Of a DNA stretch of 64,000 bases, positions 1-64,000 are shown piece after piece. This stretch comes from Chitinophagales bacterium. GTDB taxonomy: Bacteria > Bacteroidota > Bacteroidia > Chitinophagales > BACL12. Each line of letters begins with the position of its first letter. Positions within the stretch are counted from its first letter, which is position 1. Under the pieces are notes generated by a model. The model ran no database searches, had not been told where the DNA came from, and saw only the letters and a list, made by a program, of their open reading frames with translations. The stretch covers positions 45,297 to 109,296 of the forward strand of contig JAWKLB010000004.1 of NCBI GenBank assembly GCA_041392955.1, read 5' to 3'. The position numbers and the translations under genes were made by a program.

Positions 1-175
1 CGCTGGATTTGTCTACTGTAGGGCTACCCACCAGCACTTTGCCATCCGTGTCCTTAAGCAGCACTTCGCTGAACTCCAGTTTATCGCCTTCGTTGCCTTG
101 CTGGCGGTGGACAAAGATCTCTTGGTTTTCCTCCACCTTGAACTGTTGGCCGGCTATGTTTACTATCGCGTACAT
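1..175 (-). CDS. rplU: 50S ribosomal protein L21, N-terminal part (the gene runs off the left window edge)
   Basis: It is absent from the ORF track because it is truncated. Reverse-strand translation from the ATG at 175-173 reads [57 protein letters not shown], a canonical L21 N-terminus. The plus-strand ORF 9..245 is its antisense shadow. Confidence 0.85.
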
Positions 176-195
176 GATTTTCGAAAATGAAGATG

Positions 196-228
196 CAAAG
201 GTAACTATTTGGCGGATAATTAACAAAG
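196..228 (-). promoter_or_regulatory. Candidate Bacteroidota-type promoter for rplU
   Basis: On the minus strand, TAccTTTG (203->196) matches the TAnnTTTG -7 box about 20 nt upstream of the rplU ATG. A TTTG (227->224) lies 20 nt further upstream, like the -33 element. Confidence 0.4.
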
Positions 229-306
229 GGGTTGGAAAAAATTAATACAGAGGGTTAACGAGGCCACAAAGGCACTAGGACTCGAAGAAACCACAAGGAA
301 AAAGTT

Positions 307-364
307 ATGTACCGAAGGTGGGACTCGAACCTGCCTGACTGCGTCAGCAGGCAGGCCCACACGC
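307..364 (-). repeat. Partial duplicate of the tRNA-Leu 3' end, interrupted by a 26-nt GC-rich hairpin
   Basis: Positions 307-329 and 356-364 are together identical to 645-676 (32 nt). That span covers the T-arm, the acceptor 3' strand, the discriminator and 3 nt beyond the tRNA at 648..732. The 26 nt at 330-355 (cctgcctgactgcgtcagcaggcagg) form a CCTGCCTG/CAGGCAGG stem inserted between the T-stem and T-loop. Confidence 0.85.
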
Positions 365-634
365 CTATGAGCCCTTAGTTATTTTTTCTTCCATTTTTTT
401 GAGGAATCTTTTGCCTGCAGCACTTTTGAAATACTTTTCCCGAATTCTTGCTTGGGGCCTATCATTACAGTTTTCACTATATAAAAGAAAAAATGGCCTA
501 TAGGGCTTGGTGGTCCGTTCATAACCACCGTTGTGCCTTTCAAGACGAGCATTCAGATTAGAAGTCAATCCAACATAAATGTAATTCCTGCTTAAACTTG
601 AAATTGCATACACCACAAATCCCATCTCGATCAA
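365..634 (-). CDS. GIY-YIG nuclease family protein (89 aa, catalytic domain only)
   Basis: The ORF translation FVVYAISSLSRNYIYVGLTSNLNARLERHNGG...KPYRPFFLLYSE...AR.REKYFKS..GKRFLKK fits the small GIY-YIG (UPF0213/COG2827-like) pattern. The gene starts 13 nt downstream of tRNA-Leu on the same strand. Confidence 0.85.
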   Translation of the reverse strand: MIEMGFVVYAISSLSRNYIYVGLTSNLNARLERHNGGYERTTKPYRPFFLLYSENCNDRPQARIREKYFKSAAGKRFLKKMEEKITKGS

Positions 635-647
635 TCAGAAGTAAATG

Positions 648-732
648 TACCGAAGGTGGGACTCGAACCCACACGCTTGTTGAGAGCACCGGATTTTGAG
701 TCCGGCGTGTCTACCAATTCCACCACTTCGGC
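648..732 (-). tRNA. tRNA-Leu (anticodon CAA), type II with long variable arm
   Basis: Hand-folded: acceptor GCCGAAG/CTTCGGT, anticodon stem CCGGA/TCCGG with loop CTCAAAA, T-arm GTGGG-TTCGAGT-CCCAC, discriminator A. No CCA is encoded. Confidence 0.93.
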
Positions 733-746
733 GCAGAAAGGAAGCG

Positions 747-754
747 CAAAAGTA
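747..754 (-). promoter_or_regulatory. Candidate -7 promoter box for tRNA-Leu
   Basis: The minus strand reads TActTTTG (TAnnTTTG consensus) about 15 nt upstream of tRNA position 1. Confidence 0.35.
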
Positions 755-890
755 ACAGTCTATCCTCCAAGGAGCAAGCCCCACTTAAAATAAACTTTCA
801 ACCCTTCTGACACCTTATGACTCCTTGTGACCCCTTGGCGCCTTTGAGCCCTGGTGGCCTCGTACTACTTATTTCTGACGACATACAAAT

Positions 891-919
891 AAAAAAACGC
901 GCCCGTTGCCGGACGCGCT
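891..919 (-). terminator. Rho-independent terminator downstream of the outer-membrane protein gene
   Basis: The minus strand reads AGCGCGTCCG-GCAA-CGGGCGCG followed by T7, about 25 nt after the stop at 943. Confidence 0.7.
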
Positions 920-942
920 GTAAACCGCTAAGTATTGAATAA

Positions 943-2109
943 TTATTTGATATAGTCGTTCTCTGAACCGGGTGCGTGCTCATCCATTTTATGCCTGTAC
1001 AAGCGGAAGGTGTAGGTCAGAAATACCGTATAATCGGCAAAAGCTGCATCCCCATGTTTATACACATCATTGGAAGGATCTGCATCGGTGGCAAGCAAAT
1101 CCGTCCAGTTCTCATCTGCCACACTTCTGGTCCTGTTCCGGTAAACGGCTATCGGCACATTCAAAGTGAACTGGTGCGGCCCGTTCTGGTAGGTCAGACC
1201 CGGATCCACATTTATGATATATCCCGGACGGCGGAAACCATCGGTCTCACCGATCAGATCATGCACCGGAATTCCCTCATAGCGCACACCTGCACTGATA
1301 CCCAATCCTTTCACGAAGGAAGGGAAGTATGATATTCCACCGCGCACCAAAAATTGATCCGGCACGGACATATGTTGCTCGAAAGGATTGCTGCGATAGG
1401 TAGCTGCATCAGTCGTATCCTTCGGATTGAATAAATAGAATAAGGTATAATATCCATACAAGGTATTGCTCACAAATTCCATGAAACCCTGCGATTCTAC
1501 ACTGAAACCAAACCCGCCATCACCCAATTGAATGGATTGATCCACTTCGCGGTACACATCCGTGTAATCTTCACCTTTATATTGGAAGGTGTCCATCGCA
1601 TTATATTTTCCGGTAGGCAATTTTATACCCAATCCGAGTGAGAAATTACCTTTATCATGTTCGTAGGTGTCGAGCATCCATCTGTTCAACGTAAAACGAA
1701 CATCTCCCAACCCGAAGGATCCGGTTTCTATCCTCACTTTCGTAGAGTCTGTATTACTTGCTAATTGCGATCGCGTATTATCTATGATCGGAACATCTGC
1801 TGAGATATTCCATTGCTTATTCAAACCATACGTATACACCAGATCGAATGCATGTACATGATTGATCACATTGGTCTCTTCCTCCACGCGTTCGAATTGC
1901 TCCACATCGCCAACGAAATGTTTGTATGATTTGAAATAGCGATAATTCAAACTGAAGTCCATATCGCCCTTATCTAATAGTGCAGATCCCTGAACAGCCA
2001 TGTTCCCGGCCACTGAACGGATCCCTACGCAACCCTGTCCGAATAACGGGCTGCCGGAAATTGCACATACTATGGTACATACAATAATAGTGTGGTAAAA
2101 TCTTTTCAT
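943..2109 (-). CDS. Putative outer-membrane beta-barrel protein with signal peptide
   Basis: 388-aa ORF with an N-terminal signal-like segment MKRFYHTIIVCTIVCAISGSPLFGQ. It shows alternating aromatic/hydrophilic beta-strand patterns throughout. I did not recognise a family confidently. Confidence 0.6.
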   Translation of the reverse strand: MKRFYHTIIVCTIVCAISGSPLFGQGCVGIRSVAGNMAVQGSALLDKGDMDFSLNYRYFKSYKHFVGDVEQFERVEEETNVINHVHAFDLVYTYGLNKQWNISADVPIIDNTRSQLASNTDSTKVRIETGSFGLGDVRFTLNRWMLDTYEHDKGNFSLGLGIKLPTGKYNAMDTFQYKGEDYTDVYREVDQSIQLGDGGFGFSVESQGFMEFVSNTLYGYYTLFYLFNPKDTTDAATYRSNPFEQHMSVPDQFLVRGGISYFPSFVKGLGISAGVRYEGIPVHDLIGETDGFRRPGYIINVDPGLTYQNGPHQFTLNVPIAVYRNRTRSVADENWTDLLATDADPSNDVYKHGDAAFADYTVFLTYTFRLYRHKMDEHAPGSENDYIK

Positions 2110-2199
2110 TTGCCTGCTTTTAGCCCGACAAATGTAGACTTAGCATTTACCGATACAGTTAATGTAGTTCAAAACTTTGTTAATGCAATGTAAATATGT

Positions 2200-2712
2200 T
2201 CAGGCGAACTTTTCCATCTGGCCGCGAATGCGTTGAAGATATTTGCGTTTGTAGTAGAATTCCTTGATGGCAGTGAGATCTTCTTCCGATGCATGCATAA
2301 TATCGACCTCTTGGAGAAAAGGTATCATTGCCTCTGTGATGTCTGTTTCTGCTTTGCGCAGCTGTTCTTCTACCTCTTCTTTTTTTTCGGGATCGAAGGC
2401 CAGTTCTTCCACCATCATATGGAGGTCCATCATTTCCATGAGGAAAACTTGCGGCAGACTGTATTTCTCCTCTTCCACCAGATGACCTGTTTCCTTTAAG
2501 ATATATTGCAGTCGCTTATCCGGATCGCGCAGCGTATGGTATGCCTTGTTATTCAGCGTAGAAAGTGCGAGTATCTCGGCTTGCTTTTCAGGAGATGCAT
2601 GTGTGTAAAAATCGGGATGGTATTGTTTGCTCAACTGCAGATACTTCTGCTTGATCATATCCACATCGGGCATGCATTGCACCGGTATCCCAAACCATTC
2701 AAAATATTTCAT
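2200..2712 (-). CDS. hscB: Fe-S cluster assembly co-chaperone HscB-like J-domain protein
   Basis: J-domain with an HPD motif (KQKYLQLSKQYHPDFY...LNNKAYHTLRDPDKRLQYIL) and a helical C-terminal half. Size is 170 aa. Confidence 0.7.
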   Translation of the reverse strand: MKYFEWFGIPVQCMPDVDMIKQKYLQLSKQYHPDFYTHASPEKQAEILALSTLNNKAYHTLRDPDKRLQYILKETGHLVEEEKYSLPQVFLMEMMDLHMMVEELAFDPEKKEEVEEQLRKAETDITEAMIPFLQEVDIMHASEEDLTAIKEFYYKRKYLQRIRGQMEKFA

Positions 2713-3569
2713 TTACCTGCGTTGGCCTGCAGACTATTTTCAATTCTGCCGGTTAAAAAATTCGCGATCAGGGGAAAATTCAAACCTATGATATCATCGA
2801 TATCTGTTTCACCGCTGGAAAATTTTACGGTAACAGCTTCTCCTGCCAGCTGATTTCCTTCTGCATCATATAAAGAATAATGTACGATCACTTTGCGTTC
2901 AAAATAATTGGCGGTGCGGTCCAGACAATGGTTGTAATTCGTCACCAATTCGAACTGATTAATGAACAGAAACATGTCTGTTCCATATGCAGCTTTCAGG
3001 TTTGCAAATATCTCCGGATGTGTAACCACGGCATTCAGATACCTGGTATTCTCCGATGTCACCACATCATCTTCTTCTTCAGCTTCGTCTTCCTTTTTGA
3101 ATAATTTGTTTTTCTTATCCTTTTCCATATCCGGTGCAGCACCACCATTGCCGAACAGATCCGGTTCGTTGATGGCATGATCTGCATCCGCATCTTTAGC
3201 ACCCGGAGTCAGGGGTTTTTGCATCTCATAATGTATGGACGAATAGATCATGAACAGATCGCGATCGGATTGCACAGTTGTATCTGTCAGAATATTATAT
3301 GCATCATATGCAGAAACCACACGCGCGCTCACATTATAACTCAAACCGTAGCGGAACATATTGGAAATAGCGGCAGCATCCCTGTCGTTCGCCATCGCCA
3401 ATTCCTGATCAGCGTCAGAAAAATAATTGTAGTTGTTGAAAGGGATGATCATCACCCGGTGTTTTCCGGGTTCATCCTGTATCAGCGCGCCGCTGTTCTC
3501 TGTTTGTGCAGAGAGCGTGGTAATAAAAACACAAAGGAACAACAGGCTGCCTGTGGTCTTATGTATCAT
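2709..3569 (-). CDS. Hypothetical secreted protein
   Basis: 286-aa ORF with signal peptide (LLFLCVFITTLSAQT) and an acidic central linker. Four-nt start/stop overlaps with both neighbours suggest an operon with rseP and hscB. Confidence 0.55.
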   Translation of the reverse strand: MIHKTTGSLLFLCVFITTLSAQTENSGALIQDEPGKHRVMIIPFNNYNYFSDADQELAMANDRDAAAISNMFRYGLSYNVSARVVSAYDAYNILTDTTVQSDRDLFMIYSSIHYEMQKPLTPGAKDADADHAINEPDLFGNGGAAPDMEKDKKNKLFKKEDEAEEEDDVVTSENTRYLNAVVTHPEIFANLKAAYGTDMFLFINQFELVTNYNHCLDRTANYFERKVIVHYSLYDAEGNQLAGEAVTVKFSSGETDIDDIIGLNFPLIANFLTGRIENSLQANAGK

Positions 3570-4887
3570 TTAAAAATGAGTTTGAGAATGTCATTACCAA
3601 AAGCGAACAACATCAATCCCATCAACAACACCATGCCCACCACTTGTGCTCTTTCCATGAACTTATCACTCAATTTTCTGCGCGTAACACTTTCTATTCC
3701 GATGAACAGGATATGCCCGCCATCCAATGCCGGTATCGGCAATAAATTCATAAATGCAAGCACCATACTCAACAATGCGGTCATGATCCAGAAAGACGCC
3801 CAATCCCATTTTCGCTGAACAATTTTGCAATACCTATAGGACTGCTGATAGAATCGCGTGCAGGAATGTCGCCGCGTATGATGCGCCACACACTTACCGC
3901 CTGGAAATAAAATACTTCAAAGGCATCTCTGGTGCCATAGGATAATGATTTACCAAAGGTATAGGGAAGGGTATCATATGCGTACAGCTTTACATTCATT
4001 TCAAATCCCAACTGACCGTTCTTGTTCACATGGGCAGATAATGTATCCACTCCCGAAGTTCTTTTCACGCCGATGCGCACATCTGTATCTTTGCTGTTGC
4101 GGAACAAATCCATCATCTGAGAAACACAGATCAGATCTGCACCATTGATGGACACAATTGTATCGCCTTTCATCATGCCGGCATCTTTCGCATTATGCAC
4201 CGTATCTGATAATGCATTTACGATCACTATACTTTTCACATCAATGAGACTCTGCCCGCGCATTTTATCGCGAAAGGCACTGTCGGGTACATTGATCGTT
4301 TGCATGCTCCCATTGCGGTCGACAACCACATCGGAACCAAAGTATAAGCGGGCAGATTCAAAATCTTCATAGCGCTCAAAAGACTTTCCGTTGATGCTCA
4401 CCAGTTTATCGCCGGTTTGAAATCCGTATTTCATGCCGGCTTCGGTCGCATATATTCCACCGTCATTATTTACCGACGACACCGGTAAATAATCACCTGT
4501 AAACCGATGCAATATGATGATATATAAAATAACGCCCAGGATCACATTCATCACGATCCCGGCTATCATGACAATGAATTTTTGCCAGTTGGGTTTGGCG
4601 CGCAATTCCCAGGGTTGGGGTTCGCTTTTCATCTGCTCTTTGTCGAGGCTCTCATCTATCATCCCGGCTATCTTCACATAACCACCCAAAGGCAGCCATC
4701 CGATTCCGTATTCGGTGTCACCTCTTTTGAAAGACCATATCTTCTTACCCCAAGCATCAAAAAAGATGTAAAATTTCTCCACTTTGACGCCAAACATCCT
4801 CGCGGCAAGAAAATGCCCCAGTTCGTGAATGAACACCAATATCGTAAGCGCAAGGATCAACTGCGCCGCTTGTATCAACGGACTCAT
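3566..4887 (-). pseudogene. rseP: RIP zinc metalloprotease RseP (site-2 protease), split by one frameshift
   Basis: ORF 3781..4887 carries the HELGHF motif and PDZ-like middle. ORF 3566..3889 carries LAFMNLLPIPALDGGH. The two frames join as ...SSPIGIAK|IVQRKWDWASFW... if the coding-strand A4 run (plus-strand T4 at 3823-3826) is read as A5. Confidence 0.85.
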
Positions 4888-4945
4888 ATATGTTGCGAAA
4901 TTCGGTAATTAAATAGTCTGGATATATGTAAACGGGGAAACTTTG

Positions 4946-6448
4946 TCAACACGGTGTCCAATCTTTTAGTTCATCGGCTATACTGCGGTCGTTCGCCAGG
5001 CGTGCCACCTTGTTCTGTCCGCCCAGTTTGCCTTTAGAACGCATGTACTCCCTGAATCCGTCTTTTCGGACGCAGGTTATTTTGAGTGGCCGCAGTATAT
5101 TACCGGAGACGAGATCGCGGTAGTACATATTTTTCTCCTGCAGATATTTGTCCACTTCCAGGGCCAGCAGCTCAAGTTGCTCGGGCCTTTTGCCAAATTC
5201 AATGAACCATTCGTGGTAGGGCAATCCGCCCTCGGGAGGGTTCACCTGCGGGGCGACGGTGAATTCGATCACATCTGCCGAAATATGCTCCAACGCTTTG
5301 TTGAGGGCATATTCCACCTCCTCGCCGATCACATGTTCACCAAATGCAGAAATAAAATGTTTGATGCGCCCGGTCACGATGATGCGATAGGGATCTTTGC
5401 TGACGAATTTCACAGTATCGCCAATATGATATCCCCACAGCCCCGCATTATTATTTATCACGATGGCATAGTTCGTATCGAGTTCCACATCGCGCAGCGA
5501 CAATCTGGGCGGATCCGCATCATGCACATGTTGCAGAGGAATGAATTCAAAATAAATACCGCTGTTGACATTGAGCAATAATCCGGGTGCATGCTGACTA
5601 TCCTGATATGCAATGAATCCCTCGCTGGCGGGATATGTTTCGATGGAATCGATACGCTTACCAACGATCTCCTCTATTTTGTTCCGGTACGGTTCATAGT
5701 TCACACCACCATATACGAACAAAGAAAAATCCGGAAAAATATCTTTGATATGTTGCTTGCCGGTGTACTCCAGCAATTTTTCATAATACATGAGCACCCA
5801 GGGCGGGATACCGGAAATGAGCGACATATTTTTATTCGCGGTTTCGCGCACTATGGCCTCCACTTTTTCTTCCCAGTCCTCTATACAATTTACTTCATAA
5901 GATGGCATTCTGTTGCGCATGAGATAATTCGGCACAAAATGATAAACGATACCCGAAAGTCTTCCTGTTTGGATACCATTTGTATCGGTAAGCACCGGTG
6001 ATCCCTGCAGGAAGATCATCTTGCCATTGACAAATGCTGTTTTTTTCGTTTCATGGATATACAACAGCAATGCGTTGCGTGCAGATTGAATATGGTTGGG
6101 TATAGAATCTTTAGTGAGCGGAATATATTTTGTGCCACTGGTGGTTCCGGATGTTTTAGCAAAGTAGAGTGGTTTCCCCGGCCATAAAATATCCGGCTCA
6201 CCTGATTTGACCCTATCGACATAGGGGCGCAAACCCTCATAGTCGCGCAGTGGAACCTGCCGGGAAAAATCTGCAAAATTGCGTATGGAAGAAAATCCGT
6301 GGTCCATACCGAAGGCAGTTTCTTTTGCCTTATGTATCAGCATATCGAACACGCGCTGTTGCGCCGCATGCGGATCAGATACGGAAGCCTTTACCTGTGC
6401 AGCAACACGGGCAGCAAATGGCCTGGCCAACATGGATTTTATTCCCAC
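4946..6448 (-). CDS. GH3 auxin-responsive promoter family (acyl-adenylate-forming) protein
   Basis: 500-aa ORF. The N-terminus ...HAAQQRVFDMLIHKAKETAFGMDHGF... and the overall length and layout match the bacterial GH3-family proteins common in Bacteroidota. Confidence 0.75.
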   Translation of the reverse strand: MGIKSMLARPFAARVAAQVKASVSDPHAAQQRVFDMLIHKAKETAFGMDHGFSSIRNFADFSRQVPLRDYEGLRPYVDRVKSGEPDILWPGKPLYFAKTSGTTSGTKYIPLTKDSIPNHIQSARNALLLYIHETKKTAFVNGKMIFLQGSPVLTDTNGIQTGRLSGIVYHFVPNYLMRNRMPSYEVNCIEDWEEKVEAIVRETANKNMSLISGIPPWVLMYYEKLLEYTGKQHIKDIFPDFSLFVYGGVNYEPYRNKIEEIVGKRIDSIETYPASEGFIAYQDSQHAPGLLLNVNSGIYFEFIPLQHVHDADPPRLSLRDVELDTNYAIVINNNAGLWGYHIGDTVKFVSKDPYRIIVTGRIKHFISAFGEHVIGEEVEYALNKALEHISADVIEFTVAPQVNPPEGGLPYHEWFIEFGKRPEQLELLALEVDKYLQEKNMYYRDLVSGNILRPLKITCVRKDGFREYMRSKGKLGGQNKVARLANDRSIADELKDWTPC

Positions 6449-6485
6449 GCGGCAAAGATAACGGGAGTAGTTGAGATACTGCCTG

Positions 6486-6941
6486 CTACAATTCTTCTAC
6501 ATCCCAATTTTCGCGGTGCTTTTCAAAATTCGCATCCATGCTCCAGGGACCGGAGCCATACACAAAAAAGAATGCGAGCAACACCAAAACGATAATGGAA
6601 AGTAAGAACTCGGGATCCGGTGTGAGCAAGCCGTGTTTTGCATGCACAAAAATGATGGCGCCTAGCAAAACAGGAATTTGCGCAAGCACTGCGATCCGTG
6701 TGACCAGTCCGAGTATGATCAGTATACCACCGATCAGGTGCGCAAAGGCCACATAATGTATCACCACATAATTGTACAGATGGAATTTATTATCCAGCAA
6801 CAACTGATTGAGTGCATCTGTATTGCTGATATAATAATATCCCTTCCATACAAGGATAAGGCCTAAAGCGATACGCATGATATCCAGCCATTTGGGATGA
6901 TGTGTGTCGCCATAGGTTTGCAATTTCTTAACGAGTTGCAT
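6486..6941 (-). CDS. DoxX family membrane protein
   Basis: 151 aa with four hydrophobic helices. The motif pattern ...RIALGLILVWKG...GGILIILGLVTRIAVL...GSGPWSMD is typical of DoxX. Confidence 0.65.
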   Translation of the reverse strand: MQLVKKLQTYGDTHHPKWLDIMRIALGLILVWKGYYYISNTDALNQLLLDNKFHLYNYVVIHYVAFAHLIGGILIILGLVTRIAVLAQIPVLLGAIIFVHAKHGLLTPDPEFLLSIIVLVLLAFFFVYGSGPWSMDANFEKHRENWDVEEL

Positions 6942-7042
6942 AAACCCTCCTCTTTAGGCTCATAAGTTAACCCTATTTTTTGCTTTCGACAAGGATTTTC
7001 GCACGCTTGTGCAAAACAATTGTAAAAGCTGCATCCTGACAA

Positions 7043-7552
7043 TTGTACTTTCGTGCTTTCGTGGAGGATGTTCAGACCATATTTTACCATTCACCAATAG
7101 GCACCTTGCAGATACAGGGTGATGCCGAAGCCATTTATTCCGTGCTTTTCGACCCAGCCGAAAAAGAAGTTGAAAGCGCCGGTGCCGCAGGTGAAGTGCT
7201 GCGTTGCCGTGAGCAGCTCGATGCATATTTTCATGGCAGTCTGCGCAGCTTCGACCTGAACCTGCAGCCACAGGGTACTTTTTTTCAGGCGGGGGTATGG
7301 GAAAAACTCCATCGCATTCCCTTTGGTGAAACCACAACATATCTGGAACTGAGCAAATGGACCGGCGATGTGCGCAATGTGCGGGCAGTAGGTTCGGCGA
7401 ACGGCAAGAATCCCATTGCCATCATCATCCCCTGCCACCGTGTGATCGGTTCGGACAATAAACTGGTGGGTTACGCAGGCGGGATTTGGAGGAAGAAATG
7501 GCTGCTGGAACACGAGGCCAGGTTCGGACACGGAGTGCAGACCCTCTTTTGA
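7043..7552 (+). CDS. ogt: Methylated-DNA--protein-cysteine methyltransferase
   Basis: Active-site motif IIPCHRVIGSDNKLVGYAGG and a C-terminal helix. The start is uncertain: TTG at 7043 per the ORF track, or an in-frame GTG at 7061. Confidence 0.85.
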   Translation: MYFRAFVEDVQTIFYHSPIGTLQIQGDAEAIYSVLFDPAEKEVESAGAAGEVLRCREQLDAYFHGSLRSFDLNLQPQGTFFQAGVWEKLHRIPFGETTTYLELSKWTGDVRNVRAVGSANGKNPIAIIIPCHRVIGSDNKLVGYAGGIWRKKWLLEHEARFGHGVQTLF

Positions 7553-7662
7553 CCGGAAACTGACCGGCAAAGGGATGGAGGTCCTTGGATTTCTTATTTA
7601 TTCACTTATATTTATACCCTCTTACCCTTTTCCGCCTGGGGGTAAGTGTAAAAAATGTAAAC

Positions 7663-8028
7663 ATGAAGCGACTTTTTACCATTGTTTTCATTCTCACTGC
7701 TATTTCCGCGCATGCACAAAGCGTAACGGGAAACCACACAAAACACCCTGCATTGATGAAAGGAAGGTTAGATACCGACCAATCCCTGACCATCAGTCCG
7801 AATCCGCTTCCCAAAGGCGACGCCATTCTCACCGTGCACTCTGAAAATATTGAAGTTTATGGCTTCCGGGTGTTAACAACACTCGGCGAGATCGTAGAGC
7901 TGGAAAATCTCAGCGGAAAACCTAATGGTTCCATCATTGACCTGCATGGAGCGGTAGATTGCGGTCAATATATCATCATCTTCGAGACCGATTCTGGTAA
8001 TATTACCCGGCGTTTCATGGTCCTCTGA
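7663..8028 (+). CDS. Small secreted protein with a T9SS-type C-terminal sorting domain
   Basis: The internal ATG at 7663 gives MKRLFTIVFILTAISAHAQS (signal peptide). The C-terminal about 80 aa (LTISPNPLPKGDAILTV...YIIIFETDSGNITRRFMVL) resemble Por/T9SS sorting domains. Confidence 0.6.
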   Translation: MKRLFTIVFILTAISAHAQSVTGNHTKHPALMKGRLDTDQSLTISPNPLPKGDAILTVHSENIEVYGFRVLTTLGEIVELENLSGKPNGSIIDLHGAVDCGQYIIIFETDSGNITRRFMVL

Positions 8029-8080
8029 GCTTAGCTGTTGATAACAAGCAGGCACGATCATTGTCCTTTTCGGGCATACC

Positions 8081-8650
8081 ATGTATTTTTCGTATATGAT
8101 GGAACGGAAGATCAGCATTTTCATGCTCCTTACGGTGTTGCTGGCGGGGTTCGAACTCCCTGTACATGCGCAGTCTGCAGGCACGGAAGTGGGAATAGCC
8201 AGTTACTATCACAACAAGTTTGTGGGCCGTAAAACCGCAAGTGGTGAAATATTCGTTCAGGATAGGCTCACCGCGGCACATAAGACCCTGCCCCTCGGAA
8301 CCTGGGTGCGGGTCACCAACCTGTCCAATGATTCAGTGGTCATTGTCAAGATCAACGACCGCATGCCCAAATGGAACAAGCGATCCATTGACCTCACCTA
8401 TCTGGCCGCCACCAAGCTGGGATATATTTACCAGGGCCTGGCCAAAGTGCGGATAGAGGTCGTTCCGGCCCCTGAGGAGGCAGCTCCGAGGCCCGATGAC
8501 CTGCCGGTAGATGCCCTGGCATTTGTGAAATACGACAGGTTACCGGGCACACATCGGCAAATGGACCCTGCTTCCATGCGGGACCTCACGGCTGAAGAGT
8601 TGATTCTTTGTGCACCCCCGGTATATTCAGGCAAAAAAAAGAAAAAGTGA
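8081..8650 (+). CDS. rlpA: Septal ring lytic transglycosylase RlpA family (DPBB domain) protein
   Basis: GIASYYHNKFVGRKTASGEIF..DRLTAAHKTLPLGTWVRVTNLSNDSVVIVKINDRMP is the RlpA double-psi beta-barrel signature. A signal peptide is present. Confidence 0.8.
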   Translation: MYFSYMMERKISIFMLLTVLLAGFELPVHAQSAGTEVGIASYYHNKFVGRKTASGEIFVQDRLTAAHKTLPLGTWVRVTNLSNDSVVIVKINDRMPKWNKRSIDLTYLAATKLGYIYQGLAKVRIEVVPAPEEAAPRPDDLPVDALAFVKYDRLPGTHRQMDPASMRDLTAEELILCAPPVYSGKKKKK

Positions 8651-9091
8651 TCAGCGGAGTTTTTTCTCCATAGGGAAGTGTGGAATGGTCACCTCCTCGA
8701 ACATCTCCCCGGTAATGCGGTAGTGCATTTTTATGTAGAAGGGCACCGCTTCGGCGCGGGCGTGGCAATACATGATGGAAAATCCTTTTTCCTCTGCCCA
8801 TGATTCGGCATAAGCCACCAGCATGGCACCCAATCCCCTGCCCTGTTCTGAAGGAAGAACGGCCACCTGTTTCATCTTGATGCGACCGTCGGCTTCCGGC
8901 ACCAGCATAAGGCATGCAGCTAACAGGTTGTGTATATATAAGCCGATGTGGATGTGATCTTTCTCTGCAGCTAATTGCTCAGGTGTAAATTGTAAACCGA
9001 GCGGTTTGCGCAACACTTCCGTGCGCAGGGTAACAATATCCTGATACGCCTCCGTACTATAGGCCACTTCTTTGCAGCGGATGTTTTCCAT
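8651..9091 (-). CDS. GNAT family N-acetyltransferase
   Basis: Acetyl-CoA binding motif QGRGLGAMLVAYAESWAEEKG. Size is 146 aa. Confidence 0.8.
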   Translation of the reverse strand: MENIRCKEVAYSTEAYQDIVTLRTEVLRKPLGLQFTPEQLAAEKDHIHIGLYIHNLLAACLMLVPEADGRIKMKQVAVLPSEQGRGLGAMLVAYAESWAEEKGFSIMYCHARAEAVPFYIKMHYRITGEMFEEVTIPHFPMEKKLR

Positions 9092-9255
9092 GTCCCTAAA
9101 TTAAAGAGATAAAAACAAAAACAGGGTGCGCCGTATATGCAAAAAAATGGCCGTTGCGGCGTGGCGGCGTGGCGGGTCGTTTATCTGTTTATTTCATTTG
9201 TATCGTCTGTTACCCGGCTTTGGGTTCTTTCGCATATCTATGCTACGACGTTGCG

Positions 9256-9281
9256 CCGGTTCCCGGCTGATTGGGATATAC
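9256..9281. repeat. Intergenic direct repeat R1, copy a
   Basis: ccggttcccggctgattgggatatac matches 9530-9555 at 23 of 26 positions. Confidence 0.7.
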
Positions 9282-9321
9282 TTTTTTCATGTGACTTCGT
9301 ACGTGTTTCCGGATCAAAGAA

Positions 9322-9399
9322 AACCCCGTAGGGGTGAAATTATTGTAACAGATAACTACCATGTATACTTACGTCCGAACCCCGTAGGGGTGACATTAT
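9322..9399. repeat. Two copies of a 22-nt motif AACCCCGTAGGGGTGA(A/C)ATTAT
   Basis: 9322-9343 and 9378-9399 are identical at 21 of 22 positions. Each contains a CCCC-GTA-GGGG mini-hairpin. Confidence 0.75.
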
Positions 9400-9529
9400 A
9401 ATTACCTAAAAAACGATGGAGAAGAAATCGCAGGGTCTTGCCTTATCTGTTGGTTGTATTTGGGCAAGGACCATGCTCCACCAGGTCAGCTACAATAAAT
9501 AATCCGTGCAATTCAGCGTCATCTGTGCA

Positions 9530-9555
9530 CCGTTTCCCGGTTGATTGGGATATCC
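9530..9555. repeat. Intergenic direct repeat R1, copy b
   Basis: ccgtttcccggttgattgggatatcc matches 9256-9281 (23/26). It lies just downstream of the dnaK terminator. Confidence 0.7.
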
Positions 9556-9568
9556 TTTCTGCAGGCAT

Positions 9569-9600
9569 AAAAAAAAGAGGCTGCCGCAAGGACAACCTCT
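9569..9600 (-). terminator. Rho-independent terminator of dnaK
   Basis: On the minus strand, AGAGGTTGTC-cttgc-GGCAGCCTCT forms a 10-bp stem with two G-U pairs. It is followed by T8 and begins about 20 nt after the dnaK stop. Confidence 0.8.
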
Positions 9601-9622
9601 TTCATTTTATCTGAAGCTATTT

Positions 9623-11533
<1,911 letters not shown>

Positions 11534-11605
11534 TTCTATGTTTAGTTTTTGTGTTTACGAATGATAACGCCCAATAAGGACAATGATTATACCATGGGGA
11601 AATAA

Positions 11606-11620
11606 CTGACACTGTGTCAG
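11606..11620. promoter_or_regulatory. Perfect 7-1-7 palindrome upstream of dnaK
   Basis: CTGACAC-T-GTGTCAG lies about 75 nt upstream of the dnaK ATG. On the minus strand a TATAAT-like GGTATAATC sits about 10 nt downstream of it. Confidence 0.35.
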
Positions 11621-11709
11621 ATTTTTACGCAAGCCTTGGTTGAAAATGGCGGAAAAACCCGTCAAAGGCGCTTAAACACGCAAATTGCTTAAGTCCTATC
11701 CGGATATGG

Positions 11710-12822
11710 TCATTGGCAGAAAGGGAAGCCGAAGGTGCCCCCGTCCGGAGCGAAATTGAGCCCGGAAGTAACAGCAGAACAGGCGATAGAATCCCTGGTC
11801 TGGATAGCAAAGGGATACACTTTGCCTACTTTGTGGTAACGGGAAGAAAGAATACCGAGTCCCCCGTTGATATTGGTATACACATCAGAGACCTGCCCTT
11901 CGGTGATGCCCAGGGTAGCATTGTTGTATTGGAAATAGGTATACAATTCATTGCCGCCCGCATCGATGATGAATTGCGCAGAGTCGGCAATGCGGATAAA
12001 ATTAAAATCGGCCACAGGTTCAAATGCATCGGCTATCCAATTATAGAAGGATGCCCCATCTACCTGAAATTGAATGGTGAGATTTCCCTGAGTGGATTCC
12101 GTAGTATAATTTGTTTCTATCACCCAATCTTTATAGCCTGAAAAAGTATAGTGTATACTATCGCCTTCCGGACTATAAATACCTTCGCGATAATGAAAGC
12201 GCATGATGAGATCATAGATGCGTGCATCCTGTGCAGATTTCCACAACAGAGAATATTTATTCTGTGGGGAAAGGGAAATGGACTGCGGGAATAAACTCGC
12301 ATCATCGGGTCTGGTGATGGCAAATGCGTCAACGATATCTATTTGCGCCGATATCTCTTTACCCGTATTTGCATTCAGGGCATACAAAAAATATTGATGG
12401 GTATAATCCAATTCTGCAATAAGCCGGTATAAGATATTGGGAATATTCGCAAAGGTTCCGCCCGCTTTCGGGATACCCAGTGTATCGCCATCTACCCGTT
12501 CTAAATTCCAGGATTGTACAACTACGCCATTGTTCAATTCATCTAAACGAACGCTGAGTTCATCTCCATAATAAATGGAATCGGGGTTTGCTGCCAGGGT
12601 AAGTGCATCGATATTATCGCTCAGAAATGCGCGGTTGATGCGGATATATTGTGTATCTGTACTGGCATCCAATAAACCATATACAACAGGAGTCTCTTTA
12701 AAATCTGCATTGAGATCAAAATCTGTTGAACAACCGGTCCAAAAAACTGCAATGACCGCTGCAAATGCGAGTACGCCCCATTTCATAGGGCGCAAAGTTA
12801 GGTCTTTTTCACCGGAAGACAT
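11710..12822 (-). CDS. Lipoprotein, DUF4249-like (tandem paralog 1)
   Basis: It has a lipobox-like N-terminus (AVFWTGCSTD). Blocks shared with the upstream paralog are VVYGLLD...YIRINRAFL, GDTLGIPKAGGTFANIPNILYRLIAELD and the C-terminal YTNINGGLGILSSRY...DSIACS. The DUF4249 assignment is by remembered motif resemblance only. Confidence 0.6.
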   Translation of the reverse strand: MSSGEKDLTLRPMKWGVLAFAAVIAVFWTGCSTDFDLNADFKETPVVYGLLDASTDTQYIRINRAFLSDNIDALTLAANPDSIYYGDELSVRLDELNNGVVVQSWNLERVDGDTLGIPKAGGTFANIPNILYRLIAELDYTHQYFLYALNANTGKEISAQIDIVDAFAITRPDDASLFPQSISLSPQNKYSLLWKSAQDARIYDLIMRFHYREGIYSPEGDSIHYTFSGYKDWVIETNYTTESTQGNLTIQFQVDGASFYNWIADAFEPVADFNFIRIADSAQFIIDAGGNELYTYFQYNNATLGITEGQVSDVYTNINGGLGILSSRYHKVGKVYPFAIQTRDSIACSAVTSGLNFAPDGGTFGFPFCQ

Positions 12823-12856
12823 CTCTATCCCGTAAAATTGCGGTCATATTACATTT

Positions 12857-13912
12857 TTACAGGCTACAACCGGGATAACCGGGATTGGTCTGTGAAGAAT
12901 AAAAGCGCAGGTTGCCCGTGATGGATCCACAGGCAATGGAATCAATGGTTTCATCATATAAGAGCACATGATGTACCGGCATGGCAAGCCGTGAAGCGAA
13001 TAAACCCATACCGCCTTCCACATTGGTGTATTCCGGAGAGATATAATTTTCATTGATACCCAGATTTGCCAATGTATTCAGATACATGCTGTATATCTCC
13101 TCGCTGCCGATATACCAGGTGAAGTCGAGATAGGCAAAACGGCGGGAAACATTGGGATCCGGATCTATGCTTCCGGCAAGGAAGGTAAAAAAGTTGTTTC
13201 GGTTCAAACTGTACGTGATAAATCCGATGCCATCACTGTTTTCACTTATTTTATTTGCGAATATCTGCCAGTCGGCGTGCTTCAAAACCGAATCACCACT
13301 TGCCAATTCCTTTTCATAATAAAAGAAATGCATCCACAATTCATACATCCTGCCATTATCCGCTTCATTGATATAATAGGTGATCTTGGTAGTGTCGGTA
13401 AAATCGAGATAAACATCGGGTTTTGTCGGATAATATGCCTGTGCACCATACACCAATTGTGTGGTGGAACGAATAGTATCGCCATCGGCCTCATGTATGA
13501 TCTGCAGCGTGTAGGTAGCAGAAGAATCCAATTGCGCAATGAGGCGGTATAAAATATTCGGGGCAGATGCAAAGATGCCATTGGCTTTGGGTATTCCCAA
13601 CGTGTCGCCGTTCACTCTTTCCGCCGGCAATGTGCGCTGCAGCAAACCCGACTTCCATTCTTCTATACTTACCTGGAGATCGCTGTCGCTGTAATATAAT
13701 TGTGCGGGGTCCTGTGATAATACGAGGGCGTTGATCTGATCATTGAGAAAGCTCTTTTCGATGCGCAAATAGTTCGTATCCTTGGCATGGTCGAGCAACC
13801 CATATACAAGTACTTTCTCCTGATATTCACCGTTTATCTCTACGGCATTATCGCAGCTTGCGAAAGGAGATATGGCCAGGACATATAAAAAGGACAGATA
13901 ATAAAGTCGCAT
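12857..13912 (-). CDS. Lipoprotein, DUF4249-like (tandem paralog 2)
   Basis: Signal/lipobox FASCDN and the same conserved blocks as 11710..12822: LVYGLLD...YLRIEKSFL, GDTLGIPKANGIFASAPNILYRLIAQLD, YTNVEGGMGLFASR...DSIACGS. Confidence 0.6.
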   Translation of the reverse strand: MRLYYLSFLYVLAISPFASCDNAVEINGEYQEKVLVYGLLDHAKDTNYLRIEKSFLNDQINALVLSQDPAQLYYSDSDLQVSIEEWKSGLLQRTLPAERVNGDTLGIPKANGIFASAPNILYRLIAQLDSSATYTLQIIHEADGDTIRSTTQLVYGAQAYYPTKPDVYLDFTDTTKITYYINEADNGRMYELWMHFFYYEKELASGDSVLKHADWQIFANKISENSDGIGFITYSLNRNNFFTFLAGSIDPDPNVSRRFAYLDFTWYIGSEEIYSMYLNTLANLGINENYISPEYTNVEGGMGLFASRLAMPVHHVLLYDETIDSIACGSITGNLRFYSSQTNPGYPGCSL

Positions 13913-13998
13913 GCTCTATAAAGGTATCGTTTTCCGACATTGCTTTTTCAGCTCCCTGTAAATCCGACAATAAAATGAAGAAATGCGCCGGCATAGGT

Positions 13999-14030
13999 AA
14001 AAAAGAACGCCCTGATATACAGGGCGTTCT
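13999..14030 (-). terminator. Rho-independent terminator after CRTAC1 paralog A
   Basis: Perfect 11-bp stem AGAACGCCCTG-atata-CAGGGCGTTCT followed by a T run on the minus strand, 17 nt after the stop at 14047. Confidence 0.8.
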
Positions 14031-14046
14031 TCTATTCGAAAACAAT

Positions 14047-16413
14047 TTATTTCATGTGCATATATCTGTCGTTCCCTTCATCCATGGTCATCATCATATG
14101 ATGTGAATAGGATTTTTCCGGGTCGGGTCTGAACAGGAAAGGATGCAGGTCGAGCACCTCAAATTGATCATTCCCTTCTGTTATGCGAATAAAGGTATTC
14201 AGTGCCACACCGGTAATGGTTTGTGTAGTTCCTGAAGCAGGCCATTGAATTTCTATTTTCTTGATCTCGGTGGCTTTGCCCAAACCCATTTCGAGACGCA
14301 GGGTATTCGCGCCGAAGCTGGAGCCCGATGTTACCCAGTCATAGATATCTCTTTCTTTTCCATTTTCCATCACCGTCACCTTAACGCGGGCACCACGTGC
14401 TATTTTATTGGTGGTTGTTCCAACGAGGTCGATAGCAACGAAATTATTCCCGAAGGATGCCGGATTCTCGAACAGGCAATCGTAGAAACCGGAAGCTTCG
14501 TAGGCGCCTCCCATTTGCACGAAGAGTTCGGGGTAGCCGTCGTTGTTGAGATCACCAAAGGATATCTCATGGCCTTTTTGCAGCACACCAACGCCGGCAG
14601 CTGTGGTCACATCCTGATATCCTTTTCCTTCGGCATTGCGGAACATCCTGTTGGGTGTGAGGCTGCGCATATCGGGCTTGCCGGTTCCCACATAAAAGTC
14701 CTGCCAGCCATCCAGGTCGAAATCGCCGTAAGAACAACCCATCACCAGGAAAGTGCGGTTCAATCCGAGGTCATTTGCGCGGTCGGTAAATGTGCCGTCG
14801 TGGTTATTGATATATAAGGCGGTATGATCGCTTTTTCTCGGTTTGTTCATGTACTCTGCAGGTATGTCATTATCGGAAGCACTGGCGCTGTAACTGAAGT
14901 TGATGATATCCAGCCAACCGTCATTATTATAATCGTAGAACCAACAGGGGAAACTTTGTTTCGGTCCGGTAACACCTGCTTCTTTCGTCACATCGGTGAA
15001 TTTCAACTGCATACTTCCCTTTTTCGTGTCGTTGCGGAAAAGGAAATTCTTAAATCCATTCGCTGAAACATAAATATCGGCGTCGCCATCATTATCATAA
15101 TCGCCGGAGGTAACACCTTTCACGAAGGTATTGATATTCACCCCTGCTTCTTTTGCAACGTTCTTGAATTTTCCATGATCGTTCAGGAATAATTCGCAGT
15201 CGTTCACTTTATCGCCTTTGCGCGATGCTTCGCAACCGATATACAGATCCAGCCATCCATCATTATTGAAATCGGCCCATGTTGAAGCCTGTGTAGGATG
15301 AACCGACCACAATCCTATTTCATAGGTAACATCTGTGAAGGTGCTGTCGCCGTTATTGCGCAGCATGGAACTTGGAACAATACCATATTGGCTGTACCAG
15401 GCACCGCGGGAGATCCACACGTCGAGCAGGCCGTCATTATTATAATCGGTTTGCTGAATGTATAAACCGCCGGGATAATTTTTCAGTCCTGCTTTTTCCG
15501 TTATATCCTCAAACGTGCCATCACCCCTGTTCAGGAGGAAATAACATTGTTCTTTCAAACCCCATCCGCAGGTAAAGATATCTGCCAGGCCATCGCGGTT
15601 GAAATCATCGAGGATGATACCACCGCACATATTCGGGTAATCTACGCCGAGGTCGATTGCTACGTTTTTGAAACGCGGAACTTCATATTCCGACTTAAAA
15701 GAAGATGGAGGTATAAGCCATTGTTGCGGCACCTGGTCAGGAAAACCACCTACCTGCATATAGGCGATATTCATCAGCCACATAGCATTGAGATTTTCCT
15801 TCTGATATTGCAGGCATTTCGTGAATGCCTCTATTGCTTTATTCGGTCCTTCTTTCATCTGACTTTGTGCAGCAACGGAAAGCGGCCAGATACAGGATTC
15901 CGGATTATGCATACCGATACAATTCTCCACCTCGCCAAAGCGCAGATACACAAGTCCTTTAGTGAAATACCAATTGCCCAGATCTTTGTTTTTTACTTCT
16001 TTGAATTGCGGTGAACTTTCAAATTCATTGATGCGCAGAATAGCATCGTTCACACGGCCGCAATTGATCAATTGATTACATACGTCGAAATACCATTGGA
16101 ATTTTTCTTCGGGATCTTGCGGAATAGGCTTTTTAAGCAGATCTTCTACGATAGCTGTATTCATAAAGCGCAGTCCCGGTTTATTCACAAGATCATACAC
16201 CTGGTTCAGATAATCGATCATCGCCTGGTTTCCGGATTTGGTGGGGTCCCATGCTATAGGGCGCACTTTCGCAGATTGCTGTGCAGCTACGCGTTTATGC
16301 GATCCTTTATGCATATATTTCTTGATCTTTCCACGCATGAAATAGGCACCTGCCACTCCAACCAGAAAGAGGATGCCAATTACGATTAGAATACGTTTAG
16401 TCTTTTTACTCAT
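14047..16413 (-). CDS. CRTAC1 family protein (TPR-like N-terminus, FG-GAP/VCBS repeats, ASPIC/UnbV C-terminal domain), paralog A
   Basis: It has repeated calcium-binding-like motifs: FNRDGLADIF, YNNDGLLDVW, FNNDGWLDLYIG, GDYDNDGDADIYV, YDYNNDGWLDI, GDFDLDGWQDFYVG, GDLNNDGYPELF. The UnbV-type tail is GARVKVTV...SGSSFGANTLRLEMGLGKA..IKKIEIQWP. Confidence 0.85.
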   Translation of the reverse strand: MSKKTKRILIVIGILFLVGVAGAYFMRGKIKKYMHKGSHKRVAAQQSAKVRPIAWDPTKSGNQAMIDYLNQVYDLVNKPGLRFMNTAIVEDLLKKPIPQDPEEKFQWYFDVCNQLINCGRVNDAILRINEFESSPQFKEVKNKDLGNWYFTKGLVYLRFGEVENCIGMHNPESCIWPLSVAAQSQMKEGPNKAIEAFTKCLQYQKENLNAMWLMNIAYMQVGGFPDQVPQQWLIPPSSFKSEYEVPRFKNVAIDLGVDYPNMCGGIILDDFNRDGLADIFTCGWGLKEQCYFLLNRGDGTFEDITEKAGLKNYPGGLYIQQTDYNNDGLLDVWISRGAWYSQYGIVPSSMLRNNGDSTFTDVTYEIGLWSVHPTQASTWADFNNDGWLDLYIGCEASRKGDKVNDCELFLNDHGKFKNVAKEAGVNINTFVKGVTSGDYDNDGDADIYVSANGFKNFLFRNDTKKGSMQLKFTDVTKEAGVTGPKQSFPCWFYDYNNDGWLDIINFSYSASASDNDIPAEYMNKPRKSDHTALYINNHDGTFTDRANDLGLNRTFLVMGCSYGDFDLDGWQDFYVGTGKPDMRSLTPNRMFRNAEGKGYQDVTTAAGVGVLQKGHEISFGDLNNDGYPELFVQMGGAYEASGFYDCLFENPASFGNNFVAIDLVGTTTNKIARGARVKVTVMENGKERDIYDWVTSGSSFGANTLRLEMGLGKATEIKKIEIQWPASGTTQTITGVALNTFIRITEGNDQFEVLDLHPFLFRPDPEKSYSHHMMMTMDEGNDRYMHMK

Positions 16414-16513
16414 CGGGTAATGATTTACCCCGCAAAGTTCAGGAACTTTACTCTTTTATGTTAGACATAATCTAAACAGAACCGACTTACAATTTAAATG
16501 TTTTGTTAACATA

Positions 16514-18799
16514 TCACATATCGTGTCCCATCATTTCCATGGCGGCACTGTGACCTCCCTCCCGCACGAGCGTAAACTTTTGCCTTGTTTCCACGATAAA
16601 TCCTGCTGTCCCTTCCGTGCAAACAATAAAAGTATCCATGGGCACTTGTGTCAGTATCTGTTTGGCATTACTTGCAGGCCAGGTAATTTCTATTTGCTTT
16701 ATGGAGGCAGCCCGGCCGAGTCCCATTTCCAATTGCAAACTATTCGCGCCGAAACTTCCGCCATTGCAGAGCACATGATAAAAAGTAGTCTCTGCTCCAG
16801 TGCCATCCACCACTGTCACTGCAACTTTAGCGCCTATGGCACTGCGGTTGGAAGTTGTCCCATTGAGTTTGAGTGTTACCCAATGATTTGCATTACCCGG
16901 ATTTTCATAAAATGCAGATGGATATGCGTCACCTTCATAACCACCACCCATATCTTCATAAATATCCTGATCACCATCATTGTCCATATCACCAAATCCG
17001 ATACCATGTCCTTTCTGCAGATTTCCGAATCCACCTGCTTCTGTTACATCGATAAATCCATTCCCCTTATCGTTGTATAACATTCTGTTCGGCACCAGTG
17101 ATGTATAATTCGGTGTACCCGTACCGACATACAGATCGAGATAACCATCATTATCCAGATCGCCGTAATTAAATGCCATCGCTGCCATGGGCACCCGGAA
17201 ATGCAATTCTTTAGATACATCCGTAAAGGTCCCGTTGCCGTTATTTTTATATAAGATCGAATATTCGCCTTTCACCGGTTTATCGAAATAATATGCTGCA
17301 TTGTCGTAGTCACTTTTATCCGCATCGTAGGTTAGTATTGCCAGATCCTGCCAGCCGTCATTATTGTAATCGAAAAATGCAAGGGGAAAACTTTTAATCG
17401 GGCCTTCTATGCCTGCTTCTTTCGTCACATCGCGGAATAATAATGTGCCCTTGTTCTTTCCCGTTTCATTATGCAACAGATAATTGCGCGTTCCCTGCGA
17501 ACTGATGGAAATATCCATCCAGCCGTCATTATCATAATCACCTGCAACGGCACCTTTTGGGAAACACAGCAGATCCACGCCTGCCGTCTTTGCTTCATTT
17601 ACGAATGTCCCATTGGCCTGATGGATAAATAATTCGCAAAAATATTTTTCGGTGCCTTTTCTGCTTTCATTGCCAAAAAAGATGTCGAGTAATCCGTCGT
17701 TATTGAAATCGGCGAATACAGCTGCCTGCGTCGGAGCCATATGTTCCATCAAACCGGATGCATAGGTAACATCCGTGAAGGTTCCGTCGCCATTATTATG
17801 CAACAGGGAACAGGGCAATTTGCCATAGTCATTCCACCATGCACCCCGTGGAATTAAAATATCTGTATAACCGTCATTATCGTAATCGGCGGTCTTCATA
17901 TCGAGTCCGCCGGTGATGCCTTGTATACCCGCTGAATCGGTCATATCATAGAAAGTGCCATCACCTTTATTGAAATAGATGCGCAGTTGCTCATCCAGGA
18001 ACCATCCCGTGGTAGCAATATCCAATAATCCATCGTTATTAAAATCTTCGGTGCACACACCGCCGCTGCGTGTAAAAAAATCCAGTCCCAGTGCGGAAGC
18101 GATATTATCGAAATGCGGTATAGGTGCCTGCTTATTGAATTTTGCAGGATCGATACGATATTCCGCCGGCATGGCATCCGGGTATTTTCCCAAATTCATA
18201 TATGCCACGTTCAATAAAAATTTTGCAGAGAGATCATCCGGATCATCTTGTAATATTTCTTCCCAGAGTTCTACCGAACGTTCAGTGGGTGTTTTCACTA
18301 CATACCATGCCGGTTCCGCTATGGGTAAAATACAACTGGCCGCATTGTGGTTTGTGATACAATTTTGTTGTTCACCCAGTCGCATATAAGCAACAGCCAG
18401 CATATATCGTATCTCTTTGGTCAGCGGGCCCGCATATCCGTCTTTTTGCGCGCGCTGCATGGCCTCATCATACTGGTCAATTGCTTTTTGTGTCTGTCCG
18501 GCAAATAACCACTGATCACCTATATTTTTTTTCCAGGTAATAAAATCTTCGGTCTTCTCCGGTGTCTTTTTATGCAACAGTGCCTCCGCCTGTGTGGAAC
18601 TGGCATAGCGGTTACCGGGTTTATCGAAATACTGTGTAACACAATCTGCCAGATATTTTGCCATGGCTTGGTTGGATGGCAATGATGTGTCATACACTAC
18701 TGTATTCTGTGCAAAAGCTTTTTTCTTTTTACCTGAACAGGATAAAAGAGCAACAGAAATAACTCCAAACAAAAAAGCAAAAACAAATATTTTTCTCAT
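16514..18799 (-). CDS. CRTAC1 family protein, paralog B
   Basis: Same architecture as 14047..16413. I take the internal ATG (18799) as the start, giving MRKIFVFAFLFGVISVALLSCSG (lipoprotein-type signal). The ORF track start at 18874 adds 25 unlikely residues. Confidence 0.85.
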   Translation of the reverse strand: MRKIFVFAFLFGVISVALLSCSGKKKKAFAQNTVVYDTSLPSNQAMAKYLADCVTQYFDKPGNRYASSTQAEALLHKKTPEKTEDFITWKKNIGDQWLFAGQTQKAIDQYDEAMQRAQKDGYAGPLTKEIRYMLAVAYMRLGEQQNCITNHNAASCILPIAEPAWYVVKTPTERSVELWEEILQDDPDDLSAKFLLNVAYMNLGKYPDAMPAEYRIDPAKFNKQAPIPHFDNIASALGLDFFTRSGGVCTEDFNNDGLLDIATTGWFLDEQLRIYFNKGDGTFYDMTDSAGIQGITGGLDMKTADYDNDGYTDILIPRGAWWNDYGKLPCSLLHNNGDGTFTDVTYASGLMEHMAPTQAAVFADFNNDGLLDIFFGNESRKGTEKYFCELFIHQANGTFVNEAKTAGVDLLCFPKGAVAGDYDNDGWMDISISSQGTRNYLLHNETGKNKGTLLFRDVTKEAGIEGPIKSFPLAFFDYNNDGWQDLAILTYDADKSDYDNAAYYFDKPVKGEYSILYKNNGNGTFTDVSKELHFRVPMAAMAFNYGDLDNDGYLDLYVGTGTPNYTSLVPNRMLYNDKGNGFIDVTEAGGFGNLQKGHGIGFGDMDNDGDQDIYEDMGGGYEGDAYPSAFYENPGNANHWVTLKLNGTTSNRSAIGAKVAVTVVDGTGAETTFYHVLCNGGSFGANSLQLEMGLGRAASIKQIEITWPASNAKQILTQVPMDTFIVCTEGTAGFIVETRQKFTLVREGGHSAAMEMMGHDM

Positions 18800-18944
18800 G
18801 GCAAGCAGATGAAATTTTGTGCAAAGGTACGGAGCATGTTTACATTGCCCTATTTCTGTCCGTATATTTTGCAATCTCCCGGCGCGGAAATCCCTGAAAG
18901 CTTTGCATGGGAAATGCGTATCTTTCGGCCGCTAAATCTAATGT

Positions 18945-19772
18945 ATGTCAGCTTCAAGGCCCGACTTCGAGAGCGTTAAACGCGTGACCGTGCACACATT
19001 GCAGGAAATGAAGCAGCATGGTGTCAAAATATCCATGCTCACCGCATATGATTACAGTATGGCACGTATTCTGGATGATGCCGGCATCGATGTGTTGCTG
19101 GTTGGAGACAGCGCGAGCAATGTGATGGCAGGACATGAGACCACATTGCCCATCACACTGGATCAGATGATATACCATGCCAGCAGTGTGGTGCGGGCGA
19201 TACACCGCTGTTTGGTGGTGGTGGACCTCCCCTTTGGCTCTTATCAGGGCAATAGCAAGGTGGCACTGGATTCTACCATCCGCATTATGAAAGAAAGCGG
19301 CGCACATGCGGTAAAACTGGAAGGCGGACGTGTGGTAAAAGAAAGTATTGAACGTATTTTATCTGCCGGGATCCCGGTAATGGGGCATTTAGGTCTTACC
19401 CCTCAGTCCATATATAAATTCGGAACGTATACCGTGCGCGCTACCGAGGAGGAAGAAGCAGAACGCCTGTATGAGGATGCGATCTTATTACAGGAATTGG
19501 GTTGTTTCTCCATTGTGCTGGAAAAAATTCCGGCAACACTGGGGGAAAAAGTTGCCTCGAAAATAGATATACCTGTGATAGGCATCGGTGCAGGCGGGAA
19601 AGTGGACGGACAGGTATTGGTGATGCACGACATGCTGGGAATAACAAAAGAATTCAAACCGCGTTTTCTGCGCAGATATCTCAATTTATACGATGAGATA
19701 AAAGGCGGCGTTGAGAAATATATCGATGATGTAAAAAGCGGATCATTCCCGAACGAGTCGGAGGGTTATTGA
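18945..19772 (+). CDS. panB: 3-methyl-2-oxobutanoate hydroxymethyltransferase
   Basis: [51 protein letters not shown] and HAVKLEGG are PanB signatures. Size is 275 aa. Confidence 0.95.
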
Positions 19773-19802
19773 CCTTCTGTACCTTTTTATTCAGGCAGGC
19801 AC

Positions 19803-21020
19803 ATGTCATCCTTACGCGATAATATCTGGTGGGGACCTCCACGGAAATTCCTGGACAGGGTCATGGAGCGCAGGATCAGCTGGCTCGAACTTTTTTATGA
19901 TCTTGTCTATGTTGGAGTGATCTCACAACTCACGACACGTTTTGCAGAGCATTGCACGGCGCATGGGCTAATGGAATTTCTGTTTTATTTCTGTTTTATT
20001 TTCTGGTCGTGGATGAACGGCAGCTATTATCATGATCTGCATGGCAGCGCGGGCATACGCACGAGGTACTATACCTTATTGCAGATGCTGGGTGTCGCCG
20101 CTGTAGGCATTGCACTTCCTTATGTTTGGGAAGGCGAATTTGTTGCATTCAGCATAACCTTCGGACTGGTGCAAATTCTTATTACCTGGTTGTGGTTCAG
20201 TGTTGGCTATTACGATCCTGAACACCGGCCTTTCAACCGAATTTATACTTTGTTCTATGGTGTTTCGATCTGCATGTTCCTGCTTTCGATTTGGGCTTCG
20301 AAAGAGCTTGTTCCCTGGTTATGGGGAATTGCTTTGTTTATGAATTATGCCGTTTTCATAGCTGCATGGCCGAACACGACGCGCAGAATGCGGGCACTCG
20401 GACAAAACTTTATGATCAGCAACGCCATTGTGGAACGGCTGGGGCTTTTTACCATCATTGTTTTAGGGGAAAGCATATTAGGGATCATGCATGGTGCCGG
20501 ACAGCTCGATATCCGGTCGGCCAATACCTGGATAGAGTTTGCACTATGCACCACGATCACTTTCTTAATGTGGTGGATATATTTCGATATACTTGGAGAG
20601 ATGGAGATCAGGCAACACTATTCGAGCCTCCTTTTCCTTATTATTTATTTCATTCCCCTGCTGGCAGCTTTTGCATGCAGTGGTATTTCATTTAATATGA
20701 TGTTGCATGCCGGTGACGATGTGCATGACCTTTTTCCCCGCTTATTATTTGGCGGATGTATGATCACCATTTTATTATCGGTTTACGGTTTGCATTATAT
20801 CAGTGTGGAAGATCCCGAAGATGAAGAAATGGTGAAGAAACTGATCAATATTCTACTTGTTTCAGCGGTGGCGGTAATTGTTTTTTTACTCTTTGGACTG
20901 CATCTCCCGCTCCTGTATTTTCTTTTGGGATTTTTTGCCATCTTTTTTATTGCTGTATATATCGGTACGAAGAAATGGTTCCGTCATATGATGCGGAAAC
21001 AAGCCGCGGAGAAAAGCTGA
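19803..21020 (+). CDS. Low temperature requirement protein A (LtrA) family membrane protein
   Basis: N-terminal RISWLELFYDLVYVGVIS motif and about 10 predicted helices. Size is 405 aa. Confidence 0.7.
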   Translation: MSSLRDNIWWGPPRKFLDRVMERRISWLELFYDLVYVGVISQLTTRFAEHCTAHGLMEFLFYFCFIFWSWMNGSYYHDLHGSAGIRTRYYTLLQMLGVAAVGIALPYVWEGEFVAFSITFGLVQILITWLWFSVGYYDPEHRPFNRIYTLFYGVSICMFLLSIWASKELVPWLWGIALFMNYAVFIAAWPNTTRRMRALGQNFMISNAIVERLGLFTIIVLGESILGIMHGAGQLDIRSANTWIEFALCTTITFLMWWIYFDILGEMEIRQHYSSLLFLIIYFIPLLAAFACSGISFNMMLHAGDDVHDLFPRLLFGGCMITILLSVYGLHYISVEDPEDEEMVKKLINILLVSAVAVIVFLLFGLHLPLLYFLLGFFAIFFIAVYIGTKKWFRHMMRKQAAEKS

Positions 21021-21938
21021 TCACCAGATATAGATCTGCACACTGCCATATTCCGGTTTTTTCCCCGGCACATCCCAAAAGCCGTTATATAAGATCTTAA
21101 CGGGCACCTGAACACCCTCTACCATGCCCAGGTCAACATCCATGAATACATTAAAATCGTACAGCATGTTGTAACAACTCAGGTGGTATTGCCTGGAAAC
21201 AATATGCATATCTTTTTTATCGAACCAGGTGGTGAGTTCATCTATTACTACATCTTTCCCTTCTTGTACATCCGGCTTTTTCGTTATGCGGAACACATAA
21301 CATTCCACACCGGTCTTCCATTTTTTTAAATCCAGGGAGTAATTATAATATGCAGCCATCTCCGGACTGAATATTTCCAGCTTATCCTTCATGAACGGAA
21401 TACCTTCCACGGGAGTTCCCGGACTGAACAGCAACACTTTTAATTGATCCTTTCGTTTCTCCAGCGCACTTACTTCTTTGCTTTGTTTCACAGTGCCCGA
21501 AGTAAGGGCTATCGTGTCGCGTTGAAAAAAAATATAACTGAATAGTTTGGCTGTGTAATAATTCAACTCGCCATGTTTATCGAAGAAATCACCTGTATGC
21601 ACTTCAAATAAAAATTCCATGCTTCTGGCGCGGTTGTCAATATGCTGAATGGCACGGTTGCTGTACATGGCCTGCGCTAAATGATCTTTATCGAACATGC
21701 GCAAGATGGCAGAACTGTGGTAGGGTATACTGCGCAGATCATGAAACGCAGTATAAAAAGTGGTGTCGGCAGAAACGAAACGAATAAAATCATCGAGACT
21801 AAACCCCGATCGCACATCGTGCACCACACAAGAGTCGAGCGTAATGATACCCGAAATGGTATTCGGTTGCTGCGCAGAAAGTGTTCCGCCGCCCATGAAC
21901 AGAAAAAGCAGTGCCGATTGTATAGTTTTACGGAACAT
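21021..21938 (-). CDS. Hypothetical secreted protein
   Basis: 305-aa ORF with signal peptide (ALLFLFMGGGTLSAQQ). No family recognised. Confidence 0.5.
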   Translation of the reverse strand: MFRKTIQSALLFLFMGGGTLSAQQPNTISGIITLDSCVVHDVRSGFSLDDFIRFVSADTTFYTAFHDLRSIPYHSSAILRMFDKDHLAQAMYSNRAIQHIDNRARSMEFLFEVHTGDFFDKHGELNYYTAKLFSYIFFQRDTIALTSGTVKQSKEVSALEKRKDQLKVLLFSPGTPVEGIPFMKDKLEIFSPEMAAYYNYSLDLKKWKTGVECYVFRITKKPDVQEGKDVVIDELTTWFDKKDMHIVSRQYHLSCYNMLYDFNVFMDVDLGMVEGVQVPVKILYNGFWDVPGKKPEYGSVQIYIW

Positions 21939-21961
21939 TGACGCACAAAATTACGACAAGA

Positions 21962-24364
21962 ATGACTGGCAAATTACGTTCCATTATGCTCGGCAGCATG
22001 CTGACTTTTTGTATGCATTCCGGTTATGCGGCTACAGCAACGATCAGCGACAGTATTGATATTCAGCATATTGAAATACACCTGCAGGTTACAGACTTTG
22101 TCGGTCATACCATATCGGGAGCAGCCACTCTGCATTTGGAAATGCGGGTAGATGGCATATCGGAAATACCCCTTGATCTGAAAGGCCTTACAGTTGATTC
22201 TGTGCAGGACGATCTAGGGAATGCCTATTCTTATATGTATACGGATCCACTTCTGACCATTTCCACTGCAGCACCGGCCGATAGTGGTGATGTATTGGAA
22301 GTAACCGTTTATTATCACGGTGTCCCGGATGCGGACCCGAGTTGGGGCGGTTGGTATTGGAGTGGTGTTTACTCGTATCAATTAGGCGTTGGCTTTGATG
22401 CCATTCCACATAATTTCGGAAGGATATGGTTCCCCTGTTTCGATAATTTTATTGAACGCAGTTCATTTACCTATCATATCACTACGAATGCAGATAAACG
22501 CGCAGTATGCGGTGGTGTGGAAGAAACTCCAACAGATAATGGCGATGGCACCATCACCTGGCATTGGCATTGCGCAGAAGAGATACCGAGTTATCTCGCA
22601 AGTGTTGCTGTTGCACCATATACTATGGTGGAATGGACACATCACGGAATAGAAAGTGATTATCCCGTTCGCATAGCGGTTTTACCTGCCGATAGTGCAG
22701 ATCTAGTTGCATCTTTTGTACATCTGGACACTGCGCTGTATATTTTCGAAACCCATTATTTGCCCTATGCCTGGGATCGGGTAGGCTATTCCGTTGTTCC
22801 CTTTAGTGGTGGTGCCATGGAACATGCCATGAATATCGCATATCCACTGTTTGCTGTGAATGGTGCAACCAATTGGGAAAATCTTTTCGTGCATGAATTG
22901 TCGCATCATTGGTGGGGCGACCTCGTTACTTGTTCCACTCCACAGGAGATGTGGATGAATGAGGGCTGGGCCAGTTATTCCGAGCATCTGTTCACCGAAT
23001 TTTTATATGGCAGGGATGCGTATGAAGAAGCCATAAAAGCGAATCATACCGATGTACTCCATTATGCCGCCGCGCGCGACGGCAATAATTATTTCGCTAT
23101 CTCCGGTGTTCCGGAAAGTTATACTTATGGAACAACTACGTATAACAAAGGGGCAGATGTCATTTATACATTGCGCGGATATATGGGAGATGATGCATTC
23201 TTTTCCTGTATACAATCTTTTTTGGATACACACAGGTTTCAACCCGTTTCTGCTGCCGACCTGCGCGATCATTTAAGTGCATGCAGCGGTATGGATATGA
23301 CCAGCTTTTTTGACGACTGGGTATATCAACCCGGATGGCCTGCATTTGAAATAAATAAAATTGGTCTTAATGATGCATCAGCAGGCAACATCTGTGTTCA
23401 GCAAAAACTGGATCACGCGGATCATTTTTGCACAAATGTCCCACTTACAATTACTTTCCTGGATGGAAATTTCTATCCACTGGATAGTTTTGTTATGGTC
23501 ATGGATGGTGACCACGGCACCGTTTCTCCTATCGAAGCTGATTATCCGATGTTTGCAGTGGTTGATCTTCAGGAAAAATTAAATCAGGCCACCTCTTCCG
23601 ATCTTATCAGATTTGATGTTGCTGATCATTATGTATTAGAGAATGGCTTTCTCGATGCTAATATCACTGCATTAACGGATTCAGCATTTATATATGCAAG
23701 GCAGTATTGGGTTGCGGCAGATAATTTCAAAACTGCTCATCCGGGATTGCATGTAAGCCCCGACAGGTATTGGCAGATATGTACAAACCTCAATGGATCA
23801 ACAGAAGGCACCTTTAAATTTTTATACAACAGCCAATCCACTTTAAGTGGCGGATATTTGGATATTGACTTGATCACAAATACGGAGGACAGTTTGGTGT
23901 TATTATACAGAGGGTCATTTGATGCCGATTGGATCATTTACCCTTACTATACTTTAAATACCTGGGGGACTACTTCTGATGGCAGGGGCGCATTTGAATT
24001 ATCTAAACTCTGGTCGGGTGAATACACATTTGCTATGTACGATCATAGTATTCCGGATGCGCCATTAGACAATTGGGAAACAGAATGCCCCGATTATGCG
24101 TCCATACAAAATACTACATACGCAGCCGTGCACATATTTCCCAACCCAACACAAGATATACTCACAATACAAATTGAACAACAGAATATACCTGCACATT
24201 ATTTCATGATCGACAGCCTGGGTAAACGAGTGAGAGAAGGAAAATTAACGGAAACAGAAACACACATCAACGTGAAAAAGCTGCCTGCCGGAACTTATCA
24301 ACTCTATGTTGAAAACGCCCATTCTGCGCCGTTTGCGTCGCAAAAGGTATTGATTATTCACTAA
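21962..24364 (+). CDS. M1 family zinc aminopeptidase with T9SS C-terminal sorting domain
   Basis: GAMEHA plus HELSHHWWGDLV...NEGWASY form the gluzincin HEXXH-E site. The C-terminus VHIFPNPTQDILTIQ...YQLYVEN...QKVLIIH is T9SS-like. The ATG at 21962 is preferred over the TTG at 21938. Confidence 0.85.
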   Translation: MTGKLRSIMLGSMLTFCMHSGYAATATISDSIDIQHIEIHLQVTDFVGHTISGAATLHLEMRVDGISEIPLDLKGLTVDSVQDDLGNAYSYMYTDPLLTISTAAPADSGDVLEVTVYYHGVPDADPSWGGWYWSGVYSYQLGVGFDAIPHNFGRIWFPCFDNFIERSSFTYHITTNADKRAVCGGVEETPTDNGDGTITWHWHCAEEIPSYLASVAVAPYTMVEWTHHGIESDYPVRIAVLPADSADLVASFVHLDTALYIFETHYLPYAWDRVGYSVVPFSGGAMEHAMNIAYPLFAVNGATNWENLFVHELSHHWWGDLVTCSTPQEMWMNEGWASYSEHLFTEFLYGRDAYEEAIKANHTDVLHYAAARDGNNYFAISGVPESYTYGTTTYNKGADVIYTLRGYMGDDAFFSCIQSFLDTHRFQPVSAADLRDHLSACSGMDMTSFFDDWVYQPGWPAFEINKIGLNDASAGNICVQQKLDHADHFCTNVPLTITFLDGNFYPLDSFVMVMDGDHGTVSPIEADYPMFAVVDLQEKLNQATSSDLIRFDVADHYVLENGFLDANITALTDSAFIYARQYWVAADNFKTAHPGLHVSPDRYWQICTNLNGSTEGTFKFLYNSQSTLSGGYLDIDLITNTEDSLVLLYRGSFDADWIIYPYYTLNTWGTTSDGRGAFELSKLWSGEYTFAMYDHSIPDAPLDNWETECPDYASIQNTTYAAVHIFPNPTQDILTIQIEQQNIPAHYFMIDSLGKRVREGKLTETETHINVKKLPAGTYQLYVENAHSAPFASQKVLIIH

Positions 24365-24369
24365 GTTTG
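24362..24369 (+). promoter_or_regulatory. Candidate -7 promoter box upstream of the hbd remnant
   Basis: TAagTTTG (TAnnTTTG) lies 18 nt upstream of the ATG at 24388. Confidence 0.35.
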
Positions 24370-24387
24370 CGCAAATTCTTTTTTGCT

Positions 24388-25275
24388 ATGCATCATGTTA
24401 CAGTGATCGGTGCCGGAACCATGGGCAACGGTATTGCACACGTTTTTGCCATGGGCGGATTTACCGTTTCCATGGTAGATGTTCAACAATCGGCTTTGGA
24501 TAAAGGATTGCAGAACATCACAAAAAATCTGGACCGCATGCTCGCCAAGGGCACTATTGACGAAGCGGGAAAAGCAAGCACCCTTGCACATATCACAACA
24601 CATACTTCACTCGAAACAGTTGCAGCAACTGCCGACCTGGTGATAGAAGCAGCGACAGAGCGTTTGGATCTGAAGTTGAAAATATTCACTGAGTTGGATC
24701 AGATGTAAAAAGAAGCTATCCTCGCTACCAATACTTCCTTCTCTATCAGTATCACATATTGCAAGTGCAAACTAAAAAAGAGCTGACCGTGTGATCGGAA
24801 TGCACTTTATGAATCCGGGGTACCTGTGATGAAACTGGTTGAAGTGATCCGCGGATATGCAACTTCTGACGCGACGACAGAGACCATCATGAAACTCAGC
24901 GCCGATCTGGGTAAAGTTCCTGTTGAAGTGAATGATTATCCCGGTTTCATTGCCAACCGCATTTTAATGCCGATGATCAATGAAGCCATTTACAGTTTAT
25001 ATGAAGGTGTTGCCGGCGTAACGGAAATAGATACCGTGATGAAACTCGGCATGGCACATCCGATGGGGCCGCTGCAATTGGCCGACTTCATCGGATTGGA
25101 TGTTTGCCTCAGCATCCTGCGTGTATTGCAAGATGGTTTCGGCGATCCGAAATATGCGCCTTGTCCCCTGCTGGTCAACATGAACCGCCGGACATCTCGG
25201 TGTGAAAGCGGTTCCGGATTTTATACCTATACACCCGGTAGCAAAGAATTGGTTGTTGCCGAACGTTTTGCCTGA
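24388..25275 (+). pseudogene. hbd: 3-hydroxybutyryl-CoA dehydrogenase, disrupted by stops and frameshifts
   Basis: The N-terminal ORF has VTVIGAGTMGNGIAHVFA and the C-terminal ORF has PVMKLVEVIRGYATSD...ANRILMPMINEA. Between them lie an in-frame TAA (24706-24708) and the segment IASA..KRADRVIGMHFMNP, readable only in the +1 frame (24758-24817). That frame contains another TAA (24773-24775), and the reading frame returns at the G4 run 24817-24820. Confidence 0.85.
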
Positions 25276-25302
25276 TCTTTTTTAACTGCTCAATTACACA
25301 TT

Positions 25303-26212
25303 ATGACTCCGGCCTTTGCCAAAGCATACCCGCACAGAATTACATTTTCTATCGATGATTGCGATAATCGCGCTGAACTGAGAAAAGTATTCATGTGCAC
25401 CCCTGATCATTATACCGCGCGAAGAATGTGCACATGCAAGGAATAAAGGAAATATCAATAAGGAAAAGCACAGATACAATGGGATAATCTCCGCAATGTA
25501 TACCTCAGTCTGAAAAATCAGGAAGATCATAGATGAAGTTTCTGTGATCGATGGCGGAGAGTCTGGAAGATATGGTGTTCTGTGCCAATCAGAGTTTTCC
25601 CTGGGTGATGTGGAATGGCGCAAGTTATGGCAGTGACATCGCGCATGCTGCACGAGAACCGCCAGAACGAAATACCCTATATCGAAGATTTTTTTATAAA
25701 GACTCGGATACCGCACTATAGAATTGCAGCAACATCACTTTGAAGGCATGGGCGATCTTATCCCATCCCGGAAAGCGCATGGTGTGGGGTGGCTACGGTT
25801 TCCGCAGTGAAAAAAGCGTATATGATGAGATAGCGCGCATCATTGATGCTCCTGTTCTCCTTTGGAACTCATCATCTAAAAATACTATCACCTGACACTT
25901 GTTTTCTGCCCCTGAATCATACAGAGGTGATGTGATAGCTCCCGACGCCTTCAGTCCCGAATCTTTAACACTTATCCGACGATATCGAAGGTATATGAAA
26001 TACCGGAACATGAGGCAGGTGATGGATTTGCCTGCAATGCGCATATGATCTATGGCCCGAATAAACAACAATCGGCAGCCATCATCCAAAAAAACAATCC
26101 TGTTTCACTCAACATACTGCAACACAGTGCATCTACCGTACTGGAAGCAGATACTTCTGAATTCATGAAGAGCGGCGGATCTGTTTTCTGTTTGAAGATG
26201 ATGTATTACTGA
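25303..26212 (+). pseudogene. Amidinotransferase/DDAH-superfamily (guanidino-group modifying enzyme) gene, heavily frameshifted
   Basis: Plus-strand fragments lie in three frames: KVFMCTPDHY, NVHMQG/NKGNINKEK/AQIQWDNLRNVYLSLKN, SLEDMVFCANQSFPW, HENRQNEIPYIEDFF, HFEGMGDLIP, WGGYGFRSEKSVYDEIARIIDAPV, YHLDTCFLPL. A long terminal stretch reads GFACNAHMIYGPNKQQSAAIIQKNNPVSLNILQHSASTVLEADTSEFMKSGGSVFCLKMMYY*. The minus-strand ORFs in the track here are shadows. Confidence 0.7.
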
Positions 26213-26231
26213 TGCATCGTATTTTTGCGGC

Positions 26232-26861
26232 ATGATGCAAAACACCATGCCGCATCGGTATTTTATCACAGGAATAGGTACGGGGGTCGGGAAGACCATT
26301 GTTTCCGCCATTTTTACGCAAGCCTTGCATGCTGATTACTGGAAACCGGTGCAAAGCGGCGATCTGGAGCATACAGATAGCGACAGCATCCGCACATGGA
26401 TCGACAATCCGGTAAGCGCCATTCATCCCGAAACCTATCGCTTGACAAAACCTATGTCGCCGCATGCAAGTGCAGAAGCAGATGGGATACAGATAGATCC
26501 GGCGCGCATTGTTTTGCCGGAAACGAAAAATCACCTGATCGTGGAAGGTGCCGGCGGATTGATGGTCCCACTCAACAGAAACTTTTTATTTATCGATCTG
26601 ATAGAACAATTACAAATTCCCGTTGTTCTGGTTTCCGATAATTATCTGGGCAGCATCAACCACACCATACTCAGTGCAGAAGCATTGCAAAGAAGAAATA
26701 TTCCTATTGCCGGCATCGTGTTCAATCATTGCGGTGTGGAAACTACAGAATCCTTTATCAGGGAATACACGCACATACCGGTTTTATTGCGCATCGAAGC
26801 AGAAACAGAGTGGAATACCGAAGTCATTAAAAAATATGCACCTCAATTAGTCATTTCCTGA
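26232..26861 (+). CDS. bioD: Dethiobiotin synthase
   Basis: YFITGIGTGVGKTIVSAIF (P-loop), YWKPVQSG and EGAGGLMVPL are BioD motifs. Confidence 0.9.
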   Translation: MMQNTMPHRYFITGIGTGVGKTIVSAIFTQALHADYWKPVQSGDLEHTDSDSIRTWIDNPVSAIHPETYRLTKPMSPHASAEADGIQIDPARIVLPETKNHLIVEGAGGLMVPLNRNFLFIDLIEQLQIPVVLVSDNYLGSINHTILSAEALQRRNIPIAGIVFNHCGVETTESFIREYTHIPVLLRIEAETEWNTEVIKKYAPQLVIS

Positions 26862-26868
26862 ATATATT

Positions 26869-28149
26869 ATGCAACATCCGAATATCTGGCCACCCTTCAC
26901 ACAAGTAAAAAATGCACCTGATCCTATCTTTATAACACATGGAAAAGGAGCCTTATTATTTGACAAAGCGGGCAGATCCTATGTCGATGCCATCTCCTCC
27001 TGGTGGACGAACATACACGGGCATGCGCATCCTTATATTGCAGAAAAAATATACGAGCAGGCAAACACATTGGAACATGTGATCTTCGCCGGCTTCAGCC
27101 ATGCACAAGCCGAACGCCTTGCAGAGCGACTCGTACGCGATCATTTACCGCACAACATACAAAAGATATTCTTTTCGGATAATGGCAGTACTGCAGTAGA
27201 AGTAGGTATAAAAATGGCCATTCAATACTGGCAGAATATCGGTCAAAAACGACATAAGATCATAGCCTTTGAACATGCCTATCACGGAGATACATTCGGC
27301 AGTATGAGCGTGAGTGAGCGCGGGCCCTTCACAGGTGCATTTCATGATATGCTGTTCGATGTACAATTCGTGCAAGCTCCCTTCCCGGGAAAAGAAAAAG
27401 AGGCAATAGCAGCTTTTGCAGCTTGCGCAGATGGCGATACAGCGGCATTTCTTTTTGAACCTTGCATTTTAGGTGCAGGTGGCATGTTGATGTATGCAGC
27501 AGAGGCCCTCGACGAAATGATCCGCATAGCGCGGGATAAAAAAATACTATGTATTGCAGATGAGGTCATGACCGGTTTTTATCGCAGCGGACATTTTTTT
27601 GCAACAGATGCATGCACCCATAAACCCGACATTTATTGTCTGAGTAAAGGGCTTACCGGCGGCACCATGGCCATGGGTATCACGGCTTGTGCATCCTATA
27701 TCTATGATGCTTTTTACAGCGACGACAAATTCAAGGCACTATTCCACGGTCATTCCTTTACTGCAAATCCACTTGCCTGCGCTGCCGCAAATGCCAGTCT
27801 GGATATTTTAGAACAAGCAGAAACAAAACAAAATATCCGGCGCATTGCAGAAAGACATACAGCATTTGCACATCTACTTAAAGAGCAATCCCTGTACGAA
27901 AATGTGCGGCAATGCGGAACGGTACTCGCGTTTGATGTGGTGACCGGCAGCGGCACAGATTATTTCAATACGATCCGCAATACTTTGTATGCCTTTTTTA
28001 TGGAGAGAGGTATTTTATTGCGACCACTGGGCAATACGCTGTATATCATGCCGCCTTACTGTATACGTGATGAGGAATTGGACGCGGTCTATGCATCCAT
28101 CCTTGCATTACCGGCTTATTTAGCAGAAAGATCACTTAATCCCAGCTGA
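26869..28149 (+). CDS. bioA: Adenosylmethionine-8-amino-7-oxononanoate aminotransferase
   Basis: 426 aa, class-III aminotransferase. Evidence is WPPFTQ..., SSWWTNIHGH, ADEVMTGFYRSG, the lysine region CLSKGLTGG, and adjacency to bioD. Confidence 0.92.
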   Translation: MQHPNIWPPFTQVKNAPDPIFITHGKGALLFDKAGRSYVDAISSWWTNIHGHAHPYIAEKIYEQANTLEHVIFAGFSHAQAERLAERLVRDHLPHNIQKIFFSDNGSTAVEVGIKMAIQYWQNIGQKRHKIIAFEHAYHGDTFGSMSVSERGPFTGAFHDMLFDVQFVQAPFPGKEKEAIAAFAACADGDTAAFLFEPCILGAGGMLMYAAEALDEMIRIARDKKILCIADEVMTGFYRSGHFFATDACTHKPDIYCLSKGLTGGTMAMGITACASYIYDAFYSDDKFKALFHGHSFTANPLACAAANASLDILEQAETKQNIRRIAERHTAFAHLLKEQSLYENVRQCGTVLAFDVVTGSGTDYFNTIRNTLYAFFMERGILLRPLGNTLYIMPPYCIRDEELDAVYASILALPAYLAERSLNPS

Positions 28150-28918
28150 TCTTTTTCTTCTCGAGAAAAGAGGCGATACCTTTTTTACAATCTTCGGTTT
28201 CCCGCATGGTCGCGTTGAAACGCGCAGCGATCTTTAGCTCTTCATCCAGATGTGCATCGCGCAGTGTATGTAGCAATTCTTTGGTAACTGACATGGACTT
28301 TCTGCTCACCCCTTCAACGATCTGTTGACATAAAACATCTACTTCCGCTTGCAGTTTATCGGCATCCACAACCCGCGTTATAAGTCCTATCCGCGCAGCT
28401 TCATCTGCGGGGATCAATTTCCCGGTCAGCACCAGATCGCGCACATGTGTGTCACTCAATTTGCGCAATAAGAAAACAGTCACCAAGGCAGGCACAAATC
28501 CGATGTTCACTTCTGTATAACCGAATTTGGCTTCAGGAACCGCATAACAGATGTCGCATACCGATGCCAGTCCGCAGCCACCGGCAATGGCATGTCCCTG
28601 CACTTGTGCGATAACAGGTTTCGGGAAAGTAAAAATGGTTTTATACAATGTTGCCAGCCGCTCTGAGTCGGCAAGGTTCTCTTCGAAGGAATTGTTTTGT
28701 AATTCCTGCAAATAAGCAAGATCGGCACCTGCACTGAACACATCGCCATGTGCCTTCAGCACAACAACTTTAATATCGGCATTCTCCAAGGCCGCATCAA
28801 AGGCATGCTGCATGGCAGAGATCAATTCCGCATTGAATGCATTCCGTTTTTCCGGCCGGTTCAAAATGATGTGCCCTACCTTATTGTCAACATGTATTTC
28901 CAGATACTGTTCGCTCAT
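28136..28918 (-). CDS. Enoyl-CoA hydratase/isomerase family protein
   Basis: Crotonase fold motifs: VVLKAHGDVFSAGADL, PKPVIAQVQGHAIAGGCGLA. Size is 260 aa. Confidence 0.85.
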   Translation of the reverse strand: MSEQYLEIHVDNKVGHIILNRPEKRNAFNAELISAMQHAFDAALENADIKVVVLKAHGDVFSAGADLAYLQELQNNSFEENLADSERLATLYKTIFTFPKPVIAQVQGHAIAGGCGLASVCDICYAVPEAKFGYTEVNIGFVPALVTVFLLRKLSDTHVRDLVLTGKLIPADEAARIGLITRVVDADKLQAEVDVLCQQIVEGVSRKSMSVTKELLHTLRDAHLDEELKIAARFNATMRETEDCKKGIASFLEKKKISWD

Positions 28919-28923
28919 GCTTC

Positions 28924-31316
28924 TTAAAAATCGATCTTGTAATAAAACAAAGGTAAAAAGCCCAGCTGATATTCTTCCTGTACCGGATAAGCTGAAGGAT
29001 CCGTGGGATCCGGCGCATAAGTATATCCCAATACATTTTGTATGCCCAACACATTCACCAGGTCCAATGCAATTTCATGTGTCACATGCTTATTCTTTGC
29101 ATTGATGCGATAGGCAATGCGCAGATCGAGGCGGAAATAATCTTTTAAAGGAATGGTATTGGTCAGTGAATCAATATAGATCAGTTCCCGAGCAGCATTT
29201 GTAGCATCCACATCTACAGGTGTAGCCAGTTTCCCTCCGGCATAGGTAACCTTTGTGCTCAGGGTCAGGGCATCTTTATCCCGAATATCGAACTCATATC
29301 CCCCCAAAGCATTGGCGGCAAAACGCCCGTCAAAATCTGTTTTTCTTTCCACGCCATCACTGCCCACATACCTGGAATCATATAATGAACCGGTGAGCAG
29401 GAAAAAGTAATGATCGGCAAAATATTTTTCAATGGTCAGCTCAACACCATAATTTTTTCCGGTGCCTGTATTTTCCAACGGTCCCGGGAAGAAGCGGGAG
29501 AATCCACTTCCTTCATTGGCGAGTGAAAATGCAGAAGGTTCTATCTCTACCGGAATATCATACAGATATTGATAGTAAGTTTCAAATCCAATGCGCACAT
29601 TATTTCCCAATCTGTGGTCATAACCAATAACGGCCTGTGCACTGCGTAAAAATCCAACTCCCGCATTATATAAAGAAGCATAGTCAAATCCTGAAACCTG
29701 TACCGTGTACTGATAGCTGGGCAACTGCTGACTATGCAATCCAACTCCAGCATGTATACTACCGCCCGGACCGGTTTTCCAGATCAATCCGGCTCGCGGC
29801 TCCAGGGACTTGGATGCGGCGTTGAGCGTAAGCCATTGTGCATGCAAGCCGCCGGTGAGTGTAAGATCATCCGTCCATTTATATTTCCATTGAAAATAGG
29901 CTTGTAAAAAATAAGGTCCTCCCTGATAATCGTAGCGCCGATCAAATTGCCATGTGGAAAGATTCAAATTGGAATCAATATGGTTCCACATATATTTCTC
30001 CACGCTTGCACCTGTTTTAAAGCTGCTTCTGCTATTGACCTTTTTCTGCAATGCATAGATGAGTGAAACCTTTTGATCAAGATACCTATAACCCAGGTTC
30101 GGTACAATGGAGTCAATACTAAAATCAGTAGCACGATATACCAAAGCATGATCTGCATGATTTTCCTGCAGACAATAAGCGAGCGTAAAAGTGCCATTCG
30201 CTGTATTACTATATTGCCGGGCATAACTTGCTCCGGAGGCGATCATGGCCGTTCCGAAATATTGATCGCGGTCGCTGTCACCATATAATTCCGTTTCTTC
30301 TTTTGTGTACGTGCTCACCAATATATCGATATTGCTTTTCCCGCCTATCGCAAACACAGAATACACACCTTTTTTTTGCGGAAAGGTTAATTTGAAAGCA
30401 CCATCGAAATACTCGGGAACGGCTTTGGTGCCGATCGGGATATGCATAAACTGGAACAACTGCAGGGTGCTGTACCGGAAACTGGCCAGATAGCTGGCGT
30501 TGCTTGCAGCATGCAATGGTCCTTCTGCAAATAATTCCGTACCTAAAAATCCAAGCTGCGCAGAATATTCATGTCTGGTGTTATTTCCATTGCGCATATT
30601 GAGATCAAAAACTGCTGCAACACTGTTACCATATTCTGCAGGGAAAGCCCCGGTAAAAAAATCGGAATTCGATAAATATTTATTGTTGATGATACTCACC
30701 GGACCGCCGGTTGTTCCGGCTATCGCAAAGTGATTGGGATTCGGTATGTCCACACCTTCCAATCTCCATAAAACACCAATGGGAGAATTTCCTCTTACTA
30801 TGATATCATTGCGTGAATCATCAGCGCCCTGAACACCCGCAAAATTGCTTGCCATACGCGCAGGGTCTCCTCTGCTGCCGGCGTACTGTCTGTCTCTTCC
30901 ACTGAAAATTGCCGCACACTTACCGTAGCCATATCATTGATCACCTCCCCTTTTTCCTTTTGTGCGTTCACAACTACTTCTTCAAAATCTGCGATATTCT
31001 CTTCCATCTGTATCTGCAAGATCAATTCCTTTCCCGCGGTAAGGATCAAACTGTGCATATATTGATCGCCGTAACCGATATAGGTCACTTTGACATCTAT
31101 TCTGCCGACAGGAATTTCTTCCATGCGAAATTTTCCATTTTCATCGGTAACATCACCGCCGATCATATTGGAATCTATATATATCAGTACGGTCGCGCCG
31201 GGAAGTGTGGCTTTAGAATCCTTGTCGGTGATCACACCGCGCACTGTTTGCGTTGCATTCTGAGTAAGCGCCTGCACGGAAAAACACAAACAGAGCAAAA
31301 AGGAGCATGCTTTCAT
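28924..31316 (-). pseudogene. TonB-dependent receptor (CarboxypepD_reg N-terminal domain), split by one frameshift
   Basis: ORF 30798..31424 carries the signal MKACSFLLCLCFSVQALTQ from the ATG at 31316, then TVRGVITDKDSKATLPGATVLIY. ORF 28924..30855 carries plug and barrel and ends in ...FYYKIDF. The frames join as FSVEETD(R)YAGSRGDPARMASNFAGV if one base is restored near 30886. Confidence 0.85.
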
Positions 31317-31420
31317 ACCATAGGTTTGAACGAAGGTACTTATTCCGTTGCATTCGCGACCGGCGATAAGTACAAAAAAAAAGCGGACCGAAGTCCGCTT
31401 GATATCTTCAAAGCCTGTGA

Positions 31421-31986
31421 TCACATATGATCCATAGGCATTGCATGCATCAATGCATCACAAGTAGTTGTGCAAGCTGCGCTCATTCCTGTAAGTGCCT
31501 CATTCCAACCGGCAACTTTTTCGTTCCATTCGGTCAGTTTGGGTGTCCAGGTGTTTGCAAGTTCAGCAGCAAAATCGGCATCTGCCATTTTATCTTCCTG
31601 AGCTTTTTTCTTCCAATCCTGATAAGCAGCAGTTTCTGTATGCCATGTTTCCATGTCGCTGTTGTACGTAGATTTCATAGCATCCATTTGTGCTTTGATG
31701 GTATTGCACATGGTCATCAATGAATCGCAATGTGCTTTTTCAGCTGCGCTCATTTTCATGCCGGACATGTCCATGTTCATTTCAGAATCCATCATTTTAT
31801 TCATATCGGCGAAAGTAGAATTCATGGTATTACCGAAATTCATGACTGCTTCTTCTGAGATTTCCATCCGGTTTCAAATGTGGTCATGGCTGTTTTCGTT
31901 TCCTCGCTGAGGCCGCCTTTTTTGCCGCAGGAAGAAATAAAAAATGGGGTGGCAATTGCAAAGAATGCAATAATTCCTTTTTTCAT
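31421..31986 (-). CDS. Methionine-rich putative lipoprotein (two overlapping ORFs, probably one gene with a frameshift)
   Basis: ORF 31840..32034 gives the lipoprotein signal MKKGIIAFFAIATPFFISSCGKK from the ATG at 31986. ORF 31421..31867 encodes 148 aa with 22 Met (MNMDMSGMKMS, ALMHAMPMDHM). The two frames overlap by 28 nt and could be joined by one extra A at the run 31861-31863. Confidence 0.5.
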
Positions 31987-32092
31987 AATGCTTTGGATTT
32001 TGGTTACGGTTAGATGAAAGATTTGAAGGGGCAAAGGTATAGTGCTTTGTCCGAAATATTGTTAACTATTGCTAAACAAACTTTTGCCGGTA

Positions 32093-34696
32093 TCAGTTCA
32101 GATTCCGGAGTGATTCCTCCAGAATGCGGATCTTTTCCTCTGCATCGGTTTTTTTGCGTCTTTCGGTCTCTACCACCTGCTCCGGCGCCGACTGCACGAA
32201 CTTCTCGTTGCTGAGTTTCTTGTCCACGCTCACTAAAAAGCCCTTCAGATAGTCGATCTGTTCGGTGAACTTCCTGCGTTCGGCATCTACATCCAACTCC
32301 CGGGCAACCAGCAGCCAGCATTTGGTATTGCCGGCGAGGAAGGCAATGGCATCGCCCACTTCTTCATGGGTGGTCCGTATCTCCGTCAAATTGGCCAGTT
32401 TGCGTATAGATTCCCGGAAGTCGATCAACACGTTAGCATCCCCCTGCAGGAATAAGGGCGCAGCCTCTTTCGGACTGATATTATTCCGTGCTCTGGCATC
32501 GCGCACTTTGCTGATCACTTCCTTGGCAAGTTCGCCTTCTTCCAAAATGGCCATATCCACCGCTGCGGTCGCAGGCCATGCCGACACGATCAGATCGGTT
32601 TCACGCCCGGCGATCAGATGATAAATCTCTTCTGTGATAAAGGGCATGAAAGGATGCAAAAGCGCGAGTGCTTTATCGAATATTTCAATTGTCTTTTGAT
32701 AGGTAGCCCGGTCGATAGCCCCACCGAAGGGTGGCTTTACAAATTCCAGATACCAGCTGCAGAAATCATCCCACACAAATCCGTACAATGCCATAAGCGC
32801 ATCGTTTATGCGGAATGCATCAAAATGCGCATCCACCTGTGCGATCACCGCATTGCATTTTGCTTCCATCCATCGAATGGCAGCATCATGTACATTACTT
32901 TTTTCCTCCGTTACCTCCCAACCCTGGATCAGGCGGGCGGCATTCCAGATCTTATTGCTGAAATTACGTCCCTGCTCCACCAGCTTATCGTCGTAAATGA
33001 TATCGTTGCCGGCAGGCGAACACAAAAGAATGCCCATGCGCACACCGTCGGCGCCATATTTTTCGATGAGTTCCAGAGGTTCCGGCGAATTCCCGAGGCT
33101 CTTACTCATCTTTCTGCGTTGCTTGTCGCGAACGATACCTGTCAGGTAAACATCATTGAATGGCTTTTCGCCGGTATATTCATATCCGGCAATGATCATC
33201 CTGGCCACCCAGAAAAACAGTATCTCAGGAGCAGTAACCAGTGTATTTGTGGGATAGTAGTAATCTATATCCTTTTTATTCTCTCCAAAGCCATGAAAAA
33301 CACTGATCGGCCATAACCAGCTGCTCGCCCAGGTATCCAGCACGTCCTCATCCTGTTTCAGGTCTTCACTGCGATAATTTTTTCCTTGCGCAGTAAATTT
33401 CGCCACGGCATCTTCCGCAGTTTTGGCTACAACAAAGGAACCGTCGGCATCATACCATGCCGGGATGCGATGCCCCCACCACAACTGTCTGGAAATACAC
33501 CAGTCTCTTACATTCTGCATCCAGTGGCGATAGGTATTGATGAATTTGGCCGGATGCAAGTGCACATCACCGTTCTCCACTGCTTCCAAAGCAGGTTTTG
33601 CCAACTCCGGCATATTGAGGAACCACTGCATGCTCAGGCGGGGTTCTACTACGGCATCCGTTCTTTCGCTGTAACCGACACTGTTATTCAGATCTTCCAC
33701 CTTTACGAGCATGCCTTTCTCCTCCAGCATGGCAACGATCTTTTTTCGCGCCGCGAAACGATCTTCACCAACCAGCATGCCCGCAGCTTCTACCAAAATG
33801 CCTCCATCATCCATGATATTGATGACCTCGAGTTTGTGCTTCTGGCCCAACTCGTAGTCGTTCACATCATGCGCAGGCGTAACTTTCAATGCGCCGGTTC
33901 CGAAGGACGATTCCACATAAGCATCTGCTATAATGGGTATGGCCCGATCCAGCAATGGGACGCGTGCTGTCTTTCCAACAAATGCCGTATATCTCGGATC
34001 ATCCGGATGAACACAAATAGCCGTATCGCCAAGAATGGTTTCCGGGCGCGTGGTGGCAATGGTTATCCCTTCAGACATGCCGTCTACAGCATAGCGCACG
34101 TAATAGAGTTTGGACACCACATCCTTATAGATCACCTCTTCATTACTCAATGCTGTTTTTGCAGCAGGATCCCAGTTGATCATACGCAACCCTCTGTAAA
34201 TGTGGCCTTTATCATACAGATCGATGAATACATTGATGACATCATCATAGTATTCCGGATCCATGGTGAAATGCAAACGGTCCCAGTCGCAGCTGCAGCC
34301 CAGTTTTTTCAACTGTTCTATAATGATTCCGCCGTACTTCTGTTTCCATTCCCAGGCATAGGTCATGAATGCATCGCGGCTGAGATCTGCTTTGCGTATT
34401 CCCCTCTCTCTCAGCATTTTAACAACCTTTGCCTCCGTTGCTATAGAAGCATGGTCGGTTCCCGGCACCCAGCAGGCGTTTTTATTTTGCATGCGGGCAC
34501 GGCGAATGAGCACATCCGGTATGGTGTTGTTGAGCACATGGCCCATATGGAGTACCCCGGTCACATTTGGCGGCGGGATGACTATGGTATACGGCTCCCT
34601 GTTGTCCGGCTCAGAATGAAAATATTTCTTTGCCATCCAGTGCGCATACCACTTATCCTCTACTGCCTGCGGGCTAAAAGTCTTCGAGATCTCCAT
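32093..34696 (-). CDS. valS: Valine--tRNA ligase
   Basis: 867 aa. Class I HIGH-type motif PPPNVTGVLHMGHVLN, KMSKS motif, and a C-terminal coiled coil. Confidence 0.98.
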   Translation of the reverse strand: MEISKTFSPQAVEDKWYAHWMAKKYFHSEPDNREPYTIVIPPPNVTGVLHMGHVLNNTIPDVLIRRARMQNKNACWVPGTDHASIATEAKVVKMLRERGIRKADLSRDAFMTYAWEWKQKYGGIIIEQLKKLGCSCDWDRLHFTMDPEYYDDVINVFIDLYDKGHIYRGLRMINWDPAAKTALSNEEVIYKDVVSKLYYVRYAVDGMSEGITIATTRPETILGDTAICVHPDDPRYTAFVGKTARVPLLDRAIPIIADAYVESSFGTGALKVTPAHDVNDYELGQKHKLEVINIMDDGGILVEAAGMLVGEDRFAARKKIVAMLEEKGMLVKVEDLNNSVGYSERTDAVVEPRLSMQWFLNMPELAKPALEAVENGDVHLHPAKFINTYRHWMQNVRDWCISRQLWWGHRIPAWYDADGSFVVAKTAEDAVAKFTAQGKNYRSEDLKQDEDVLDTWASSWLWPISVFHGFGENKKDIDYYYPTNTLVTAPEILFFWVARMIIAGYEYTGEKPFNDVYLTGIVRDKQRRKMSKSLGNSPEPLELIEKYGADGVRMGILLCSPAGNDIIYDDKLVEQGRNFSNKIWNAARLIQGWEVTEEKSNVHDAAIRWMEAKCNAVIAQVDAHFDAFRINDALMALYGFVWDDFCSWYLEFVKPPFGGAIDRATYQKTIEIFDKALALLHPFMPFITEEIYHLIAGRETDLIVSAWPATAAVDMAILEEGELAKEVISKVRDARARNNISPKEAAPLFLQGDANVLIDFRESIRKLANLTEIRTTHEEVGDAIAFLAGNTKCWLLVARELDVDAERRKFTEQIDYLKGFLVSVDKKLSNEKFVQSAPEQVVETERRKKTDAEEKIRILEESLRNLN

Positions 34697-34886
34697 GGGT
34701 GCAAAATTATGTGTTCGGACGCGTACCTGCCAATCTGACGTCTGTGCACCATTTGTGCAGAAGAGTGGTCACTTTAAGAAATATTAACGCATATCTTGCT
34801 GAACCTTATAGGTAAATTCGCCGTTTGCACAATATATTAGACGTTTCTTAAGTTAAATCCGCTTATTTAGCGTAATTTCAAGCGTT

Positions 34887-35126
34887 ATGAAAGATACAGC
34901 AAAATCGAAGGGTAACACAGGTAAAAAAGTGGGAAGGCCGGCTGTTAGAGAGCCGAGGCTAATTGATGGTATTTACATTATGGTAAAGAACAAGGGTTCC
35001 GACGAAAAAGGCATCAAGATCCGTTGTGCGGATGAGCGTGAGTTGGAGATCATGGTGGAGCGTTATCGCCATACCAAGGATATCACCTTATTGGGTGAGT
35101 ACCGGAACAATGTTAAGGTGGCGTAA
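34887..35126 (+). CDS. Hypothetical small protein (79 aa, basic N-terminus)
   Basis: ORF only. It occupies an otherwise empty gap between divergent genes. No family recognised. Confidence 0.35.
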   Translation: MKDTAKSKGNTGKKVGRPAVREPRLIDGIYIMVKNKGSDEKGIKIRCADERELEIMVERYRHTKDITLLGEYRNNVKVA

Positions 35127-35212
35127 TACCGCCACTTCAATTTAGCATCCCCTAACTATTCTACAGGCATGCGCATGCGGCGTCCGGTTGTGTGCGTATC
35201 TTTACAGGACAT

Positions 35213-36418
35213 ATGTTACCAAAGAAAGTCGGCATCATCAGGGAAGCCAAATTTCCTCCCGATGCCCGCGTGCCGCTCGTTCCGTCGCAGTTAGCCCAGT
35301 TACAGGACCGGTTTCCGGATATTCGCTTTGTGGTGCAACCGAGCCATGGTCGCTGCTATTCCGATCATGAGTTCACGAATGCCGGCATTGCGTTACAGGA
35401 AGATCTGCGCGATTGTGATATCCTTTTTGGGGTGAAGGAAGTGCCTTACGATCTCCTGTTATCTGAAAAGACCTATTTTTTCTTTTCTCATACTATAAAA
35501 AAGCAGCCCCACAACAAAAAATTGCTGCAGAACCTGCTCGCGAAGCAGATCACCATGGTCGACTATGAATGTCTGAAAGATGTCAAAGGCAACCGGGTTA
35601 TCGCATTTGGCAGATGGGCGGGGATCATTGGTGCGCACAATGCCATCTGGACCCTGGGCATGCGCATAGGAGAAAGCCATCTGAAACGAGCGCGCGACTG
35701 CCGCGATTACCATGCGTTGAAGGAGCAATACCGCGGACTGCGATTCCCATCCGTAAAGATCATTATCACAGGCACCGGTCGCGTTGCCAAAGGTGCCGTG
35801 GAGTTTTTACAGGAAGTGGGCATTGCGCAGATCACACCGGAGGCTTTTATAACATATGCAGGCGCCGATCCTGCTTTTTGTGTGCTCGACAGCGATGCAT
35901 TGTATGACCGTATAAGTGATGGCGGTTTCGACAGGGAAGAATTCCATCGCACACCGGAAAAATATAAAAGCGCCTTTTTACAATATGCTCCCTATTGTGA
36001 TGTACTGATCAACTGTATTTTCTGGAGTCCAAAGGCGCCACAATTATTTTCAAAAGAAGATATGCGCACCGCTGATTGGAGAATAAAAACAATTGCAGAC
36101 GTAAGTTGTGATGTGAACGGCGGGATCCCTGCCACTATACGATCAACTACGATCAATGAACCGGTGTACGGTTATGATGTGATCACCGAATCAGAGATCG
36201 CGCCTTATATTCCGGAATCCATTGATATCATGGCCATTGATAATTTACCGAATGAATTGCCGCGCAGTGCAAGTGAGGAATTCGGCAATTTATTGATGCA
36301 CACCATCTGGCCTGAATTAATGCAGGAACACAGCGATATGCTGGATCACGCTACGATATGTAAAAAAGGGAAGTTGGGACAGGATTTTCAATATTTGACG
36401 GACTACGCCGCACAGTGA
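35213..36418 (+). CDS. Saccharopine dehydrogenase-like / AlaDH-PNT family NAD(P)-dependent oxidoreductase
   Basis: KVGIIREAKFPPDARVPLVPSQ...ILFGVKEVP...YFFFSHTIKKQPHNKKLL and a Rossmann segment IIITGTGRVAKGAVEFL. The ATG at 35213 is preferred as start. Confidence 0.6.
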   Translation: MLPKKVGIIREAKFPPDARVPLVPSQLAQLQDRFPDIRFVVQPSHGRCYSDHEFTNAGIALQEDLRDCDILFGVKEVPYDLLLSEKTYFFFSHTIKKQPHNKKLLQNLLAKQITMVDYECLKDVKGNRVIAFGRWAGIIGAHNAIWTLGMRIGESHLKRARDCRDYHALKEQYRGLRFPSVKIIITGTGRVAKGAVEFLQEVGIAQITPEAFITYAGADPAFCVLDSDALYDRISDGGFDREEFHRTPEKYKSAFLQYAPYCDVLINCIFWSPKAPQLFSKEDMRTADWRIKTIADVSCDVNGGIPATIRSTTINEPVYGYDVITESEIAPYIPESIDIMAIDNLPNELPRSASEEFGNLLMHTIWPELMQEHSDMLDHATICKKGKLGQDFQYLTDYAAQ

Positions 36419-37021
36419 TCACATTTTTTCTCTGTGCTCTTTTAATATTTCGAAGAGCAGGTCCCGCGCGCGGAACAAGGTTGCTTTAACGGTTCCCAAC
36501 GGCAGATTTTGCTTTTCAGCAATTTCCTCATAGGATAATTCATCAAAATATCTCAATTCAACCAGCGTGCGGTATTTGGGACTGAGTTCCTGCAAAATGG
36601 TGCGCAATAAGGCCGCGCGTTGGTCTTTGATAAATATCTCCTCGGGATCGGGTGCATTGTTTACCATGTTGGAAGATACGATCTGTGTAAACGCATCCTG
36701 CTGATCATCCAGACTCAGTGTCTGCACTTTTTTCTTGCGTATGAAGTCGATGGCATTATTACTTGCGATCTTGAAGAGCCAGGTAGAAAAAGCGTAATCG
36801 GGGGTGTATTTATCTAGATGCAGGAATGCTTTGCCAAATGCTTCGATGGCAAGATCCTCGGCATCATCGCGGTTGTGGACCATCTTCAGTAGCATGTAAT
36901 GAATAGAATCCCGGTAACGCACCATGAGTTCTGTAAATGCCGACTGATCGCCGGAGCGCGCACGTTCCACCAGATCCAGATCTTCCTTCGCCCGATCGGA
37001 AAGATTGGCGTTCAATTCCAT
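36419..37021 (-). CDS. RNA polymerase sigma-70 family (ECF-type) sigma factor
   Basis: Region 2 (AEDLAIEAFGKAFLHLDKY...STWLFKIASNNAIDFIRKK) and region 4 (YRTLVELRYFDELSYEEIAEKQNLPLGTVKATLFRAR). Confidence 0.88.
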   Translation of the reverse strand: MELNANLSDRAKEDLDLVERARSGDQSAFTELMVRYRDSIHYMLLKMVHNRDDAEDLAIEAFGKAFLHLDKYTPDYAFSTWLFKIASNNAIDFIRKKKVQTLSLDDQQDAFTQIVSSNMVNNAPDPEEIFIKDQRAALLRTILQELSPKYRTLVELRYFDELSYEEIAEKQNLPLGTVKATLFRARDLLFEILKEHREKM

Positions 37022-38130
37022 CTGTATTTTGTTTTTACCATGGCAGCTTTTGCGAAGCGGAAATAATAGAACAGCTGCAAGATATCGAACAATTCAATAT
37101 AAGGTATCAGATCTTCTGCATCGAGTTTGCGCATGGCAGCCGCCTGTATCAAACGCTGCGTGATCCAACGCAACACAAATGCAGCCGCGATCACATACCA
37201 AAGCGGAAACAGCACGGCAAATAAAAAGAAGCCACTAATCCAGAATAATATATGCGATAAGGGCATCAGTCCGAGCCAGCATTTATGCACGAATTTATAA
37301 TATCTGGCCGTAGACAAATGACGTGTTTTTTGTTCTATCCACTCCTCTTTTGTTTCCTTTGGTTCAGAATAGGTAAAAGCAAGCGGGTCGATCTCAATGC
37401 GCGTATTTCTTTTTCTCGCCACTTTATTAATGAACAGATCATCATCGCCGGATGGCAGTTCCCGGTGCTCAAAAAATCCACCGTGATCAAAGAAGAGGCG
37501 TTTTTTATAGGATAGATTTCTTCCCACACCCATATAGGGTACGCGCGCCAGCGCAAAAGAAAAATATTGCAAGGCCGAGCTGAAGGTCTCAAAGCGTATC
37601 TTTTTATTTAAAAATCCGCTGCGTTTTTCATAGGCGCCATAACCCAGAACGATCTCCGCATCATCAGTATATCGCTGCACCATACGTTTCAGCCATTGAT
37701 CGCTCGCCGGATAACAATCTGCATCGGTCAATACTACAATATCGTGAGCCGCAGCTTTTAAACCCAGTGTAAGCGGAAATTTTTTACCCGCCATCATGGG
37801 CCTGGTATTTCCGGTTTTAGTGCGTTTTAGTCTGGGTTCTTTTTGTGCGAGAAAGAACAAATATTCAGTAGTACCATCTTCTGAATTATCATCCACCAGG
37901 ATCACTTCAAAATCGGGATAATCCTGAGAAAAAATAGCGGGAAGATTTTTTTTCAGATTCGCATCCTCATTGCGGGCACAAATAATGATGCTCACAGGAG
38001 GAAGGCTTCCTGTATTTCCTTTCACAGGTTTATATATGGCAAGACGCAGGTGAAAAAAGAGGAGATAAAAAAATTGAATGCACGCTGCCGCGCAAAAAAT
38101 ATAAAAGACCACTACGTATATGTTTTCCAT
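37012..38130 (-). CDS. Family 2 glycosyltransferase, membrane-anchored
   Basis: PPVSIIICARNEDANLKKNLPAIFSQDYPDFEVILVDDNSEDGT, an internal DAD motif and C-terminal helices. The ATG at 38130 is preferred. Confidence 0.8.
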   Translation of the reverse strand: MENIYVVVFYIFCAAACIQFFYLLFFHLRLAIYKPVKGNTGSLPPVSIIICARNEDANLKKNLPAIFSQDYPDFEVILVDDNSEDGTTEYLFFLAQKEPRLKRTKTGNTRPMMAGKKFPLTLGLKAAAHDIVVLTDADCYPASDQWLKRMVQRYTDDAEIVLGYGAYEKRSGFLNKKIRFETFSSALQYFSFALARVPYMGVGRNLSYKKRLFFDHGGFFEHRELPSGDDDLFINKVARKRNTRIEIDPLAFTYSEPKETKEEWIEQKTRHLSTARYYKFVHKCWLGLMPLSHILFWISGFFLFAVLFPLWYVIAAAFVLRWITQRLIQAAAMRKLDAEDLIPYIELFDILQLFYYFRFAKAAMVKTKYRWN

Positions 38131-38214
38131 ACCACAACTTCTGCGCAGCAAAGTTAGCAGTTAGAAAAAGCAAGCAGGGCGCATGCTTCACGGTATCCGT
38201 CATATATACACACC

Positions 38215-39372
38215 ATGTCCACAATTATCTATTTTTGCTCCGTGTTTTTCCGCTTAGAGGCAAACGATACAGGCAGTAAGGCAAGAGCAGGTGTTCTGCA
38301 AACGGCGCATGGCACGATACACACCCCTATTTTCATGCCCGTTGGTACAGCCGGAACGGTAAAGGCCGTACATTTTCAGGAATTAAAGAAGGACATTTCA
38401 GCCGAGATCATTCTCAGCAATACTTACCATTTATATCTGCGCCCCGGGACCACATTACTGGAGCAGGCGGGTGGCATCCATGCATTCACCGGATGGGACA
38501 GGCCTTTGCTCACCGACAGCGGTGGGTTTCAGGTGCATTCACTTGCACATATCCGCAAGATCAAAGAAGAAGGTGTGACCTTCCGTTCGCATATTGACGG
38601 AAGCAAGCATTTTTTCTCGCCCGAAAATGTGATGGATATTCAGCGCAAGATCGGGGCAGACATCATCATGGCATTTGACGAATGCACCTCTTATCCCTGC
38701 GAGCGCCGCTATGCGAAAAAGAGTATGGAAATGACACATCGATGGCTGGACAGATGCATCACCCAATTCCGGGGCACAGATCCCAAATATGGATATGAGC
38801 AATTCCTATTCCCTATCGTACAGGGAAGCGTGTACAGCGATCTGCGCAAAATATCTGCCGAATACATTGCGTCGCGTGCCTTGCCCGGAAATGCGATCGG
38901 TGGTTTGAGCGTGGGTGAACCTGCAGAAGAAATGTACGCCATGACCGAAGAAGTATGCGCAATACTTCCCGAAGACAAGCCGCGTTATTTAATGGGCGTG
39001 GGCACACCGGCAAATATTCTGGAATGTATCTCCCTGGGTATTGACATGTTCGATTGTGTCATGCCCACGCGGAATGCGCGCAATGGCATGCTGTTCACCG
39101 CAGATGGTATCATCAATATCCGCAATAAAAAATGGGAGAACGACCTCTCTCCCATTGATATACATTCACTGGCAGAAACCGGCCGCACCCATTCCAAGGC
39201 TTATTTGCGGCATTTATTTGTGAGCGGCGAGATCCTTGGCCCGCAAATTGCCAGTATACATAACCTGCAATTTTATTTATGGTTAGTGCACACGGCAAGA
39301 GAACATATTATACAGGGTGATTTTGCCGAATGGAAAAAGAACATGGTCAAAAAGGTAAGTACCCGTTTGTGA
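38215..39372 (+). CDS. tgt: tRNA guanosine(34) transglycosylase (queuine tRNA-ribosyltransferase)
   Basis: ARAGVLQTAHGTIHTPIFMPVGTAGTVKAV, LTDSGGFQV, and a zinc-site region near the C-terminus. Size is 385 aa. Confidence 0.95.
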   Translation: MSTIIYFCSVFFRLEANDTGSKARAGVLQTAHGTIHTPIFMPVGTAGTVKAVHFQELKKDISAEIILSNTYHLYLRPGTTLLEQAGGIHAFTGWDRPLLTDSGGFQVHSLAHIRKIKEEGVTFRSHIDGSKHFFSPENVMDIQRKIGADIIMAFDECTSYPCERRYAKKSMEMTHRWLDRCITQFRGTDPKYGYEQFLFPIVQGSVYSDLRKISAEYIASRALPGNAIGGLSVGEPAEEMYAMTEEVCAILPEDKPRYLMGVGTPANILECISLGIDMFDCVMPTRNARNGMLFTADGIINIRNKKWENDLSPIDIHSLAETGRTHSKAYLRHLFVSGEILGPQIASIHNLQFYLWLVHTAREHIIQGDFAEWKKNMVKKVSTRL

Positions 39373-40496
39373 GATCTTTTTTCGACATATTATTGTATCC
39401 CTTCCGCAGATGGTTATCTATTCTGGACCGCTATGTGATCCGCAAATTTATTGTCAGCACCATTTTCGCGCACGTATGTATCATCTCTATCGCCATTGTT
39501 ATCGACCTGAGTGAGAAGTCTGAAAAATTTGTGGAACGGGGTGCCAGCGGATTAGACATCTTCCATTACTACCTCGACTTCATACCGTATATCGCTTCTA
39601 TTCTGGCGCCGCTGCTCATGTTTCTGGCGGTTATTTTCCTCACGTCGCGCATGGCGTATAACAGTGAGATCATCGCCATGTGGAACAGCGGGATGCAGTT
39701 CAAACGATTTTTGCGTCCTTATGTGATCTGCGGTTTATTGGGTGTTGTCACTTTATTATATGCGAATTATTACGCCGTTCCGCAAACAAATAAACGCAAA
39801 CTTACCTTTGAAGATAAATATATCCATGCCCCAAAAAATATCAGCAGCAATTTGCACTTGCGCATCGACCGGCAAACCAATGTTTCCTTAGAGCGCTTCA
39901 AATTCAAAGACAATACCGGTTATAATTTCTCTCTGGAAACCTTTACCGGAACCGGCAAGGATAAACAATTGGTAATGAAGATCAATGCCAGTAAGATCGT
40001 TTACCACCCGGATACAGGCAATTGGCAGTTCGTGGATTTTAAAAAATGGGAGATACATGGTGTTGCAGAAAAATACAGTGAAGGGCATTCCATGGATACT
40101 ACATTGCATTTATTGCCCAAAGATTTTGATGAGGATATTCGCGTAAAGGATATTCTGACTTACAATGAGTTGGATGCCTTTATCAAAGAAAAAGAAAATG
40201 AAGGGACCGGCGATATTGCCTATTACAGAGTAGAGCAATACAGGCGTGCCTCATCGGCATTCTCTGTGCTTATTCTGGTGATCATGGGTGCGGCATTAGG
40301 TTCGAAACGTATCCGCGGCGGGAACTGGTTCAACATTATTGCCGGAATTGCATTGGGTGCGCTGTATATCTTTTTCCTGCAGTTCAGCACCACCTTTTCC
40401 ACGAACAGCGATCTGCATCCGCTCATCGGAACGAATATTCCCAACATATTATTTGCCTTGATCGCTTTACTGCTGGTCAGATACGCATCGAAGTAG
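39330..40496 (+). CDS. LptF/LptG family (YjgP/YjgQ) permease
   Basis: LDRYVIRKFIVSTIF N-terminal motif, six helices and a large periplasmic loop. The ORF track start overlaps tgt by 43 nt, so the true start is probably further downstream (non-ATG) and is uncertain. Confidence 0.8.
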   Translation: MEKEHGQKGKYPFVRSFFDILLYPFRRWLSILDRYVIRKFIVSTIFAHVCIISIAIVIDLSEKSEKFVERGASGLDIFHYYLDFIPYIASILAPLLMFLAVIFLTSRMAYNSEIIAMWNSGMQFKRFLRPYVICGLLGVVTLLYANYYAVPQTNKRKLTFEDKYIHAPKNISSNLHLRIDRQTNVSLERFKFKDNTGYNFSLETFTGTGKDKQLVMKINASKIVYHPDTGNWQFVDFKKWEIHGVAEKYSEGHSMDTTLHLLPKDFDEDIRVKDILTYNELDAFIKEKENEGTGDIAYYRVEQYRRASSAFSVLILVIMGAALGSKRIRGGNWFNIIAGIALGALYIFFLQFSTTFSTNSDLHPLIGTNIPNILFALIALLLVRYASK

Positions 40497-40497
40497 A

Positions 40498-42024
40498 TCA
40501 GAACGGAGGTTCATCCTCCATGTCGTCCATTTTGGATTTCCTCGTGATCGTTGCTTTATTTTCTTTCATCACATTGGCAAGTGGTGTGAGGTTTTGCGGA
40601 TTATATACCTCTTCCAGGTCGACGAATTTGATGAATTTATCTACGAAGCGCACGCGCACATTTTCGAGTGCACCATTCCGGTGTTTAGCAATGATCACTT
40701 CTGCGATACCTTTTGTCGGGTTGCCGCTTTCATCTACATCCAAACCATAATATTCCGGTCTGTACAGGAAGCACACCACGTCGGCATCCTGTTCAATGGC
40801 ACCCGATTCACGCAAGTCGCTCAACATGGGCCGCTTGGTACCGCCGCGGTCTTCCACTTTACGGCTCAGCTGACTCAAAGCTATGATGGGTATGTTCAAT
40901 TCCTTTGCTATGGATTTCAGTGAGCGGGATATCTGACTGATCTCCTGTTCGCGGTTCCCTCCTTTCGACACTTCACTGGTGGTCATCAATTGGAGGTAAT
41001 CGATGATGATCATCTGAATATCATGTTGCATTTTCAACCTGCGACATTTTGCGCGCAATTCGAAAATATTAATGGCAGGTGTATCATCAATGTAGATAGG
41101 CGCTTCACCCAATCGGCCCGACAATTTAAGCAGTTGCACCATTTCGTGTTCTGCCAACTGTCCTTTGATGATCTTCTCCGCGGGAATTTCTGTTTCGGCT
41201 GAGATCAAACGCTTTACGATCTGTTGTGCGCTCATCTCCAAAGAAAATACGGCGACAGGTTTGCTGAAATCCACCGCTGCATTTCGCGCCAGAGAAAGTG
41301 TGAATGCCGTTTTACCCATGGACGGGCGCGCTGCAACAATGATGAGGTCAGAACGCTGCCAACCACCCGTTACACGATCCAGGTTGGTGAAACCACTCGG
41401 ACAACCCGTCAGTGAATCTTCGTGTTTGCGTGCTTCGTCGATCTCCTTTATCGTTGCTGTCAATAAATTATTGATATCGTTATAACTGGTGCGCAGGTTC
41501 TTATCTGCAATGTTGAACAGATTCTGTTCTGCGCTGTCGAGCAACTCAAAAACATCTGTTGTATCCTCGTAGGCGTCGTGCACTATCTCTGTAGAGATGC
41601 GGATGAGCTCGCGCTGAATATATTTCTGTGCAACGATACGTGCATGATGTTCCACGTGTGCCGCGCTGGCCACGCGGTTTGTCAGCGATGTGATATAAAA
41701 AGGGCCACCGGCTTCTTCCAGTTGTCCCATTTTACGCAGTTCTTCTGTAACTGTGAGTAAGTCAACAGGCTGTGTTTTTTCAAACAAACGGCGAATGGCG
41801 GTGTAGATGAGACGATGTCTGTCGTCATAAAAACTTTCCGGGCGCAAAATTTCTATCGCGTTGGTCACCGCATCGCGGTCGATCATAAATGCGCCGAGTA
41901 CCGCTTCTTCCAGATCGGTAGCCTGCGGTGGCACTTTTCCGTACACAATGGATGAAAGATCGGCTTGCTTGCGCTTGCGATCTATGTTCTTGTAATTTTC
42001 GTTGGCCTGGTTCAGTTCTGACAT
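40498..42024 (-). CDS. dnaB: Replicative DNA helicase DnaB
   Basis: PPQATDLEEAVLGAFMID, Walker A AARPSMGKTAF, IIIDYLQLM, and the SQLSR arginine-finger region. The ATG at 42024 is preferred over 42069. Confidence 0.97.
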   Translation of the reverse strand: MSELNQANENYKNIDRKRKQADLSSIVYGKVPPQATDLEEAVLGAFMIDRDAVTNAIEILRPESFYDDRHRLIYTAIRRLFEKTQPVDLLTVTEELRKMGQLEEAGGPFYITSLTNRVASAAHVEHHARIVAQKYIQRELIRISTEIVHDAYEDTTDVFELLDSAEQNLFNIADKNLRTSYNDINNLLTATIKEIDEARKHEDSLTGCPSGFTNLDRVTGGWQRSDLIIVAARPSMGKTAFTLSLARNAAVDFSKPVAVFSLEMSAQQIVKRLISAETEIPAEKIIKGQLAEHEMVQLLKLSGRLGEAPIYIDDTPAINIFELRAKCRRLKMQHDIQMIIIDYLQLMTTSEVSKGGNREQEISQISRSLKSIAKELNIPIIALSQLSRKVEDRGGTKRPMLSDLRESGAIEQDADVVCFLYRPEYYGLDVDESGNPTKGIAEVIIAKHRNGALENVRVRFVDKFIKFVDLEEVYNPQNLTPLANVMKENKATITRKSKMDDMEDEPPF

Positions 42025-42399
42025 ACGGGTGATGTTGCAATGGTTGTTGGTTCGTTCTCCTTCAGGCAAAACAATCCCGTGGCGCTTCAGCGCCGTAATG
42101 TACTATCGGTAAATCGCTTTGAAGAGGAAGCCCAAAAGTATACCTGACATACATCGTTTTCTAATTTTCGGGCACAAAAATCTTTACACATACAGCCGTT
42201 CTTTTCTACCCGATTTATAACGGCTATTTTCCAGTAATCTACATAAAAAAGAATTATTTTTTCACGCATTATCCACAGTTTGCAAGTGCCTGTGGAGGAT
42301 GTCTGCATAACATGTGTGCACACGGCTTCTCTCTTGCCGCACATAGGTTAACATATACTGAAAAGTATAATCTAACTACCGTGAAAAGGAGAGAAAAAA

Positions 42400-43599
42400 T
42401 TATCCTTTGAACGCATCCAGTCCGGTAACATCCATACCTGTGATAAGCAGATGGATATCATGTGTTCCTTCGTAGGTAATGACGCTTTCGAGGTTCATCA
42501 TATGGCGCATGATGCTGTATTCGCCAGTGATGCCCATACCTCCTAACAATTGTCGGGCCTCGCGCGCTATTTCCAATGCCATGTTCACATTATTGCGTTT
42601 TGCCATGGATATCTGCGCAGGAGTTGCTTTGCCTTCGTCTTTCAATACGGCCAGGCGCCATGCGAGCAGTTGTGCCTTGGTGATCTCCGTGATCATCTCG
42701 GCGAGTTTTTTCTGCTGTAATTGAAATCCGCCAATGGGTTTGCCAAATTGCATGCGCTCTTTGCTGTAGCGCAAGGCGGTATCGTAACAATCCATGGCTG
42801 CACCCATGGCACCCCAGCTGATTCCAAAGCGCGCAGTGGACAAGCAACTCAGCGGACCTTTTAGTCCTTTTATTTCCGGGAATAGATTCTCTTTGGGGAC
42901 TTTCACGTTGTCAAATACCAATTCGCCGGTGGCAGATGCGCGCAAGCTCCATTTTCCATGTGTCTCCGGCGTGCTGAATCCTTCCATACCGCGCTCGACG
43001 ATAAGACCGCGGATGGCTCCTGTTTCATCCTTGGCCCAAACAACCGCTATATCGGCGAACGGCGCATTGCTGATCCACATTTTTGCACCATTGAGCAGGT
43101 AGTGGTCACCTTTATCTTTGATATTGGTGATCATGCCGCCGGGATTGGAACCGTGATCCGGTTCTGTCAGCCCGAAGCAACCGATCATTTTTCCGGATGC
43201 CAGTTGCGGTAAATATTTTCTGCGTTGTTCCTCCGTGCCAAAAGTATAGATGGGGTACATCACCAAACTTCCCTGCACAGATACCAGGGAACGAATACCG
43301 CTATCACCGCGCTCGATCTCCTGCATAATAAGGCCATAGGAAATGTTATCGAGCCCGCCTCCGCCGTATTCTGCGGGAATGGTAGGGCCGAAAGCACCAA
43401 TTTCTGCCAAACCGGGGATCAGTTGTTTGGGCGTCTCTGCTTTTTGGGCATATTCTTCTATGATGGGCGAAATTTCTTGTTTTACGAACTGGCGCACGGT
43501 GTCGCGGATCAGTTTGTGTTCCGTGGTCAGCAGATCGTCCAACTGGTAGTAGTCCACACCTTCAAAGAGATCGTTCGGCATAACAGTGATTTTGGGCAA
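42400..43599 (-). CDS. Acyl-CoA dehydrogenase (glutaryl-CoA dehydrogenase-like)
   Basis: 399 aa. CFGLTEPDHGSNPGGM, a C-terminal catalytic region ...YEGTHDIH..., and an N-terminal layout typical of GCDH-type enzymes. Confidence 0.85.
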   Translation of the reverse strand: MPKITVMPNDLFEGVDYYQLDDLLTTEHKLIRDTVRQFVKQEISPIIEEYAQKAETPKQLIPGLAEIGAFGPTIPAEYGGGGLDNISYGLIMQEIERGDSGIRSLVSVQGSLVMYPIYTFGTEEQRRKYLPQLASGKMIGCFGLTEPDHGSNPGGMITNIKDKGDHYLLNGAKMWISNAPFADIAVVWAKDETGAIRGLIVERGMEGFSTPETHGKWSLRASATGELVFDNVKVPKENLFPEIKGLKGPLSCLSTARFGISWGAMGAAMDCYDTALRYSKERMQFGKPIGGFQLQQKKLAEMITEITKAQLLAWRLAVLKDEGKATPAQISMAKRNNVNMALEIAREARQLLGGMGITGEYSIMRHMMNLESVITYEGTHDIHLLITGMDVTGLDAFKG

Positions 43600-43680
43600 A
43601 GATATTTAAAAGCCTGCGCACTTACTTTATGACAGGAGCTCTGCCGGTGTTTGTATTCGTTACTTTTGTTGAAAAAAGGG

Positions 43681-44028
43681 ATGAACCGAATCGTTTTGGA
43701 AGGTATGTTGTTTAAAAGCCATATCGGCGTATATGATTATGAGCAATTATATGGCAACAATTTCGAGGTAGATCTGCATGTGGAAAGTGCAGCCATTCGC
43801 AGTAGTGGCGATGCTATAACCTCCACTCTGGATTATGTGGAATTATATCGCATTGTGCATCAGGTTATGGGCGGCAGATACAACTTGATAGAAACGGCGT
43901 GCGCCGATATTATTCAACAGGTTCGCCAACTGTCCTATCCGATCGAAAGCGTTTATATCCGCATCGCAAAATTACACCCGCCATTGGGTGAAGAAGTGCG
44001 CAAGGTTTGGATAGAAATGGCGGGATAA
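43681..44028 (+). CDS. folB: Dihydroneopterin aldolase
   Basis: IVLEGMLFKSHIGVYDYEQLYGNNFEVDLHVE...LDYVELYRIV. About 115 aa from the ATG at 43681. Confidence 0.85.
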   Translation: MNRIVLEGMLFKSHIGVYDYEQLYGNNFEVDLHVESAAIRSSGDAITSTLDYVELYRIVHQVMGGRYNLIETACADIIQQVRQLSYPIESVYIRIAKLHPPLGEEVRKVWIEMAG

Positions 44029-44082
44029 GTGGTTAAATATGCTAATTCGATAATTCCTTTATATTTTTGCGTTCCCATAACG

Positions 44083-44153
44083 GGTCGGATGGCCGAGAGG
44101 TTAGGCAAGGCTCTGCAAAAGCTTCTACAGCGGTTCAAATCCGCTTCCGACCT
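44083..44153 (+). tRNA. tRNA-Cys (anticodon GCA)
   Basis: Hand-folded: acceptor GGTCGGA/TCCGACC, anticodon loop CTGCAAA, T-arm AGCGG-TTCAAAT-CCGCT, discriminator T. ORF 44029..44211 is a shadow. Confidence 0.9.
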
Positions 44154-44158
44154 CAGGA

Positions 44159-44192
44159 AACCCTCGCTTTTTCAAGCGGGGGTTCTTTTTTT
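44159..44192 (+). terminator. Rho-independent terminator after tRNA-Cys
   Basis: AACCCTCGC-tttttcaa-GCGGGGGTT followed by CTTTTTTT. Confidence 0.75.
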
Positions 44193-44238
44193 CTCAAAGA
44201 TGAAAATGTAATTATTGATTGACAGGAGTTAATTGTCA

Positions 44239-44518
44239 GGGGTTAGGGGTTAGGGGTTAGGGCCGTTTTTTATTATGAGCATTCTTTATTAGAACATACT
44301 GCGACTGGGACTGCGACTTAGTCATTAGTCATTGGAAAACGGCATTGATCTGTGTTATACTTACAAGAATGCGGCATTCAGCTATGTTAGGAGTTAGGAG
44401 TTAGGGGTTAGGGCCGATCGTAAAAGGATGACCGGATAATTCCTTATTCCTCCACCCTGCGGCGGATCCGCCTATCGGCGGACATTCCTTATTCCTTATT
44501 CCTTATTCCTTTTTCCTT
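44239..44518. repeat. Mosaic of heptanucleotide tandem repeats with embedded 36-nt two-hairpin core (locus A)
   Basis: Arrays: (GGGGTTA)x3 at 44239-44262, (TTAGTCA)x2 at 44318-44333, (GTTAGGA)x2(GTTAGGG)x2 at 44386-44413. ATTCCTT units sit at 44439-44450 and 44484-44518, flanking the core TCCACCCTGCGGCGGATCCGCCTATCGGCGGACATT (44451-44486). Confidence 0.9.
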
Positions 44519-45117
44519 ACCGCTGCTCGCCGATGCCGGTATTCCCATCGCGCACACAACGGCACATCATACCATAGTTCTTGGAAAAATAATTGCTGAA
44601 TACGAGCGGCATTTTTTCGCGGATAAAATAATATACATATGCCGTACTTTCATTATTCTCGTCGGAGGTCCAGTAACTCGCCTGTAAATTATCTGCACTG
44701 TAACGCCCATTCACATTGGGTGGCCATCCAAATACGATATTGAATCCGAAATTGGGGTTGAAGGCGAGCACGTTACCCGCTTTTTTTTCGCCTCCGGTTC
44801 TGGCTACCAGGGTATCCCATTCTGCCCGGCTTGGTATATGCCAACCTTTCGGACAAGCACTTTGCGCTTCCTGCCAGTTATATAATCTGCCATACGTTTT
44901 GCAATTCTTCCTTTATCTTCATAACACCAGCTTTCTTTGCATACCGCAGGTTCTCATCCAAACCTGATCGCCAATTTAAACGCGACATGCTCTACCATCG
45001 CGACTTTGTCCCGGAAGGTAAAAATGGTGTCTGCCACATATCATAACTCTGCGCATAACCGGAAACCAACCGGGTACAAGAAAAGAAGAAGGCAATAAAC
45101 TTGATCGTGTCTCGCAT
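44517..45117 (-). pseudogene. FISUMP-domain (Fibrobacter succinogenes major paralogous domain) lipoprotein, multiple frameshifts
   Basis: Minus-strand pieces lie in different frames: signal MRDTIKFIAFFFSC..., IGDQVWM.ENLRY, WCYEDKG, then NCKTYGRLYNWQEAQSACPKGWHIPSRAEWDTLVARTGGEKKAGNVLAF...YWTSDE...GMMCRCVRD. Confidence 0.75.
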
Positions 45118-45193
45118 CGCTGCAAAAATTTCGCTAACATATCTCAAAATCAATGGTAATCGATATTAAAAAATGGTTTTAATTTCTTTAACA

Positions 45194-45760
45194 GTGGATA
45201 TCATCGTTTTTGCTGCCACAGAAGCTGAGAGGTAAAACCTTTTGCAGACCATCTTTCTGCAGCATACCTGTTCACTTGTTTATACCGGCGGGCCCGCCGC
45301 ATCTTGCTATGCGATCACAAAATCGCTGATCGAAGAAAACTCCGACCTGGTGATCCAGGCCGGGATAGCCGGAAGTTTCGACCGGGAAATACAGACGGGG
45401 AAGTGGTGTGCGTGCAAGCAATGCTTTGGCCGAAGCCGCGCGCATTCTTAGATGTATTCACCCTGGGACTCAGCGACCCGGATGCGCAACCCTATACACA
45501 AGGAAGGTTGCAGAACCCCATCTACCTGCTGCAATATATGCAGAAAGTTTGCGCAGCGTGCGCGGTGTAACGGTAGAAACCACCAGCGGACATGAGAACG
45601 ATATCCGCCTGCTTAAAGCGCATTTTGACGCAGAGATCGAAACCATGGAATTTTTTATGTTGCAGTTGTTTGATGCAACAAACTCCTTTCGCAGCGTTGC
45701 GCAGTATCAGCAATATGAGCCTCCCTGTCCGAATGATACTTTTCTTTTTGATGCGATGAT
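45194..45760 (+). pseudogene. mqnB: Futalosine hydrolase (MqnB-like), decayed; boundaries approximate
   Basis: Fragments: VDIIVFAATEAE then a stop; DLVIQAGIAGSFDREIQTG; VRGVTVETTSGHENDIRLLKAHFDAEIETME; FAALRSISN in another frame. Confidence 0.6.
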
Positions 45761-46509
45761 ACACAGGCGCACGATATACGGAAGGACTGAATTCGATGTG
45801 CAACACCATGATGTAGAGACATTGAATAAAGAACTTGTTGCAGCAGGTATACTGGATATCAGCAAATTGAGTTACCACGCTTATGCCTATGTAAGTGAAA
45901 ATATATTCTGCTGCACGCAGGTTGGCCTTGGGCCGGGGATGCGGACCCTCCGGGATCACAAGGACATTATTCCCGAATCCAAGATCCCCTACTGCCTGAT
46001 CGGAATACCCGGAAGTTTGACTACTGCAAATTTTTGCTCAGCATAATGTAATCACTCTTCATACTGCTGAGTTCAATCGATGATTTTCAGGTATGACATG
46101 ATAAACGCGCCATCACATCATAAATCCATCTACGCGGCAAAGGGACTGCATAAAATTGCGGATCTGGGTAGCTGGTGGGGAGGAAAAATATGCTCGCCGG
46201 GCCTATTCACTCCTGGCGGCATAGCCATGCGCAGAACACATCCCCTGAAATACAACAAAGCTATTAGCGCGTTTTGCTAAATAGTAATAACAATATGCCT
46301 TAGATCATCCGGAAGACAGTATGATTACGTGCGGGCTCATGCAGGAAATGGATGAGGATGTCATGCGTCAGCATATCGCATTATATGTGAATGCTTTTTC
46401 GGTTGACCTGGGTGCAGAAGGTGTACAAGCTATAGAAGAAATGTATCGCATCGCGATGCAACATAAAAAAATACCCGGCTTATATCATCCTATATTAGTG
46501 GAAAAATGA
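45700..46509 (+). pseudogene. mqnD: MqnA/MqnD-family menaquinone (futalosine pathway) enzyme, best fit 1,4-dihydroxy-6-naphthoate synthase, decayed; boundaries approximate
   Basis: Fragments: PCPNDTFLFDAMIH...DVETLNKELVAAGILDISKLSYHAYAYV, IGIPGSLTTANF, GLHKIADLGSWWG, and C-terminal QEMDEDVMRQHIALYVNAFSVDLGAEG. They are interrupted by stops and frame changes. Confidence 0.6.
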
Positions 46510-47064
46510 TGCATGAGCAGATCATATGCATCGGGCATATCTTCTGCAAAACAAAAATACCTTCGGCATGACCTTCGGTCACCACGATGCCTTTGGTATC
46601 CTTCCCCATACAACTTTGCATCGCCAAAGCCATCTCCGGTGTTCCATATAATATTTCTATATCAGTTGTTGGCACAGTATGTAATAACCTTTCCCACATG
46701 GCCTTTTGATGCACATGGATAACAGCACCGGCGCCATGCGCATATAATGCAGCATGCGTCAATGCTTCTGAGCTTGCAGCACCGGACCCAGGCAGTCGAG
46801 TGTGTTTTTTCAATGGCATATCCTGTAAATCGACAATGTTATACACCGGAACAGCGCCGGTTTGCGTGCCGCTGATAAAGTAAAGAATGAGCAGAATATT
46901 TACAACCGATATTCCCGCATCTAATGCCATCTGGATATACACCTATCAAACCTTTCTTTGATATAACAGATTCCCTGAAATTGATCAATGCAGCCGGCAA
47001 TTTCAGCATCGGTCTGTTCCCAACGTATCGCATATTTAATATATCCATCCTGTGGCTCCTGCAT
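46490..47064 (-). pseudogene. Class II aldolase/adducin-family protein (MtnB-like), frameshifted
   Basis: From the ATG at 47064: MQEPQDGYIKYAIRWEQ..., then KGLIGVYPDGI.CGNI in a second frame, then FISGTQTG...SSEALTHAALYAHGAGAVIHVHQ in a third. The start codon sits 2 nt after the mtnA stop. Confidence 0.6.
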
Positions 47065-47066
47065 GT

Positions 47067-48078
47067 TTATTTGGTGTTGAATAATGCACTGATGGATGGC
47101 TTATCCGCCGAACAAATTCCTTTTTCAGTAATTAGTCCCGTACCCTGGCAGTGTACACGAGCATAGCTGAGCGCAACGGCATCAACCGGGGATATCAATA
47201 CTTTTTCAATAGCGTTGCCCAGGGCACCTTACATATTTAATTTCATCGGGATTGCGTTCTTCTATAACCGCTTCCGCTTCTGCATCTTCCATGCGCATAT
47301 CGATGGTGCTCAATGGCAGGGCCACATAAAAAGGTACATGATTGTCATATGCAGCGAGCGCTTTCATATAGGTGCCGATTTTATTTATGACATCCCTGTT
47401 CGTCCGGTCAGAGCCGGTGATCACCAGATCCACCATTTTGATGAAATACTCCGCTTGCATTATTCAAATCAATGGTTAGGAATATTATTCTCCCCAATTT
47501 GCGGCGGTAAGTTGAGCCGCCCTGATTCCTGCCGGGTCTCACATACATTACGTATATTCATTCCCGCTTCTTAGGGCCGCATATATCGGTGCGGTCGTAC
47601 TTTCGGTCGACCGTTGCGAGCCAGCCTGCATTACAATGCGTGAGGACCTGCACCGTTTCTCCATTTTTTAGCGCGGTTATTTCTTTGATCAATTGCATAC
47701 CGTGCTCACCTATCAAGGCATTATTTTCCACGTCGGCGTCACATATCCATTGCGCACGCACTTACGCAACATCTACTTCCACTGAATCGTTACCGGTGAT
47801 GGCATCGAGCATTGCCCAGTGCCTAACGCAGGTTCACTGCCGTTGGCCGGGTTTGCATTATGCATCATACGCTTTTTTAAAGTTGCATCTCTTTCGTTTG
47901 CATCTTTCACTTCGAAGCGAAAGCGAGTACATACCCATGCAGCAGCAGCACCGACCGCGCACCGCGCACCCACATATCGCGGATGGCCAGACAATACTTC
48001 GTCAACGGTGCGTATCCTCCCGAATATTTACCTGATGTGGTAAATAGCGCTGGTCGATAATACAAATGCATTGTGCAT
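47067..48078 (-). pseudogene. mtnA: S-methyl-5-thioribose-1-phosphate isomerase, heavily frameshifted
   Basis: Minus-strand fragments in changing frames: IIDQRYLPHQV, AIRDMWVRGA, ALIGEHGMQLI...[24 protein letters not shown]...[30 protein letters not shown], and terminal TGLITEKGI...LFNTK*. Confidence 0.7.
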
Positions 48079-48127
48079 CGTTTGGATGCAACCATATCGT
48101 TCTATATTGGCTACCTTTAATCAACAT

Positions 48128-49093
48128 ATGCAGTGGAATACAAAGATACGCAGTATGGCTCTGGTGGGCTTTCTTTTATTTCCCGTGTGTATGCAGGCGC
48201 AAACCCAAAACCTGTATTTGTATATCGATTCCAATACCATCATTGGCAACATAGAGAACAACAAAGCGTACGTTTCAGAAACCGAGATCGCATATACCAT
48301 ATCCGGAAATCAGATCTTCAGCGGTGATGGCACCAAAAGAGAACAGTTATTATTTCTGATCAATGCGAAAGATATACTGAGTAAAAAAGTAGGACTTGTA
48401 TATCAAATGGATGGAAAGACCATTCAATATATCACCAGAAAGAACACCTTTTATCTGGGCGATTACCCGATCGACTATGACCTCGAGGACCTGCTGATGC
48501 TTTCACCGGTAAATGATAGTATCACGGAGGTGATCAGCGGCATCGATGGAAAAAAGCTGGGTGTGATAAGCGGAAAATTCCATGGTCAGGCAGAGATCGT
48601 TTTGGCGGCGCATATGTATATCCGTCATTTCGGATTGGATGAAGAGGTGCAAAGTGCCATGCAACAAGCATACGGTGATACGGGCGCTTCCGGATATGGT
48701 TATATCCGGCCTTTTATCGATCATGGCAGGTATTACGAATGGGAATGGGATGGCGAGACATTAAAGCCTGTTTGGGGTTACCGGCCCGAAGACAATTGGA
48801 AATTTGACGGTAAATATCTGCAACCGGTTTGGAGTGCCGACCCGCAATCGGAATGGGTATGGGATGGCAATATTTTAAGGCCCTTTTGGGATGAAAGTTC
48901 ACGGAATCAATGGACTTGGGATAGTGAAGTGTTAAAACCATTTTGGGATAGCGACCCGGATAAAATGTGGAAGCTGGACGACGGGATCATGCGCCCGATG
49001 TGGAACTTCGACCAAAACCAACAATGGGTGATCGAGGGAGAAATCCCACTCCCTGTCATCGCCCTGGTGGTTCTGGGCATAGCCGACCGATAG
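48128..49093 (+). CDS. Secreted protein with C-terminal Trp-rich 19-residue tandem repeats
   Basis: Signal peptide (MALVGFLLFPVCMQAQT region). The C-terminal third contains about six units of the pattern xWxWDGxxL(K/R)PxW. Confidence 0.6.
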   Translation: MQWNTKIRSMALVGFLLFPVCMQAQTQNLYLYIDSNTIIGNIENNKAYVSETEIAYTISGNQIFSGDGTKREQLLFLINAKDILSKKVGLVYQMDGKTIQYITRKNTFYLGDYPIDYDLEDLLMLSPVNDSITEVISGIDGKKLGVISGKFHGQAEIVLAAHMYIRHFGLDEEVQSAMQQAYGDTGASGYGYIRPFIDHGRYYEWEWDGETLKPVWGYRPEDNWKFDGKYLQPVWSADPQSEWVWDGNILRPFWDESSRNQWTWDSEVLKPFWDSDPDKMWKLDDGIMRPMWNFDQNQQWVIEGEIPLPVIALVVLGIADR

Positions 49094-49153
49094 TTTGGTG
49101 CAAGGTTCAGTTTGCTTATCTTTGCGCTTCATTTTTCACATTAATCATACAAC

Positions 49154-49663
49154 ATGAAACGTTTCCTTTTTATAATGCTGTTGGCCGCATGTGCGGTAAG
49201 CACACAGGCGCAGACTGTAAAAATCGCCTATATCAATTCACAGAAATTGCTGGAGAAAATGCCGGAAGCCGTTGCTGCCAATCAGAAACTGATGGCCATG
49301 GCAGGTGAATACGATTCCATCTATCGCGAGTACATTTTTGAATATCAAAAACTGATCAAAGAGATCCAAAGCGGCACTTTGAGTGAAGTGATGCGCGAGG
49401 TAAAATTGGATGATGCGCAGAAACTGGAAGACAGGCTGCAATCCTTTGAACAAGATACACAGGACAAACTCGATGCTAAAAAAGCGGAGTTATACCAACC
49501 CATCATCGATAAGGCTACCAAATTAGTTCAGGATGTTGCGAAAGCGAACGGATATACCTATGTGCTGGACAATTCACTGGGCGTACTGATCATGGCACCC
49601 GACGGCGATGACATACTGGACCTGGTATTGAAAGCTTTGACCACCACACCGGCAGGCAAATAA
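49154..49663 (+). CDS. OmpH/Skp family periplasmic chaperone
   Basis: Signal peptide, then VKIAYINSQKLLEKMPEAVAANQKL and coiled-coil composition. Size is 169 aa. Confidence 0.85.
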   Translation: MKRFLFIMLLAACAVSTQAQTVKIAYINSQKLLEKMPEAVAANQKLMAMAGEYDSIYREYIFEYQKLIKEIQSGTLSEVMREVKLDDAQKLEDRLQSFEQDTQDKLDAKKAELYQPIIDKATKLVQDVAKANGYTYVLDNSLGVLIMAPDGDDILDLVLKALTTTPAGK

Positions 49664-49684
49664 TAGAACTTCTGATACAAAAAT

Positions 49685-49712
49685 AAAAAACCGGCTTTGC
49701 GCCGGTTTTTTA
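49685..49712. terminator. Bidirectional rho-independent terminator between convergent genes
   Basis: AAAAAACCGGC-tttgc-GCCGGTTTTTT has an A run on one side and a T run on the other. Confidence 0.7.
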
Positions 49713-49738
49713 TTTTCACGTAAACCTAAACTAACCCT

Positions 49739-52189
49739 TTAAGAATGTTTTTTCAAGTATAAGTAATCCAGGTAATACAACACCTTGATAGAAAAGTTGT
49801 TCGACTGCGGAGAGTTAAATGTTTCCTCCCAATTCTCCGTATAACTACGCGGCAGGAAATTGCCGAATTGATAGATGCTGTTCTTCCACACGATGTTCAT
49901 CTCAGACCCCGGAGCAAAATACCAGGTATATACGAAGTCAATATTGAATGCATTGAAATTCACATCATCAGTTGAATTATTCTCCGCATCAAATGAATTA
50001 TAAGTAGTAGGATATAAATAGCCGTCCTCTCCCAGATTATAGAACTCGGTATATTCTGCATACGACCAATAATGACGTGCACGGAAACTGAAGCCCATTT
50101 TTACATTGGGCGTGTAATTCAATTGGAGCAAGGTCACAAAGGTGTTGTTATCGCGCTTGCCAAAAATAATACTGTCGGTCTCTGTCACCCATCCGATATC
50201 ATTTGGCCAGAAACTGGCTGATGCGCTTGCTGAAATAGCCACTTTGTCGCTCACACGGAAACGCGGAGATAAATTCACATTCAGGCGCATGCGGCCCGGT
50301 TCATCAAAGAAGCGGTAGTTCGCACTGGCATCATATGCAAATCTTTTGGAATAGTCTGTGGAGATCCATCCGCCGAAGTTATAATTCTTCGGATAGGTAT
50401 AATATCTGCCCGGCTCCCGTGGCTCGAACCAATCATAAGTGATCACGGGTTCCGTTTGTATCCACAATCCGCCGAAGTTGAAATTCTTGAACCCTGCCCA
50501 TACTTCTGTATACGTATTGTAATTGAAAAATTCGTCGGGTTCAACAATGCGGGTATAATTCGTCTCGGCATACACATTCAACTGATTGAAGATCCAGAAT
50601 GGTTTGTAATTATGATAGCTGCCGTTCAGGTTATAGTTGACCGTATTGTTATTTGCCAGGTAACCGAGATCATTCGGGTTATAGGTATTGCCTTCATACC
50701 AATAGCCGGTACCGTATTGCCATTTGCCACCCCACTTGCCCAAACTCAAATGATGTGCATAACCCGTCTCTGTTCCGTCTTCTCCGCCAAAGTATTTGTT
50801 TGTTACTGCGCCGCCACCTGAAATGCCGTAAATATTCTCTTTATCATTGAACTGAAATTCCGTACCTGTTGCATTTGCGTCATAGTAATTTCCACTGCGC
50901 ATCACGTTCGTGTTGATCACACTTACATACGAATTATTCTTCAGGCTCTGATCCACCACCATCACGTTATAATTAGATAGAGGCCCTGTCAATACATCAT
51001 ATTCGGCACCCTCAACATCTTTAATCGTAGCGTAAGTTTCACCTTCTATAGCATTGAAAAAACCGATACCTGTTCCTTTCGGGGTTCTTCCGGATATTTT
51101 CGTTGCATTTAATAATCTGGTGTTCTGCGGATTATTCACCACTTCTTCACCGTCCTGCAGGTTTCCATACACACCGTAAAATCCGATAGGCGTTCCTCCT
51201 ACCCTGCGCGAATAAAATAAATTCCCTTTATTGAATAATTCTGTTCCTTCCGTAAAAAACTGACGCTGTTCTACAAAATATGTTTCAAACGGTGTGAGAT
51301 TCAACACCTGGTTATCGCTTTGCACCTGACCAAAATCCGGAATAAGGGTCATGTCTAAAGTGAAGGCATCGTTCAAACCGTATTTCAGGTCGGCACCGCC
51401 ATTAAAACTTGTAGCTGTACTGGTGGTACCCGTATTTTTATCTGCATAGATATCATAATATGCCGACAAATACGGCGATATAGAAAGACGCACCGGAGCC
51501 TCTATATCTTTTATTCCGGTGAGTTTTCCCGCCTGGTTTACAAATCCGTTTATTTCAGGATCGATGCGGTTCCAGGATGATTTATCGCGCACGCGTTTTA
51601 CTTCACGCACAAAGTTTAGCCCCCAGGTTTGCTCGGGTGCATTTGGAAAACGAATAGCAGAGTAGGGTATTTTTATTTCCACTATCCATCCATCTTCCAC
51701 TTGTCGTGTTGCACTCACCCAAACAGCATCCCAGCTAAAATCTTCGCCGCCAAAATTACCGGGATACATTTTTGCATCCAATTGGACGTTTGAACTGGAA
51801 ACGATGAATTCATTTGCATTTAATCCGTCATTAAATGGATCAATGATCACATCAAAAAAATCGGCGCTGCCCAATTCATCGCGTTGAGATAGCTCACGCA
51901 TGATGCTATCCGGTTGCGGATCGTATAAATAAGCACCAATGTATAAAGCAGTATTGTCGTACATCACTTTCACCTCTGTGCGAAATGCCGACGGTTCATT
52001 ATGCTTGAATTGAAATTGAGTAAAATCACTTGCTATTTCGGCCTGTTGCCATTCCGGTTCATCGAGTCTTGCATCGATATTCATCTGCCCGGAAATGCGC
52101 AATGCAGATAGCTGCTTTTTGATCGTTTCCTGTGCTTCCGCGGTCAGGAAAACAGATTGGAGGAGGATAAGGAGTATGAGGCGGTTCAT
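49739..52189 (-). CDS. Carbohydrate-binding family 9-like / DUF5916-type large outer-membrane-associated protein
   Basis: 816 aa with signal peptide. The N-terminus IDARLDEPEWQQAEIASDFTQF...VKVMYDNTALYIGAYLYD is typical of the CBM9-like domain, followed by a long beta-rich region. Confidence 0.65.
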   Translation of the reverse strand: MNRLILLILLQSVFLTAEAQETIKKQLSALRISGQMNIDARLDEPEWQQAEIASDFTQFQFKHNEPSAFRTEVKVMYDNTALYIGAYLYDPQPDSIMRELSQRDELGSADFFDVIIDPFNDGLNANEFIVSSSNVQLDAKMYPGNFGGEDFSWDAVWVSATRQVEDGWIVEIKIPYSAIRFPNAPEQTWGLNFVREVKRVRDKSSWNRIDPEINGFVNQAGKLTGIKDIEAPVRLSISPYLSAYYDIYADKNTGTTSTATSFNGGADLKYGLNDAFTLDMTLIPDFGQVQSDNQVLNLTPFETYFVEQRQFFTEGTELFNKGNLFYSRRVGGTPIGFYGVYGNLQDGEEVVNNPQNTRLLNATKISGRTPKGTGIGFFNAIEGETYATIKDVEGAEYDVLTGPLSNYNVMVVDQSLKNNSYVSVINTNVMRSGNYYDANATGTEFQFNDKENIYGISGGGAVTNKYFGGEDGTETGYAHHLSLGKWGGKWQYGTGYWYEGNTYNPNDLGYLANNNTVNYNLNGSYHNYKPFWIFNQLNVYAETNYTRIVEPDEFFNYNTYTEVWAGFKNFNFGGLWIQTEPVITYDWFEPREPGRYYTYPKNYNFGGWISTDYSKRFAYDASANYRFFDEPGRMRLNVNLSPRFRVSDKVAISASASASFWPNDIGWVTETDSIIFGKRDNNTFVTLLQLNYTPNVKMGFSFRARHYWSYAEYTEFYNLGEDGYLYPTTYNSFDAENNSTDDVNFNAFNIDFVYTWYFAPGSEMNIVWKNSIYQFGNFLPRSYTENWEETFNSPQSNNFSIKVLYYLDYLYLKKHS

Positions 52190-52375
52190 GCTAATGATTG
52201 ACGTACAAGGTTACAGCGAAAAGGGACATCAACAGTGCCGGAAGCAGTTAATGGTTGTTAAGGGAATTATTAAAATGTATTACGGTCAAACGCTTAATTC
52301 CCGGCCGGAGCTTCGGGTAACTGAATGGTAGCAGCACCGCTCAGATAACCATGCACGCGACAAAAAAGCTATCCG

Positions 52376-52943
52376 TCAATCGAAGACATTCAACATAGTT
52401 CTTCCGCCTTTTTTATTCATGGCAGCAAAACCATGCTTTTCACCTACAAAAGGATGCACATCAGCGGTTGGCCAGCAATCCGCCGCAGAACCTCCGGCTA
52501 CAACCACACGTGCCGGGTCGATATGCATTTCTGCAACGTGTTTCACGCACATAGCGCACCGCACTTTTTGCATCCACCACACAGTTGATGGCATTGCCGC
52601 CATTCCTTGAAATAACACGATAATCGGCTGTTATGGCCACCATACCTCTGCTTGCTAAATATTTGCACGTTTCTTCCCATTGTATGGGACTGCCTTGCAC
52701 AAATCCGCCGCTGAAAAAATAAATGACCACAGGTTTGGGGTCGCCGCTGGTATGGTCTTTCGGGTAATATATATTCAGATGCATGGATACCGAATCGCCA
52801 ATCTGCTTATATACAGGTGTGGCATCGGCAGATTCTAAAACCGGTTGATAATGACTGTTGTCATCCTTCTCCATTTCTTCCAAAGTCTGGTCCTTTTTCT
52901 CCATTTTGGACTTACAAGAAGAAACTTGATCAATGCTGTGCAC
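52376..52943 (-). pseudogene. Alpha/beta hydrolase (esterase/lipase-type), frameshifted and apparently truncated
   Basis: ORF 52461..52943 has VVIYFFSGGFVQGS...ADYRV. ORF 52376..52618 in another frame has IDPARVVVAGGSA (nucleophile-elbow region). The remaining C-terminus is too short and is followed by further frame breaks. Confidence 0.6.
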
Positions 52944-53134
52944 TCAATATCCAGATCAAAACGCGCATCTTACTTCTATTTTTGTGCAAAAATACAGGAT
53001 ATTTTAGTCCTGCAATGCCCGCTATCTGAACGTACCGATGGTGGTAAGGAATTCCGGCAGCCCGACAATCCGGAATAAAAACAAATTTTTAGCTATGCGT
53101 AATTGACCTAATTTTGTGGCGCGGAGAGCGGTGC

Positions 53135-54521
53135 ATGCACGTTAAAAAACTACCATTTACAGGGCAATTGATCTATGCTTCGGGCATGCTTGGTTTGGTC
53201 ATCCTGATGAATATGATCGGGTGTACTGTGGTATATTTTTATGACCCGCTTAGCAACAGCAATATCCCCTATTTACTCCCGAGAGTTACTGTGTTGGGCA
53301 TTTTTAGTTTCATCAGTCTCATCGCAGCTTCCGGACGGATATGGGACATTGTCACCGATCCGGTGGTCGCATTTGCGCGCAGGCGACGAAGTAAAAATCC
53401 CGTGGTCGGCGAACGCCTTTCATGCGCTGGAGTGTTTTCCCCATTCTGCTCGCAGGCATTTTGATGTCGCTCCTTTAAGCCCCCGAATCGAGTGGCGCCA
53501 ATTGCCGACTGGCTGGTGGTATGTCAATTGGTTTATTATTTGTTTCTCTTACTGTTTATATCATCCCCTATAATGCCCTCATTGCTGAGTTAGGACATAC
53601 CACAACAGAAAAATTGCGCCTGTCGACCCTGCAATCACTTTCATTTTTCATCGGCATGATCCTGGCGAGCGCAGCACGGCACTGGCACAACTGCTCTTCA
53701 CTTTATTTCATTACAAGAACATGATGGTGGCCTTTCAATATTCCATTATCATTATGTCGACCATTGCGACGATCTTTCTATGTGTCCCTGCATTTTTCCT
53801 GGATGAAAAAAAATATTCCATTGGCAAGCCACATGCGCTTGGTTTAAAGGAGTCGCTCAAACCGGTGTTTACTAACCGCAATTTCTTTTTATTCATCGTT
53901 GCAGATTTTGCATATTTCATTGCGATCACCATGATAGGCACCGGTGCATTGTATTATGTGAAAGTGCTTCTGGGACTCGATGAATCGTTCGGCACGGTGA
54001 TGATCCTCGTCATGTTGCTGCTCAGCTGGCTTTGTTATCCATTGGTAAATACACTGGCACGGCGTTACTCGAAAAAGAAATTGATCCTGTCCATGTTGTA
54101 TGTGGTAGGCGCACTATTCATCCTTACGTATTTCCTGGGGAGAATGCCTTTTGCACCCGAATTGCAAGGCATTATGATATCCGTATTGTTTGCTTTCCCG
54201 CTTGCTGTATTGGGTATTTTACCTCCGGTGGTACTGGCAGAGATAACACATCTCGATGCACATACCTCCAAAGAAAATAAAGAGGCGGTATTTTTCGCCG
54301 TGCGCAGTTTATTCGACAAATTCGGACAGACCTTCGGTATAGTAATCTTTACCATACTTACCCATAATTACGGGAAAGACCCGGGACATGATATGGGTAT
54401 ACGCTTATCCGGAATATTCGGATTCAGCATGTGCTTCCTTGCCGCGAGCATCTTTGCCTTCTACAATGAAAAACATATCAGCAGCGGAGTGCAGAAAATG
54501 GAATCGGAAATGGAAGGATGA
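53135..54521 (+). pseudogene. MFS/GPH-family (glycoside-pentoside-hexuronide-type) transporter, N-terminal half frameshifted several times
   Basis: Consecutive pieces lie in different frames: GRIWDIVTDPVVAF, RTPFMRWSVFPILLAGILM, IIPYNALIAELGHTTTEKLRLSTLQS, and ALAQLLFTLF leading into the intact 266-aa ORF 53721..54521. Confidence 0.7.
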
Positions 54522-54525
54522 GGAT

Positions 54526-54802
54526 GGTGAATGGTGAGGGGTGAATAGTGAATGTCTTTGGTCCCCGTTGGGAGTGAATGCGGATAAATGATTAATGAAA
54601 GGCTATTTTTCAAATGCTCAGATCAGGGGCAGGTGGAGTTTGATATCAATATGAGTACTCAAACTGATCATAGGTGATCTTTTTACTGCTTACTGCTTAC
54701 TGCTCTCTGCTTACTGCTCTCTGCTTATTACTCTCTGCTTACTGCTCCACCCTGCGGGTGGTCCGCCGACCGGCGGATATTGCTTACTGCTTATTGCTCT
54801 TT
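54526..54802. repeat. Heptanucleotide tandem repeats with embedded 36-nt two-hairpin core (locus B)
   Basis: GGTGAAT-like units lie at 54526-54553. Nine phased heptamers (TTACTGC x5, TCTCTGC x3, TTATTAC x1) lie at 54683-54745. The core TCCACCCTGCGGGTGGTCCGCCGACCGGCGGATATT is at 54746-54781, and GCTTACT/GCTTATT units at 54782-54802. Confidence 0.9.
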
Positions 54803-55326
54803 TTCCCCTCCATCTTCTTCGCTTTCTCCTCCACTGCAAATTCCATTTCCTTTTTGTAGGCTATGATCTTGGCACGCATCTTTTCATCGTGCATACCGAG
54901 CATTTCGGCAGCCAGGATGCCGGCATTTTTTGCCGCATTCAAAGCAACGGTAGCAACGGGAACGCCGTTGGGCATTTGCAAAATGGACAGGATAGAATCC
55001 CAACCATCGATGCTGTTGGAAGAACGCACCGGGACGCCAATTACAGGCAAGGGCGTAATACTGGCAACCATTCCCGGCAGGTGTGCGGCGCCGCCTGCAC
55101 CGGCGATGATCACCTTGAGTCCGCGCGCATGGGCTTTACTTGCATAATCCATCATGCGCGCCGGTGTGCGATGAGCGGAGACGATCGTTATCTCCAGAGG
55201 CACGCCAAAGTAGTTCAAAATATCTGCGGCATCCTGCATTACCGGAAGATCGCTATCGCTTCCCATGATAATGCCCACTACCGGTTTTTTTTCTGCAGTT
55301 TTTTTGGTTGATTTTCCTTTTTTCAT
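54784..55326 (-). CDS. purE: N5-carboxyaminoimidazole ribonucleotide mutase
   Basis: [17 protein letters not shown]...IVSAHRTP...[16 protein letters not shown]. It has an unusual Lys/Glu-rich C-terminal tail whose last codons lie in the heptamer array. Confidence 0.95.
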
Positions 55327-55327
55327 C

Positions 55328-56482
55328 TCAGCTGATCACTTTTATGGTGTCTTTGATCACGGCAGCCAATGCCCGCGCCTTTTTTGCGTCCTGATGAACG
55401 ATCGTTGCATGTCCCATTTTGCGAAATGGTTTAGTTTTCTTCTTTCCGTACAAATGAACATACACTCCTTCCTGTTGTAAGCATGCTTGCAAGCCTGCAT
55501 ATTGTGCGTCACCGGTATAGCCTTCAGCGCCGAGAATATTTACCATAACAGCAACAGTACGTGTTGCCGTACTGCCCAAAGGTATACCAAAAATGCAGCG
55601 CAACAATTGCTGATATTGCGATGTATAATTCGCCTCAATGGTGTGATGTCCGGAATTATGTGGCCTTGGCGCAACTTCATTCACCAATATCTCGCCTTTC
55701 TTCGTTAAAAACATCTCCACCGCCAAAATCCCTTCCATTTGAAATGCTTCAATGGTTTTGATCGCTATGCGTGTTGCTTCTGCCGCTACTGTATCTGAAA
55801 CATGTGCAGGCGCGAGGAGAAATTCCACCAGATTCGCCTCCGGATGGAATTCCATTTCTACAGGTGGATAACTCATGGTATCGCCATCGGCATTGCGTGC
55901 AACAATGACAGCCAATTCCTTTTCCACGTCTACCAGATCTTCAACCAGATGTTCGCCTTCCAACAAGTCTTTTGCATCCTGAGGGCCCCGTACTATCTTC
56001 ACTCCTTTGCCATCATATCCGGCAGTACAACTTTTTTGAACAAAAGGAAAATTCAGCTTCTGCTCGCTGATCAGCTCGCGCAGTTCATCCGCATTATCGA
56101 GCAACATAAAAGAAGCAGTTGGGATCTCATTATCCTCATAAAATAATTTCTGCTTGCCCTTGTCTTTAATTATATCCAGAATATCGGGATCAGGAAAAAT
56201 GCGTTTCCCTTCCTTTTTTAGTTGCCGTAATGCATCTGTATTGACATGTTCAATTTCGATCGTTATGCGATCGGCATTTTTCCCAAAGGCATACACGGTA
56301 TCGAAATCGGAAAAGCTTCCACAAACAAAATGATGCGCCAGATGTGCGCAGGAGCATTCGGGATCAGGATCCAGCACGTGACATTCAATATTCCAGTCGG
56401 ATGCTGCTTCCAGCAACATCTTTCCCAATTGTCCGCCCCCTAATACCGCCAGTTTCAGATCTTGCGGCCGCAGTGTATCCAT
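55328..56482 (-). CDS. purK: N5-carboxyaminoimidazole ribonucleotide synthase
   Basis: ATP-grasp enzyme with [17 protein letters not shown] at the N-terminus. Its stop is 1 nt from the purE start. Confidence 0.93.
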
Positions 56483-56537
56483 AGGCCAAAGTTACGCCGA
56501 TTTGCCGACTTACACATACCGTACCTACCTTTGCGTC

Positions 56538-57074
56538 ATGAATGCATATCCATATATTCTCGCGTGTCATATCATTTTTATCGTTACCTGGTTCGCGGGA
56601 TTATTTTATATCGTACGACTCTTCATATATCACCGGGAAGCACTCGATAAGCAAGAACCTGAAAAGCAGATCTTATCCCGGCAATTCACTCTGATGGAAA
56701 GTCGCTTGTTGCATATTATTACAACACCTTCGATGCTACTCGCCTTGGGAACGGGCATAACCCTCCTCAGTTTGCAACCCACTTTTTTGCAGGAGGGTTG
56801 GATGCATGTAAAATTATTTTTCGTTGCCTGCGTTGTTGTTTATCATTTCAGTTGCCTGCGCATCCATGCAGCATTACGCGATGGCAAATACCGCGGGACC
56901 GGTCAGCGTTTGCGCATGTATAATGAACTGGCAACACTTTTTTTGGTCGCTATCGTCTTTTTGGTTGTTTTAAAAAACACCATGAACATGCTGGCCGGAT
57001 TCGGCGCTTTTATTGCACTTGCCGTAATACTTATGCTGGCGATACGTTTATATAAACGCAGCAGAAAAAAATAA
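56538..57074 (+). CDS. hemJ: Protoporphyrinogen oxidase HemJ (UPF0093/CopD-like membrane protein)
   Basis: MNAYPYILACHIIFIVTWFAGLFYIVRLFIYHRE is the HemJ N-terminal signature. Four helices. Confidence 0.75.
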   Translation: MNAYPYILACHIIFIVTWFAGLFYIVRLFIYHREALDKQEPEKQILSRQFTLMESRLLHIITTPSMLLALGTGITLLSLQPTFLQEGWMHVKLFFVACVVVYHFSCLRIHAALRDGKYRGTGQRLRMYNELATLFLVAIVFLVVLKNTMNMLAGFGAFIALAVILMLAIRLYKRSRKK

Positions 57075-57120
57075 CCCCGCCGCGAATTACCGGGCAGGGC
57101 TTATATCTTTCGGGATTTCC

Positions 57121-57594
57121 TTAAAATACGTAGCGAATAAAAAACGCGGGATCCGGATCGAGGTTGCTGTCATACCCTTTTACCAGGGGATATTGTGGCA
57201 TCAGGTCGATACCGAACATAACGGGAAGGTTCTGCAAATTGTATTCTGCACCCAGCTGACCTCCTATATAAATAAATATACCATCCTGGCCATTGCCTTT
57301 GTATTTATCGTCCAGGAATGTGTTACCCACTGTTACTGCGGGCCCTAAGAAGAAATTCAAGCCTTTGGACAGTTCAAAGACCCAATGGTATGCGGTTGCC
57401 AAACGCACAAAACTGAAGCCTTCACCGCCTCGCGCACCCAGATCGAGTTCTAACCTGTTGGTGCGGTTAAAGCCGTGCTGGTAGCTGATACCGCCACCGG
57501 AGCCGAAACGGACACCTATAGCGTTATCGTTCACCTGAGCCTGTGCGGTGAGCAAGCCTAAACAAAGTATACTGAGGAGCAAATACCTGGACAT
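57121..57594 (-). CDS. Small outer-membrane beta-barrel (porin-family) protein
   Basis: Signal MSRYLLLSILCLGLLTAQAQ from the ATG at 57594. Eight-strand-sized body ending in an aromatic residue (...FFIRYVF). Confidence 0.65.
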   Translation of the reverse strand: MSRYLLLSILCLGLLTAQAQVNDNAIGVRFGSGGGISYQHGFNRTNRLELDLGARGGEGFSFVRLATAYHWVFELSKGLNFFLGPAVTVGNTFLDDKYKGNGQDGIFIYIGGQLGAEYNLQNLPVMFGIDLMPQYPLVKGYDSNLDPDPAFFIRYVF

Positions 57595-57660
57595 ACGGAT
57601 AATTTTTGTGCAAATGGACACAAAAAAAATGAAAGTGCAAAGTGCAGGGGTCACATTATC

Positions 57661-58362
57661 TTATTCCCTGCTGATCCATCGCATGAGTTCTTCCTTATAG
57701 TTGGCCCCGATGGGTATTCTGCCCTTTTCGGTTTCGATGATGTTGCCGAAAATGGATCGCACAGCACCCAGCCGGATGATATAACTGCGATGCACACGCA
57801 CAAAACCCGGCGCGGGTAGTACCTCTTCAAACTTCTTCATGGTGTGGTGCGTCACGATCATGCGCTGCGCTGTAAATATCTTTGCATAATCCTTCATGCA
57901 TTCTATATGGTCGATATCCGTAAAATTCACTTTGACCAATTTGCTGTCTTCTTTTACAAAAAAGTACTCCTGCTTTTCCGTGAGTTCAGCCGTCGCTGTT
58001 TCCGGCTGCATCTTTTCCAGCACCTTGTTCACGGCTTTCAAAAAGCGTTCAAAGCTGATCGGCTTCAACAGATAATCATCTACATTCAGATCAAATCCGT
58101 CCAATGCAAAATTTGGATAGGCCGTTGTGAGGATCACATGCGGCGGGTTTTTGAGTGTGCGCAGAAATTCAATGCCTGTTACCACCGGCATTTGTACATC
58201 CAGGAAGATCAGATCTATCTTTTCGGTTTGCAGCGCATCATTAGCCTCCATGGCATTTGCACAGGTGGCCACCAGTTCAAGTGTGCTCAATTTGGCCACA
58301 TAGGTCTCAATCACCTGTCTGGCCAGGGGTTCATCATCAACGATCAGGCATCTTATCTTCAT
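57661..58362 (-). CDS. LytTR-family two-component response regulator
   Basis: Receiver domain (LIVDDEPLARQ...DLIFLDVQMP) plus a C-terminal LytTR DNA-binding domain (FVRVHRSYIIRL). Confidence 0.9.
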   Translation of the reverse strand: MKIRCLIVDDEPLARQVIETYVAKLSTLELVATCANAMEANDALQTEKIDLIFLDVQMPVVTGIEFLRTLKNPPHVILTTAYPNFALDGFDLNVDDYLLKPISFERFLKAVNKVLEKMQPETATAELTEKQEYFFVKEDSKLVKVNFTDIDHIECMKDYAKIFTAQRMIVTHHTMKKFEEVLPAPGFVRVHRSYIIRLGAVRSIFGNIIETEKGRIPIGANYKEELMRWISRE

Positions 58363-58364
58363 AC

Positions 58365-59429
58365 TTAGTCTTGCAAGGTAAGAGAAACACTGTACATATC
58401 TCCGGTTTCGGAAATATGTAAAGCGTGGCTGTCGGGGTAAATAAGTTGCAAACGCTGTTTCGCGTTTTCAATGCCGATGCCCCCCGACCGGCCGACACGT
58501 CCATTCAGCGGTTTATTGTTTTTTACGAAAAAAAATACACTGTGTTCTGTTGTTTCCAAGTCGATCTGAACCCATGCATCGCCTACCTGCGATTGCACCC
58601 CGTGTTTGAATGCGTTCTCCACAAAGGGCAATAATAATAATGGAGGGATCAGATGGCCGCCCGTATTTCCCTGGATATCAAATTGGATCTTCACCTTTTC
58701 ACCATGACGAATTTTTTCCAGATCGATATAATCCTGTAAAAACTGAATGTCGCGGGTCAATTCTGTTTTCTCCACATCGCACTCATAGAGCATATAACGC
58801 ATCAGGTCGCTGAGTTTGAGGATCATCTCAGGCGATTTGTCTGATTTTTGCAGAGCAAGCGAATAAATATTATTCAGTGTATTGAATAAAAAATGCGGAT
58901 TCACCTGTGCCTTCAGATAATTCAACTGAAGAGAAACATTTAGTTTTTCCAGTTCGGTCTTTTCGTCGCGCAGTCTGTAAAAACGGCGCGTGAATTTCAG
59001 AGAAAGCGGGATGGATGTCACAATGATCATTTGCACGATCATGGGGAGATAATACGCCTTGCGTGCATGCGCCATTTCCAGATATTTTTTATCCTGCTCG
59101 CCCAAAGTAACATGCTGAATAAAATACGTTTGCAGATTAAAATCCACAAGGTAAAACAAGAGATATAAACCCACCGTGGAGAGGATAAACCAGTGCAGTG
59201 TTTTCCAGTGAAAAAATCGGGGTACGATGAAATAGGCAAGCGGATAATAAAAGCAGGCAAAGATCAGATTCACGATCAGTGTGAACAACACGAAATTGTT
59301 GGTGAATTCGGTCAGCGAATGATATTGAATGACCGGGATGGATAAATAAAATCCCCAAAAGCCCAGATGCAACAGGACACGGAATGCTGTTGTTTTGGTA
59401 AATGCTTTAAAGGATGCGCGGATATCCAT
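58365..59429 (-). CDS. Sensor histidine kinase, LytS/YehU type
   Basis: Multi-helix N-terminus, His_kinase motif LKAQVNPHFLFNTLNNIYSLA and an ATPase region ENAFKHG...GGIGIENAKQRL. A 2-nt gap to the regulator gene suggests an operon. Confidence 0.9.
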   Translation of the reverse strand: MDIRASFKAFTKTTAFRVLLHLGFWGFYLSIPVIQYHSLTEFTNNFVLFTLIVNLIFACFYYPLAYFIVPRFFHWKTLHWFILSTVGLYLLFYLVDFNLQTYFIQHVTLGEQDKKYLEMAHARKAYYLPMIVQMIIVTSIPLSLKFTRRFYRLRDEKTELEKLNVSLQLNYLKAQVNPHFLFNTLNNIYSLALQKSDKSPEMILKLSDLMRYMLYECDVEKTELTRDIQFLQDYIDLEKIRHGEKVKIQFDIQGNTGGHLIPPLLLLPFVENAFKHGVQSQVGDAWVQIDLETTEHSVFFFVKNNKPLNGRVGRSGGIGIENAKQRLQLIYPDSHALHISETGDMYSVSLTLQD

Positions 59430-59632
59430 TCTGCAAAAATCTTATGCCTGTTCCAAAATTGTCCTTTTTTTCGACGAAAGCAGGCCTGTCTTCGATAAAC
59501 CCCCGTTGTGCCGCTTCCATGTTGCCTTTTGTTAAAGCATGCCGTTCATAGGCGATTTTCTGCCATTGGTCTAATACATTTTCCATACCTGATCCTGTGT
59601 TGTTCCTTTGCATGCATCAAAACCCGAACCAT

Positions 59633-62062
59633 ATGTTACGATACCTTATTACTTGTCTGATCGCCCTGGCAACCGCATATCCGGGCTCTGCCCAAACCTT
59701 TACCGTTCGCGGACAGGTTACCGACGCGGCAACACATGCGCCCGTTGAGTTCGCGACCGTCACCCTGCTCCAGGTTGCGGACAGCAGCCTGGCTGGTGGG
59801 ACCATTTCAGATTCAACCGGACATTTTGAAATACCGGAAATTCCTGCCGGCACTTATCTGCCCCGCATTTCCTTTATCGGTTACCGCGATACCATATTGA
59901 CTTCAGTGTCTGTTACCGCCGACATCGACTTGGGAAATATCGGATTACAAGCCATGACCAATGAACTTGGAGAGGTGGTCGTAACCGGCAGCAAAAAAGT
60001 AGTCGAGACAATTCCCGGCGGTATTGTATACAATGCCGATCAGGTGTTGAGCAATGCAAACGGAACAGTCCTGGATATGCTTAAGAATGTGCCGAATATC
60101 ATTGTAGATAAAGATGAACATGTGACCATTCGCGGCAACGCCGGTGTCAATGTGATGGTAGATGGCGTGCCGCTGAATATGAGTGGAGATGACCTCACCA
60201 ATTTTCTGAAACAAATACCATCCGATATGATCAGCAGCGTGGAAGTGATCACCACGCCCGGCGCAAAATATGATGCAGCAGGCAGTGCCGGGATCTTAAA
60301 TCTGAAAACCAAAAAACAAAATACAAACGGCAAAAACGGAACGGTAAAAGTGGGTGGGGGTACACTGGGCAGCTATGAAGGTTCTGTGAACTATTATATG
60401 AATCAAAACAAAGTACGCTTCAGCGCTGCTTATAATTATAATCACAATGTATTTCGCTCTGATGCATACAGCTTACGCGAAAATTATGACAACCCGGATT
60501 ATCTATACCTCTATGATGAGCATTTTGACCAGGACGGAAATTCAGATAACCACCTCGCCAAAGTAAATCTCGATTATCTGTTCAATGATAAGAATACATT
60601 GGGCGGTTCGCTCTCCTATGGCAGAAAATCCGGTATATTCAGTATTGACGATAACCTGATAACGGAATATGCGGATGGCATGATCAGCGGTTCCTATCGC
60701 GCCCTGTTGCACTATGATTTCGATGGTGACAACTACAGTGCAAATACGCATTACAATCACGACTTCTCCAAACAGGGACACAATATCGCATTCGATCTGA
60801 ATTATTCATCTTATGCACATAACAGGGATATTCCTTCGAGTGCAGATTTTTATGATGCCGACGGGAACATCATTCCGGGCTTAAGTACCATGCGCAATGA
60901 TGCGACAGATTTCAATGTGTCGATATTCTCGGGTAAATCAGATTATGTATTGCCGCTGAATGAAAAAAGCAAACTGGAAACCGGTATCAAATACACACAA
61001 ACGCAAACAGATAATATTCTGGTTGCCAGTGTGTATGATGATATGCTGGAATGGCAACCCGATCCCGATGTGAGCAATGCCTTTTATTACACAGAAGCCG
61101 TTTCTGCAGCCTATGCGAATTATTCAGGCGGATGGAAGCAATGGACCTATGCCGCAGGATTGCGTTTGGAGAATACCGATATTCACACCGAATCGCCAAC
61201 AGCTGATGCGACCTACAACAGAAATTACACCGACCTGTTCCCTTCCGGAAATATCAAATACGGCTTTACAAAAGGTGGCGATCTGAGCCTCGATTATTCG
61301 CGCAGGATAGAAAGACCTGTGTATCAGTGGCTCAATCCCTTTGTGGATAAATCCACACCCTATACCTGGTTCACCGGCAATCCCGAATTAAAACCCTATT
61401 ATACCGATGCACTCACATTGAGTTACAGCAAATTCATCAAAGGCAAACACTATGTGATGGGCAGTATCTTCTATCAGCACATGGACGACATATTCACACA
61501 ATATTTTGAATATGCTGAAGGCGGCGTGTATTACATGACCATAAAGAACATCAACAGCCAAACCAATACCGGTGCATCCGCCATGGTACAGAGCGGCGCG
61601 GCAAAATGGCTGGATGTACTGGTGAATATGTCGGTTTTCCGCAATGATGTGAACAATGATCTCGCCGGGGTGGATATCGAATCTAAGTACACCTTCACCG
61701 CATATTCCAGTCTGACCTTCAAATTCTGGAAAGGCACGCGCTTCCAGCTCACAGGCAACTATATGTCGCCGAGCACTAACCCCCAGGGATATTTCAACGG
61801 GTTCTATTCTGTTGAAGCAGGCCTTAAACGTTCCTTCCTCAGCGACAGGCTCAGCGTGAACCTCAATGTGCGGGACATCTTCAACAGCATGGAGTTCTCG
61901 AACACATTTGTAGATGCGCATTTCCATACCGATTTCAGCTTCAAACCGCAGTCGCGCATAGCCAGCATCTCGCTGAGCTGGAAATTTGGCGATGCTATCC
62001 AGAATCTGCTCCAGGAACACAACACGGGGGAAGAGGACCGTGTCAACTTCGACAGGCAATAA
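59633..62062 (+). CDS. TonB-dependent-receptor-like outer-membrane beta-barrel protein (CarboxypepD_reg N-terminus)
   Basis: Signal MLRYLITCLIALATAYPGSAQ, then FTVRGQVTDAATHAPVEFATVTLL, a plug-like segment and a long barrel. It is divergent from the LytTR system. Confidence 0.8.
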   Translation: MLRYLITCLIALATAYPGSAQTFTVRGQVTDAATHAPVEFATVTLLQVADSSLAGGTISDSTGHFEIPEIPAGTYLPRISFIGYRDTILTSVSVTADIDLGNIGLQAMTNELGEVVVTGSKKVVETIPGGIVYNADQVLSNANGTVLDMLKNVPNIIVDKDEHVTIRGNAGVNVMVDGVPLNMSGDDLTNFLKQIPSDMISSVEVITTPGAKYDAAGSAGILNLKTKKQNTNGKNGTVKVGGGTLGSYEGSVNYYMNQNKVRFSAAYNYNHNVFRSDAYSLRENYDNPDYLYLYDEHFDQDGNSDNHLAKVNLDYLFNDKNTLGGSLSYGRKSGIFSIDDNLITEYADGMISGSYRALLHYDFDGDNYSANTHYNHDFSKQGHNIAFDLNYSSYAHNRDIPSSADFYDADGNIIPGLSTMRNDATDFNVSIFSGKSDYVLPLNEKSKLETGIKYTQTQTDNILVASVYDDMLEWQPDPDVSNAFYYTEAVSAAYANYSGGWKQWTYAAGLRLENTDIHTESPTADATYNRNYTDLFPSGNIKYGFTKGGDLSLDYSRRIERPVYQWLNPFVDKSTPYTWFTGNPELKPYYTDALTLSYSKFIKGKHYVMGSIFYQHMDDIFTQYFEYAEGGVYYMTIKNINSQTNTGASAMVQSGAAKWLDVLVNMSVFRNDVNNDLAGVDIESKYTFTAYSSLTFKFWKGTRFQLTGNYMSPSTNPQGYFNGFYSVEAGLKRSFLSDRLSVNLNVRDIFNSMEFSNTFVDAHFHTDFSFKPQSRIASISLSWKFGDAIQNLLQEHNTGEEDRVNFDRQ

Positions 62063-62083
62063 GGCGCAGATAAAGCATACAGA

Positions 62084-62107
62084 GGCTCCCGCAAGGGGGC
62101 CTTTTTT
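62084..62107 (+). terminator. Rho-independent terminator
   Basis: GGCTCCC-gcaa-GGGGGCC followed by T6, about 20 nt after the stop at 62062. Confidence 0.8.
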
Positions 62108-62318
62108 GTCACTTTTATGTAAAAGGCAGGGACTGCAACAACAAGCTGAGAAAGATGAAAGTTTATAGGGGCACTTGATCCCATAGAATCAGCACTGCCG
62201 CTTCACAAAAAATTAACAGCGACCTTAGGCGGAAAGGCATTTGCGGGATTTCGTTTTGAAATTTTAGTCTATATTTGCCAACTCTAAATCATCTTTACAA
62301 GGAATTAAATCAAACCTT

Positions 62319-63124
62319 ATGGCTCAAAAACCAGTAAACCCTAAAAAGAAGTCTGCAATGACCGGAATGGCGATGATCGTAATCGTTATCAATCTCATTA
62401 TCGGAATTCTTTTCTACAAATTCGTATGTGGTAACGCGAAAAACTTCGAGGAGAACGGCGATCCGAAACAAGGAAACTTCCTCGGTATCATTTACAAAGG
62501 TGGATTCATCGTACCGGTACTTTTCTCATTGTTCCTCACTGTGTGGGTATTCTTCGTAGAAAGGTTAATGACCATCAGCAAAGCAAAAGGATCAGGCTCT
62601 ATCCAATCCTTTCTCCAAAAGATCAAATTCCATCTCTCTAACCACGACATTGACAGCGCCCTGAAAGAATGCGACAAGCAGAAAGGCTCCGTTGCCAATG
62701 TGGTAAATGCCGGTTTGCATAAATATGCAGAGATGAAAACCGATAAAGACGCAACGATGGAGCAAAAGTGCTCAACATCTCCAAAGAGATCGAAGAGGCT
62801 ACAGCTCTGGAAATGCCCGCTCTGGAAAGGCATCTGCCCATCCTGGCAACCATCGCCTCCATCGGAACGCTGATCGCTCTGCTCGGAACCGTATTGGGTA
62901 TGATCCGCGCCTTCGCCGCTCTTGCCACCTCAGGTTCCCCTGACCCTTCGGCACTGTCTGCAGGTATCTCCGAGGCCCTTGTAAATACCGCTATCGGTAT
63001 CGGTACTTCGGCTTTTGCGATCATCTTCTATAACATCTTTACCGGTATGATCGACAAATTGACATACGGTATCGACGAGATGGGTTTCAGCATTACACAA
63101 ACATTTGCAGCTTCCGAAAAATAA
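62319..63124 (+). pseudogene. exbB: MotA/TolQ/ExbB proton-channel family protein, split by one frameshift
   Basis: ORF 62319..62873 (N-terminal) and ORF 62768..63124 (C-terminal) carry LPILATIASIGTLIALLGTVLGMIRAF...GISEALVNTAIG. The frames join as ...DATMEQK|VLNISKEIEE... if the A4 run at 62764-62767 is read as A5. Confidence 0.85.
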
Positions 63125-63159
63125 TTGCGCCGGCAGTGCACGTTTAAAACAACATAACG

Positions 63160-63849
63160 ATGCCAAAGATCAAAGTAAAACGAAGTAGTACAATAGTGGA
63201 CATGACGGCCATGACGGACGTTTCGTTCCTGCTGTTGACCTTCTTCATCCTTACTGCCAAATTCAGGCCGGCGCAACCGGTCATCATCGACATGCCGAGT
63301 TCTGCTACAGAGCTCAAAGTGCCGGATAACCTGATGACCATATCGGTTGACAAGGAAGGTAAACTCTACTTCTCCATGTCGAACCCCAAGGTTAAAGTGG
63401 AAACACTGCGCAACCTGGTAGATCGCTACAGCGAAAAATATCCGAACCTGAAAGACCTCGACGACAAACAGATCAACAACTTTGTGAATATGGAGATGAT
63501 GGGATACCCCATCGCTGCATTGAATGAAGCGTTGAAGAAGTCGGGGGGAGAATTAGGGGGTATCCACGATTTTCCGGGGATCCCGATGGATTCTGCCAAT
63601 GCGGAGAACAATGAGCTGCGCGACTGGATACAAGCCGGTCGTTGGGCTGATCAACTCGACCGCAAGGAATCCGGAGCCAACAGGGAAGATATACGTATAG
63701 CCATTAAGGGTGATAAGAACAGCAATATTGTCAAGGTGCAGGAAGTGATCAAAACACTTACCAATGAGCCTGTTAATATTCATACATTCAATTTGATAAC
63801 CACCTTGGAAGGTCCGATGAGCTCAGGCCCGGCGGATGGATCCAAGTAA
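63160..63849 (+). CDS. exbD: ExbD/TolR family biopolymer transport protein
   Basis: DMTAMTDVSFLLLTFFILTAKF transmembrane motif and a periplasmic domain. Size is 229 aa. Confidence 0.85.
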   Translation: MPKIKVKRSSTIVDMTAMTDVSFLLLTFFILTAKFRPAQPVIIDMPSSATELKVPDNLMTISVDKEGKLYFSMSNPKVKVETLRNLVDRYSEKYPNLKDLDDKQINNFVNMEMMGYPIAALNEALKKSGGELGGIHDFPGIPMDSANAENNELRDWIQAGRWADQLDRKESGANREDIRIAIKGDKNSNIVKVQEVIKTLTNEPVNIHTFNLITTLEGPMSSGPADGSK

Positions 63850-63861
63850 ATGACATAGACC

Positions 63862-64000
63862 ATGGCTGATATTCAAACCCCCGATAAAGGGAGTCACAGT
63901 AAACACGGCTCGGGTAAGGTTAGATCCAAGAAGATGTCGACCAGGGTGGATTTTACACCGATGGTTGACCTTGCCTTCCTGCTGATATCCTTCTTCATGC
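63862..64000 (+). CDS. exbD: Second ExbD/TolR family protein, N-terminal part (runs off the right window edge)
   Basis: From the ATG at 63862: MADIQTPDKGSHSKHGSGKVRSKKMSTRVDFTPMVDLAFLLISFFM, the ExbD N-terminal helix motif. Confidence 0.75.
   Translation, partial: MADIQTPDKGSHSKHGSGKVRSKKMSTRVDFTPMVDLAFLLISFFM

Follow-up and report, generated by a model that had tools for sequence, protein, structure and literature searches.

The window, the 64,000-nt stretch of Chitinophagales DNA analysed here, carries near its first base a compact minus-strand locus in which a minimal nuclease gene lies between an intact tRNA gene and a partial copy of the same tRNA. Re-reading of the minus strand reproduced to the base the layout proposed in a sequence-only reading of this DNA, namely a tRNA-Leu gene, a GIY-YIG ORF and a hairpin-split copy of the tRNA 3' portion with 32 of 32 identical positions. 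The intact copy (647..732), whose variable arm is long, belongs to the class II tRNAs; it was called as tRNA-Leu(CAA), the identity given in that reading, at 647-732 by ARAGORN, and the Rfam tRNA model RF00005 matched 648-732 with 61 bits (gathering score 29, E=1.7e-12). A putative Bacteroidetes-type -7 promoter box, TTACTTTTG (747..755, minus strand), is situated 14 nt 5' of the tRNA start; the Bacteroidetes -7 consensus is TAnnTTTG. The spacer between tRNA and ORF (626..646) showed no terminator-like hairpin by eye. It is followed by the GIY-YIG ORF (365..625, minus strand), which encodes 86 aa from an ATG at 625 to a TAG stop at 367-365. Translation from an alternative TTG at 634, in the same frame, would yield 89 aa; alignment of homologues suggests the ATG as the likelier start. 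The previously stated spacer of 13 nt fits the TTG (12-13 nt) and grows to 21-22 nt for the ATG.

The partial tRNA copy begins at the base next to the stop codon. Its inner piece, GCGTGTGGG (356..364, minus strand, read 364->356), is identical to 676->668 of the tRNA and contains the end of the variable arm and the T-stem 5' strand, while its outer piece, TTCGAGTCCCACCTTCGGTACAT (307..329, minus strand), is identical to 667->645 and contains the T-loop, the T-stem 3' strand, the acceptor 3' strand and the discriminator plus 3 nt. Both are separated by a GC-rich palindrome of 26 nt (HP; 330..355, no strand assigned) with the composition CCTGCCTG-CTGACGCAGT-CAGGCAGG, reading CCTGCCTGCTGACGCAGTCAGGCAGG on the minus strand (355->330). 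Its insertion at canonical tRNA position 53/54 parts GTGGG, the T-stem 5' strand, from TTCGAGT, the T-loop. Without it the fragment matches tRNA 676->645 over its full length, reaching 3 nt beyond the discriminator. A repeat search returned a perfect direct repeat of 25 nt (307-331 / 645-669), and the 20-mer TTCGAGTCCCACCTTCGGTA is present in exactly two copies in the 64-kb window, with 0 expected from 100 shuffles; HP was counted once, again with 0 expected. The outer piece probably represents the 3' end that the tRNA gene originally had, now displaced, with the native downstream flank after it, since at filled sites in Aequorivita (see below) the native terminator known from empty sites trails the last fragment.

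Sequence 1-2200 of the window was recovered in contigs from three separate wastewater metagenome runs, with zero differences in full-length or abutting pieces and with the locus always filled; these contigs held no joint skipping the cassette. Recovery of the same sequence from three separate runs rules out an assembly artefact. A 42-nt inverted repeat pair flanking the window locus is real, and nothing comparable was found elsewhere: at the other 63 testable loci of the survey described below the best matches did not, in the median, surpass those in shuffles, so that flanking inverted repeats were discarded as general element ends.

The encoded protein belongs to the GIY-YIG superfamily, as indicated by a match to Pfam PF01541 well above threshold (50.9 bits where 22.6 is the cut-off; E=2e-13; alignment over profile positions 3-74 of 78) and by the catalytic-type residues Y20, R30, H34, N35 and E66, which are invariant in 27 aligned sequences. 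Homologues numbered 306, with identities up to 75%, and about 2,000 clusters (50% identity) match the profile at E<=1e-10. Judged from a mean column identity of 64% across phyla in the homologue alignment and from the invariant residues, the nuclease appears to be under purifying selection. A PDB profile search placed 1ywl (E=2.1e-5) and 1zg2 (2.8e-4) ahead of I-TevI (2.3e-3). Concordantly, the AlphaFold model (pLDDT 91.9) was placed by Foldseek closest to 1zg2, Slx1 and HIGLE (ranks 1-10), with UvrC and I-TevI at ranks 11-14, at moderate scores with E of about 1e-3-1e-2. Profile and model comparisons, with UPF0213 BH0048/EF2693 and SLX1 as the nearest structures, thus assign the protein to the UPF0213/SLX1 (URI) branch of structure-specific nucleases and not to I-TevI. 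The 86 aa comprise the catalytic core only; the linked DNA-binding domain of I-TevI/Seg-type homing endonucleases is absent, and the NCBIfam group I intron endonuclease model scored 14 bits against a cut-off of 56. Given this branch and the missing domain, the label homing-endonuclease-like describes an analogy, not membership. Neither PADLOC anti-phage defence models nor PHROG phage models matched at E<=0.01, and no relatives were found in IMG/VR viral contigs, phage records or plasmid records, so that no vector for spread emerged from these collections. One related protein (P0078) was present on 22 contigs with identical neighbours on all of them; such constancy is uninformative on mobility.

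To define how far the arrangement recurs, 80 loci from Bacteroidota and allied phyla were picked by protein similarity alone. An intact class II tRNA (Leu or Ser) directly adjoined the ORF on the same strand in 72/80 loci, upstream in 50 and downstream in 22; a look for other small GIY-YIG genes behind tRNAs with the same hairpin-split fragment had been proposed beforehand. In seven of the remaining eight a contig end, an integrated island or a group I intron interrupts the tRNA, the intron having been missed by ARAGORN. The far side of the ORF carried a partial copy of the same tRNA, split at a stem/loop junction by HP. This resulted in two mirror forms, tRNA-ORF-fragment (3' form) and fragment-ORF-tRNA (5' form), the latter with the layout fragment(1-23)+palindrome-ORF-tRNA in 22/72 loci. 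The rule was strict: an upstream tRNA went with a downstream HP (38 loci), a downstream tRNA with an upstream HP (21 loci). Host tRNAs were Leu and Ser, and also Gly and Asp. Moreover, units formed tandem arrays of up to four, and the same minimal structure recurred in over 100 units. In the arrays of L044, L010 and L031, HP and the spacer proper to the element were present in every inner unit and the native trailer followed the last fragment alone, a pattern predicted by unequal exchange in the short outer repeat. Which form occupied one and the same chromosomal locus, 3' or 5', differed between genera, and protein clades mixed tRNA isoacceptors as well as both forms. The cassette in the window is one copy of a type that is widespread: a gene of about 250 bp without a promoter, encoding an SLX1/UPF0213-type GIY-YIG nuclease of about 80 aa. 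The sequence-only reading knew of no description of this arrangement, and our full-text searches combining GIY-YIG with tRNA, Bacteroidetes, palindrome or hairpin retrieved none.

The window HP is a 26-nt member of a conserved family, CCTGYCTRCCGRCAGGYAGR, with lengths of 20-27 nt. Its insertion sites are stem/loop junctions: GYGGG^TTCRA in the T arm, GGTAGA^C in the D arm and CTGGA^TTCAAAA in the anticodon arm. In relatives, the T-stem 5' strand preceded HP in about 58/61 junctions of this kind. Palindrome positions 5 and 12 covary (TA n=32, CG n=13), and the length duplicated on the inner side ranged from 7 to 38 nt among loci. HP was found in either orientation at one same site, which points to hairpin dynamics at the DNA level; loop sequences were reverse-complemented between neighbouring units, and second HPs had inserted after GGTAGA of a first HP. 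The stop of the ORF abutted the fragment or HP or fell inside, and many ORFs ended at a TAG supplied by HP (final residues ...GLSTDR). In the DNA fold (-13.9 kcal/mol, z=-2.8), HP and the T-stem are stacked and the T-loop forms a bulge of 7 nt. As RNA, T-stem and HP form a stable stacked hairpin (-25.7 kcal/mol). The fold z-scores are modest. A footprint of repair from local sequence was ruled out by the conservation of HP across unrelated tRNAs, and a genome-wide REP by its single copy in 64 kb. Searches of the window region and 12 related loci against Rfam retrieved only the tRNA model.

Furthermore, HP junctions collected irrespective of the ORF lacked it in 23/55 cases. These ORF-less HP-split 3' fragments followed intact Ala, Gly, Arg and Leu tRNAs after spacers of 10-100 nt. 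The occurrence of tRNA fragments without the ORF had been named as an observation that would count against the arrangement. It weakens a strict linkage of ORF and palindrome and does not refute the cassette, and at least one of these junctions (L095), which retains the last ~13 nt of the ORF, is an ORF-deletion derivative. Unrelated palindromes, e.g. TCCCGATAGCTATCGGGA, split pseudo-tRNA-Leu copies in Aequorivita loci without GIY-YIG.

Filled and empty versions of one conserved site were distinguished within Aequorivita. The prs-tRNA-Leu(CAA) locus was empty, with neither ORF nor HP, in five genomes (A. sublithincola, A. antarctica, A. lipolytica, a vladivostokensis-like genome and A. echinoideorum), whereas A. 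viscosa and two further Aequorivita carried 1, 2 and 4 units there, with the native terminator standing after the last fragment. Such presence and absence at a conserved site among close relatives is the distribution of homing endonuclease genes; the pattern could also come from losses only. In different Aequorivita species the inner fragment equals the variable arm of the host's own tRNA. This disfavours simple donor-templated homing and requires in-situ duplication or ongoing gene conversion. The search for empty sites, proposed earlier for strains related to the window, thus succeeded in Aequorivita and gave no empty site in the window's own lineage, where relatives of the flanking outer-membrane protein had at most 61% identity and lay on non-syntenic contigs without a tRNA.

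With respect to expression, the ORF lay on the tRNA strand in 72/72 loci, and in 19 syntenic Flavobacteriaceae loci the first tRNA-derived base was immediately preceded by the same putative promoter box. In the 5' form a putative native promoter box precedes the fragment, which implies that ORF and tRNA are on a shared transcript; in the window, the box at 747..755 probably drives tRNA and ORF together. Co-transcription with the tRNA, one of two interpretations offered beforehand, gains support from these observations. The terminator function that had been ascribed to the hairpin in the same interpretation found no support: HP in the window is followed by TTCGAGTCCCACC and not by a T-run, and so lacks the make-up of an intrinsic (rho-independent) terminator, it occurs in both orientations, and it lies 5' of the ORF in the 21-22 loci of the mirror form. 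True terminators were found between tRNA and ORF in L031, L044 and L005. RNA runs searched with a marine carrier locus matched its tRNA words and nothing further.

Our preferred explanation, with a probability of roughly 55%, is a selfish cassette without a promoter of its own that enters tRNA genes and regenerates them as it does so. Under this explanation the gene would have inserted into the tRNA transcription unit along with a partial duplication of that tRNA, so that one copy stays intact and functional and the leftover partial copy is split by HP at a stem/loop junction. The cassette would be gained and lost as a selfish element through a DNA break made by its own nuclease. SLX1/UPF0213 nucleases cut branched DNA. 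The enzyme would accordingly act on structure: tRNA-gene DNA or HP would extrude hairpins, and cuts would fall where their single-stranded and double-stranded parts meet, after which host recombination or repair in the short outer repeat beside HP would insert, expand or delete units. HP would mark the element end and disrupt homology and structure of the leftover copy, leaving a single functional tRNA. The ORF would be expressed off the tRNA promoter and freed from the tRNA through normal tRNA processing. This insertion mechanism is what we infer from the combined evidence: tRNA adjacency, the mirror rule, the conserved HP sites, presence and absence in Aequorivita and the array structure all speak for the cassette, as do the mixture of clades and forms, the HP flips, the purifying selection, the SLX1/UPF0213 fold and the box position in the 5' form. 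The lack of phage, plasmid or viral copies, the invariant window locus in three metagenomes and the 23/55 ORF-less junctions speak against it. So does the missing DNA-binding domain, which leaves the tRNA specificity without explanation, and a homing model is awkward because the intact tRNA regenerates any sequence-defined target. The other interpretation offered beforehand, in which tRNA 3' ends are the target of a minimal GIY-YIG cassette, accords with tRNA adjacency, presence and absence within one genus and tandem arrays, and has to be widened to accommodate the 5' mirror form, the Ser, Gly and Asp tRNAs besides Leu, and a protein that is not I-TevI-like.

In a rival account the palindromes are independent small mobile or repair-generated inserts that invade tRNA copies made redundant by ordinary tandem duplication, and the GIY-YIG gene either encodes their trans-acting mobiliser, retained beside one of its substrates as in REP/RAYT logic, or is a bystander host gene located by chance between tandem tRNA copies. 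The ORF-less HP-split fragments behind Ala, Gly, Arg and Leu tRNAs, the second HPs landing within first ones and the orientation flips favour it, and palindromes such as TCCCGATAGCTATCGGGA in tRNA-Leu pseudo-copies, a second and unrelated family, suggest that invasion of redundant tRNA copies may occur independently of the nuclease. We nevertheless regard this account as unlikely: loci chosen by the ORF show a near-universal association with tRNA and HP and obey the mirror rule, the ORF stop abuts or falls within fragment or HP and often uses HP's TAG, L095 is a deletion derivative, ORF and HP are missing together at empty sites, and a single HP in the 64-kb window does not make a dispersed REP-like repeat. 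Still less probable is a device acting at the RNA level, i.e. a host ORF co-transcribed with the tRNA whose mRNA end receives a processing, stability or termination signal from fragment and hairpin. Same-strand orientation in 72/72 loci, the window gap without an evident terminator-like hairpin, the position of the 5'-form box and the stable stacking of T-stem and HP, as RNA or DNA, would suit it, and an mRNA could be protected by a stable hairpin at its outer end, which is the 3' end in one form and the 5' end in the mirror form. It is opposed by the missing T-run, HP upstream of the ORF in the mirror form, the terminators in L031, L044 and L005, the modest fold z-scores, the loops reverse-complemented between neighbours and the lack of an Rfam family, and also by a gene that is absent from the same locus of sister species and multiplied in others, unlike a housekeeping gene.

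Direct repeats from T-loop to 3' end are the classic footprint of tyrosine-integrase islands. The repeats could thus be attL/attR scars of such an island at the tRNA 3' end with the nuclease as remaining cargo, and real islands do lie beside the cassette in L016 and L042, in the anticodon loop. This explanation is close to refuted: direct repeats are present, but the insert of about 340 bp has the GIY-YIG gene as its sole ORF and no integrase, the same minimal structure is seen in over 100 units, HP lies exactly at the junction, the inner duplication varies, and a 5' mirror form exists. Integrating elements duplicate part of the tRNA (PMC9897764). In common with tyrosine-integrase islands and prophages, the cassette keeps the tRNA via a replacement end, has a partial tRNA direct repeat and uses T-loop and anticodon-loop sublocations; it differs from them by its junction palindrome, D-arm and 5'-side forms and tandem arrays of whole units, besides its size and the lack of an integrase.

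A more specific proposal is a two-part mobile element of novel type, to which we give somewhat less than even odds. It would pair an SLX1-like minimal GIY-YIG nuclease with a 20-nt palindrome, insert at stem/loop junctions of tRNA genes via hairpin structure and not sequence, regenerate the tRNA by partial duplication, be expressed from the tRNA promoter and leave palindrome-only non-autonomous derivatives at many tRNA types. Its logic resembles REPIN/RAYT or MITE/transposase pairs, from which it differs in enzyme class and tRNA-gene niche. REP/REPIN systems with their RAYT (IS200-like TnpA) likewise combine short GC-rich palindromes, found beside the gene and without it and in both orientations, with one small nuclease-type gene. 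In contrast, the enzyme here is GIY-YIG instead of an HUH Y1 transposase, and the palindrome is not dispersed, the one HP counted in the 64-kb window lying within a tRNA-derived stem/loop junction.

If active, the element would rank with the smallest bacterial mobile units that are self-contained and nuclease-based and, to our knowledge, would be the first that relies on a structure-specific SLX1-type GIY-YIG enzyme and resides non-destructively in tRNA units. Part of the large uncharacterised UPF0213-like family would thereby acquire a function, many tRNA pseudogene or partial-tRNA calls and contig breaks beside Leu/Ser tRNAs in Bacteroidota assemblies would be explained, and a system would become available for studying hairpin extrusion at highly transcribed genes. 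Culturable carriers and empty-site strains within one genus make the hypothesis directly testable. Known carriers include Aequorivita viscosa CGMCC 1.11023, Christiangramia antarctica KCTC 52925 and Altibacter lentus, and A. sublithincola DSM 14238 has the site empty.

The protein shares size, fold and catalytic motif with UPF0213/COG2827 members (E. coli YhbQ, B. halodurans BH0048, E. faecalis EF2693) and the SLX1 domain. We know of no tRNA-gene embedding, palindrome or copy-number polymorphism for UPF0213/SLX1 proteins, and no paper was retrieved when the literature was searched for YhbQ together with GIY-YIG. SLX1 acts with SLX4, whereas the cassette protein has no evident partner. Free-standing GIY-YIG homing genes of T-even phages, e.g. 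T4 segB, reportedly sit in a tRNA gene cluster. Cassette and segB-type genes are alike as small GIY-YIG genes near tRNA genes that are presumed selfish, patchy between close relatives and targeted to neighbouring conserved DNA. Seg and I-TevI enzymes, however, carry a C-terminal DNA-binding domain and form the I-TevI branch, whereas the protein here is a core of about 80 aa nearest to UPF0213/SLX1; the cassette resides in bacterial chromosomes, with no phage copy found, and has the partial tRNA duplication and palindrome that seg genes lack. The E. coli tyrT operon is said to contain 178-bp distal repeats, each with a tRNA-Tyr 3' end, that encode the small Tpr protein. These are likewise co-transcribed tandem units 3' of a tRNA with a copy of its 3' end and a small ORF but, unlike the cassette, have no nuclease, palindrome insert, mirror form or broad phylogenetic recurrence.

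On the minus strand of the window, ARAGORN finds an intact tRNA-Leu(CAA), as the sequence-only reading had it, and places it at 732->647 (Rfam tRNA, 61 bits), followed after a short spacer by a small GIY-YIG ORF (ORF listing; Pfam PF01541, E=2e-13) ending in a TAG stop at 365. The domain and the stop stand as first read, whereas the proposed length of 89 aa is probably too long: alignment with relatives favours an 86-aa product from the ATG at 625. At the first base after the stop begins a partial copy of the tRNA, whose inner piece GCGTGTGGG (364->356) and outer piece TTCGAGTCCCACCTTCGGTACAT (329->307) are split by a palindrome, HP (CCTGCCTGCTGACGCAGTCAGGCAGG in the minus-strand reading, 355->330), located exactly where the T-stem 5’ strand gives way to the T-loop. 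With HP removed, the 32 nt remaining of 364->307 are identical to tRNA positions 676->645. The T-loop/acceptor-end 20-mer is present twice in 64 kb, where no copy is expected, CCTGCCTGCTGACGCAGTCAGGCAGG occurs once in the window, and the locus sequence was recovered in contigs of three wastewater metagenome runs. Together with the tRNA and ORF annotation, these data confirm the hairpin-split tRNA copy directly behind the ORF. The fold predicted for the fragment as single-stranded DNA stacks the T-stem on the HP stem and leaves the T-loop as a 7-nt bulge.

The neighbours of this cassette (ORF plus HP-split fragment), in the flanking regions 1-175 (minus strand) and 943-2109 of the window, are an outer-membrane transporter-like gene and rplU (ribosomal protein L21); the source contig (L081) has rpmA beyond rplU. 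For the outer-membrane gene, the best relatives come from Chitinophagales and Sphingobacteriales MAGs and are only 53-61% identical, implying poor sampling of the source organism. An imperfect inverted repeat of 42 nt (258-299 / 822-863; 30/42 complementary, its 10-nt and 8-nt ends perfectly so) encloses the entire promoter-tRNA-ORF-fragment module. Both arms consist of degenerate 8-nt periods with AAGG. Within the window this pair is the only one of its kind; it was not seen in shuffles and has no counterpart around the cassette in 63 other loci. Additional metagenome contigs and loose ends map to 822-864.

We compared 80 genomic loci selected solely by protein similarity, including isolates of Aequorivita viscosa, Christiangramia antarctica, Roseivirga pacifica, Altibacter lentus, Echinicola arenosa, Algoriphagus lutimaris, Saccharicrinis aurantiacus and Robertkochia solimangrovi, and MAGs labelled as Balneolia, Melioribacteraceae and Chlorobiota. 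In 72 of the 80 the ORF directly adjoins an intact class II tRNA on the same strand (ARAGORN), either Leu (CAA, TAA, GAG or CAG) or Ser (GGA or TGA), so that the check for similar genes beside tRNAs in relatives came out positive; the Leu-TAG tRNA of L014, roughly 450 nt away, does not count as adjacent. The tRNA is upstream of the ORF in 50 loci (3’ form), in agreement with a cassette at tRNA 3’ ends, but downstream in 22 (5’ or mirror form), which this description does not cover. Among the eight exceptions, three contigs begin within the tRNA 3’ part, an integrated island splits the tRNA at the anticodon loop in L016 and L042, the tRNA-Leu(UAA) of L019 contains a group I intron and escaped ARAGORN, and in L052 an intact tRNA-Leu(TAA) lies just upstream but was overlooked by our script, solely because the contig ends before the ORF stop; only L045 shows no upstream tRNA. 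Distant members (34-59% identity) occupy the same place after tRNA-Gly(GCC) and tRNA-Asp(GTC).

The split tRNA in L016 and L042 (1200-1500 in both) is a tRNA-Leu(TAA) upstream of the cassette; the sequence at the split has repeated GGTACAACA motifs and resembles one end of an integrase-type island that would have integrated into this tRNA. In L019 (700-1050), a Bacteroidetes MAG, an insert of ~270 nt separates U34 from A35, the classical cyanobacterial/plastid tRNA-Leu group I intron position, upstream of a two-unit cassette array; it scores 43.2 bits against Rfam Intron_gpI (E=1e-9), under the gathering score of 50. In L121 (rc, 1584-1665) an intact tRNA-Leu(CAA) lies between the arms of a perfect 14-nt inverted repeat, TATAAATATTCAAA / TTTGAATATTTATA, which would lengthen the acceptor stem in precursor or DNA. 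An unusually high proportion of loci break at a contig boundary within or beside the cassette (L006, L008, L012, L013, L017, L021, L024, L034, L036, L039, L052, L057, L058, L061, L063, L072), which fits disruption of short-read assembly by arrays and duplicated tRNA ends.

On the side of the ORF opposite the intact tRNA lies a partial copy of that tRNA bearing HP, and this mirror rule is strict, with upstream tRNA and downstream HP in 38 loci and the reverse in 21. HP sits at the junction distal to the intact tRNA. The 3’ form reads tRNA(1-76) - spacer - ORF - [x-62] HP [63-76] - native flank, with an inner piece [x-62] of 7 to 38 nt, and the 5’ form native promoter - [1-23] HP [decayed 24-45] - ORF - tRNA(1-76). 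The basic HP unit is 20 nt, CCTGYCTRCCGRCAGGYAGR, its most frequent forms being CCTGTCTACCGACAGGTAGA, CCTGTCTGCCGACAGGCAGG and CCTGCCTGCCGGCAGGCAGG; longer-loop versions, including that of the window, also occur, and position pair 5-12 covaries (T-A in 32 units, C-G in 13). Insertion is restricted to a few helix/loop junctions of the tRNA, namely the site following the T-stem 5’ strand (GYGGG^TTCRA; some 55 junctions), the D-loop 3’ edge (GGTAGA^C; some 25), the boundary of anticodon stem and loop (CTGGA^TTCAAAA; L040, L063, L128) and the site following position 9 (L041, L050, L069). A second HP is inserted behind the GGTAGA ending the first in L004, L015, L019 and L029, and a 27-nt HP was found in both orientations at one same site (L026 unit 1 versus unit 2, the tandem inverted pair of L005, L031 versus L051). 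The ORF stop invariably abuts tRNA-derived sequence. In many family ORFs the reading frame continues across the T-stem fragment and on into HP, ending ...(A/G)GLS(T/A)DR*, commonly ...GLSTDR* (L088, L104, L105, L118 and others; homologues P0050, P0097, P0114). As the TAG within GGTAGA serves as their stop codon, part of HP is coding.

Insertion with partial duplication of the tRNA, one tRNA being left intact, is evident from orthologous sites. Nineteen Flavobacteriaceae loci have the upstream gene prs and tRNA-Leu(CAA) in common and carry the 3’ form in some genera and the 5’ form in others. With Prs as anchor, the locus was retrieved from five further Aequorivita genomes (A. sublithincola DSM 14238, A. 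antarctica, A. lipolytica, a vladivostokensis-like genome and A. echinoideorum), in all of which the tRNA is followed directly by its terminator, with neither ORF nor HP; these empty sites belong to a genus other than that of the window. A. viscosa carries one unit, and two other Aequorivita two and four. At filled sites the element’s own spacer or terminator comes after the intact tRNA, and a terminator resembling that of the empty site comes after the last fragment. This places the insert inside the original tRNA or at its end and makes the outermost fragment the displaced original tRNA end. Arrays, present in 15 of the 80 loci, have HP and the element spacer in every inner unit and the native trailer on the last only, the pattern expected if the short outer repeat had undergone unequal exchange. 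The inner fragment matches the host’s own variable arm, for which in-situ duplication and gene conversion are both options. No cassette copies were found in phage, plasmid or viral-contig collections.

Close relatives of the window protein, 75-130 aa in length and up to 75% identical, number at least 306; where a source is named, it is nearly always from Bacteroidota, and otherwise from Ignavibacteriales. When 1.84 billion cluster representatives were searched with a profile, 1,989 clusters matched at E<=1e-10, every one of them short with a single domain, and the window protein has no additional domain. Its AlphaFold model is confident (pLDDT 91.9); profile and fold searches place UPF0213 proteins (EF2693, BH0048), the SLX1 nuclease domain and HIGLE nearest, with UvrC and I-TevI behind. 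SLX1-type enzymes cleave branched DNA where single strand meets double strand, a specificity that would match both the stem/loop-junction insertion sites and the palindromic partner. In a neighbour-joining tree, weakly resolved because the protein has only 80 aa, tandem copies are near-identical, and tRNA isoacceptors and both forms are intermixed.

Several features argue well for co-transcription of ORF and tRNA, as judged from gene arrangement. The ORF is on the tRNA strand in 72/72 loci, and a putative -7 box (Bacteroidetes consensus TAnnTTTG) lies just 5’ of the first tRNA-derived base in both forms of the syntenic prs group and at 755->747 in the window, where inspection revealed no evident terminator-like hairpin between tRNA and ORF. 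In the 5’ form, coding sequence rather than a promoter is immediately upstream of the intact tRNA, which therefore probably shares the ORF transcript. In L054, L065 and L074 (3’ form) the ORF starts only 3-4 nt past the tRNA end, so the mRNA would be essentially leaderless after tRNA processing.

We favour, with a probability of about 0.55, a promoter-less selfish element residing in tRNA transcription units. The nuclease would nick HP or hairpin-folded tRNA-gene DNA where stem meets loop, and units could be inserted, multiplied or deleted by host recombination in the outer repeat beside HP. HP would break both homology and structure of the leftover tRNA copy, and the mRNA might be freed by tRNA processing. 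The sequence-only reading had also considered a tRNA-cotranscribed mRNA with its 3’ end defined by a tRNA-like signal and terminator hairpin. Co-transcription survives, but HP or the fragment as an RNA-level end-defining or stabilising signal is improbable: HP is 5’ of the ORF in the mirror form and is followed by no T-run, some units contain genuine terminators, and the gene is patchily present. That the repeats are integrase att scars is highly improbable, given the insert of only 340 bp without an integrase, both of which were upheld.

The reverse test, in which metagenome contigs were scanned for GGG-HP-TTCRA irrespective of the ORF, yielded 55 junctions in 47 contigs. A family ORF ends 6-60 nt upstream of 24, eight are too near a contig end to judge, and 23 have no ORF, which weakens the case for an exclusive pairing of fragment and ORF; HP-split fragments are more widespread than the ORF. 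At most ORF-less junctions an HP-split 3’ fragment lies 10-100 nt behind an intact tRNA (Ala, Gly, Arg or Leu), and L095 is a deletion derivative, since it retains the last ~13 nt of the ORF. These junctions, and a second palindrome family in Aequorivita pseudo-tRNAs with no GIY-YIG present, lend some weight to an explanation that we still consider rather unlikely, in which autonomous palindromes invade tRNA copies that are redundant and the nuclease is a helper or a bystander.

The closest analogies are free-standing GIY-YIG homing genes of phages (for instance segB of T4, located in the tRNA cluster), tRNA-integrating islands, REP/RAYT pairs and the E. coli tyrT distal repeats, but the cassette fails defining features of each, and full-text literature searches, Rfam, PADLOC and PHROGs gave no description of the arrangement. 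We rate the cassette as a novel variant among selfish nuclease cassettes; the chance that it constitutes a new element class is substantial. The second palindrome family, (G)TCCCGATAGCTATCGGGA, is unrelated to HP and replaces part of the D-loop in tRNA-Leu(CAA) pseudo-copies of Aequorivita and Altibacter (L144, 3265-3385, rc; L146; L148; L031, 1230-1276; L047, 1268-1300), also in genomes whose locus is without a GIY-YIG gene; in the L148 pseudo-copy, the T-loop is additionally swapped for another hairpin, CTCCCCCGAAGTCTCGGGG.
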